From: Eledone cirrhosa
Taxonomy: Eukaryota
Assembly: GCA_964016885.1 (NCBI GenBank)
Contig: OZ024749.1
Location: 43,958,001-44,022,000 of the forward strand
Reading direction: 5' to 3'
Length of the DNA: 64,000 nt
Both the position numbers and the translations under genes were made by a program. The notes under the pieces are model-generated. The model made no database searches. It saw only the letters and a list, made by a program, of their open reading frames with translations, and had not been told where the DNA came from. Shown in pieces: positions 1 to 64,000 of this stretch (position 1 is the stretch's first letter; the number at the start of each line of letters is the position of its first letter).

Positions 1-18355: not shown

Positions 18356-20178
18356 AAGTGTGTGTGTGGGTGTGATTCCAATGCGTCTGTAGGTGTATAT
18401 TTGCATGTTATATAGTCAGCATCTATCCGTGTATATATATATATATACATACATACGGATAGATGCTGACTATATAATATAACATGCAAACATTCACGTA
18501 TACAATATGTATATAATAAGTACATGTTGATACTGTTCTTATTGTTGGGATAGGGTTTCTAGCGGGGTCGATTGTAAGGAAAGTGCGGTTGATTTAAAGA
18601 ACAAAAGCACATGAATTAACACACGGACGGGCAACGAACGGTAGTTGAAGTGAATTCGTAAAATACTCGAGGAATGTATAAGAGTGGGATTGCTTATGCC
18701 ATGACAACAATATATATAGAGAGATTTAATATAGAAATGCCCTAATGATTTCCTTCAAATGAAACAATTCTAGTCCTGTAGAAGCCATTTCTATATTAAA
18801 TCTTGTATATACTCTGTATATACCCCTGATTGAACCCGAGATACATACATACACACACACACATATATATATATATACACAAATTAAAACAAACGTTATC
18901 TTACTGCCTTGACCCTAATCCCAGAACTTTACACAATTTTACAGGTTTGTTTTTATTCGAAATGTTGGGTGATAACGAAAAGGCGCCGATCGGTAACAGT
19001 GCATATACACATACACACAGAAGTTTTGGTACAAACGAAAGAAAAGGGCAACCAACAGATATTTTTTGTCGCATTTGAAGGAACTGCATTTATTTACAGC
19101 CACAAAACTCTTTTGTAATCCATAAAACAATAAGTCAAACTGGTTTATATATATATAGAGGGAGACAGGAGTTTGAGACTGGTTGTCCATGGAAATTTCT
19201 TTACCAGATGATCTGGTCCTTATGGCTGAATCCATAAAAGAATAAGTTTCAAGTATGGAAACAGAATTTCGAATCAAAAGATCCTGTGCTAAAAGGTACC
19301 TGTCCAACTCATGTAAGCATGGAAAAACAGATTTAAAAACGATGATGATGATTGTATATATATATATATATATTTATTAAAATAACATTTTAGTCTTCAA
19401 ATTTATTATTATTACTATATATATATATATATATAGTACCGAATTAGTATATATATGTATTAGGGTGTCGGTAGATGTAAAGCCATAGCTTTTCAAGATA
19501 CCCCTCAATCTAAGAAAAGATTCTTCAAACTGATCATTGCCAGTGATAATTTCGAAAAGGAAAAATATCAGTTGGTTTTATGGTCTTCATGAAGGCTAGC
19601 AAAAGGTGGGCTGTTGGCAAGTAACAGAGCTGCTAGAAGCAGCAGTCAATTTCATCCTGATTTTTTACTCAACCATGACGGAGTACAGAAGATACATATA
19701 TATATATACATTTATATATATCGATATGAAAGACTAAATCCAGATTAAGGCGGTGTCCCAGCATAGTCGCAGTATGGCTGAAAGTATAAAAGAAAAATAC
19801 ACACACAAACACAATAGAGCAGTGGGTACCATATTTTGTCGTGGAGCCTTAAATAAATTTTACGGACAATCCCAACAACACACATTTTAATTAAATGAAA
19901 CAAAACTCGCATTCATTTTTTTTAAAGTATATTTTATTAAAAGATATCTTACAAAACAGGCTTTAAGGGAGATAACTACAAAAATCCGGAGTATTTTCCC
20001 TTTAAATGTTACTTTCTCTAACTTGTGTGAAGAGTATGTTGATATGCCAATGGTTTATATGCGTAGAAGAGGCTATTGTAGTGTAGTGGTATCTTTGGTG
20101 GATGTAATGTGTTGGTGAGTGCGGTAGTGATTGTAGGAATCACATACATTATATATACATATATATATATATATATAT

Positions 20179-20400
20179 AATTAGAAAGTGAACACAAAAT
20201 ATAACTACTCTATTACCAAAGGTTTCTGGATCACAGACGATAATATACGACCGATCCAGATGTATATTATCGTCTGTGATCCAGAAACCTTTGGTAATGG
20301 AGTAATTATATTTTGTGTTGTTCCCTTTCTAATTAAATAGCTCTGTTCTATACATAAAGCAGTCTTTTTTCTTTTGCTTTTCCTTCGGAATTACGTAACA
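20179..20400. mobile_element. Hairpin+tail element in (TA)n
   Basis: About 70-bp imperfect inverted arms bounded by AATTAGAAA / TTTCTAATT (20179-20334), followed by an ~66-nt tail, with (TA)n on both sides. Confidence 0.65.
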
Positions 20401-20526
20401 TATATATACATATATATATATACATATATATATATACATATATATATATACATATTATATATATATATATAAGAAATGTGAAGACTAAAATAAATATATA
20501 TATCATCATCGTTTAACGTCCATTTT

Positions 20527-21227
20527 CCTGTATGCTGATGATATAACTCTCATAGCTGAATCTATGACAGAATTAAAGAAAAAATTCCTGACCTGGAATC
20601 AAAAGATCTTAAAGTCAATTGACAAAGACCAAAGTTCTAGTAAATAGTATGGAAAATAAGGCCCTCATCCCTTCTGTAAAATGGCCCTGCTCAATGTGTA
20701 AGAAAGGAGTGGGTAGAAATTCCATCCTCTGTTCCAAATGCATAAGTTTTAAGTTTTACTTGTGGCCATTGCACAGGAGCAGTAAGTAAGAAACACTCAC
20801 AGGAAACTATGTGCTATCAAATTCTTGGAAGGTCCCGTAGGGGCAGTTGACAGCTTCTGCTACTTGGGTGACCAAATTAGCAGTGGAGGTGGGTGTGCCA
20901 AAAGTACAGTGGCCAGAGTGAGAACAGGATGGAAAAAGTTCAGGGAGCTACTACTGCTGCTAGCTATACAAGGTTTTTCCCTCAAAATGATGGTTAGATT
21001 GTATGATGTGTGTGTGTACAAACAGCAATGTTTCATGGTAGTGAGACCTGGGCAGTGTGAGCAGAGTACCTACGAAGGTTGGAAAAGAAATGAAGCTGGC
21101 ATGCTTCGATGCATGTGTCATAGTAATATACATGAACAGCAAAGCATAAATGAGCAAGATGTCTCATAATGAGACAACCCATCTAACCCATGCAAGCATA
21201 GAGAATGGACATTAAATGATGATGATG
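20527..21227 (+). mobile_element. Degenerate RTE LINE reverse-transcriptase fragment
   Basis: LYADDIILIAES at about 20528, VDSFCYLGDQISSGGG and ARVRTGWKKFRELL motifs, frameshifts, and a (GAT)n tail. Confidence 0.8.
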
Positions 21228-21228
21228 T

Positions 21229-22305
<1,077 letters not shown>

Positions 22306-25300
22306 TTATTCATCATTTCACATCTACTATCAAATGATGATGATGATGACTCCTAACAAATATTTCAATCAACTGTTAATTTTGTTGATATCTAAAGATG
22401 TTGCAAACTCATTATATAAATAAATATGTCCAAGATTAATTAGACTGCAAAATCAGCTTGTACATATTCCAGACAGTGAAGATGAAAAATAGTGTTAATT
22501 ATCAATTCAGAGAAAATATTTTACAGTAATTCCACAATAGATTTATACAAACAACAACAACTATTTTTTATAACTCCTGCCTGTAGTCTTTAAAAAGATA
22601 ATGCGATTCAATGATTCATCTTCAACAGAAGTCTTTTTATGCCAATGTGATTTGGTATTCTGAAATAATAGAGACACAGTATAAGATATAGAGAATACTA
22701 AAAATCAAAAGATTCAACATTTGAAATTATATTCCATATTTATATTATTCAACAATTGAAATTATATTTTGTACATATATAAATTGTAGTTATAAACATT
22801 TACCTGAAGAATTGAACTTAAATGTATATTTACATCTTTAAATATATATTTATCCAACTCTTGTACTGCGGCCAGTCAACGACAGGAGACCCAGAGGTAG
22901 GCCACAAGCAGGAAGATTTTGTGTAATTATAAAAAATATATGTTTTAAAGATTAGTCATTATTATCATATATGTTGTTGGGCGGTGGATTAGATATATTG
23001 GTAGAGCTTCAGACAACATATTTTGCAGCATATAGTTACATTCTTTTACGTTCTGATTTCAAATCCTGCTGAAGTTAGCTTTGCCTTTCATCCTTACGGG
23101 GTCAATAAAATAAAGTAGCAGTAATGCACTGGGTGAATTTAATCGACTTTCCTCTTCCTCAAAATTGTTGGCCTTGTGCCTAAATTAGAAACCATTAATA
23201 TATATAAAACTAAAAACCTTTTTGACAGTGAATTGTCCAAAATGGTTAGAAGGCTCGTATGGTTTACACATTTTAAAATATTTTCTTATTTGTTTCTGTA
23301 ATTTAAGAAAGCCAAGTCTGGTTTTTACATTCTTCATTAATTCTGGTCTCCATTTTAGATACCCTTTTTATATATAATGAAAGTAGCATTTATATAACTC
23401 ATTGAACAATAATTATAAAGGGAATGTAGGGAGACGGGGGGGTATTTCACCACCAAATGCGACAATAGGTTACACTTCACATCTTAGTGGTATGTAGCCG
23501 GTAATAGTGTCAGACACCATGAGTTGCGGCACGAGTTAAGACAATTTGAAATCTTTTCCACCATCAATTGTTTAAAAAAAAAACAAGTTAAAATCATTTA
23601 GTCGTCCATTCGTAACGTACGTTACGCTTCAGTTACATAGACACACATCTACACGTAAATACATAAACAGATACAGACAGCAGAAAGAAGTGGCTGGTGA
23701 AGTGCTATAGCGATGTGTGTTGCGTACCTTTATGGTTTACCGGCTTCATAGCCTATTCGTTAACAAACACTTTGAAGCAAGCCAACACGCTCGCAGCAAG
23801 AAATGCAATAATAATAATACATACTGAAGGTTCAACACATCAAAATAATGTGTTAAAATGATGCAGGAGTCTGTAGTATACTTGCCATACTTGATGGATC
23901 ACCAGTTTATTCATAATAACAATTTCGTACTTCTAATGTAGCTAATCTTGATTAAATCAATTGAATAATAAATATTTATAAACAAGATAGCGTATATTAG
24001 AAAATGAAAGATAAATTAAAACTAGTATCTTCACACACACATGTGTAAGTATAAGTATACTAAAATGTATAGTAGCTGTGATACTCTAATAATACAGAGA
24101 CATATTTTGGTGGCGATGATGATGATATTTCATATCCGAAACAGCGGCCAAAGACATTCAGTCTGCTTCACTCCTTATTATTTTTTATTCCATTAAAAAA
24201 GATTTAGTGAACATACCACATACCATCGAACATTAATAATTGATAAATTAGCGAAATGTTGGGGGATCTGGGCCGCCGCTGGATCTTTGTCACTTTTAGC
24301 AATACCGCGAATATTTTGGCTTGATTCGACATTTTAATTTTTTCTTTTTTATGTGGGGAAACAAACACTAGCATTCCTTCTTGAAGCATTTAAAATTCAG
24401 TGCGTATGTTCTGTTTTGTTTTCCCTCTCTCTTTTCTGATTAACTTTTAAGGGTTGAGAGGTCTTTTCAGCTGTCTCGTGACAACCTATCTAGTGCTGGT
24501 GCCCCAATAAAATGCACACACTCGATGCAGGAGGTCTCTGGCCCATCTGCCTGAGTACTGACTCAGTCTGTAGTGACCCGTTCAGCTCTTAAGCAGGGAA
24601 AATGGACGTTAAAAGATGATTTGTTCATATTCATTATATAAATTATGTTTATATCTTCAAGATATCTTAAAAGATTCTGTTTTACCTCATTTATGCTCGG
24701 GATCATGGTTAACTAAGAAAAAGTATTCAAGGCTAGACTGTCTTAATCGGAAAATTTTCAAAACAAATACTTCCGATTTCTTTTGTTTTCCGCGCATACA
24801 TTAAGGCTATGTATAATCTCAATGCTACAGCTTTCCAAGCGTGACAATCCTGTCCTTTAATATTAACCCAACAGTAACCAATGTCAACCCTGTCCTGTAA
24901 CCCTAACCCAGACCCAATTAATATGTATCATGAATTGCATTAAATTTCATTGATTAATATTGCATATATTTCTTCTTTGTTCACTTATTCTTGAGAGCGT
25001 CGTTGGGCAAAATCCTCAAGTACTCCTTCCAGCAAGTTCTGTCAGAAGCAAGCATCTCCAACTGATCCAGCTGGATCCGCAAGTGAGACCAACGAAGCTC
25101 ATGGATGTTATCCAACCATCTTGCCTAGGGTCTACCTTGGGTCTCCTGTCGGTTGGTTTGGTCTGTAAAATCTGTGCAGCAATTCTTTTCTAAAACATTC
25201 TAACCACATAATAATGATTTCTACTATTGGCACAAGGCCAGCAATTTGAGGAGCGGGGAAAGTCGATTAAATCGACTCCAGTGCATTACTGGTACTTTAT

Positions 25301-25759
25301 TTTATCGACCCCGTAAGGATGAAAGGTGAATATAACCTCAGTGGGATTTGAACTCAGAAAGTAAAGGACCATTACTCTATGCAGTGGATATTGCTGGCTA
25401 TTCTTCACAAGTGTTTTCTATGCTTTGAGGAATAGGGGAGATGAAGTATTCAAGAAAAACAAGGTATAATTTGTTTCAGTCCTGGGTGAGGCATACTATT
25501 GCTGGTTGTGATGTCTTTGACACTGTTGAAGGGTCCTTCCAACCTTTTTGTCTGGCAAGCCTTCTATGGCTGGATGCCCTTACTGTCACCAACCACTTTA
25601 CAGTGTGTAGTGGGTGGGTTTATTGTGGTCACCAACACTAGGGAGACTCTCAAGTCCATGACAAAACTGTAAAGTCCTCCAAATTTTTTACCTCATACAA
25701 ACATATTTAGTAACCATATATCTATAGCCAATGAATAGTACAATCACATCACTTGTAGT

Positions 25760-26310
25760 CCCATTGTATTTGGCAGACTATACAAACACATGAAGGGTAC
25801 CAAGTTCAGCATATGCAGAGCCATAGTCATTACCACCCTCATATAGGGTTGTGGGTCACTTATTGCCACTACATTTGACTCCTTGATGAGTCTCTGCACC
25901 ATCCACTGTAGTGACTTTGTCACCAATGTTGAAGTTCTTGAACAGGCAGAAGTCACCAGCATCGAGGTCATCCTGCTGAAGTCCTTACTATGCTGGACAA
26001 GGCATGTATCCAGGATGAAGGATCATGCTGTACAATAAACTCTCCACTGATCATCACATCCAGAGGACACAAAAAGTCCCCTAGGTGCCTATCACATCGA
26101 CCATTGTTAGTGGTCCACCCTAGCTGAGAACTATGACACCTGGCATCTCACCATCAACCATGCTGTCTCCTCTTTTGAAAACACCTTCAGGGCCACCATT
26201 GAGGACAAAAGGCACAGGAGAAAGAACCACAAAACCAAATCATCAAACCCTGACCAGACCTTAAGCTGCAGCCAAGTTTGCCTCTTCTGCATTGGCCTGA
26301 AGTCAACATA
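25760..26310 (+). mobile_element. Degenerate RTE/BovB-like LINE fragment
   Basis: Plus-strand remnants KFSICRAIVITTL, VTNVEVLEQAEVTSIEVILLK and WTRHVSRMKDH. Confidence 0.6.
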
Positions 26311-26744
26311 GACCACTCACTTCATAATCTTCATTTTGATAATTCCTTGCATATATGTATTTATCATCATCATCGTTTAACGTCCATCTTCCACGCTAGC
26401 ATGGGTTAGACGGTTTTGTTCCATTTGATGCAGGAATGGTCGGGAGACCATGTCTCGCTCGCACAGAAGTGTCTCTGGCAGGTTTTTTTTACAGCTATAT
26501 TTATGCATATGTATATATCATACCATTCAATGGAAATACATGCACAGTTGATGATCATTGGTAACCAGCCTACTAAGTCTGTTTATAAAATAGGCTTCAT
26601 TCTATAAACTCATATTGAAATATATAGCAGGAACACCTCTGAGATCATAGATTTGTTTAATTAGGGGTGACCTTCAGCTAAATAACTACAGAATATAAAT
26701 CAAACAAATAAGATACAATAAAAGGCACCATGTATGTATTTCTG

Positions 26745-26942
26745 TACGAGGGTTGGCAGAAAAGTTCATAGACTGACTATGAAGAAGTGATGCTAGAGCT
26801 GTGAAATCTTGCTTGCATTAATTTCAACTCTTATTAATAATTGCATTGTTTCTTTCCAGAGACTATGTTGAAAATAAACCTCATTTGGTCATTCCATGAG
26901 AGTACCTTGGTCAACCTATGAACCTTTCAACCGACCCTCATA
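26745..26942. mobile_element. Mariner-type MITE (second copy)
   Basis: TA|CGAGGGTTGGCAGAAAAGTTCATAG ... CTATGAACCTTTCAACCGACCCTCA|TA. Confidence 0.75.
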
Positions 26943-27215
26943 AAAATAGCTAAAAATGATAGAAAATTGAAATGAAAACAAACTACAAATTTACTTTAAT
27001 CAATTCTTCTTGTTTTTTTTTAATAAAGAAATGTTATTGTATATTATTATAATTAATCTTATTACATTCATTCAAGACAGCTTATTAAGTAAGAGACTTG
27101 ACAAAATGTGAATTGAAGAGTGTTGGACAACAAAGAATCTTCAGGTGAAAAAAAAAATTAAAAAAAAAATAGATGAGAAAAAGAAAAAGGGGATGAATCT
27201 AAAAGAATGGAAAGA

Positions 27216-37789
<10,574 letters not shown>

Positions 37790-38254
37790 AACGATTCGAT
37801 TCGATTCAAGTCAAACAAAATAATTTCGTCCAACTAAAAATTAAAAATAATCAAAGAGTTGAAAGTTCTTTGATTTTAGCAAATTGTCCAAATGACTAAG
37901 GTAAACGTTTTTCTATCTCTGTTGTCAAGAGAGCAATGATTTATTCCCCTTGTTTTTCTGTGGCGGAAGTCTGATACTGAAATTCACCAGAGTTAATTCC
38001 CTTCCATATTTGTTATTGTTTGTTTTTAAACATGTATATATCCCTAAGACCTTCCAACCGTGACCAATACGGCTTTCAACCCCGCCCTCCCTTTAAAGAC
38101 AGTCACATAATACAGTGCATCCTTCCTTTCTTTAAGACAATAGGATAAAAATTGGCTGGTGTTTCTAAACAAGTTCAGCAATCGCGTAGAATTTCCGTAA
38201 AATTTGTGCCACAAACGGTTGGTTTATTGTGAATTATGTAAGTCATTTTTTTGA

Positions 38255-38551
38255 AATTGGCTGTCAGAAGTGAAAGTAGAAGAATGTGACGTCATTCGTC
38301 AACCTTGTCAATCGTCAAACCTTCGTTTATTTCCGTACCACCACCCACCACCATGTGTAATCGGCCCCATGAACTTCATTTGTTTTCTAATTTGATAACT
38401 ATGACTATGGATCAACGTGGTGATTTCAAAGTTTATTTATTTACACATGGTGGTGGTGGTGATACGGAAATAAACGAAGGTTTGACGATTGAGAAGGTTG
38501 ACGTCACATTCTCTTACTTTCACTTCTGACAGCCAATTCCGTTGTAGTGCC
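38255..38551. mobile_element. Foldback MITE with CACTA-like terminus, upstream of PSMA1
   Basis: About 100-bp inverted arms (38255-38360 / 38441-38538). The right end CCGTTGTAGTGCC reads GGCACTACAACGG on the minus strand. Contains two TGACGTCA and ATTGG/CCAAT motifs. Confidence 0.7.
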
Positions 38552-38646
38552 TAAATGTTAATGGCTTCTACAGGACTAGGGCTTTCCTGATGATTTCTTT
38601 TGAAGGAAACAGTTCTAGTCCTGTAGAAATCATTCTATGTTAAACA

Positions 38647-38686
<40 letters not shown>

Positions 38687-39779
38687 ATTGTTTCTACTTT
38701 AGGCACAAGGCCAGCAATTACCCAGTACATTACTGGTACTTTATTTTATCGACTCCGTAAGGATGAAAGGCAAAGTTAACCTCGGCGGGATTTGAACTCA
38801 GACTGTAAAGGGTGTCCAACCCTCTACCGATACTGCCAATTTCCCGCCCTATATATATATATAATAATAACAATACAAGGACGATTTGTTATGTCTTCAT
38901 TACGTTTATTGATTGGTGACGCACCAAGATTTGGACTAAAGTGGGGTTACCAACTTCCCAGGCAGGTCAGGAGTCCACCTTTCACGTACATTATACGGTC
39001 CAACCTGCTACCCATTTTATTGTGGCACCAGCACTAGAGAGGCTGTCATGTCTTTGACAAAACTGAAGGGTCCACCCACCCCTTTGTTTGGCAAGCCTTC
39101 TACAGTTAGATGCTCTTTCTATCCCCAACCACTTTACAGCTTATACTAAGAGCGTTTATTGTGTAGATCAAGCAAACTAGAATATGAAGAAACAAATGAA
39201 GGTCTGCAACAGAGGGTATAAAACAACAGTTAATATCTTAGAAATTTTATTTTAAAAAAATGTTGGATAACATCGATGTGCTTGGCTGGTCTCGCTTGGA
39301 GATCTAGCAGGATCAGTTAGAGATGGTTGCTTCTGACTGGATCTGCTGGAAGAAGTGTTTGAGGACTCTGCCCCCATGATCCTCTCAGAAATAAGTGGAT
39401 GAAGACAAAGTAGTATTATGTCAGGTCATGCTTCTGCCTGCTGCTGGTTTCTTGTAACCCAGTATAACCTCCTTCATGGTCAAATGGTCGGCGACTAAAC
39501 CGGCTCCCCCACCAAACTTCTTTGGTGAGGAGGGTAAGTGAAACCCCCAGTAGATAAAAAAACAAGAACTGTAAAAAGGGCATATGAGCTCATCCGAGTC
39601 AATGGTCATCCACTCCAACTATAGGTTAAATAACCTCACTAACCCATAACTGGTCAAGCGTGGTGAGTATGGCTACACCCCTGATAAGACCAAAATCAAA
39701 CAAAAAGTGATGGAGGTCGACCAGAGAGGGGATCTTCCAACAGGAGTAAGAAGGGATTGGATTGGATTAGTAAGAAATG

Positions 39780-42700
39780 TTAGGTAATATGGTTAGTATC
39801 AGACACTGAGTCATTAGAACAAAACAGAACTTTACACAGGGCATCATTATTTTGCAAAGGTGTGTTTTTTGTTGATGAGGAAATTTGACTTAAAGAATAT
39901 AAATATTTTCTTTTATTCTTGAAGCATGGTTCTTGTGTCTGACTGAATACATCAGGTGATTTCAATGAGTCATCTTGTGTGTTTTTCTGTGTTGGAGAGA
40001 AAATATCAGGGGACAGTAAATATTGCTTTATATTTTCGGGTGTGTGATTAATAGGACCAGCTGAAGGTAAATAGCCTTGGTTGCTTTCCTGTGTTGGAGA
40101 AAATATATCAGAAAGCGATTGGCTACGAGAGTTGTTCTTTGTTTCATAGAATATATCTGGTGAATGTACAGAACTGCCTACATTTGTCTGTGTTTCGGGA
40201 AATATATTGGGAGTGTCATTATGTACAGAAGTGTTTTCCAATGTAGGGGGAAATATATTGACTGACTGTGAAAGAGTTTGTGTATTTGGGTAGGTCTGAG
40301 AAGAATCTTTAGAAGGATGTGAATAGCTATTTACATCTTGTGGCTGAGTATAGAATATATCAGGTGAAGCATAAATATCTAATGTTCTATTACATGATTT
40401 TGGTATCCTTTTACATAAATAGGTATTATTTTGTACTTTAATATTGGCTTTAATTGAATTTTGATCTGCTACTGTAAGAGTTTCTTGTAGGAATTCTGTA
40501 CTTAAAGGACCATTTTTAATATCACAGTTAATTTCTTTAAATAATTTAGGGGAGTGCATTTGCTGTTGACTTTCATCTATTTTAAATTTAAAACAGGACT
40601 GAAGTCTGTTGTCTAAACAAATGGTATTTGTGTTTTGAAAAGTAAATAAGTGTTTTGTTTCATCTTGTGTTGCGAGAAGAATTTCTGGAGAAAATAAATC
40701 TTGTTTTCCTGGAACAGTTTTACGAATTAATTCTAGTTCAGGTGATTTTTCCATATTTTGAAAACTGTTTTTCACTGTCTTAGAAATTATTAAAGAATTG
40801 CATTTAGAAATTTCTTTTGAGTTTACATAATTTGTAGCTTTAGGTGAATGGATGTCATTTTCAGACAATGTTCTTTGAGAGAACAAAGACTTGAAGTCTG
40901 TAGAATTTTCTGTTACTCCTTTAGATGAGTGAATAAATGCTTGATCTTTTCTACTGTGTTGCTTCATGGGTGAAAATGGTATATTGGTTGTCTTTGGTAT
41001 GGTATTAGAAGGAGAAAGTTTTTTCGTTTGGCATCCTGATTGAAGCAGATTAGAGTTATTGATTTTCTTGAAAATTTGTCTTTTCAAAAGGATTTTGGAT
41101 AGAACATTTTTAGACTTTTGATGATTAAAACTTTTACTAATACTATCTCTGGTATTTATAGAAATATTTCTCACTGAAACTGGAGTATTACTGGGCGTTT
41201 GTGGGATAAAATGATTTGAATATTTCAACGTAGAATTAAATAGATCTTCTGAAGTATTGCTTGACAATATGATATCAGTTGGATGAGGAGATGGTAAAAA
41301 CAGTTCAACTGAAGGATCCCATAACACTTGTGATACACCACCTTGTTCTTTGGGACTTTCTTGGGTGACTTGTTGAAGACTCACAGATGGTGATAACCGA
41401 GACTCAGAGATGCAACCATCAAAAGAAAAAATTGAAGGGGAATTCGAACAACATTGCCTTTGGTTCTCTGAAGATCTTTTAATTGGGGTTATTGGAAATA
41501 TATGTTCAATATTTTCTCCATCTGAAGAATGTTTTTGTGGCAGATTTATATATGATGGTTGATAAATATGGGGATGTGAAAGTGGTGTAGATGTAAGACT
41601 ATGGCATTTCCTAAGATTAACACTGGATGAGAAGACATGAAATCCAGTAAGAGAATTATCAATGTTTTTATGTGGTAATGACAAACAAGTGCGTTTATTT
41701 GAGGTGACCGCATTTGTAACTCTAGGAGAATATGGTAAACTTGAGAACTGATTTTTCATGGTTGTAGGTGAGATGATGTGGGACCTGTTAACTGGGATAG
41801 ATTGTTGATTTCTGTTCCTTGATCTTGTGGTCTTGTTTACAAACTGTTCAATTTGAGATATATTTTTATTGTTGTTTTTACTTACTTTTTTAGAAAAACA
41901 TAACTTTTCTTTTTTTCCATTATACAATAAATTTTCTTTATTTTCTGTAGAATCATTGCAAAGACACAGTTGAAGATATAATTTACAAAGGTTACATTTC
42001 TTCCTTCTCTTAGATTGATTTAAGGCAGACGATGGTCCTCTTTCTAAGTCAGAATCTTGTTTAGAAAGACACTGTGTTGGTGAATAGGTTATTTCTTGAA
42101 AGTGAGGAAGCTGTTTTGAAGAAGTGGATAAAGAACTGTCATGAGCAAAATTAAGCAGTTTCTTAACTTTGTTTCCAAATGGAGAATCAGAATTCATAGA
42201 AGTGGTACTTCCATTAATAGAATCATCAGCAGATAACATTCTTTTAATATGAAACCGAGAGGGGGTTATGGCTGAGAGATTAATTTCTGATATATCTTCA
42301 GGAAATATATTGCAAATATTATCTGAAAGACTGAGTTTTGGTGATGATTCTTCAATATAGCTAACCTTTGACTTAATTGTAGAATTAAGTGTGACCATAC
42401 ATCTCTTAGTAGACTGTGGCTTGAGTACATGTTCATTTGTAGAACCGATTTTTGTAGGATAATTATTAAATATATTAGAAGCATTTTCATTATTTGAATG
42501 AGTTTTAGTTACAATTTTAACTGGACCAGGTAATAAACATAAATCTGTACTTTTATCAAAACGTTTGATATCTTTCTTCATAATAGTTTTTCTTGGGGTA
42601 ATTTTATTTCTAGTCTGAATAAACTGGTTTGTTTCATTCAAATTATGATTGTGGAACTTGAATTCTGAATACTGTATCATATTTCCAATAGATTGACGAT

Positions 42701-44309
42701 TACTTTTCTTTAATTTGTCACTGTCTTTGTACCTTGGGTTATTGGAGACTAAAAAATTGTCTTTCCAGACACATTTTAAAAAACGATAAGGAACTGCCAA
42801 GTTGAGAAGGAAATACGTTACAGTTGATGAATGGAAGCTTAAAAGAGAAAGAATATTTATCTCCCTTGTTTTCCAATAAATCATTTCTATTGTAAGATCA
42901 CAAATATCTCCAGTCCTTATATTGTTTGCAGTCACCATAGTAAAGGCATTCAAATTAGACTTATTGCCAGAAGCTACATTGAAAGGTGTTTCAAAATTAT
43001 AACCTTCTAGAAAACACATCTCGTTTTTACCAGATTGCGTTTTGTGCATTTGATTTTGTTCAGTCTTTTCATGAAATTCAGAAAATTGTTCATGTGAAGA
43101 ATGTGGGGAGTTGTTGAAGCTGTTTAAGAAGGCCTCCAAGTCTTCTGATTCAGGAGCATATGAGACATGATTGTTATTTACATTCATAGAACATTCCATA
43201 GAATAATCTTCATGTGAAGTGGGTAATCCTGGTAAATACTCATAATCTAAACTTGGAGAGTTATTCTTATCTAAAATGTTTTCGCAATCAGAGATGCAAG
43301 AAATAATTTCTTTATTCAGATTATCAGCAAGAGAAACTTCTGGAAGAGGATGCTTTTCCATAGTAAGATGTCCACATTGAACTTTCTCATCAGATAGAAG
43401 CAAATAATTTGATATATATCCTGCTTCCAAATCAGGAGAACTATTTATCATGAAAGATTTGGAAGTTTGTGTTGAACATGATTTTGTTACAAGATAAAAA
43501 AGATCTTTTGTTGTACATGAGTTTATTAAACAAGGGGTTTGGCTTATTCCTGAATTTGATATCAATATTTCTGAGCAATTACTGCTTGTTTGACTCCCAG
43601 ATGGATTCTGTTCACAAGTTAAAACAATTAACTCTTGAGAAAGTAAAGGAAAAGTGGAATTGCAATTGGTTCGCTCTATAAATATCGATGGTACTAGTGG
43701 AGCTGATTCTATTGATTTTCGAAGAGATGATTCGATAACTGTTGGAGGAGGAGGACTGTTTTGAGTTTCAATACTGTTAATCCTAGTCAGATGCATTTTA
43801 ATTGTGTATCTGGTATCAATACTGCAATTGATCATCTGAGAGGCAATTATGTTAGTTGGAAGTGTCTCGCAATGTTTTCTACTGCTCTTCAATACCGATA
43901 ACAGTGAAATGCTGGAATCAGATTCTCGAAGAGGGAGCAAAGTTTTAAAACCAAACAAAAAACTCTTCCCGGTAAAAAAATCATTCAGTAAATTCAATAT
44001 ATCTTTCGAATCATACAAACAAAATAAAGAATAAATCTCATTTGCAGAGTCTCCAAAGTAAGGTTCCAGTATTTTGCCAAAGACTGTAGCACTACAAAGA
44101 GCAGAGCTGTCAGCAATTTCAAGAGTAAGTCGGTATCGTTGAGGAATACTACATGCATTGTAGCCTATTTTACATTGTAAACAATGCCAATTTTTAGAAT
44201 AATTGTTTTGTAGTTTAGTGTAACATTCAGTACAATATGGATAGGTCACTTTAGGGTCAAGAACTTTGATCACTGTAGCCACAATTAATGCATTGTGTCT
44301 AGATGGCAT
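39780..44309 (-). CDS. DDIAS: DNA damage-induced apoptosis suppressor (noxin)-like, 1509 aa, single coding exon
   Basis: N-terminal RPA1-C-like zinc OB fold (IVATV...YPYCTECYTKL...CLQC...RYRLTLEIAD...TVFGKILEPYFG) matching the DDIAS N-terminus as recalled, then a long S/T/N-rich disordered region. A splice acceptor at 44346-44348 upstream of the ATG implies a non-coding first exon. Confidence 0.8.
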   Translation of the reverse strand: MPSRHNALIVATVIKVLDPKVTYPYCTECYTKLQNNYSKNWHCLQCKIGYNACSIPQRYRLTLEIADSSALCSATVFGKILEPYFGDSANEIYSLFCLYDSKDILNLLNDFFTGKSFLFGFKTLLPLRESDSSISLLSVLKSSRKHCETLPTNIIASQMINCSIDTRYTIKMHLTRINSIETQNSPPPPTVIESSLRKSIESAPLVPSIFIERTNCNSTFPLLSQELIVLTCEQNPSGSQTSSNCSEILISNSGISQTPCLINSCTTKDLFYLVTKSCSTQTSKSFMINSSPDLEAGYISNYLLLSDEKVQCGHLTMEKHPLPEVSLADNLNKEIISCISDCENILDKNNSPSLDYEYLPGLPTSHEDYSMECSMNVNNNHVSYAPESEDLEAFLNSFNNSPHSSHEQFSEFHEKTEQNQMHKTQSGKNEMCFLEGYNFETPFNVASGNKSNLNAFTMVTANNIRTGDICDLTIEMIYWKTREINILSLLSFHSSTVTYFLLNLAVPYRFLKCVWKDNFLVSNNPRYKDSDKLKKSNRQSIGNMIQYSEFKFHNHNLNETNQFIQTRNKITPRKTIMKKDIKRFDKSTDLCLLPGPVKIVTKTHSNNENASNIFNNYPTKIGSTNEHVLKPQSTKRCMVTLNSTIKSKVSYIEESSPKLSLSDNICNIFPEDISEINLSAITPSRFHIKRMLSADDSINGSTTSMNSDSPFGNKVKKLLNFAHDSSLSTSSKQLPHFQEITYSPTQCLSKQDSDLERGPSSALNQSKRRKKCNLCKLYLQLCLCNDSTENKENLLYNGKKEKLCFSKKVSKNNNKNISQIEQFVNKTTRSRNRNQQSIPVNRSHIISPTTMKNQFSSLPYSPRVTNAVTSNKRTCLSLPHKNIDNSLTGFHVFSSSVNLRKCHSLTSTPLSHPHIYQPSYINLPQKHSSDGENIEHIFPITPIKRSSENQRQCCSNSPSIFSFDGCISESRLSPSVSLQQVTQESPKEQGGVSQVLWDPSVELFLPSPHPTDIILSSNTSEDLFNSTLKYSNHFIPQTPSNTPVSVRNISINTRDSISKSFNHQKSKNVLSKILLKRQIFKKINNSNLLQSGCQTKKLSPSNTIPKTTNIPFSPMKQHSRKDQAFIHSSKGVTENSTDFKSLFSQRTLSENDIHSPKATNYVNSKEISKCNSLIISKTVKNSFQNMEKSPELELIRKTVPGKQDLFSPEILLATQDETKHLFTFQNTNTICLDNRLQSCFKFKIDESQQQMHSPKLFKEINCDIKNGPLSTEFLQETLTVADQNSIKANIKVQNNTYLCKRIPKSCNRTLDIYASPDIFYTQPQDVNSYSHPSKDSSQTYPNTQTLSQSVNIFPPTLENTSVHNDTPNIFPETQTNVGSSVHSPDIFYETKNNSRSQSLSDIFSPTQESNQGYLPSAGPINHTPENIKQYLLSPDIFSPTQKNTQDDSLKSPDVFSQTQEPCFKNKRKYLYSLSQISSSTKNTPLQNNDALCKVLFCSNDSVSDTNHIT

Positions 44310-45096
44310 TTTGATTTTTCCAAATCTGGAGATTATAGAAAATACCTGAAAAATAAAATAAAAGTGAATATTAATTAATCAGTAATTAATTTATTTATCT
44401 ATTTAATCAATTTAAAAGTATATATAAAGCTGGTAAGCTATGACAGACTTGAAAGGGTATCTAATATCTAAAAGCAAAGATAACTATAAAGTAGTTAAGA
44501 AGTTAGAGATTTAATCAAAATTTAGCTGACCTCCTACGATGTAGCACGTCATAGATTTGTTTTTTTTATAAACAAGGACCGTAAGTCTAGTTTAGTGTAA
44601 AGTTTAGTTTAGTATCAAGTTTAGTGTAAAAACAAAAACAAAATTAATTTTAGGGCTAATGTTTCCCTATATATCTATGGCTGTTACAAGTGATAAGAAA
44701 AAAAAATGGCACTACAACGGAATTGGCTGTCATTCGTCAACTTTCTCAATCGTCAAACCTTCGTTTATTTCCGTATCACCACCATGTGTAAATAAATAAA
44801 CTTTGAAATCACCACATTGATGCATAGTCATAGTTATCAAATTAGAAAACAAATGAAGTTCATGGGACATACGTCAAAACGGCCGGTCTGAAAAGTGAAA
44901 CTTATTTTTGACAGTTATGTACGTCATTAATTTCAATTTGGTTTGTGAATAGCTGCATGTACAAATACAAGACGTATAATGCAACAATAGAACATTGAGT
45001 TGTAGCAAGGGCAAAATAAGAAAAGAGAGTTTGCAAGGGAGATAACTAAGAGTAATCAGTGTCACCTTGAAGTTTCGACACCGGACAAAAACATAC
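44310..45096. promoter_or_regulatory. Probable bidirectional promoter, DDIAS/NDUFB6
   Basis: Divergent start codons are only ~790 bp apart. Confidence 0.55.
44708..44866 (+). mobile_element. Partial second copy of the CACTA-like MITE
   Basis: GGCACTACAACGGAATTGGCTGTCA...; reverse complement of about 38366-38551 with a small deletion. Confidence 0.7.
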
Positions 45097-47343
45097 ATGG
45101 CGGATAGAGTCTCTAAGACGGGCGAGGAGGCCCTTGTTGCTCCAGAAGAAAAGCCATGGGTGAAGAAAAGAAGAATGGCTAAGTTGGCTGAATACGCAGG
45201 CAGCAAATATCCGCCTTTTTCTATTGAACCAATGCCCCATGAACGCCAACGTCTGGATGGGAAAGGTATGACTGATTTTGATCGACAGCTAAGAAAACAG
45301 TGGGTACTTGACCAGAATCTATCTCCTAATGAACCACGCTATGTCCCTGAACTTTACCCGAGAAATATTTTTAAAAGGATTGGTTCAATGCCTTTTAATG
45401 CCCTTTATAAGGTAAATGCAATAACTGTTTATTTTACATTTCACTATGTTTCTTTCGACTTCCAATGATATATTATCACCTGTAAAAAAAACAACAATAA
45501 CAACAACAGTTATTGTTTGTTTTCTATTGGTTCTACCACAGTAAAAAGAAGAGTTGTTTTTGTTTGTGGTATATAGTTACGGTCCTTTATGTTCTGAGTT
45601 AAAATCCCATCGATTTTAGCTTTATTTTTCATCCTTACGTAGTCGATAAAGTAAAGTACCAGTTACGCACTGGGGTCGATTTAATCGACTTTCCCCTCCC
45701 CTTCAAATTACTGGCCTTGTTTAACCCAAGGTCAATCCTGATTGAGCAAACCTATAATCAATGAGATCCCAGTTCTGTATTATTCACTTTGTCCTTTTTT
45801 CCGTAAGACAATAGAATGCGATATGAAGTAGATTTAACTTCTATTTCTAGCAGTCTGAGTAACTTTATTTCCCTCTCACTTTCACCCTCTTACACCCTAC
45901 AGCTGTGTTCACACTTGAAGAGAGTATAGGTTTTGGCAGGTTTAAAATACCCAAGACGTACCATATGTCAAGACGGCATCCTTATGACCCCACCAGGAGT
46001 TAAGGCTCCATACATATACTACATATAGAAAAGGAAGTATTTGAAATGCTTCAGCCAAAGAACATTTTCACATGGTGGTGGACACAGATATCATCATCAT
46101 CATCACCGTTTTATGTCCGTTCTTCCACGCTAGCATGGGTTAGACAGGTTGTCCTGTTGTGGGCAGTGTCCAGTCGGCTGATCTTGTCTTGCTCATACAG
46201 GAACTGATTCTGGCTTGATTTCTACAGCTGGATGCCCTTCCTAACACCAACCTCATTTACAGTGAATGCTGGGAGCTTTTTTTCCATAGCACCTATACGC
46301 CCACTTTGCAGTGGGAAGGGGTGGGGGCATATTGTCTATATGCCTCATCTTCGTTTGTACCCGTGGAAAGTCGGGTCTTCTGTATTACTGCATGACGCCA
46401 GAGATCACGGTCGTGTGTCATTGCCCTTGAGAGATGCAATTGGGTATGGTCAGCTTTTATCACCTCATCCCAGGTCTTCTTGGGTCTCCCCACTCCGCGG
46501 CTTCCATCGACTTCTAGTGCTCTGCATCTTTTTATGCAGCTGTCATCCTTCATAAGCATTACATGTCCATACCAACGCAACCTCCTCTCCTGCACACAGC
46601 ATTTGATTCCTCTTATGCTCAGTCTCTCTCTCAATTCATTTATGCTTTGCCATTTGCGAGTTATAATGTGTTATAGGGCATTACTCACTAGCCCCCACAC
46701 ATACACACCTAGTCTAATGTCAATTTTCTCTGTTAACCCTTTAGCATTTAAACCAGCCATGTCTGGCCAGAATTCTCTCACCTCTTTCAGTTCAAACCAG
46801 CTGTAACCAGCAACTCATACTTATGTAAAGGTGTTGTTCTCAAAATAAGTAATATCAAAATCTTATAGATTCAATATTATGTGAGGTAAAGCCTTTACAG
46901 CAAAAATTCAATAGTGTAATGTAAATGCTAAAGGGTTAAAGGAGCTTGTATGTCCTGTTATTTAGCCTATTCAGTAAAAAATTTGATGAAGCTTCTAACT
47001 ATCTCATAAATTTCAAATTTCGTTCATCATTTTATACTTTATTCATTTTTTTCTTTTATAGGTATTGAAGCCATTAATTGGAGAAAAACCAGCTACTGTT
47101 GTTCGTCGTGCTACACCATGGGTTATTGGAATGTATAGCACTGTTTGTGTGCTACATTACTTTCAGAAATACCAGTCGAATGATTGGACCAAAGCCAGTG
47201 GCTTCTACATACGATGTATACAACCACAGTTTACATCAGGCGTGGCGAAACCTTTCCCTCCAAAAGAAGCGACTGATTACTACGACAAAGGTTTCAAATC
47301 TAGACAAGTGCTACTCAACGCTAAAACTAGCTATGTAGAATAA
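45097..47343 (+). CDS. NDUFB6: NADH dehydrogenase 1 beta subcomplex subunit 6 (B17), 198 aa, 2 exons
   Basis: Exons 45097-45411 and 47062-47343 (GT-AG, phase 0). Motifs ERQRL..MT..DRQLRKQWVLDQ.L...EPR and HYFQKYQSNDWTK..G..DYYDKGF match invertebrate B17. Confidence 0.88.
46090..46650 (-). mobile_element. RTE LINE 3' end in the NDUFB6 intron
   Basis: ORF 46293-46634 reads RRLRWYGHV...GSRGVGRPKKTWDEVIKAD; (GAT)n tail at about 46091. Confidence 0.8.
46733..46939 (+). mobile_element. Intact piggyBac-like MITE
   Basis: TTAA target duplication at 46733-46736 and 46936-46939; 14-bp TIR CCCTTTAGCATTTA / TAAATGCTAAAGGG. Confidence 0.85.
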
Positions 47344-47620
47344 CTGAAAAGTGGGGGCTTCCCATAGTAGCACTGAACACACCATATTTTGATACATCTA
47401 AATACACTTAGTTATGTGGTTCTGAATAAGGAAAGTATTTGTTTGTTTTCATCTCTTTCTAAGAGTTTCAAATGAAAAAAAAACAACAAAACAATGTAAA
47501 ATCAATTTATTAAAATGAAAAGAAAAAAAATTTTAATATTTCTTTATGTAGTAATTTAAAGTTGTGTGTATGTGTGTGTCATCATCATCATCAGTCATTT
47601 AACCCTTTAGCATTTAAACC

Positions 47621-50275
47621 TTGCGTTGATTTGAACGAATCACAAGAAGTTGTTTTTTTGTGACATACGTATGATCATGTCAACACTTCTGCTTGGTGTT
47701 GTTTATCGCTCCCCAAACTACCATCAGGACACACAGCTTTGCGATATCCTCAGAGCTGCTGCCAGGAAAACAGCCACTTATGTGTTTATTGCAGGTTACT
47801 TCAATCATGCTGAGATCAATTGGGAAACCTTTCATTGGCCACAAAGTGCAAACGATTTCCTTGAGCTAGTGCTGGACTCAAACTGGTCACAAGTAGTCAC
47901 CTCTCCAACAAGAGGTGACAACACTTTGGATCTGATCTTCACCACTACTCCTGAAGTGGTTATCAGTTGTACTACTGAGGAACCTCTAGGCGACTCTGAT
48001 CATGCTATGATCATTGCCAATCTGGCTCTTGCGAGCAGCAACAAAAACCAGAACCATCTCCAATCTGCTTGCTTTGATTGAAAGAAAGCAGATTGGAACT
48101 TGTACTGCACTGAGCTACAGTGCCCAAACTGGCATGAGTTGTATAACTCTGAAGATGTGAACACTATACTCCAGAGCATCCTGGACTCAATATGGATAGC
48201 ATGTGCAGCATCGGTGCCACGTAAGCAGAAAAAAACCCACCCCACAAGTGCAATTTGGGAAACTTCAGCGGTCCGACTTGCCAGGAAAAAACGTTGGAAC
48301 GCTGAACGGGAATATAAACTGCATAAATTAGATGCCAACAGAAAAAAGCGGAATAAATCTTCCAACCATCTCAAGCAAGTGACAAAGAAGGCAGTGCTTG
48401 AATTTGAACAGTGCATAGCAACTAATCCTGACAGTAAGGTGTTCTGGAAATATGTTCATTCAAAGCAGAGACCTCACTCTCCAGTTGGTCCTCTTCACAA
48501 TCCCCACACAAGCCAGATCACTGACGATCCCAAAGAATGCGCAGAACTCATTGCTGAGTGCTATGCAAGTATTTTTACTGTTGAAAACCAGAATGTACCA
48601 TCTCCACCATCTCTAACATCAAATTCCATAACAACTATGGAATTTACACCTGCAATGTTGCGACGTCACCTTAAGAATAAGCGCAACTATGCCTCCCCTG
48701 GTCTTGATGGTGTTACATACCTGCTTCTCAAACGTGGCGGGTACTTCCTTTTGCACCAGCTTTCTTTCTTTCTTTCAATACTGTCTCAACAATGGTGCTA
48801 CTCCGGAGCAGTGGAAAACTGCCAGTGTCATTCCCCTGTTCAAAAAGGGCAACCGCATGTCACCTGTCAACTATCATCCAGTCAGTCTTACTAGCTGTAT
48901 TGCCAAACTGATGGAATCCTGTGTCAGAGAAACACTTTGGAAATTCTGGAGCTCTCACAGCCTCATCCGCCCCTCGCAGTTTGGATTTATCCCTAACTCC
49001 AGCTTATCGAGTTCCTTGAAGACATTACCCGGATCCCTGACAGCGGCTCATGGGTGGATATTGTTTACCTTGACTTTGCTAAGGCATCTAATTCTGTACC
49101 ACACAAAAGACTTATGGCAAAACTCTCTGCAATGGGTGTGAGGGATGATCTTTTTAACTGGTTGAAATCCTTCATTCTAAGCCGAAAACAGGTAGTCACG
49201 GTTCTAGGACAGCATTCTTCACCATATGAGATGTCATCTGGTGTACCACAGGGATCTGTTCTTGGTCCCCTTTTGTTTGTGGCATATATTAATGACATAG
49301 ATGCCAACTTAAAGAATGCCACGGTACTGAAATATGCAGATGACATCAAGCTGTACCTTGAAATCAAAAGGACTGATCCTGAAATCTACAACTCTTTCCT
49401 ACAATCAGACCTGGACACAATGCGGCAATGCATCACAGACCGGCAACTGAAGCTGGCTGTGGACAAGTGTACCACCATGCATTTTGGGAAGAAAAATCCA
49501 ACGTCCACATACTCCCTCCACAACACTGATATCAAGAAGTCCGCTTGTGAACGTGACCTGGGCATTACTGTCAGCAGCGATTTGCATTGGACAAAGCATG
49601 TCTCTAAGATTGTCAAGAAGGCCGAGGGTGTCTTGGCATCACTCAGCATAGACCTTTGTTAGCCGCTCTCCAGCCATCTATTTAAAGCTGTATACAGCTA
49701 TGTTACGACCACACTTGGAATTCGCATCATCAGTCTGGAACTCCTATCTTGCTCAGAACATTGACCTCCTGGAAACTGTTCAGAGACGTGCAACCAAGCG
49801 CATACCCTCCATCAGACACCTACCATACTCTGAACGCCTTGCTTCCCTGGGCATGGATTCATTGAAGCTCCGACATCTGGCAATGGACTTGGTAAACACC
49901 CATAAAGTTATTAACCATCTCGCCAACAACAACCCTGAGCACCTTTTTCTAACACATGTGGACGTGCCTACAAAATCAGAAAACAGCACAGCTCCCATGA
50001 CTTTCATAAACATTTTTTCATGCTCAGAGTTGCTGAAGCATGCAACAAACTGCCTGCGTCAGTTGTTAGCTGCCGAGACACTGCATCCTTTAAAACCCTC
50101 ATGTTTCCCGAAATACGCCAAAACTACACCTGATGTACCCCTTCCATACACACGTGTATATCATGACTCATGCACTCTTCATTTTCCTGACGTTTGTACA
50201 TTACCCTATGTACTATACATACACTTTTTGATGAGTTATAGTGCACCTGAGCACTGTACACAATATTTCATTATT
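47621..50275 (+). mobile_element. 5'-truncated CR1-clade LINE (endonuclease + RT), disrupted
   Basis: GVVYRSP, PTRGDNTLDLIF and LGDSDH (APE); YLDFAKA, SGVPQGSVLGPLLF, YADD, RPHLEF and VQRRATK (RT). In-frame TGA at 48079 and several frameshifts; ends in (ATT)n. Confidence 0.9.
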
Positions 50276-50672
50276 ATATCCGGCCAGAATTCTTTCACCT
50301 CTTTTTGTTCAAACTGGCTGTAACCAGCTACTCATACTAATGTTGAGGTACTGTTTTCAAAATAAATAACATCAAAATATCAGAGATTCGATATTATGTG
50401 AGAAAAAGCCTTTACCACAAAAATACAATAGTATATATATATATATATAGAGAGTAATGTAAATACTAAAGAGTTAATGTCTATTTTCCACACTTGCATG
50501 GGTTAGACAGGCCATCACCACATGAGACAGATTAAGTCAAGAGACCACATCTTTCTCATACGGATCTGTATTTTAGCTTGGTTTCCACAGCTGGATGCCT
50601 TTCCTAACACCAACCATATTACAGTGTGGACTGGATGCTTTTTGTTGTTTTATCAGCATAACGACCATAAAA

Positions 50673-50837
50673 GGCGGACTGGGTGCTTTTTTGTCATGTC
50701 ACCAGCATGACCACCTTCCAGGGTGGACTGGGTGCTTTTTGTCGTGTCACCAGCATGACTACCTTACAGGGTGGACTGGGTGCTTTTTGTCGTGTCACCA
50801 GCATGACTACCTTACAGGGTGGACTGGGTGCATTTTT
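50673..50837 (+). repeat. 48-bp tandem repeat (about 3.5 copies)
   Basis: Unit GGTGGACTGGGTGCTTTTTGTCGTGTCACCAGCATGACTACCTTACAG inside a dispersed repeat. Confidence 0.85.
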
Positions 50838-53800
50838 GTGTATACACATCATTTTTATGTACGTTGTGCCACACTAGCATGGGTCCTTCTCAGTACAACA
50901 CCTCTCCACTTGTGTTCTTTTGTCATCTCCATGAGTTTTAGTGATCTGAGATCAGCTTTCACCACTTCCATCTAGGGCTACCTTCCAGTGGGACTACTCG
51001 ACACTTCTTTATCATCCAACGATCATATTTCCATACCAATGCAGTTTCTCTCCTGCACCACTACTTCTAATTCCTCTTATACCCAGATTCTCCTTCAGTT
51101 CATCCATGCTTTGTCATTCTTGCACATTCATCGAAACATGCCTGCCTCATTTCTCTCCAGCCTCAGCATCTCATGTGTGTCCACTCCTGTGTCTCACTCC
51201 CATGAAGCATGGCATTTAGCACACAGGTGTCATATGGCCGACCTTTTGTTGTTAGCATTCTGTTCTCAATTTAAGCCATTAGTACAGACAGAGAATTAGA
51301 AAAAAAATGACTGAAGAATCCTCTCAACTCATTTTTTATATGGTTTCTACAGCTTGTTGCTCTTCCTATTATCAATCACCTTACAGAGTGTACTGGGTGC
51401 ATTTTTCGTGGCCCTATCATGAGAGAGAGACCCAGTACATTCTGTAAAGTAACTGGTATTAACCTGTTGACTGTTGTGTATATTTTACAGTTGCAGTTGC
51501 TGTGTCCGGTTTTTTTTTTTCAGTAAAATGAATATTTTGATTGACAAACATGACATCAATAAACTAGTAACTCCATCTAGCTTTGAAGTTATGAAATGTT
51601 GGAAACGAGTTCAAACATGTTAGGATGAGTTATCTCGTCAATAACACTGGAATGCATACGTTAGGACAATTATCTCGTTTTTGTCACTGAATAGTTTAAG
51701 AAGGCAGCAAACCATAAAAACATAAAAAAAAAAAAAAAAATATAGGAATTTACAAGTAAGATGTGGTCCTCTTATCCTTCTAGGAGAGCTGTAACTCCAA
51801 AAAAGAACTGACATGGACCATAAAAACCTGTCCAACCCATACCAGCATGAAAAAAAAAATGTAAAATGATGAGATAAACACAGCAATAGAATATAAAATA
51901 TTTTATGAAAACCTTATAAAGATATTTGTCAATGTTTTATATATATAAAGGCACATGGCTTAGTGGTTAGAGCATTGGCCTTGCAATCGAGGGGTTGTGA
52001 GTTCATTGCTCCAGTTTACTCAGCTGTAGAAATGAGATGATAGGGACTGGGGTCCATATCATTCCACTGTAGCATGGTCGTGGAGGTGCCACGGCAAAAA
52101 AGCACCCAGCCCACACTGTAAAGTGGACGTGTAGGCGCCATGGAAATAAAAGCACCCAGCACTCCCTGTAAATGAGGTTGGTGTTAGGAAGGGCATCCAG
52201 CTGTAGAAATCAAGCCAGAATCAGTTCCCGTCACACCCTTGCAAGCAGGGAAAAGCGGACGTAAAATGAAATGATAATGATGTACAAATTTAGTCAAAAA
52301 AATATTTAAAAAATTCACAAATATGGACAAAAATTGATTAGTTTAAAAAGATATTTTGAATAAGAAATTGTTTTTTGGGGGTGGGGTGGGATGTTATTTA
52401 ATCAAGATTTATGTTTTTTATCTATTAAATGAAGATAACATTTATATATAATATCTTGGTTCCTTTGGTAGGCATAGCTGATTAGTTAAAGATCTAGTCC
52501 TGTTGTATGGCACCTTGGACAAGTACATTGTTCTGCTATAGTCTAGGGTTGACCAATGTCTTGGGAGTAGAATTTGGTAAACTACAAAATAATGCAGTTT
52601 ATATTATATATGTTATTATTATATCAACCCTTGTGGTTAATAAAGAAAGCATTATTATTATTATCAGGATTCTTTATATTTAGTATGGGTCTAAAGAGAG
52701 TGAAACACAGGGATGGAAAGATGACTTGAAGAGAAAGTAAGGTTTTAGTAGCTAAAAATACTTAAGACTTTTAAAGAGCCTATTCTACATATATCTAGAA
52801 ATGAGTACAGTGCTACTAAGATACTGGCCTGTGCTTTAATAGATTGCAACATGAAGATTAAATTTTCTAACAAAGACCTCCCGCTGAGTAAAAACTGACT
52901 GACATAACTAGATGGAAATATATTTTAAGATTATCTTGAAAATTTAGGGATATTTTAAGATTATCTTGAAAATTTAGGGATGAAAGCCATGTACATCACC
53001 ATACTTGTAAATGAGTTATTTTAGCTCTTTAGTTACCAACCCAGTCAAAACTGGCTGTCGTTCTATGAAACAAAACCACCCATTTTAAAGGTTTCCAATT
53101 TAAATTAAAATCTTCCAACATAATTTTATATAAGAACCTTACATTAAGTTACCATCTTAGTAATAAAATAATTAAAAATGCAGTCATGGAAGGGTTAAAT
53201 CTGTATTTCCATGCTTACACATAGTCCTGTGTTAACCATTGAACAAAATAAGTACATGATTAGGATCTCATGTAAAGAAGAGCCCCATACAGTTTATTTC
53301 CAGTACAGTATATGGTACCACTGCCCATATATAGTATGCAGGAGGAGGTACTTTGATATTTTCAGAGCTTAGGGCCTCTAAAAATCTTAATCGGTCCCTG
53401 CTTGTATGATTTAGAGGAAGCCCAGAGTTTATCTCCGTTACATGGGTGTTAAGTGATTGTGAGTACATACAAGATGTCAGCCTATTGCGTGACTAACAGG
53501 TATTTTATTTTTCAGTTGAATGAACTGGAGCAATGCAAAATGAAGTGCCTTTATCAAGGGCACAATGCACGATCTGGTCTGGGAATCAAACTCCCTTCTC
53601 TATGATTATACACGCAACATTCTATTCACTGAGCCATGTACCATGAGGGTCACTATATGAAAATTTCAACCCTTTATAATACTTAACCACCTGATGTTGC
53701 TTTTAGTTCTATGATACAAACCCCTCATTTTAAATTGTTTGTTTTGAAACCTCCCATCATAATTTTTAAGTCAGATAAATTATGCCTCCCAACCACCAAC

Positions 53801-55816
53801 TTAGTAATAGCATTTTTTTTTTTTAAACCCCTCTAAAATTTTTTTTGTATTTTCAAAATAAATTGAAACTTTTTTATTAAAAAAATATGGTCAGAAAAAA
53901 GTTAAAGAAACAATAATAATCTTGTATATGTAATATATTATATATATATATATACATAGGCCATTGAGGTGTTCTCTGAGAACTTTTGATTTGTGCAAAT
54001 GTTTACATTTAAGATATATGTGAGCCATTGAGAGTCTCAGACCATTTCAAATTTTTGTAAGATATATAATATACATGTGAGCCATTGAGGTGCTTTCTGA
54101 GTGCCTTGAACATATTCAAATTTTTGTAACATATGTGGACCTCAGATGTTTTCAAATTTCAAATATGGCCCAAGATTAAAGGTAAGCCACTGTAAAGAGA
54201 AGTTGCTAATTCCTGCCCTAGGCAAAAAACCTGAGATAATCAACGCAAGATATCAACTCATCTGAATCTGCCTCCCATCCACCCATTTTAAAGAGTCAAT
54301 ATTTGTCAGAATCTTTGTTAAATTATGTCCCAAACACCAGCTTAATTACACTGAATCCTAAATTCTTGATTAAATTTCAAGATTAATTGAAACATTGCAA
54401 GTAGTGCATTTCATTAGAAACAAGTGACTGAAAATATACCATGGTCATTCTGAGAAAACATAATACAATAATAAGGCCACAAATTTTGGGATATGAAGGG
54501 GAAGTGGTTATTGTGAACTACCACCATCCCACCCCAATACACATCTAGTATTTATTCTATCGACCAAGCCATCATTTTACAGAGTGAAAAGATATATATA
54601 TATAAATATATGTATATCATCATTATCACTATTTAATAATAATATATATATAATAATGAAATAATATCCAATATGTGTGTGTATATGTATATGTCCACAT
54701 GTAGGTGTCACGACAAAAAGCACCCAGTCCATACTGTAAAGTGGTCGTGTAGGAGAGACAGTAAAAAGGCTCACAGTCCACACTGTAAATGTGGTTGGAG
54801 TTAGAAAGGGCATCCAGCCATAGAAAATCTGCCAGATACAGTCCTATATGAACAAGACACGATCACCCAACCAATCTAGCCTCAAGTGGGAAAATTCCCA
54901 TGCTAGCGTGGAAGATAGACGATGATATATATATATCAAGTTGTGCGCCAATCAGCCAAAGAATACGATAAAGTTATCTCAGTATATATACAGTATAGAT
55001 GTAAACAAGTCTGCTTGTGTGCTCTTAGCAGAGTCCATTCTGTTGTAAACATTCTGTTTGAGAATATCAAGATCTCCCCACCCCTTTCTTCCATCAGTCA
55101 CAGAGGCCCTGAGAAAAAGCTATGGGTACAACCCTCACTCTTCTGACGAAACCATTAAAAAAAAAAAAACCTTGTTAACCTCTCAGCTGGTTGTTTGATA
55201 TGTTATTAAGTCAGTCATTCATCCCTGTTTTATTGCTATTGGAATGACTAACAGTAAAATATAAGTTTGAATAGAACTATCTGTGGATATAGAGTTGAAA
55301 TTCCATTATAATGAAAATTTCTTCTTTCGACTGAAACAAATTGAATGTTTGTTTGTTATTACCTGAGGGATTGAAAAAATTTCATTATACTGAAAAATTC
55401 ATAACGGAATTTTACCTGTATTACACACTAGATTTGTCATTTTCACCTGAAGAATATTTCCAACGGTTTAGTGGGGTGGGTGGATGGGATGGTTAAAAGT
55501 TTTTAAAAATCCTCTGTACTCTAATAAACTTTATTTCAACTTAGAGGATTTAAAAAAATAAAATTAAAGAATCCAATGCAAACAAAAAATACAGAAGTAC
55601 GAAAAGGTTATAGAAACAAAAAAAAAAAAAGAACCAGCTAAAGTGGTTTGTGAAATTTTACTAATTGTGAAAATATTTTCTTTTATTTATCTTATAATTC
55701 TCATAAGTTTGGAGAATTTATTCAAAAGGATGGAGATCAATTAGAAGGCGGATGAAAAAAAAAATTTAAATTGATATGTGTATATGTGAAACCATGTGGT
55801 AACTTATTGGTTTCAT

Positions 55817-55817
55817 A

Positions 55818-55902
<85 letters not shown>

Positions 55903-55923
55903 ATGTGTATATATATATGTGTG

Positions 55924-55954
<31 letters not shown>

Positions 55955-56259
55955 GTGTGTATGTATGTGTGTGCATGTATATATGTGTGTGTATATATAT
56001 GTGTGTGTATATATATGTGTGTATATATATATATGTGTGTGCATATATATATGTGTGTGTATATATATGTGTGTATATATATATATATGTGTGTATATAT
56101 ATGTGTGTGTATATATATATGTGTGTGTGTATATATATATGTGTGTATATATGTGTGTGTGTATATATATGTGTGTATATATATGTGTGTGTATATATAT
56201 ATGTGTGTGTGTATATATATATGTGTGTGTGTATATATATATATGTGTGTGTGTGTGTG

Positions 56260-56342
<83 letters not shown>

Positions 56343-56430
56343 GTGCATGTGTATATATATATATATATATATGCATATATACAATATGTTGAAAAGGTAA
56401 CATATATATGTATATATATATATATATGAT
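55817..56430. repeat. (TA)n/(TG)n compound microsatellite
   Basis: Seen directly. Confidence 0.95.
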
Positions 56431-56667
56431 ATGGGTGAGGGAAATACCTCAGAGGAATATTCTAAAGAAAAAAAAAAAATATGAGTGGATCTTAAATTCA
56501 TGGGTTGTTTCAGAAAATTTTGGAACGTAAGAAAATTTCATTTAAAATATAGCAAATGTCTTCAGGTTAAATGAAATAAAAGAAAATTTGGTACTAAAGA
56601 TTCTCTACGATTAAACAGATTATACAAAAATATTATTACTATTTTTTTTCAAAAATGATCTTTAAAA

Positions 56668-59600
56668 CTACAACTGAAATAGTTTTATGTATAAAATGGT
56701 TAACACTACAAAAATCCAACTGATTCGGAATGAAGACGCTCCAGCAATTCGGCATTTTAATGTGTCATACCTAAAAAAGAATTAAGCAGAAAAATTATAT
56801 CAGTGAGGACATTTTTCTTATTGTTACAGAGTGACATTAAAGCTTTCTGGGTAATGAATAAATAAAAATATTATAAGGGATGGATCTTATCTTTGAGGGA
56901 AGAGTAGATTGTGTGATGCCTGCATCAGGAGTGCGATGTTTCATGGAAGTGAGACATGGGCAGTAAATGTAGAGGTTAAAGAGAAATGAAGTGAGCATGC
57001 TACGATGGATGTGTGATGTTCATGTATGATGAGGCGTCGATGAACTGATAGAAAAGCTATGTATAAGAATAATCAGATATAGTGCACGAGAGTGAAGACT
57101 GCACTGGCATGGATGATCCCTGGGTAAAGCCAGGAGATAGCTGTGGAATGAAGCTACAATAGAAGAAGTGGTGGCAGTAGTCTTACCTGTTAGCTTCATT
57201 TCTCATCTTTTTGTTGTATTCTTCAACCATTGTCTGACCATTGTAATACCACTGCAGATCATTAAATGGATATTCATAGCCCTGTTTACATTCACACTTG
57301 TAGGAGCCTTCCGTGTATTTCAAATGAGATTGTAAAGGAACACACTGGAAACAGGAGAGAATATGACATCTTAACCAAAGAGAAAAAAAAAAGTCATATT
57401 GCTGGGGGTGCTGCTGCTGCATTCCCCAACAAAAAATTGTTGTCAGAAAATTTTTAAATTTTCCAAAAATATTGTATACTTTGATCATTTATTTTAATTA
57501 AACAAAATATAATAAAATATGTACAATACAATAATGAATAAAGATGTCATAATAATTGTTTCTACTTTTAGCACAAGGCCAGCAATTACCCAATGCATTA
57601 CTGGTACTTTATATTATCGACCCCGTAAGGATGAAAGGCAAAGTTAAATTCGGCGGGATTTGAACTCAGATCATAAAGATGTCATAATAATAATTGGCTA
57701 GCATAAAAATTATGAACATCAGCAATCCCCCAAAATGATACAAGCAATAGGCTTATCATCTTAACCCTTTTGATACCAACCCACATTAAACCACTCCTGG
57801 TTTAATGAAACAACTATTCATAATGTTCAAACTTATATTAAAACCTTCCCTCATAATTTTATAATAAATGGGCAAAGAAGAAGACATATACGTACACACA
57901 CATTTACATATCATATATTATTTTTACAAACACTATATAAAATTAAAGCAGCTTACATAAGTGGTCTCATAGTCACAGCGAGCAGTGCTTTTAAAGGCAT
58001 TGGCTACATAGAAGCTGGCAGGGCATTGATCGAGATCTAAATAATTTATGTCGACATCAACTGTAATAACACCCCTGAAATTGAAAACAAAATGAAACTG
58101 AGGATTATTAAAGGTTGACAAATGAGAACAGAAATACAGAAAAAAGATTAGCTAGAAGCTAGGTGTATAGCTCATGCTCTAGGCATGCACTTAGAATTAG
58201 ATGGACAGCTCATATAACAAATGAATGTCTAGTTCTGGTACTACAATGAAATACACCCAGTACACACTGTAATGTGGTTGGTGTCAGGAAGGGCAACCAA
58301 CCCTAGAAACCATGGCAAAATGGAACATATTAAGTTAGCTGTGGACTCCAACCTATCTAGAAGGACATTATCACTGATTAAATAGTGATCTGGTCTGTAA
58401 TTATCCAGATGTAAAATGATGATGATGATGTCAAACCAATACAAGGATGGAAAAAGGATGTAAAAACAATGGTGATGATGATAATGAAAGTATATAGATA
58501 ACTTACTTAAATTCAATTTGAGTCTTCAATGTATTTGTTCCAAAAAATGGCACAACATAAGTGAGAACCCAAGCATTAACTCGGTCATCACACTTAAACA
58601 CAGGGCGTAACCATTCTCCATCTTCGTATTTCGGTGCATAATATGTGAGAGGGTAATACTCGAATCGTATTAAACTGGACCCATTGATGTCCGACCGCAT
58701 CATTGGACGAGTTATAAATTTCTCCAGTGAATGATAGTTTGTAGCCCAACGAGATTTCATGTCCGTAAACCAACGTTTATCAGTATAACGGTCTTTGAAA
58801 CCAGCAAAATCAATAACTCGGGATCTTGTCTTATCTCCAGTTTTCCAAGCAAATGGACCAAAGTATTCCCGCGTTACTTCATTTACATAACGTGGATCGG
58901 TATTATTTCCAGGCGATATCCGATATTTATATTGATCAAAGAATATACCAGAACCAAGTATCTTGAAGTCACTCATTACAGTAGCTATAACCTCTCCATA
59001 CATTTGTGTATCGTGTAAACGACGATCACCTCTAAGAATACCAAATTCTTCATACTCGTCAACATTTTGAAGAAAATTACTGAGAAAATGGGCAAGTCTT
59101 AGTGCAGATCGCCCTTGAGATTCAAACTGCTTCTCAGCACCATAGCCAGCATCTCCAGGAAGAAGCAGTTGGTTTGCTGTTAGGTGTTTGCAATTATCTT
59201 TTGTTGTTTTCTGTTTACGTTCAATAATTTCTCTCATTCTCATCCACATGACATTGTCAAAGAGATCTCGTTTCTTACGAGAAAGATTGCCTTCTCTGGC
59301 AACAAACCGTCTAGCTGTGCTGGTCTTTAAGGGAATGAAATCTTTTGAAGAGTACTCCATATTTGGCGCAATCCATCTCAAACTCCTGTGAGCAGTAGGA
59401 AATATAATTTTCAGAAACTCATCATGTTTTGAACTAAAAGATGCTAGGGATCGTTTCTTAACGTTTTCAATGATTTCTGGGTTCTTTTTAGGGATCACCT
59501 GGGCAACTAGAGATAAAGAGAAAAAGCAAAATTAGGTGAATTTTATTCGCTCTTATCTAAAACAGAGCCAGAGAGACATACTCACAGAAAGTTAGAAAGG

Positions 59601-61041
59601 AAGAGATGCAGAAAAATAAAGAGAGAGAGAGAGAGGAGAGATAGAGGGACTGAGAGTACATACAAATAATATAAGCAATAAAAAATGTTAAAAAAATACT
59701 GAATTTTCTTACAATCAACTGGGACACAGTCAAAGCCATTCTCATATTCCTCTTTAGTAGAAGCTTCTATTTCTACTCCAAGGAAAGGTCCATCATGCCA
59801 CCAGGGGTATTTGTATAAAGGTTGACATGCACACATGTAACTACCACGTCGAAAACCAAATCCACTCAAAGGTTCACACTGAAAAGAATATTATACATTT
59901 TTAGATTTTACAGGCAAAACCAACTGGGAAGAGACACAGGTGTAGATCCCGAGAGCAAAATAGTTGAATAGCATCCATGAGCACAGCTGCTCTCTCTTGG
60001 AGAACTAATTGGATCAGTTGGAGATGGTTGCTTCTGACAGGACCCACTGGAAGCCGTGTTTGAGGACTCTGCTCCCACAACTCTCTCAGGAATAAGTGAG
60101 CGATGAAAAATAAATATTCTACTGAAACTCAGTAACAACAAAGAGTAATCTCAGTAATATAAATATTTTGACTACCTTGGTATTGAACATTTTTTACTCA
60201 TGTTTGGCAAAAAGCACCCAGTACACACTGTAAATGTGGTTGGCATTAGAAAGAGCATCCAGCCGTAGAAACCAAGTCCAAATCAGTTCTGTCCCCCAAC
60301 CTGATCCCTCATAAAGGGACATTCCGTCCTACCCATGCTAGCGTAGAAGATAGACATTAAACAATGATATAACAACAATGAGGTTTCCAAATGCTAACAT
60401 ATGAACATATGTGTGAGTTTCAACATCATTGTTTAAAGTCTATTTTCTATGCTTGCATGGGTTAGACAGGTTGTCACATTTTGAGGCTACACTAATCAGG
60501 TAATCATGTCATGCTCATGCGCTCCATGTTTGGCTTGGTTTATATGGCTGGATGCCCTTCCTGTAAGGTGGTAGTGTTGGTGTCAGAAAAAATGCACCCT
60601 GCTCACCCTGTCAGATGGTTTGCATCAAGAAGAGCATCCAGCTATAGAAACTATGACAAATATGGACTGTAATAAGCAACATTGGTTGCTCTGACCCATC
60701 TTATCTCAGTAACAATCCATCCAACCCATGCCACCATGGAAAGGGGGGGGGGGGGGCATAAAATAATGATGATGAAAGCAAAACAACCTTTTCTCATCAA
60801 ATCACCTCCCATCTTACAATTAATATGATGATGATGATGATGATGATGATGACCACTATTGCTGTCTGTCCATCTCTCAAAGATTTAAAATAAACCATTC
60901 TTACCAGAGTGGTAGACTTGCATCGTGCTGTGCCAGCAAAATAGTTTGGTGCGGGGTTTCCTTCAGATGTTGGGCACGGATTAAAGTCAATGCGTTCAAA
61001 TTCCAGATCAATACTTGTAACAGCCACAAACCTAAATAAAG

Positions 61042-61090
<49 letters not shown>

Positions 61091-61154
61091 CCGGGGAAGG
61101 AAGTGTGGTATATACATGTATATATATGTGTATTCAATCTGCCACCCACCCCAT

Positions 61155-61199
<45 letters not shown>

Positions 61200-61371
61200 A
61201 AAAGAGTCAGGACCTTGACGGCTGAGCTCCAGCCATTTCGACAGCTAGATTCGAAATAGCCGGAGTTCAGCAGTTGGAGTCCTGACTCTTTTCCTATGAC
61301 CCACTCTACTACCCTAAGTATCGAGTACTCTGGTGCGTTATGGTCCACCTGGTATCTTACCACACCTTCTT

Positions 61372-61449
<78 letters not shown>

Positions 61450-61497
61450 ATCCAACCCATGCAATCATGGAAAAGGGGACGTAAAAACGATGATGAT

Positions 61498-61535
<38 letters not shown>

Positions 61536-61935
61536 AATATACACGGGTGTGTATGATTGTGTATAGAAAATTATATTAATATAATGAACCTGAAGATTGC
61601 GAAAGCATGAAAGTACTTGTTCAATTAATACTTAACATTTAATATTCTACCATACTATTTCATTCTAATACCATTATACATTTTAAAGGATTGTAAATAA
61701 AACGAGTAAATCAGACAAAGTTGGAATTCCTTTTATTAATATATATATATATATATATAACGAAGGAAATGTGGTAAGGAACCAGGTGGACCATAACGCA
61801 CCAAAGTACTCAATACTTGAGGTAGTAGAGTGGACAATAGGAACCAGTAAGACCCCGACAGCTGAGCTCAAGCCGTTTCGACGGCTAATTCTGTCGAAAC
61901 GGCTTGAGCTCAGCTGTCGGGGTCTTACTGGTTCC

Positions 61936-61967
<32 letters not shown>

Positions 61968-63783
61968 GAAATATATGCTATCGCCGTATTTTGACTAAAG
62001 AAATTATTTAGCCTGATAGTGGGGTTAAGAACCCTCGGAGAAATGGAAAAAGATGATGTGTTGGTGTAATGATAGCACAGTGGTCTGGATAACCGCAGAT
62101 GTGGGTTCGACTCCCATGTACGTCAATACTCATCTTTTTCCATTTCTCCGAGGGTTCTTAACCCCACTATCAGGCTAAATAATTTCTTTAGTCAAAATAC
62201 GGCGATAGCATATATTTCTAATTTCAAACTCGCTCGCTGTTTCGAAAACATTCTTACCTATATATATATACACACAAAAACTCCAACAAACTAATCAAAT
62301 TGAAGCAATTAAATATTGAATTTTTTTAAAATCCAGCGATTCAGCTCTGCGGCGTCTGGGGCGAAAACCACACTATTCGGCAACTAGCTTGAAATCAACA
62401 ATATCCCTACATCTCTTTGCCAGGCACTTAGCATACATTTTACCAGGGAGGCTTAACAAGGAGAGCCCTCTTTAATTGGAGAAAGCTGTCTTGTCTCTCT
62501 TTTTGATAATTGAGATTATCACTCCCGATTGCCATTGCTAAGGAGCCTTTCCAGAGAAGCAGGGTTCCTGGCACACTTAAGTAAGCCAGAAATACTTCCT
62601 CTATTTTAGGCTTTTAACATCTCAGGTCGAAATTCATACTCCCCAGATGCCTTACTACATTTGAGCTCTTTAATTGCTCTTGTGACTTCAACCTCCAAGA
62701 GGACAGTCATCGCTCCCAGTATGAGTCTAATTACCCTTACCGGGTACCAAATAACCATACTTAAGATATAAATATTTAAGTGGATAAAATATATACTTAC
62801 TGAGGTCTTCTTAAATGGGTAGAGTTTGAATAGCGAGGCATAAATTCAACAACAGGAGCTGTTGCACTGACAATCCACTTATTTGTTCGTCCACAATCAA
62901 AGTAAGGATCAGTGAAGACAACAGGAAGATACATTTGTTCTAGACTCCCTGGTTGAGGAGGACCAAAGAAAGACGAAACTTGGAAACCATCAGTGACAAA
63001 TTCACCTGTCTTCTCCGATCTTCGAACACCAACATTATAGGTATACTTCCTAAGAGTGTCCAAGTTATTGTTCAAATCAGGTAACCATTTACTGTACCAA
63101 GGGCTGTGTTTATAGGCTGGATTGCTGTAGTTGTGACTACGGCCTGCTCCATAATCGTGAATGTCAATTGTATTGTTTGTGGGTTCCCGCAACCAATTTG
63201 TGGGTTCGTTGTAGTCATCTACCCGCCAAGCTTTAGGGCCAAAGAGAGGCAGAGTATCGTTCAATCTCATCGTAGTGTACCAATTAGGGTATGAACAGTT
63301 GTTGTCAAAAAACAGTCCACTGCCGTTTATCATACTAATTCCAGCAGACACATCGGCGGCCAGAGAGAAGTAAATATACTCAAACCCTGGTTGTTTTATT
63401 AGGGCTTCGCTCTTGTTAAGTTCCTGATAGATATAACTGAAATAAAATGCCCGGTTAAGAGCCAAGTTGTGAGCGTGCAAAAGACTAGATCTGTTCGTGT
63501 AATAAACGGTAGAGAGGAAAGTATTATAACGAGGTATTTGAGATACAACGCCTTTCAGAAGGTTGGTGTCTAAACGAAGGTCTGTATAATGTTTCGAACG
63601 ACAATTATCTCCTGTTACCGCTGTAAACTTTTCCATTATCTCATCAAAGTTATCCTTAGGAGAAAGTTCAAAAGGTTGAGCGTCAATTAAAGGACCATTC
63701 CAAGAAAGTAAATATGCGAATGTGCAAACAAATATTATAAATATTGTGTTGAGGCCGCCACTATAACTCGGCCTCAGCTCCAT
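56668..63783 (-). CDS. Secreted/GPI-anchored protein with two tandem GPR158/GPR179-like ectodomains (Cache-like + EGF-like), 884 aa, 7 coding exons
   Basis: Exons 62801-63783, 60905-61031, 59713-59878, 58507-59506, 57957-58074, 57187-57344 and 56668-56770; GT-AG, phases consistent, 2655 nt. N-terminal hydrophobic signal. Motifs PYFDC...[15 protein letters not shown]...F..TARC and [18 protein letters not shown] resemble the GPR158 ectodomain and occur twice. C-terminus is [25 protein letters not shown]. Confidence 0.8.
61195..61378 (+). mobile_element. Hairpin+tail element in (TA)n, copy 1
   Basis: Hairpin 61195-61297 plus an ~80-nt tail. Confidence 0.7.
61585..61623 (+). ncRNA. Minimal type-I hammerhead ribozyme motif (Penelope-type)
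   Basis: TGAAC-CTGAAGA-T.TGC.GAAA.GCA.T-GAAA-GTAC-TT-GTTCA: stem I TGAAC/GTTCA, conserved core, GAAA-capped stem II, palindromic stem III AAGTACTT. Confidence 0.7.
61759..61938 (-). mobile_element. Hairpin+tail element in (TA)n, copy 2 (inverted relative to copy 1)
   Basis: Perfect 46-bp arms 61837-61938; tail homologous to 61298-61378. Confidence 0.7.
61963..62258 (+). mobile_element. Perfect 94-bp inverted repeat element with tRNA-like loop and 35-nt tail
   Basis: Arms 61963-62056 and 62130-62223 are exact reverse complements; tail 62224-62258; (TA)n on both sides. Confidence 0.8.
62055..62125 (+). tRNA. tRNA-like cloverleaf (GGA at the anticodon position), probably a pseudo-tRNA or element head
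   Basis: Acceptor GATGTGT/GTACGTC, D GTGT/GCAC, anticodon GTGGT/ACCGC with loop CTGGATA, 4-nt variable loop, T arm GTGGG-TTCGACT-CCCAT, discriminator A, and T5 about 10 nt downstream. Confidence 0.55.
62340..62745 (-). mobile_element. Degenerate LINE RT N-terminal fragment
   Basis: Minus-strand [18 protein letters not shown] matches the pre-RT 'EV..AI..LK..KA.G' motif. Confidence 0.5.
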
Positions 63784-64000
63784 TTTTTTTCTGCTCCTCT
63801 TTCTTATTTTTATGTAGAAAGATTTATCACAAATAACGTTGAATAAACAGTATTTACATAGATGATATATAAAACACCTTCATTAGAACATACCTTCAAC
63901 CACCTGTAGCATATTCAAAATGGCTTCTGATAATTAAAAAAAAAAGGTAATAAAAAAAATTAAAACAATAACAATGTCACCAACCGTCTAACAACAGGTA

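Follow-up and report, generated by a model that had tools for sequence, protein, structure and literature searches.

GPR158, the metabotropic glycine receptor (mGlyR), and GPR179 are vertebrate class C GPCRs; no other receptor of class C is known to us to carry an ectodomain of the Cache type. Both ectodomains dimerize via their long Cache helices (GPR158, PMC8611064; GPR179, PMC11437087), and the GPR179 ectodomain has 12 cysteines, paired in a single Cache disulfide and five CR disulfides (PMC11437087). Smog, a relative in flies, is termed a Gpr158 homologue (bioRxiv 10.1101/2024.03.11.584337). A second point of reference is alpha2-delta, described in PMC5092059 as an extracellular, membrane-associated, Cache-containing auxiliary subunit whose precursor is cleaved into two associated chains.

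The stretch of Eledone cirrhosa DNA analysed here (the window, 64,000 nucleotides) contains a minus-strand gene, 63783-56668, whose product resembles two such receptor ectodomains in a single chain. An independent rebuild of the gene model gave seven exons and a CDS of 2655 nt encoding 884 aa, reproducing the length and coordinates of a preliminary description of this DNA. All six introns are GT..AG, and five of the six have a GTAAG donor. The features are as follows, with a slash marking the putative cleavage point of each basic site.

62801 to 63783, minus strand: exon 1, with the start codon, a signal-like segment (63783-63679), the N-terminal helices and most of the predicted Cache part of unit 1
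60905 to 61031, minus strand: exon 2, the predicted final Cache strands of unit 1 and the start of its EGF-like part; PF22572 E 8.7e-7, AG acceptor, GTAAGA donor
59713 to 59878, minus strand: exon 3, the EGF-like Cys-rich part of unit 1 and stalk; PF22572 E 1.1e-4
58507 to 59506, minus strand: exon 4, the linker and most of the predicted Cache part of unit 2; a 342-codon open frame
59451 to 59459, minus strand: KKR/S dibasic site, residues 442-444, at the start of the linker
59268 to 59279, minus strand: RKKR/D furin-type site, residues 502-505, immediately N-terminal to unit 2
57957 to 58074, minus strand: exon 5, the predicted final Cache strands of unit 2 and the start of its EGF-like part; PF22572 E 7.7e-9, phase equal to that of exon 2
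57187 to 57344, minus strand: exon 6, the EGF-like part of unit 2 and stalk; PF22572 E 0.013 and weak matches to EGF families, entry phase equal to that of exon 3
56668 to 56770, minus strand: exon 7, a conserved ..YDTLKCR motif, AGASS (56745-56731), a hydrophobic end (56730-56671) and the stop codon

Exon 1 is an open frame with a GTAAGT donor, and its octopod orthologue is 83% identical (E 2.8e-190). Four of the invariant cysteines discussed below (371, 386, 388 and 421) are encoded by exon 3. The linker spans 59713-59268, taking in the last base of exon 3 and otherwise lying within exon 4, which finds matches in 211 representative clusters at E<=1e-3. Exon 7 is placed by its reading frame, its splice sites and comparison with orthologues. 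The closest AATAAA lies ~950 nt 3' of the stop, past a (TA/CA)n microsatellite, and is uninformative. A search of sequencing runs for this species returned no RNA data; a small run (X4) considered as a transcriptome covers intergenic DNA contiguously and shows no exon-exon joints for this gene, and it was set aside.

The encoded protein opens with a hydrophobic segment (residues 8-33), followed by unit 1 (~36-425), the linker and unit 2 (~506-858), and ends with AGASS at 860-864 and a 20-residue hydrophobic stretch that runs to the stop. Each element listed in the preliminary description, namely a signal-like N-terminus, two units, the KKR/S and RKKR/D sites, AGASS, a hydrophobic end and no 7TM, was found again in the rebuilt protein. 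The two units align with one another (E 2e-17, 23% identity). Six exon frames were scanned with Pfam: five match PF22572 (GPR158_179_EC) at E 7.7e-9 to 0.07, and that of exon 4 matches no family. PF22572 also occurs in two stretches in all six orthologues scanned (E 1e-42 to 2e-48). The invariant cysteines number 16, all of which are kept in the Eledone cirrhosa protein. With parallel exon phases, and with eight invariant cysteines in each unit standing in register with the eight of the other, the architecture is an internal duplication of one unit. Separately, matches of unit 2 to Bartonella adhesins comprise a 34-residue motif at 41% identity whose 11 repeats inflate the E-value, and were judged non-homologous.

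The closest homologues are octopod proteins, likewise of 884 aa, at 82-83% identity (E 1e-188 to 1e-190), and an orthologue from Drosophila simulans aligns over residues 39-878 at 36% identity (E 8e-173). The ortholog survey suggested in the preliminary description uncovered a protostome-wide family that keeps the two units and the tail; its members, of ~800-970 aa, occur in molluscs, annelids, brachiopods, flatworms and arthropods including Drosophila, with one each from a tardigrade and a nematomorph. Members from Schizophora, Drosophila included, cluster at 90% identity. Among columns identical in at least 95% of 44 relatives, the gene model keeps 114 of 116, departing at two near-invariant glycines in the EGF-like part of unit 1 (S383 and L391); across 45 sequences from Spiralia and Ecdysozoa, 114 positions reach an identity of 95% or more. 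Judged from these alignments, with octopod relatives of equal length and 114/116 columns kept, the homology of the gene lies far above chance level; the Eledone cirrhosa gene is no isolated oddity but an orthologue within a large family of protostome proteins, which has been under strong constraint ever since the ancestor of the protostomes. Two members, LOC106873574 of Octopus bimaculoides and GD20036 of Drosophila simulans, share with the Eledone cirrhosa protein the length class, the two PF22572 stretches, the invariant cysteines and the ..KCR, small-residue and hydrophobic end, with no structural difference; within the family, spiralian members such as that of Eledone cirrhosa differ from arthropod members in a longer linker with furin-type sites. 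Database labels call these proteins "uncharacterized" or "GPR158/179 extracellular domain-containing protein". Our literature search, which could pass over fly papers using only a CG number, found nothing on a receptor-less GPR158/179-ectodomain family; within that scope, an earlier functional characterization, which would have counted against the preliminary description, did not come to light.

Structure predictions were run on an octopus orthologue (P0002) that is 82% identical to the Eledone cirrhosa protein. Its AF2 model, built with 44 sequences, has a pLDDT of 78.6 and a pTM of 0.80, with pLDDT <50 at linker residues 436-451 and 463-502. A Foldseek search of the PDB with this model returned GPR179 as the best matches (8irj_A, E 2e-11; 8d1b_A, E 1e-8), followed by GPR158 (7ewp/7ewl, E 8e-5 to 5e-4) and then bacterial Cache sensor domains. 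A PDB search by sequence found only GPR158 and GPR179, five distinct sequences in all (E 4.6e-10 for a single-protein query, 1.2e-17 for the family profile). Each unit is thereby predicted to adopt a Cache fold, as first proposed, and shares with GPR158/GPR179 the N-terminal helices, a Cache/PAS-like core, an EGF-like Cys-rich part and the PF22572 matches. The similarity in sequence is confined to a stretch of about 100 residues at the end of each unit, i.e. the final Cache strands and the EGF-like part; pocket residues are thus not comparable, and the comparison lends no support to small-ligand binding. When unit 1 and unit 2 of P0002 were modeled as a complex, ipSAE was 0.85/0.85/0.84 against 0.00 for the best of three controls; at least 82% of contacts were in common between runs, and partner pLDDT was at least 81. 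In the calibration of the method, which took in 78 solved complexes and 108 mismatched pairs, 51 of the former and 2 of the latter attained the ipSAE mark applied. The pass may stem from the model's memory of solved GPR158/179 homodimers. Within the predicted interface, unit 1 helices ~98-147 lie against unit 2 helices ~554-604. These are the long Cache helices, as in the homodimers described for GPR158 (PMC8611064) and GPR179 (PMC11437087). The expectation that the two modules would pack as a dimer is therefore matched by prediction for the orthologue: the units are predicted to form an intramolecular, helix-to-helix pseudo-dimer resembling the receptor ectodomain homodimer, built from two diverged units (23% identical) in a single chain where GPR158/GPR179 use two identical chains. 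Unlike those receptors, the protein lacks both the 7TM and the RGS-binding part in the cytoplasm, and instead ends in a lipid-anchor-type tail. Each unit has 8 invariant cysteines against the 12 given for the GPR179 ectodomain in PMC11437087, and the Cys-rich linker found there, with five disulfides (10 Cys) beside the one in the Cache domain, is not matched here; the receptor's 7TM-contacting, membrane-proximal part thus seems to be missing.

Several other readings of the locus must be weighed. A genome-wide 7tm_3 (PF00003) search returned 20 matches, none of them on the window's contig (C9), and none at E<=0.01 was found in the six orthologues scanned, which agrees with the original proposal of a receptor-less protein and reveals no 7TM exons on the contig into which its transcript could splice. 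As a positive control, the same search located 7tm_3 exons beside two receptor-type GPR158 genes on C5 and C2, on the same strand as their PF22572 exons and 19-41 kb from them (one pair ~163 kb); the genome therefore carries at least two receptor-type GPR158-like genes. These distances of tens of kb, together with a gene model built purely from genomic sequence, are what speak for a truncated model whose true transcript runs on into class C receptor 7TM exons, but we consider this extremely improbable given the empty result for C9. Moreover, the downstream 56 kb contains 54 open frames of 110 codons or more, and the 10 scanned gave nothing but retroelement remnants, an ORF resembling Helitrons and a zinc-finger gene. 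The identical in-frame terminal exon and tail recur in orthologues ranging from flatworms to flies, and many of these orthologues lie on contigs of 2.5-3.7 kb, taken as transcripts, with barely room beyond the coding sequence. The nature of that tail is a separate matter. A small-residue run a few residues upstream of a C-terminal hydrophobic stretch is the usual layout of a GPI signal, and the alpha2-delta proteins are GPI-anchored, the role of their anchoring motif reportedly being questioned in the title of one paper. The GPI-like layout first seen in Eledone cirrhosa, with its ..[KR]CR motif, small-residue run and hydrophobic stretch, holds across protostomes: among full-length homologues bearing the CR motif, a hydrophobic 12-mer lies no more than 8 aa from the C-terminus in 45/45 spiralian and 118/121 arthropod proteins, followed by a median of 1 residue, and a small-residue run stands straight after the invariant CR in 39/45 and 121/121, respectively. 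Hydropathy and motif counts match the GPI-signal layout of N-terminal signal, omega-site region, spacer and hydrophobic end, and GPI anchoring is likely. That the protein is instead a type I membrane protein, crossing the membrane once and leaving almost no cytoplasmic tail, is quite unlikely by comparison with these counts, the AGAS-like run and the single trailing residue both speaking against it; nevertheless, an anchor with a 0-5 residue tail would fit the sequence equally, the terminal stretch of 16-20 residues has a helix predicted at 865-883 in the orthologue model, and many orthologues end with 2-5 polar or basic residues (e.g. ..LLWKH, ..LYRFS).

The furin linker proposed in the preliminary description held up in part: its motifs are present here and throughout the spiralian homologues, but are not a family-wide feature. 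The linker region of 44/44 spiralian homologues carries one or more RX[KR]R sites, often 2-5, and one always directly adjoins the start of unit 2, in a linker that is otherwise poorly conserved (column identity 0.15). In arthropods, such sites were seen in 0/16 linkers inspected and in 1/101 orthologues whose linker was located by script; cleavage is thus not needed for the core function of the family. A reading of the linker as a peptide-hormone precursor was dropped, since the sequences between the dibasic sites are poorly conserved. In Eledone cirrhosa, RKKR (502-505) falls at the 463-502 stretch of pLDDT <50 in the orthologue model, and an RX[KR]R/dibasic motif in a predicted-disordered stretch of a secretory-type protein is the sequence pattern of a furin substrate. 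The first site, which aligns to R[KR][KR]R/S in many molluscan homologues, is here KKR with no Arg at P4. That shortened site and the arthropod orthologues, which function without any, would suit a single-chain protein whose linker sites go unused, the basic motifs being incidental or, for example, heparan-sulfate-binding. We think this unlikely, given the persistence of RX[KR]R in every spiralian examined within so variable a linker, and its fixed position before unit 2 in a stretch predicted to be disordered. Convertase cleavage, as predicted from the motifs, would be specific to spiralians and may not occur in Eledone cirrhosa. A shed or soluble decoy, soaking up the ligand of the animal's own GPR158-type receptors rather than acting as a co-receptor, could draw on the receptor-type genes on C5 and C2 and on the ectodomain type common to both, but is very unlikely: the membrane-anchor signal is strictly conserved, and similarity to the receptors is low beyond ~100 residues, so a common ligand is not implied.

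With moderate confidence, we favor a secretory-type, 884-residue tandem GPR158/179 Cache and EGF-like protein without a 7TM, predicted to form a pseudo-dimer, likely GPI-anchored and likely cut at the dibasic sites flanking its linker, which would serve as a surface ligand-binding module signalling only via a separate membrane partner. In such a pathway, the signal peptide would be removed near residue 35 and GPI attached within the AGASS run; a convertase would cut at KKR/S and RKKR/D, excising or opening the ~80-residue disordered linker and leaving two non-covalently associated chains. The product might then act as a co-receptor or auxiliary subunit, engaging matrix proteins and/or, within a Cache pocket, a small ligand, in the way that alpha2-delta serves calcium channels. 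The likeness to alpha2-delta lies in this pattern of single precursor, two chains and auxiliary subunit, of which cleavage and role are conjectural here. Alpha2-delta has a VWA domain with MIDAS and double Cache domains; Pfam scans of the exon frames and six orthologues found no VWA domain, the Cache subtype differs, and a fold search with the P0002 model places alpha2-delta chains no higher than ranks 21 and 40 (probability <0.1). Furthermore, alpha2-delta chains are disulfide-linked, whereas the even set of 8 cysteines per unit leaves an inter-chain bond unneeded.

In this locus, a GPR158-type ectodomain stands alone, duplicated into a predicted heterodimer and predicted to be membrane-tethered, and it offers structural studies and ligand screens a natural single-chain version of the ectodomain dimer. 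A wider proposal, which we hold tentatively and consider rather doubtful, is that of a class C ectodomain dimer in one chain, ancient and shared across protostomes: a receptor-less Cache sensor with a lipid anchor that would catch a small extracellular ligand or matrix protein and relay to a membrane partner distinct from itself, perhaps a channel or the GPR158/Smog-type receptors. Spiralians would have added convertase processing to yield a two-chain complex. If true, the family would fill the place of an auxiliary subunit so far missing from neuromodulatory or morphogenetic signalling in invertebrates, testable via the highly conserved Drosophila orthologue. If its members work through a partner to sense ligands or to organize contacts at synapses or with the matrix, they would represent an unstudied signalling component with a fly orthologue available for genetics.

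Two long stop-to-stop frames, 360 and 342 codons in length, lie on the minus strand between 56668 and 63879, along with several short frames. Exon borders were read from the sequence and then joined by script into a single open frame with GT..AG at 6/6 introns, giving a coding sequence of 2655 nt and a protein of 884 aa. The coordinates and length of this rebuilt model are identical to those of the preliminary description.

Exons of the gene (joined open frame, GT..AG introns)
63783-62801, minus strand, exon 1
61031-60905, minus strand, exon 2
59878-59713, minus strand, exon 3
59506-58507, minus strand, exon 4
58074-57957, minus strand, exon 5
57344-57187, minus strand, exon 6
56770-56668, minus strand, exon 7

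The encoded protein has a hydrophobic N-terminal segment (residues 8-33), 11 N-glycosylation sequons, and two units that align with one another over ~390 residues (E 2e-17, 23% identity). The units are joined by an ~80-residue linker with two basic sites, KKR|S at 442-444 and RKKR|D at 502-505, and the chain ends in ..[37 protein letters not shown]. Since each unit is encoded by one large and two small exons, with phases matching between the units, the gene structure suggests that a three-exon module was duplicated in tandem long ago. These data show that the gene is intact and that its product is of secretory type, lacks a receptor body and contains two ectodomain units of the GPR158/179 type. 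About 130 bp past the stop codon begins a (TA)n/(CA)n microsatellite, ~800 bp long (55737-56537), which probably lies inside or just beyond the 3' UTR.

The family assignment was made by domain. The GPR158/179 extracellular domain (PF22572) matches five of the six exon frames tested against Pfam; the exon 4 frame matches no Pfam family. In 6/6 full-length orthologues the domain is found in two stretches (E 1e-42 to 2e-48), together with weak MCP-like_PDC_1 and EGF family matches, and Pfam scans of these six proteins contain no 7tm_3 (PF00003). When all PDB sequences were searched, GPR158 and GPR179 were the only matches, over roughly the final 100 residues of a unit (E 4.6e-10 with one protein, 1.2e-17 with a family profile).

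Structural prediction used the Octopus bimaculoides orthologue (P0002) as a stand-in, with an alignment of 44 sequences. In the AlphaFold2 model (pLDDT 78.6, pTM 0.80), confidence is low at the N-terminus and in two stretches of the linker (436-451, 463-502) but nowhere else. A Foldseek search against the PDB returned eight matches at E<=1e-3, comprising GPR179 (2e-11, 1e-8), four chains of GPR158, and two bacterial sensor domains; at lower ranks come many ligand-binding domains of Cache and dCache chemoreceptors. The model thus agrees with the Cache-like fold first proposed from the sequence. Unit 1 (36-426) and unit 2 (506-858) were also predicted together as two chains. In line with the expected packing of the two Cache+EGF modules as a dimer, ipSAE reached 0.85/0.85/0.84, the best of three controls scoring 0.00, with at least 82% of contacts common to the runs and partner pLDDT of at least 81. 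In calibration, the ipSAE mark was reached by 51/78 solved complexes and 2/108 mismatched pairs. Confident contacts are formed in unit 1 by helices ~99-149 and in unit 2 by helices ~554-605, together with adjoining strands; several invariant residues are located in these helices. Excerpts of PMC8611064 and PMC11437087 describe the same side-by-side helix packing for the homodimers of GPR158 and GPR179, respectively. Structures of these homodimers have been solved and the predictor may be reproducing them, so that the predicted packing shows likeness to receptor dimers rather than binding. The units are predicted to adopt a Cache fold and to form an intramolecular pseudo-dimer that copies the receptor ectodomain dimer.

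The preliminary description had also found no 7TM body, and the genome search agrees. None of the 20 PF00003 matches in the 3.0-Gb genome falls on the contig that carries the gene (C9). As a positive control, PF22572 matches on two other contigs, C5 and C2, lie 19-41 kb from 7tm_3 exons on the same strand (one pair ~163 kb); the genome therefore possesses true GPR158-type receptors, and the method detects their 7TM exons, albeit weakly (E ~1e-3).

Apparent receptor-type GPR158-like genes with PF22572 and 7tm_3 exons (profile search)
G000:C5:77211163-77252139, plus strand
G000:C2:298991180-299154733, minus strand

Two more PF22572 matches, G000:C1:341833774-341833926 and G000:C1:342595084-342595299 (both minus strand), have no 7tm_3 nearby and may represent a receptor-less paralogue, as is found in octopods (P0058). 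The 56 kb downstream of the stop codon hold 54 frames of at least 110 codons, ten of which were scanned against Pfam, with many frames over a giant AT-rich repeat left out. The scanned frames comprise non-LTR retroelement remains, an ORF of 1532 codons with an RPA-like domain and a C2H2 zinc-finger array, and the rest match no family. Moreover, the C-terminal motif and tail are common to orthologues from flatworms to flies, and many orthologues lie on contigs of 2.5-3.7 kb, scarcely longer than their coding sequence, which we take to be transcripts.

The unbroken 1532-codon frame (39780-44378, minus strand) begins with a Replication factor-A C-terminal domain (E 4e-8) and may be a Helitron-type element. 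The non-LTR retrotransposon remains (47635-50323, plus strand) are broken across several reading frames and include one for an endonuclease-reverse transcriptase and one for RVT_1, and the zinc-finger frame (21229-22305, minus strand) has 358 codons and at least nine C2H2 fingers. Between ~5500 and ~13600, G+C is just 5-15% and both strands carry open frames, the longest of 1797 codons; this region is a very large simple or AT-rich repeat across a 200-N assembly gap (10563-10762). Pieces of the gene itself also recur elsewhere in the genome. A 375-bp copy of 58414-58788, 97.9% identical, is found at 1501-1875 of a locus on contig C26 (L002, G000:C26:12719456-12722740). It spans the end of exon 4 and 93 bp of intron 4, and is thus a genomic fragment duplication, not a processed copy. 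Beside this fragment (L002 1-1191), an element of ~125-135 bp from intron 5 (57544-57678) forms a tandem array with copies ~180 bp apart at 89-94% identity; it is probably SINE-like or a satellite. Within exon 4, a 90-bp piece (59000-59089) is 94% identical to positions 1501-1587 of a locus on contig C4 (L003, G000:C4:191439418-191442504).

An exon 1 query among longer proteins gave 50 matches of 684-1004 aa, the best being octopod proteins of 884 aa (82-83% identity), followed by other molluscs, annelids, a brachiopod and flatworms. With exon 4 as the query, an exhaustive search yielded 211 representative clusters at E<=1e-3, and name look-ups added tardigrade, decapod shrimp, copepod and nematomorph members. 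Queries with shrimp and fly proteins gave 302 and 320 matches; the best 120 of each are nearly all insect or crustacean proteins of ~800 aa. The orthologue survey called for at the outset thus extends across molluscs, annelids, a brachiopod, flatworms, arthropods, a tardigrade and a nematomorph, with no deuterostome or cnidarian member among the matches listed. One 90%-identity cluster of 129 members includes Drosophila and Musca orthologues of 807-810 aa, and the ESM Atlas cluster containing the octopus orthologue has 1026 members, mostly Arthropoda. Database labels read 'uncharacterized protein' or 'GPR158/179 extracellular domain-containing protein', with a few 'probable G-protein coupled receptor 158' or 'Fras1 related extracellular matrix protein'.

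The Eledone protein is 36% identical to GD20036, its D. simulans orthologue, over residues 39-878 (E 8e-173). An alignment of 45 sequences from both superphyla has 114 positions with an identity of 95% or more, among them 8 + 8 invariant cysteines in register.

Invariant cysteines
Unit 1: 61, 297, 347, 365, 371, 386, 388, 421
Unit 2: 531, 731, 776, 792, 799, 815, 817, 857

The Eledone protein keeps 114 of 116 near-invariant columns, and hence shows no sign of decay. At residues 383 and 391, in the EGF-like part of unit 1 (exon 3, 59878-59713), it carries Ser and Leu in place of a Gly that is near-invariant in 44 relatives; either the lineage has changed here or the sequence contains an error. 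A 34-residue stretch of unit 2 (residues ~699-730, exon 4) is matched at 41% identity, in 8-15 repeats, by trimeric autotransporter adhesins of Bartonella (P0138, P0142, P0195); their E-values look inflated by repetition, and homology was rejected, the likeness being judged chance. Sequence comparison shows the gene to be one orthologue in a large, unnamed, old and strongly constrained protostome family; as such it is ordinary, one among more than a thousand. Our literature search found no paper on a receptor-less GPR158-type family: in the excerpts available, an eLife survey handles Cache + EGF solely as a receptor architecture (PMC12716839), and another study concerns a true fluke GPCR (PMC6114109).

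The C-terminal tail is as widespread as the units. A C-terminal CR motif is present in 45 of the 48 spiralian proteins with a length of 750 aa or more; two of the others stop short of the tail and one has QCR outside the pattern. In 45/45 no more than 8 residues follow a hydrophobic 12-mer near the C-terminus (median 1, maximum 5), and in 39/45 a small-residue run immediately follows CR. Of the 131 arthropod proteins in this length class, 121 carry the motif, with a terminal hydrophobic stretch in 118/121 and the small-residue run in 121/121; the ten exceptions comprise six with QCR/SCR outside the pattern, two that end just before the tail, and two with an unrelated C-terminus, whose gene models may be fused or wrong. 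A small-residue run followed by a terminal hydrophobic stretch is the usual layout of a GPI-attachment signal, and the Eledone protein is thus a candidate for a GPI anchor.

The linker is far less conserved than the units (column identity 0.15, versus 0.61 and 0.59). At least one RX[KR]R site lies between residues ~397 and ~630 in 44/44 spiralian homologues listed, often two to five, with one just past unit 1 and one directly before unit 2. No linker site was seen in the 16 arthropods inspected, and RxKR-P lies inside unit 1 in four crustaceans; the tardigrade has no linker site and the nematomorph has one. A scripted count found a site in 1/101 located arthropod linkers (20 not located), versus 34/35 in spiralians (10 not located). 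This distribution suggests convertase cleavage into two associated chains in spiralians.

Overall, the initial observation is confirmed, and its interpretation, a cleaved, surface-anchored ectodomain heterodimer, is partly supported. We infer that the protein is a ligand- or matrix-binding surface module needing a transmembrane partner, in which the two chains would stay associated after spiralian cleavage and a GPI anchor would tether the module to the surface. The α2δ proteins, which are GPI-anchored, offer a comparison. As Cache-bearing, membrane-associated, cleaved auxiliary subunits, they may be functional analogues (excerpt of PMC5092059); family membership is ruled out, since no VWA domain was found in Pfam scans. 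The GPR179 ectodomain has 12 cysteines (excerpt of PMC11437087) versus 8 per unit here, which suggests that the membrane-proximal spiral loop is missing. In GPR158 this loop contacts the 7TM (excerpt of PMC8611064), and its loss would fit life without one. The gene is a class C Cache ectodomain in tandem within an anchor-only architecture, the anchor itself being putative, and represents a functionally unexplored family that is testable in flies.

Follow-up and report, generated by a model that had tools for sequence, protein, structure and literature searches.

Hairpins that carry a tail on one side are already known for Penelope-like elements (PLEs), as set out in the parts of two papers considered here (PMC8557442; PMC11167929). 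In these parts, Craig et al. (2021) report copies that are inverted and 5'-truncated, tails of 30–40 bp on one side only and a bias towards (TA)n (PMC8557442), while the protein of another PLE was found to cleave both strands of AT-rich DNA in vitro, with reverse transcription beginning at two internal RNA sites close to each other, the tail corresponding to the stretch between them (PMC11167929). The inserts analysed here lie in a 64,000-nt stretch of the Eledone cirrhosa genome (contig OZ024749.1, positions 43,958,001 to 44,022,000; hereafter the window), and share with the PLEs described there 5' truncation, partial tandems and an inverted 5'-truncated copy (PMC8557442; Frangieh et al., 2024, PMC11167929), as well as the one-sided tail, a (TA)n or AT-rich target and a putative hammerhead near the 3' end (PMC8557442; PMC11167929). 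They depart from these accounts in having tails of 57, 66 and 78 nt instead of 30–40 bp (PMC8557442; PMC11167929), and in including a family, C, with neither a reading frame nor a hammerhead.

Family C recalls several other systems, as far as the parts of the cited papers considered here describe them. Like non-LTR retrozymes (10.64898/2026.07.22.740005) and non-autonomous Chlamys elements such as MRC1 (PMC8557442), it consists of non-coding tandem units of ~250–300 nt that are dispersed singly and as multimers, a spread ascribed to the machinery of PLEs. Retrozymes, however, have a type I hammerhead in every unit as their defining feature (10.64898/2026.07.22.740005), whereas C carries a tRNA cloverleaf at that position and, being without a type I hammerhead, falls outside this definition; for MRC1-type elements, a partner with common 3' sequence is described (PMC8557442), whereas none was found for C among the sampled UTRs. 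A near precedent is the schistosome Sm-alpha/Sj-alpha group, which resembles C in being tRNA-derived, Pol III-type, tandem-forming short repeats of a lophotrochozoan (PMC6765202; PMC2770079). Sm-alpha, which is tRNA-Gln-like and described as SINE-like, combines a promoter with a hammerhead, unlike C, whose tRNA module comes without one, and the parts of these reports considered here mention no insertions with the inverted arm and tail of PLEs, which C does have (PMC6765202; PMC2770079). The Helenus, Ajax and Cassandra TRIMs are likewise non-autonomous non-SINE retroelements with a segment of a small-RNA gene in a terminal repeat, but they are LTR elements with a PBS and a PPT, whereas C has PLE-type ends (PMC10886601). 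A repeat survey of O. vulgaris lists many unclassified SINEs and PLEs and, in the part considered, describes no such anatomy (PMC13282606). A literature search, with Repbase, Dfam and subscription journals outside its scope, found no description of a C-like element.

Inserts of the window and their targets

A previous sequence-only reading had named six inserts in the window, and its description of a hairpin with a tail on one side was confirmed for all of them, with tails of 35–78 nt. Several of these elements had been placed within one intron, which is borne out by a GT at 62800 and an AG at 61032 that join two exons in frame on the minus strand; this host intron (61032–62800) holds elements A, H, B and C, and the host gene is weakly GPR158/179-like (Pfam PF22572, E = 0.07, below cut-off). 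Element A (61195–61375, plus strand), the 3' end of a putative Hydra-type PLE, comprises an inverted arm (61195–~61245), a sense arm that runs to 61297 and is the 3' half of a hammerhead, and a 78-nt tail (61298–61375), its arms being ~80% matched over ~50 bp. Element B (61759–61938, minus strand) has a 78-nt tail (61759–61836) and arms (61837–61884 and 61891–61938) paired over 47 of 48 bp. The inserts had been regarded as unrelated sequences, yet A and B belong to one family on opposite strands and are 78% identical over 168 nt. The hammerhead motif reported beside the cluster was located at 61586–61622 (plus strand); it is a minimal type I motif with a palindromic stem III, read directly from the sequence, in which stems I and II are predicted to fold. 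It lies inside element H (61542–61743, no strand assigned), the 3' end (pLTR) of a PLE with a CX4CxxC linker and GIY-YIG, in which a minus-strand tail (61542–61576) is joined to a longer inverted arm (61581–61743). H is thus a seventh insert with a tail and an inverted arm, which had been overlooked.

Elsewhere in the window, E1 (11157–11271, minus strand), an extreme 5' truncation of a hammerhead-bearing PLE, consists of a 57-nt tail (11157–11213) and 27-bp arms (11214–11240 and 11245–11271) that are paired throughout (27/27 bp), and a lone tail-less arm of the same family adjoins (TA)n at 31855–31890 (minus strand). E2 (20179–20400, plus strand), again apparently the 3' end of a Hydra-type PLE, has a 66-nt tail and arms of ~70 bp (20179–20248 and 20262–20334) whose centre falls in a hammerhead. 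E3 (33099–33293, plus strand), which represents the 3' end of a PLE family that is older and has decayed, retains an inverted arm (33099–33145), a truncated body and a tail (33252–33293), with arms of ~45 bp. The termini AATTAGAAA/TTTCTAATT are indeed common to E2 and C, as had been noted, but BLAST shows no other similarity between the two.

All these families are dispersed repeats, with first-look candidates numbering 1695 for C, 327 for B, 478 for E1, 1887 for E2 and 439 for E3. Fifty-eight evenly spaced 10-kb pieces (580 kb in total) were found to contain 36 insertions of the six families, which extrapolates to ~186,000 genome-wide (95% range 130,000–257,000). In the same sample, (TA)4 lay within 25 nt after 19 of 26 tail ends, compared with 6.9% of random positions. 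In the window copy of E3 (33099), the flanks contain no more than a few TA dinucleotides.

Truncated copies of coding elements

The inserts are very probably 5'-truncated copies of at least five coding PLE families together with one non-coding, tRNA-bearing family, their hairpins having likely been built at insertion. They had been proposed to be non-autonomous, which was borne out for family C alone, a non-coding unit; five of the six families lead upstream to the 3' UTRs of PLEs and to endonuclease or RT–endonuclease frames, so that the short hairpins of A/B, E1, E2, E3 and H are mostly truncated copies of coding PLEs and not MITE-like families. All five show a fixed 3' end, 5' truncation and a one-sided tail. 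Endonuclease frames lie upstream in each of them (5/5), with an RT C-terminal region for H and E3, although these frames are broken or partial and no intact full-length element or intact RT core was recovered among the loci examined. H extends to an RT-thumb/linker/GIY-YIG frame, for which Atlas returned HTH_animal and GIY-YIG at 0.96 and a PDB search gave 0 hits. The terminus of E1 is found 480–500 nt behind the end of the endonuclease with a hammerhead in between (L076, L265 and L291, and likewise L195), and the coding link of E3 is seen in L120 and L128. A/B leads to a CxCX5C/GIY-YIG frame in L201/L221 through copies with an intact hammerhead, the support for this link being these two loci and one diverged relative (L142). 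For E2, an initial upstream search returned hairpins only, and the link was seen at three loci (L364, L371 and L357), including one internal deletion and two inverted pieces. Pfam GIY-YIG matches were below cut-off (E = 0.0077 and 0.17), with no score for three other frames. A putative type I hammerhead motif occurs in H, E1, E2 and long A/B copies, none reaching the Rfam cut-off, and none was found in E3 by sequence pattern. Clade names are based on linker motifs: the A/B endonuclease (L221 frames) has a CxCX5C linker, with CxxC and CxH flanking the conserved E and N but no CCHH, which are Hydra features in the part of PMC8557442 considered, and that of E2 (L364/L371/L357) has the CxCX5C linker, also a Hydra feature there, in a fragment that ends before CxxC/CxH. 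A/B and E2 would therefore, by these motifs and by their insertion in (TA)n, a further Hydra feature, belong to the Hydra clade.

These coding links contradict an origin from DNA transposons, whether as TIR MITEs inserted at TA or as derivatives of Helitrons or Helentrons whose inverted repeats are subterminal. Such an origin would account for inverted repeats and TA flanks, and matched arms within a copy are also expected of TIR subfamilies. However, arm length varies between copies from ~10 to >200 nt, many copies have no inverted arm and bodies are 5'-truncated; one arm is subterminal, so that the two fixed-length terminal repeats and uniform size of a TIR MITE are not seen. Moreover, in the loci read the five families lead to hammerheads and/or GIY-YIG and none to a transposase or Rep/helicase, while long copies reach GIY-YIG frames or the previous unit, unlike those of a Helitron or Helentron. 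This origin is thus highly improbable. The sequence-only reading was right in favouring a shared PLE mobilisation system with (TA)n targeting over TIR MITEs; it had named unconserved tails and a DDE transposase or Helitron source as grounds for abandoning this idea, and the tails proved to be conserved between copies.

Its further idea, that the hairpins are fixed non-autonomous MITE-like PLE derivatives, transcribed and moved whole, appears improbable too. A/B sizes are concentrated, with 5' ends mostly 40–65 nt upstream of the tail boundary, and many top matches have the same junction, as fixed units would predict, but the B search query favoured its own junction. Furthermore, the recurrent A/B junction occurs on at least five subfamily backgrounds, loops vary, long copies with a full hammerhead, UTR and reading frame exist, and at the threshold used 9 of the 36 insertions of the random sample are hairpins. 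A non-autonomous short subfamily may nevertheless be concealed within A/B.

Copy structure points to truncated PLE copies whose hairpins arose at insertion. In a census of 153 tail-bearing copies chosen regardless of their 5' structure, a TA or CA run immediately follows the tail in 137 and an inverted arm is present in 81; an inverted 5'-truncated copy adjoins 56 of the 113 non-C copies, E3 accounting for 0/6 in that set, with its hairpins found outside it. The start of the arm coincides exactly with the tail boundary in 31/44 copies of A/B and 5/5 of E1. Among A/B copies, 24/44 have an inverted arm that extends further 5' than the tail strand; in 15 it is shorter and in 5 equal, and these differing 5' extents argue for two independently truncated strands. 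The two arms within a copy differ by 0.93 of 44 nt, compared with 4.64 for arms taken from different copies (30 copies), and a single junction is found on several subfamily backgrounds. Simple snap-back of a single cDNA was rejected as the sole route: in 12/44 A/B copies and in the H element of the window, the inverted arm is longer than the tail strand by >10 nt. In the model that we propose, both cut ends of the (TA)n target would separately prime cDNAs on the element RNA, one beginning at the tail end and the second at the tail boundary. Both would stop early, often at the hammerhead stem or at the 3' side of the tRNA, with a head-to-head junction then formed at short palindromes. The same PLE protein would serve family C in trans, from long, tandem or read-through transcripts.

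Family C and its tRNA-like module

Element C of the window (61963–62258, plus strand), a member of family C1, consists of an inverted arm (61963–62056), a tRNA-like module, a sense arm (62130–62223) and a 35-nt tail (62224–62258), its arms being paired over 94/94 bp. The family is a closed, non-coding, tandem-forming unit of 260–290 nt (~260–270 nt in C1), with multimers in L156 and L157, and 11 alignments of C1 and 4 of its diverged sister family C2 continue back through a spacer into the preceding tail. The longest stop-free frame is 75 codons. CTGANGA, which a scrambled hammerhead would require as well, is absent from either strand of C1 and C2, so that no hammerhead core was found, and a genome pattern search for a hammerhead-cored ancestor gave 11 matches, none of them a hammerhead. 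In the slot where other families carry the hammerhead, the loop of C contains a complete tRNA-like sequence, which had been overlooked. This cloverleaf (62054–62126, plus strand; ARAGORN) contains motifs resembling A and B boxes and has a T5 run behind it; it was also identified by Rfam RF00005 at 46.4 bits (cut-off 29).

C is likely a PLE-mobilised, SINE-like element. Inverted arms are present in 25/40 C copies and start -6 to +3 nt from the tail boundary in 18/25, and 33/40 tails are followed by a TA/CA run. No partner PLE emerged from comparison with PLE 3' UTRs from a sampled part of the genome's families, without Naiads: the best local score of the unit was 35 against shuffled maxima of 39–43, and a similarity of 18 nt between the tail and a PLE UTR (L268 and L282) was within shuffled scores. 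Since no autonomous partner was found, it is by its anatomy that C points to PLE mobilisation. Mobilisation of C by a LINE, as a standard tRNA-derived SINE whose hairpins and tandems arose later through recombination in (TA)n, would agree with the A- and B-box-like motifs, with the want of a partner among the sampled 3' UTRs and with the abundance of LINE fragments in the window and loci. However, the tRNA is internal to a circularly permuted unit and not a 5' head, C does not itself supply a poly(A) or repeat tail, and its inverted arms keep to a fixed tail boundary as in the five PLE families. Furthermore, when copies were picked by their 3' end, 1/30 started at the 5' end of the tRNA and most at or after its 3' side. 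Such a SINE origin is quite unlikely. An apparent excess of 5' ends where the tRNA begins (16/52 rows) was discounted because the queries favour such copies.

The tRNA module is the most conserved of the parts compared between C1 and C2 (83% identity, against 67% for the arm and 65% for the tail; 4 × 4 copies), and the cloverleaf with its outer stem is paired in 92.8% of cells, compared with 34–56% in slid controls. Covariation in the cloverleaf was not above shuffles (137/500), with one compensatory pair. The identities called by ARAGORN were Ser(GGA) in C1 and Ala(GGC) in C2, and in view of these differing identities and a short variable arm neither was accepted as a functional tRNA. No RNA data set was listed for the C unit, and two contig runs of unspecified type that match it indicate its presence and no more. 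Among the possible roles, a Pol III promoter element that maintains transcription of source loci is tentatively the likeliest, although this is weakened by a T5–T7 run after the tRNA in 46/49 copies, which should end Pol III transcripts ahead of the tail. A cut site for RNase P/Z in place of the hammerhead is a less likely role, and that of a mere passenger is less likely again. The fuller proposition, that C/C2 is the PLE-dependent counterpart of a SINE in which the tRNA module, closed by a leader–trailer stem of 16–20 bp, took both the place and the job of the hammerhead, with the RNase P/Z of the host cutting multimeric transcripts of the kind that are cleaved by ribozymes in other PLEs and in retrozymes, is at present doubtful.

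Significance for Penelope-like elements

The five PLE families represent ordinary PLE biology, yet they are useful. The ~186,000 insertions of the six families provide natural material on a large scale for the two-primer model of the PLE tail, the longest tails measuring 78 nt. Hairpins of this kind are readily mistaken in annotation for MITEs, SINEs or microRNA precursors; Rfam miRNA matches to them were below cut-off. Family C matters more. SINEs are passengers of LINEs, and TRIMs that bear small-RNA genes are passengers of LTR elements. Family C offers a direct test of the role of the hammerhead slot in PLE RNA and, if the reading proposed here is true, would be a tRNA-bearing, ribozyme-free passenger of PLEs, filling a third slot beside SINEs and TRIMs.

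Hairpins with one-sided tails in the window

Reading of the sequence and comparison of the window with itself bear out that each of the six inserts named in the sequence-only reading is a hairpin, with a tail on one side of its inverted-repeat arms. Arms of 27/27 bp and a 57-nt tail make up E1 (at 11157), ~70 bp and 66 nt E2 (20179) and ~45 bp and ~42 nt E3 (33099), while A (61195) has arms ~80% identical and a 78-nt tail, B (61759) 47/48 arms and again 78 nt, and C (61963) 94/94 arms and 35 nt. The families had been thought unrelated, which fails for A and B since they form a single family (78% identity over 168 nt, on opposite strands), and the termini that two families were said to share, those of E2 and C, comprise a 9-bp boundary but nothing beyond it. 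The proposed (TA)n flanks stood only in part, being weak at the E3 copy in the window. Clustering within one intron was confirmed: A, B, C and the hammerhead element H (61542-61743) all lie inside a 1.77-kb minus-strand intron (GT 62800, AG 61032) whose exons are joined in frame. That H follows the tail and arm plan of the six inserts had been overlooked, as had a tRNA-like gene found by ARAGORN in the loop of C (62054-62126), which scores 46.4 bits for Rfam tRNA (cut-off 29).

Both the genes and the repeats of the window seem to be of cephalopod type. E1 sits within ~8 kb of repeat rich in (TA)n that also contains an assembly gap (5586-13599), a hairpin at 38281-38512 with ~95-bp arms lacks (TA)n flanks and any match to the families compared, and a TA tract lies inside a short perfect inverted repeat at 18408-18476. 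The minus strand also carries a gene of several exons that encodes a pair of similar extracellular domains and is weakly GPR158/179-like (57183-63879; Pfam E=0.07), a C2H2 zinc-finger array of ~11 units with a period of 84 bp (21229-22305), and a 1532-codon open frame with a Cys-rich OB-fold-like start (39780-44378), which is putatively DDIAS-like and possibly one large exon or a retrocopy.

Abundance, insertion sites and hairpin formation

A first-look search gave hundreds to thousands of genome candidates per insert family. Fifty-eight evenly spaced 10-kb pieces of the 3.0-Gb genome held 36 insertions (A/B 10, C 3, E1 7, E2 8, E3 4, H 4), which extrapolates to ~186,000 for the six families (range 130,000-257,000); nine of the 36 were hairpins at the threshold applied, and (TA)4 lay ≤25 nt past the tail end in 19 of 26 cases vs 6.9% of random positions. 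A copy census, which excluded direct targets of structure-biased searches and from which copies too close to a locus end were first removed, comprised 153 tail-bearing copies, 137 with a TA/CA run directly after the tail and 81 with an inverted arm. These three counts were 71, 68 and 44 for A/B, 14, 13 and 5 for E1, 15, 15 and 4 for E2, 7, 2 and 3 for H, 6, 6 and 0 for E3, and 40, 33 and 25 for C, whose copies include 30 loci chosen by their 3' 103 nt. The 5' ends were variable among copies.

The claim of a shared system of the Penelope-like element (PLE) type is upheld, as this anatomy agrees with published PLE insertions and is largely accounted for by known PLE biology. Craig et al. (2021; PMC8557442) describe elements shortened from the 5' side, in partial tandems or next to an inverted copy that is 5'-truncated too, with a tail of 30-40 bp at one end and a (TA)n bias. 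In vitro work by Frangieh et al. (2024; PMC11167929) showed that AT-rich DNA is cleaved by a PLE protein on both strands, each of which is then extended, that the RNA has two adjacent internal start sites with the tail as the interval between them, and that hammerhead cleavage is dispensable.

The junctions suggest that the hairpin is built at insertion. The start of the arm coincides exactly with the tail boundary in 31/44 A/B and 5/5 E1 copies and lies within -6 to +3 nt of it in 18/25 C copies, and both arms are tailed in three C copies. Arms differ by 0.93 of 44 nt within A/B copies vs 4.64 between them (30 copies), and an identical junction was found on several subfamily backgrounds. Among 44 A/B copies, the inverted arm extends past the upstream end of the tail strand in 24, falls short of it in 15 and ends level with it in five, so that snap-back of one cDNA is ruled out as its whole account. 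Each target end would prime its own cDNA, with the tail end as the start of one and the tail boundary as that of the other, and both would halt early before being joined head to head. Junctions concentrate at hammerhead stem II in A/B and E2, and at short palindromes on the 3' side of the tRNA in C. In three A/B loci elsewhere in the genome (L133, L097, L196), a long stretch of T opens the sense strand at the loop of hammerhead stem II, which might reflect copying of an antisense polyadenylated RNA or slippage at an A/T tract.

Coding PLEs upstream of five families

The families had been held to be non-autonomous, which is contradicted for five of them (A/B, E1, E2, E3 and H) as they lead into PLE coding frames, partial or broken; judged by these frames they appear to be the ends of coding PLEs, and they belong to already known kinds. 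Upstream of H (L144/L160 and others) lies a promoter-like UTR, then a frame with RT-thumb, CX4CxxC linker and GIY-YIG (Pfam E=0.0077, under cut-off), whose closest Atlas clusters are HTH_animal + GIY-YIG (0.96). The endonuclease end, a hammerhead and the exact E1 terminus occur together in L076, L195, L265 and L291. Decayed RT and endonuclease precede E3 in L120 and endonuclease in L128, and a pattern search of E3 upstream loci found no hammerhead. A long UTR of A/B is common to L200, L201, L204 and L215, and L201/L221 run into a frame (GIY-YIG at Atlas rank 13, 0.95) with CxCX5C, CxxC and CxH but not CCHH, which is the Hydra-clade signature given in PMC8557442. An intact-hammerhead pattern for A/B matched the genome 53 times vs 0 for the reversed control, most matches being chance joins. 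E2 has an intact hammerhead motif and, inside the same insertion, a Hydra-type endonuclease piece in L364 (sense, with a deletion) and in L371 and L357 (inverted). The inverted pieces (L371:800-1190, L357:1000-1415) derive from the upstream coding region, not the 3' end, and resemble twin-priming inversions of LINEs. No intact full-length element was found among the loci retrieved for the five families, and three of the frames had no Pfam match.

An additional PLE family (L282:1900-3770, L268, L107:1101-1440) has a linker/GIY-YIG frame, a tail of 66 nt and a duplicated UTR rich in CCAAT, and no canonical hammerhead by pattern search. At least five other tail-bearing PLE ends were seen (L267, L278, L227, L198, L228, L146, L077, L087, L107:830-1060), most with Hydra-type frames or hammerheads and several with an E2-like tail on another hairpin body.

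The tRNA-bearing family at 61963-62258

The unit of C (258-269 nt) runs spacer, leader, tRNA, trailer, arm, tail, and forms multimers in L156 and L157. Alignments back through the spacer reach the preceding unit's tail in 11/52 rows with C1 (the family of insert C) as reference and 4/32 with its diverged sister C2; the others stop earlier, and the copies compared have no other upstream sequence in common. The longest stop-free frame has 75 codons, CTGANGA is absent from both strands, and a pattern search of the genome for a form with a hammerhead core yielded 11 matches, no hammerhead among them. C2 (L256, L262, L324-L353; 1151 first-look candidates, partly shared with C1) has a ~290-nt unit with the same leader-tRNA-trailer module and its own arm, spacer and ~58-nt tail. 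Identity between four copies of each is 83% in the tRNA, 78% in the leader, 89% in the trailer, 67% in the arm and 65% in the tail (shuffled 46-62%); both exceed the Rfam tRNA cut-off, and their anticodon loops are unlike. Cloverleaf and leader-trailer stem are paired in 92.8% of cells (29 copies) vs 34-56% in slid controls, mostly kept by G-U-compatible one-sided changes, and cloverleaf covariation is no better than in shuffles (137 of 500).

The tRNA module is probably under selection. A T5-T7 run directly follows the tRNA in 46/49 copies, so Pol III would be expected to stop before the tail, and just one of 30 copies chosen by their 3' sequence begins where the tRNA does. The module might tentatively be seen as a promoter element; a role as processing site is unlikely, and a mere passenger somewhat more doubtful still. 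Insertion anatomy makes mobilization of C by a PLE highly probable, and the PLE 3' UTRs compared from this genome yielded no partner for it.

C would work much as non-LTR retrozymes (10.64898/2026.07.22.740005) or MRC1-type elements do, but it differs from such retrozymes in being without a hammerhead; its tRNA region is of the SINE type, its layout is not. The closest precedents among the sources compared are Sm-alpha, which is tRNA-derived, Pol III-linked, tandem and hammerhead-bearing (PMC6765202, PMC2770079), and those TRIMs that carry tRNA/5S segments (PMC10886601). The collection of papers searched yielded no account of a ribozyme-free, tRNA-bearing PLE passenger. The tRNA-bearing family is the part of the observation that is worth pursuing.

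What the first reader, a model, noticed from the sequence alone, without database searches (positions are those of the whole stretch)
61963..62258. Complete tRNA-like cloverleaf held in the loop of a perfect 94-bp palindrome inserted in (TA)n
Seen: two exactly complementary 94-bp arms enclose a 71-nt sequence in which all four tRNA stems pair. It has A/B boxes and a T5 terminator, and a 35-nt asymmetric tail follows the right arm. The tRNA is non-standard (GGA anticodon without the long Ser variable arm, T at position 37, GA instead of GG in the D loop). Known: Penelope-like elements (PLEs) form inverted terminal repeats with a ~30-40-nt tail. Inference: a young non-autonomous element pairing a Pol III tRNA promoter with PLE-type ends, i.e. 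a possible PLE-mobilised SINE-like element. The zero arm mismatches suggest recent insertion.
Basis: partly seen in the sequence, partly recalled or inferred. Interest (0 to 1): 0.8.

Follow-up and report, generated by a model that had tools for sequence, protein, structure and literature searches.

The report
tRNA-carrying Penelope-type mini retroelement
This palindrome is one copy of a short non-coding repeat with over a thousand matches in the genome; the repeat carries a tRNA-like module and has the two-site ends of Penelope-like retrotransposons, so it is likely a SINE-like parasite that would be transcribed from the tRNA module and copied by a Penelope-type enzyme.

Summary
In detail: perfect 94-nt arms, a tRNA-like loop and a 35-nt tail in (TA)n. 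But the palindrome is not the unit. The real unit is a 258-290-nt non-coding monomer (leader, tRNA-like domain, structured 3' part, tail) with at least 1,446 exact tail matches and several subfamilies. Copies show the Penelope-like element (PLE) hallmarks: two 3' ends about 35 nt apart, 5' inversions with variable junctions, partial head-to-tail tandems, and (TA)n targets (212 of 236 ends). A whole tRNA in the loop is incidental (2 of 87 tail-sampled loci). Helices are kept between subfamilies, including one compensatory pair. No hammerhead ribozyme was found. Copy 5' ends pile up at the T-arm base and at the tRNA's 5' edge, which suggests a folded RNA template, part of it starting just before the tRNA. 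Best reading: a non-autonomous PLE whose upstream unit supplies a Pol III promoter. Against this: a T5 run lies right after the tRNA, no RNA data were available, and no autonomous partner was found among 49 GIY-YIG loci. No such element turned up in the paper searches; Repbase and Dfam could not be searched.

The parts
61936..61962 (.). (TA)n target microsatellite, left side
   Evidence: family-wide, 212 of 236 terminal ends abut (TA)n against 1037 of 7500 random positions
61963..62056 (-). Inverted, tail-less copy of unit positions about u130-u223 (PLE-type 5' inversion, starting at the inner 3' site)
   Evidence: (L001: 3' end at -34)
62054..62056 (+). 3-nt overlap at the inversion junction; the direct copy starts at tRNA position -1 (u55)
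   Evidence: a foldback through the unit's own 5'/3' complementarity is inferred
62055..62125 (+). tRNA-like domain (u56-u126): GGA loop, T37, short variable loop; not a decoding tRNA
62062..62073 (+). A-box-like D arm (this copy has a private G>A at 62072)
62105..62113 (+). B-box-like T loop; the T arm is invariant across subfamilies
62129..62145 (+). Trailer strand including T5 (62135-62139); in full units it is predicted to pair with the leader u38-54, which this 5'-truncated copy lacks
62152..62193 (+). Two predicted hairpins (P2 62152-62164, P3 62173-62193)
62199..62240 (+). Helix P4 (62199-62205 with 62234-62240), enclosing the inner 3' end; compensatory C-G/T-A change between subfamilies
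62224..62258 (+). 35-nt tail between the two 3' end sites
62259..62270 (.). (TA)n target microsatellite, right side

Best explanation
The feature is a 5'-truncated, 5'-inverted copy of a 258-290-nt non-coding repeat with PLE-type ends that is likely transcribed by RNA polymerase III from its tRNA-like module and likely inserted into (TA)n by the reverse transcriptase and endonuclease of an autonomous Penelope-like element. SHOWN: the unit anatomy, copy numbers, two fixed 3' ends, tail-less inverted arms, partial and multi-unit tandems, (TA)n flanks, conserved helices and the two pile-ups of 5' ends. INFERRED: (1) Transcription starts at about G52, 4 nt before the tRNA of an upstream unit, so that unit plays the part of the PLE pseudo-LTR promoter. 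(2) A minority of transcripts read through the T5 run into the structured 3' part and the next unit or units. (3) The PLE protein nicks (TA)n and starts cDNA at the two internal sites, at the tail end and about 35 nt inside it. (4) The enzyme often stalls at the folded T arm or runs off at the RNA's 5' end, and the cDNAs are joined or folded back by microhomology. In this copy the cDNA ended at tRNA -1 and the second arm began just 3' of the tRNA, which leaves the tRNA in the loop. The likeliest helper is one of the abundant Neptune-like families, but it was not identified.
For: PLE-type mobilisation. In the tRNA-sampled loci, which were not chosen for their ends, 93 of 118 segment 3' ends fall at one of two sites (hand sum). 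Of 87 tail-sampled loci, 63 have a head-to-head inverted pair, and 50 of those have one tailed and one tail-less end. 212 of 236 ends abut (TA)n. Public contigs also show (TA)n directly behind both sites and head-to-tail joints of 271-272 nt (one sample). These are the features listed for PLEs in PMC8557442, and PMC11167929 ties the tail to two internal RT start sites. A hammerhead-bearing GIY-YIG family in the same genome also ends at two sites about 40 nt apart (L231 against L225 and L236), and the genome gave 10,596 GIY-YIG candidates, 150 of them scored. RNA-level selection. Subfamily-variable positions are 13 of 122 paired against 33 of 136 unpaired (Fisher p = 0.005), while private rates are equal (0.034 and 0.037); 8 of 11 varying pairs keep or gain pairing in every group, against 65 of 196 private changes. 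5' end of the template. In the tail sample 10 starts fall at the tRNA 5' edge against 1.2 expected, and 3 fall in the 50-nt leader against 4.9 expected. Among 40 copies abutting (TA)n, 20 end at u52-57 (8 at G52, 4 of them unambiguous), 20 at u58-70 and none at u41-51 (hand count of the 100 rows listed; 249 rows were unlisted). The D and T arms (A and B boxes) are unchanged between subfamilies apart from one D-loop insertion.
Against: A T5 run 10 nt after the tRNA is conserved in all reference units and should stop most Pol III transcripts (established knowledge), yet about two thirds of segments that reach the tRNA 5' edge run on into the leader and the previous unit (22 of 32). Several insertions span parts of three units with independent divergence (L062, L191, L198), which fits a circular or Pol II multimer template at least as well. 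The stop at u52-55 could instead be a stall at a leader-trailer helix formed between units. The excess at the tRNA 5' edge is weak in the tRNA-sampled set (7 against 2.4, P = 0.012). Three of the 11 varying pairs are broken in subfamily B, two of them in the acceptor stem. The helices were chosen from folds of these same sequences, which biases the stem test. No PLE 3' region among 49 GIY-YIG loci matched the unit (best E 0.17), and no second family shared the tail among the solo 5' flanks. In subfamily B the two 3' sites are about 64 nt apart rather than 30-40.
Confidence: 0.55

Rival explanations
1. Ribozyme-less retrozyme. Multimers come from read-through or Pol II transcription, and host tRNA-processing enzymes (RNase P, perhaps RNase Z or ligases) cut them at the tRNA-like module. 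The module would replace the hammerhead, giving monomers or circles that a PLE copies.
For: No hammerhead core that can fold was found on either strand (one loose regex hit in the subfamily C reference only) and no Rfam ribozyme family matched. Monomer size and tandem habit match non-LTR retrozymes. Three-unit insertions exist, and rare variants are shared by all units and both arms at L087 and L170. The leader-trailer helix would bring the ends of a monomer together. 7 of 40 solo ends are at u55/56.
Against: 12 of 40 solo ends extend 1-3 templated G residues beyond u55 (u52-54), which a cut before G56 cannot give. There is no pile-up at the RNase Z site (6 starts in s71-80). The acceptor stem is imperfect in subfamily B.
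Confidence: 0.17
2. Passenger tRNA. The unit is an ordinary non-autonomous PLE transcribed from host or flanking promoters, and a captured tRNA survives only as part of a folded RNA. Both pile-ups are RT stalls at helices.
For: The strongest pile-up is a stall at the T-arm base (51 starts against 3.4 expected; 22 of 29 solo ends at u117-122 by hand count), so most copies lack the promoter boxes. T5 is explained as part of the leader-trailer helix. This copy lies in an apparent intron.
Against: A passenger that blocks RT this strongly should be lost, yet the D and T arms are the most conserved parts across subfamilies. Ends stop sharply at G52, with none at u41-51.
Confidence: 0.18
3. The mobiliser is not a PLE: for example an ordinary LINE-dependent SINE with twin priming, or a (TA)n-targeting MITE, Helentron or satellite.
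For: No PLE partner sequence was found. One 25-unit array with higher-order similarity behaves like a satellite.
Against: There is no 5' tRNA head, no poly(A) or simple-repeat tail belonging to the element, and no fixed terminal inverted repeats. There are two fixed internal 3' ends, variable 5' ends and tandem units. The array itself has an inverted tail-less 5' part and a tailed end in (TA)n.
Confidence: 0.08
4. Assembly foldback artefact, or a real tRNA-Ser gene.
For: The arms are perfectly complementary; ARAGORN gives a Ser(gga) call.
Against: There are more than 1,000 family matches with the same design. The domain has T37, no long variable arm, C33 in subfamily A3 and a G-A mismatch at 27-43 in five of six groups.
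Confidence: 0.02

Closest known systems
Non-autonomous Penelope-like elements (for example MRC1 and other non-autonomous Chlamys elements; PMC8557442, passages and section 6 read)
   Same: No ORF, pseudo-LTR partial tandems, multicopy head-to-tail insertions, inverted 5' copy, 30-40-nt tail, microsatellite targets.
   Different: Those generally share 3'-end sequence with an autonomous family; none was found here among 49 loci. No tRNA module is mentioned for them (the paper's single 'tRNA' hit concerns selenocysteine).
Metazoan non-LTR retrozymes (PMC7229834, passages; bioRxiv 10.64898/2026.07.22.740005, part 1 of 5 and passages)
   Same: 170-400-nt structured monomers in tandems of up to dozens of units, proposed to be mobilised by PLEs.
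   Different: They are defined by a type I hammerhead in each unit, which is absent here; a tRNA-like module stands in the unit instead. Circular RNA was not tested.
Schistosoma SINE-like hammerhead repeats (SMalpha; the name is recalled; described in the review PMC6765202, passages; the primary paper was not held)
   Same: Apparent Pol III promoter inside a tandem unit, with the upstream unit transcribing the downstream one; single copies are dead ends.
   Different: They carry an active hammerhead. The passages read do not describe PLE tails, 5' inversions or (TA)n targeting for them.
tRNA-derived SINEs, including the octopus tRNA-Core and tRNA-Deu families (PMC8967140, PMC13282606, passages)
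   Same: tRNA-like module with A and B boxes, high copy number, subfamilies, and a class of copies that begin at the tRNA.
   Different: The tRNA lies inside a circularly permuted unit and is followed by T5. The 3' ends are PLE-type two-site ends, not a LINE-derived tail. No Rfam or tool test for CORE or Deu domains was possible.

Membership tests
Non-autonomous PLE | Partial head-to-tail tandems (pseudo-LTR) | tested here: met
   15 of 87 tail-sampled and 35 of 63 tRNA-sampled loci hold more than one unit; head-to-tail joints in public contigs
Non-autonomous PLE | Inverted 5'-truncated copy next to the 5' end | tested here: met
   63 of 87 and 45 of 63 loci
Non-autonomous PLE | 30-40-nt tail at one end only (two RT start sites) | tested here: met
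   3' ends at about 0..+4 and about -35; about 64 nt in subfamily B
Non-autonomous PLE | AT-rich or (TA)n targets without a clear TSD | tested here: met
   212 of 236 against 1037 of 7500
Non-autonomous PLE | 3'-end similarity to an autonomous PLE | tested here: inconclusive
   no match in 49 of the 150 scored GIY-YIG loci (10,596 candidates); 30 of the 49 had only 1.5 kb downstream; Naiad and Hydra families were not sampled on purpose
Non-autonomous PLE | Mobilisation by PLE protein | not testable with these tools
   needs an in vitro or cell assay
Non-LTR retrozyme | Type I hammerhead in each unit | tested here: not met
   strict and U3-A8-relaxed core search on both strands across the junction: none in 6 of 7 references, one loose hit in the C reference that overlaps helix P4; Rfam found no ribozyme
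Non-LTR retrozyme | 170-400-nt tandem monomer | tested here: met
   258-290 nt; 25-unit array
Non-LTR retrozyme | Circular RNA intermediate | not testable with these tools
   no RNA holder listed; indirect hints only
tRNA-derived SINE | tRNA-related region with A and B boxes | tested here: met
   parent tRNA not settled
tRNA-derived SINE | tRNA head at the element's 5' end | tested here: not met
   full units carry 55-79 nt of leader and often an upstream partial unit; only a subset starts at the tRNA
tRNA-derived SINE | LINE-type 3' tail (poly(A) or simple repeat) with TSD | tested here: not met
   two internal fixed ends and (TA)n on both sides; LINE 3' ends were not searched
tRNA-derived SINE | Pol III transcription | not testable with these tools
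   no RNA or ChIP data; indirect support from the 5'-end pile-up, conflict from T5
Functional tRNA-Ser gene | Long variable arm, purine 37, U33, intact stems | tested here: not met

The most novel reading that the evidence does not exclude
A ribozyme-less class of PLE parasites in which one tRNA-like module replaces both the pseudo-LTR promoter and the hammerhead: Pol III makes the RNA, host tRNA-processing enzymes cut and circularise the units, and a PLE rolls them into (TA)n. This would be a SINE class that rides on a telomerase-related reverse transcriptase instead of a LINE.
Probability: 0.15. Interest if true: 0.88.

Novelty: new variant of a known kind. Interest (0 to 1): 0.62.

Why it matters
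SINEs are known as Pol III transcripts that borrow LINE machinery (established knowledge), and PLE mobilisation of short non-coding elements has mostly been argued from shared hammerheads and co-occurrence. Here thousands of short insertions carry the direct PLE footprint (two start sites, tail, inversion) together with a conserved tRNA module and no ribozyme. If Pol III drive is confirmed, this extends SINE-type parasitism to a third class of retroelement. The 260-nt RNA, with mapped start sites and covarying helices, is a minimal natural substrate for asking what a PLE protein recognises and what the hammerhead is for. It also warns annotators that such copies are called as tRNA-Ser genes or as hairpin miRNAs.

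Tried and rejected
Partner search: GIY-YIG family search, 30 loci with 1.5-kb flanks and 19 with 7 kb, compared by blastn with seven unit references; best E 0.17. Solo 5' flanks shared no new upstream family; the two flank pairs found match another interspersed repeat. Expression: no RNA holder listed; this is no evidence either way. Contig depth along the unit rises at the tRNA start, but the tool says depth is no copy number and the leader is the most diverged part, so it is not used as evidence. An m1A58 block as the cause of the main stop was set aside: the ends cluster at u117-122, not at u112 (8 of 239 starts at s56-60). Palindromes alone as the cause were set aside: the P2 hairpin has 3 starts against 6.7 expected. 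Parent tRNA: only 12 host tRNA or tRNA-like sequences were compared (Gln, Trp, Thr, Ile calls and the second family); Gln scored best (59 against a shuffle maximum of 42), the second family's tRNA scored 57, and a Gly(TCC)-like pseudogene shares the D arm by eye. A further pattern search found nothing. Ser and most other isotypes were not compared, so the parent is undetermined. The 25-unit array as master copy was rejected: its units are 15% apart from each other and 84-91% like the C reference. Host gene: no Pfam or PDB match. Earlier scan notes: none. The primary Schistosoma paper was not held. A tRNA-splicing route to circles was considered and dropped as untestable.

Full report
1. Observation. 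The arms (61963-62056 and 62130-62223) are 94 nt and perfectly complementary. The loop scores as a tRNA in ARAGORN (Ser, gga) and Rfam (46.4 bits, gathering score 29). On its own it folds no better than shuffles (z = -0.24). (TA)n lies on both sides. The copy sits between two minus-strand open frames, with a GTAAGT donor near 62800 and a TTTTCAG acceptor near 59878, so it is probably intronic and antisense to an unnamed gene.

2. It is a family. A DNA search of the 3.0-Gb genome gave 1,695 candidates, 40 of them scored. Exact patterns give 1,446 tail matches and 1,017 tRNA-core matches, with 0 in the reversed controls; these are lower bounds. I held 190 element loci: 30 by similarity, 30 plus 60 from the tail list, and 30 plus 40 from the tRNA list. 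I dropped 12 as overlapping duplicates, leaving 178: 28 similarity-, 87 tail- and 63 tRNA-sampled. The pattern-sampled loci all come from the first 281 Mb of contig C1.

3. The unit. The monomer is 258 nt in this copy's subfamily: leader u1-55, tRNA-like u56-126, trailer with T5 at u136-140, a structured 3' part and a tail u224-258 (u = window position minus 61999). Other subfamilies are 260-290 nt. Fifty full units align; I assigned 49 of them by eye to six groups (one, L082, left out), 2-5% from their majorities. The window copy differs from its majority at 4 of 204 sites, one being the D-loop G>A. Its arms are identical, as in 10 of 100 comparable loci.

4. PLE-type ends. 3' ends fall at the tail end or about 35 nt inside it: 93 of 118 segments in the tRNA-sampled set, which was not chosen for its ends (hand sum). 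In subfamily B the outer end has moved 29 nt out with an insertion, so its tail is about 64 nt. Head-to-head inverted pairs occur at 63 of 87 tail-sampled loci, 50 of them with one tailed and one tail-less end, and at 45 of 63 tRNA-sampled loci (25). More than one unit occurs at 15 of 87 and 35 of 63 loci. 212 of 236 terminal ends have (TA)3 within 12 nt, against 1037 of 7500 random positions. Public contigs of one sample show (TA)n behind both sites and head-to-tail joints. PMC8557442 (passages and section 6) lists these features for PLEs and describes non-autonomous ones. PMC11167929 (parts 1-2 of 4) shows that the tail lies between two internal RT start sites and that hammerhead cleavage is not needed in vitro. 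The whole tRNA lies in the loop at only 2 of 87 and 1 of 63 loci, so the palindrome is a by-product. Here the direct copy starts at u55 and the arm at u130, and the two share a 3-nt overlap inside a natural complementarity; foldback of the cDNA is inferred.

5. The RNA is under selection for structure. Folds of natural units show a helix of about 17 bp between leader u38-54 and trailer u130-146 that brackets the tRNA, plus four more helices. Subfamily-variable positions are 13 of 122 paired and 33 of 136 unpaired (p = 0.005), while private rates are equal. Of 11 varying pairs, 8 keep or gain pairing, including one compensatory C-G/T-A change in P4 and several A-to-G changes opposite T, which points to the tRNA-sense strand. 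Three pairs break in subfamily B, two of them in the acceptor stem. The helices were picked from these same sequences and the groups are few, so this is supportive, not decisive. The D and T arms are unchanged but for one D-loop insertion. T37, C33 in one group and a 27-43 mismatch rule out a decoding tRNA. The parent tRNA is not settled.

6. Where copies stop. Among 141 terminal segments of the tail sample, 51 start at u115-124 (3.4 expected) and 10 at u50-59 (1.2 expected); 3 start in the leader (4.9 expected) and 3 at hairpin P2 (6.7 expected). In the tRNA sample the 5'-edge excess is weaker (7 against 2.4). For copies that abut (TA)n directly, counted by hand from the 100 rows each call listed: 22 of 29 loci end at u117-122 (2,180 rows unlisted), and of 40 loci 20 end at u52-57, 20 at u58-70 and none at u41-51 (249 rows unlisted; sensitivity falls towards u41). 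Eight end at G52, four of them unambiguously. I read the first pile-up as an RT stall at a folded T arm and the second as a true RNA 5' end: a G after a pyrimidine, 11 nt before the A box, as expected of Pol III (established knowledge). A stall at an inter-unit helix is not excluded.

7. Against the Pol III reading. T5 is in all seven reference units and should terminate most transcripts. 22 of 32 segments pass the tRNA 5' edge. L062, L191 and L198 span parts of three independently diverged units, and L087 and L170 share a rare variant across all units and both arms, which suits a circle or a homogeneous array. One array has 25 units, 15% apart, with PLE-type ends. No RNA run was listed.

8. 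No ribozyme, no partner found. Hammerhead core searches were negative in six of seven references, with one loose hit in C, and Rfam found no ribozyme. The genome is rich in GIY-YIG elements of Neptune-like layout (the clade name is from domain order and recall), and they end in (TA)n. None of 49 sampled loci shares sequence with the unit.

9. Comparison. It works like a cross between a non-autonomous PLE and the Schistosoma Pol III tandem repeats (review PMC6765202, passages). It meets the structural tests for a non-autonomous PLE. It fails the hammerhead test for retrozymes (PMC7229834 passages; bioRxiv 10.64898/2026.07.22.740005 part 1 and passages; PMC4209133 passages) and the head and tail tests for a classical SINE. 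Ten full-text searches listed no paper whose listing or read passages describe a tRNA-containing PLE-mobilised element. Passages of two cephalopod repeat surveys do not either, but one counts hundreds of unclassified SINE families whose library I did not open. Subscription journals, Repbase and Dfam were not searchable, so an unnamed library entry may exist.

10. Verdict. The feature is real and is a member of an abundant, recently active family. PLE-type mobilisation is about 0.9 likely; Pol III drive as the role of the tRNA module is about 0.55. It is a new variant of a known kind; interest 0.62.

Noticed in passing
window 61760-61938: A second hairpin-with-tail insertion (46-nt perfect arms, about 77-nt one-sided extension) in the same (TA)n; an older copy lies at about 61195-61375. 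It belongs to another abundant family, not linked to any sampled PLE ORF.
   Followed up: partly
window 61520-61745: 3' fragment of a Neptune-like family with a hammerhead core near 61590; it matches the 3' regions of L120, L225, L226, L231, L234 and L236.
   Followed up: partly
L183 + L221 (G000:C1 about 131,459,300-131,465,820): Array of 25 full units of this element, 15% mean divergence, with higher-order similarity at lags 3 and 5 and PLE-type ends.
   Followed up: yes
L247, L249-L257: A second, unrelated dispersed family carries a complete tRNA-like gene with a drifting anticodon, about 330 nt from a fixed left end that has a short hairpin, often after TA. No tail or inversion was seen. 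It may be a Helentron-like DNA element (recalled, untested).
   Followed up: partly
L228, L229, L230, L237, L238 3' regions: Several Neptune-like families carry hammerhead-like cores with the U3-A8 variant and a CCGG palindrome, read by eye; the variant is described in PMC4209133.
   Followed up: no
Subfamily B loci (for example L074, L076, L191): A 29-nt insertion moves the outer 3' end while the inner end stays, so the tail is about 64 nt. The two RT start sites seem set by sequence or structure, not by a fixed distance.
   Followed up: partly
L246, L248, L266-L280 and G000:C4 about 277.4 and 353.4 Mb: Host tRNA-Thr, tRNA-Gln and tRNA-Trp genes lie in long tandem clusters.
   Followed up: no
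window 62797-63879, 59582-59890, 58503-59531, 57183-57488 (minus strand): Large open frames of an unnamed gene with two similar long exons and cysteine-rich exons; no Pfam or PDB match for those tested.
   Followed up: partly
window about 6000-14000: Very low-GC stretch (4-15% GC) with extreme GC skew, probably simple repeats.
   Followed up: no
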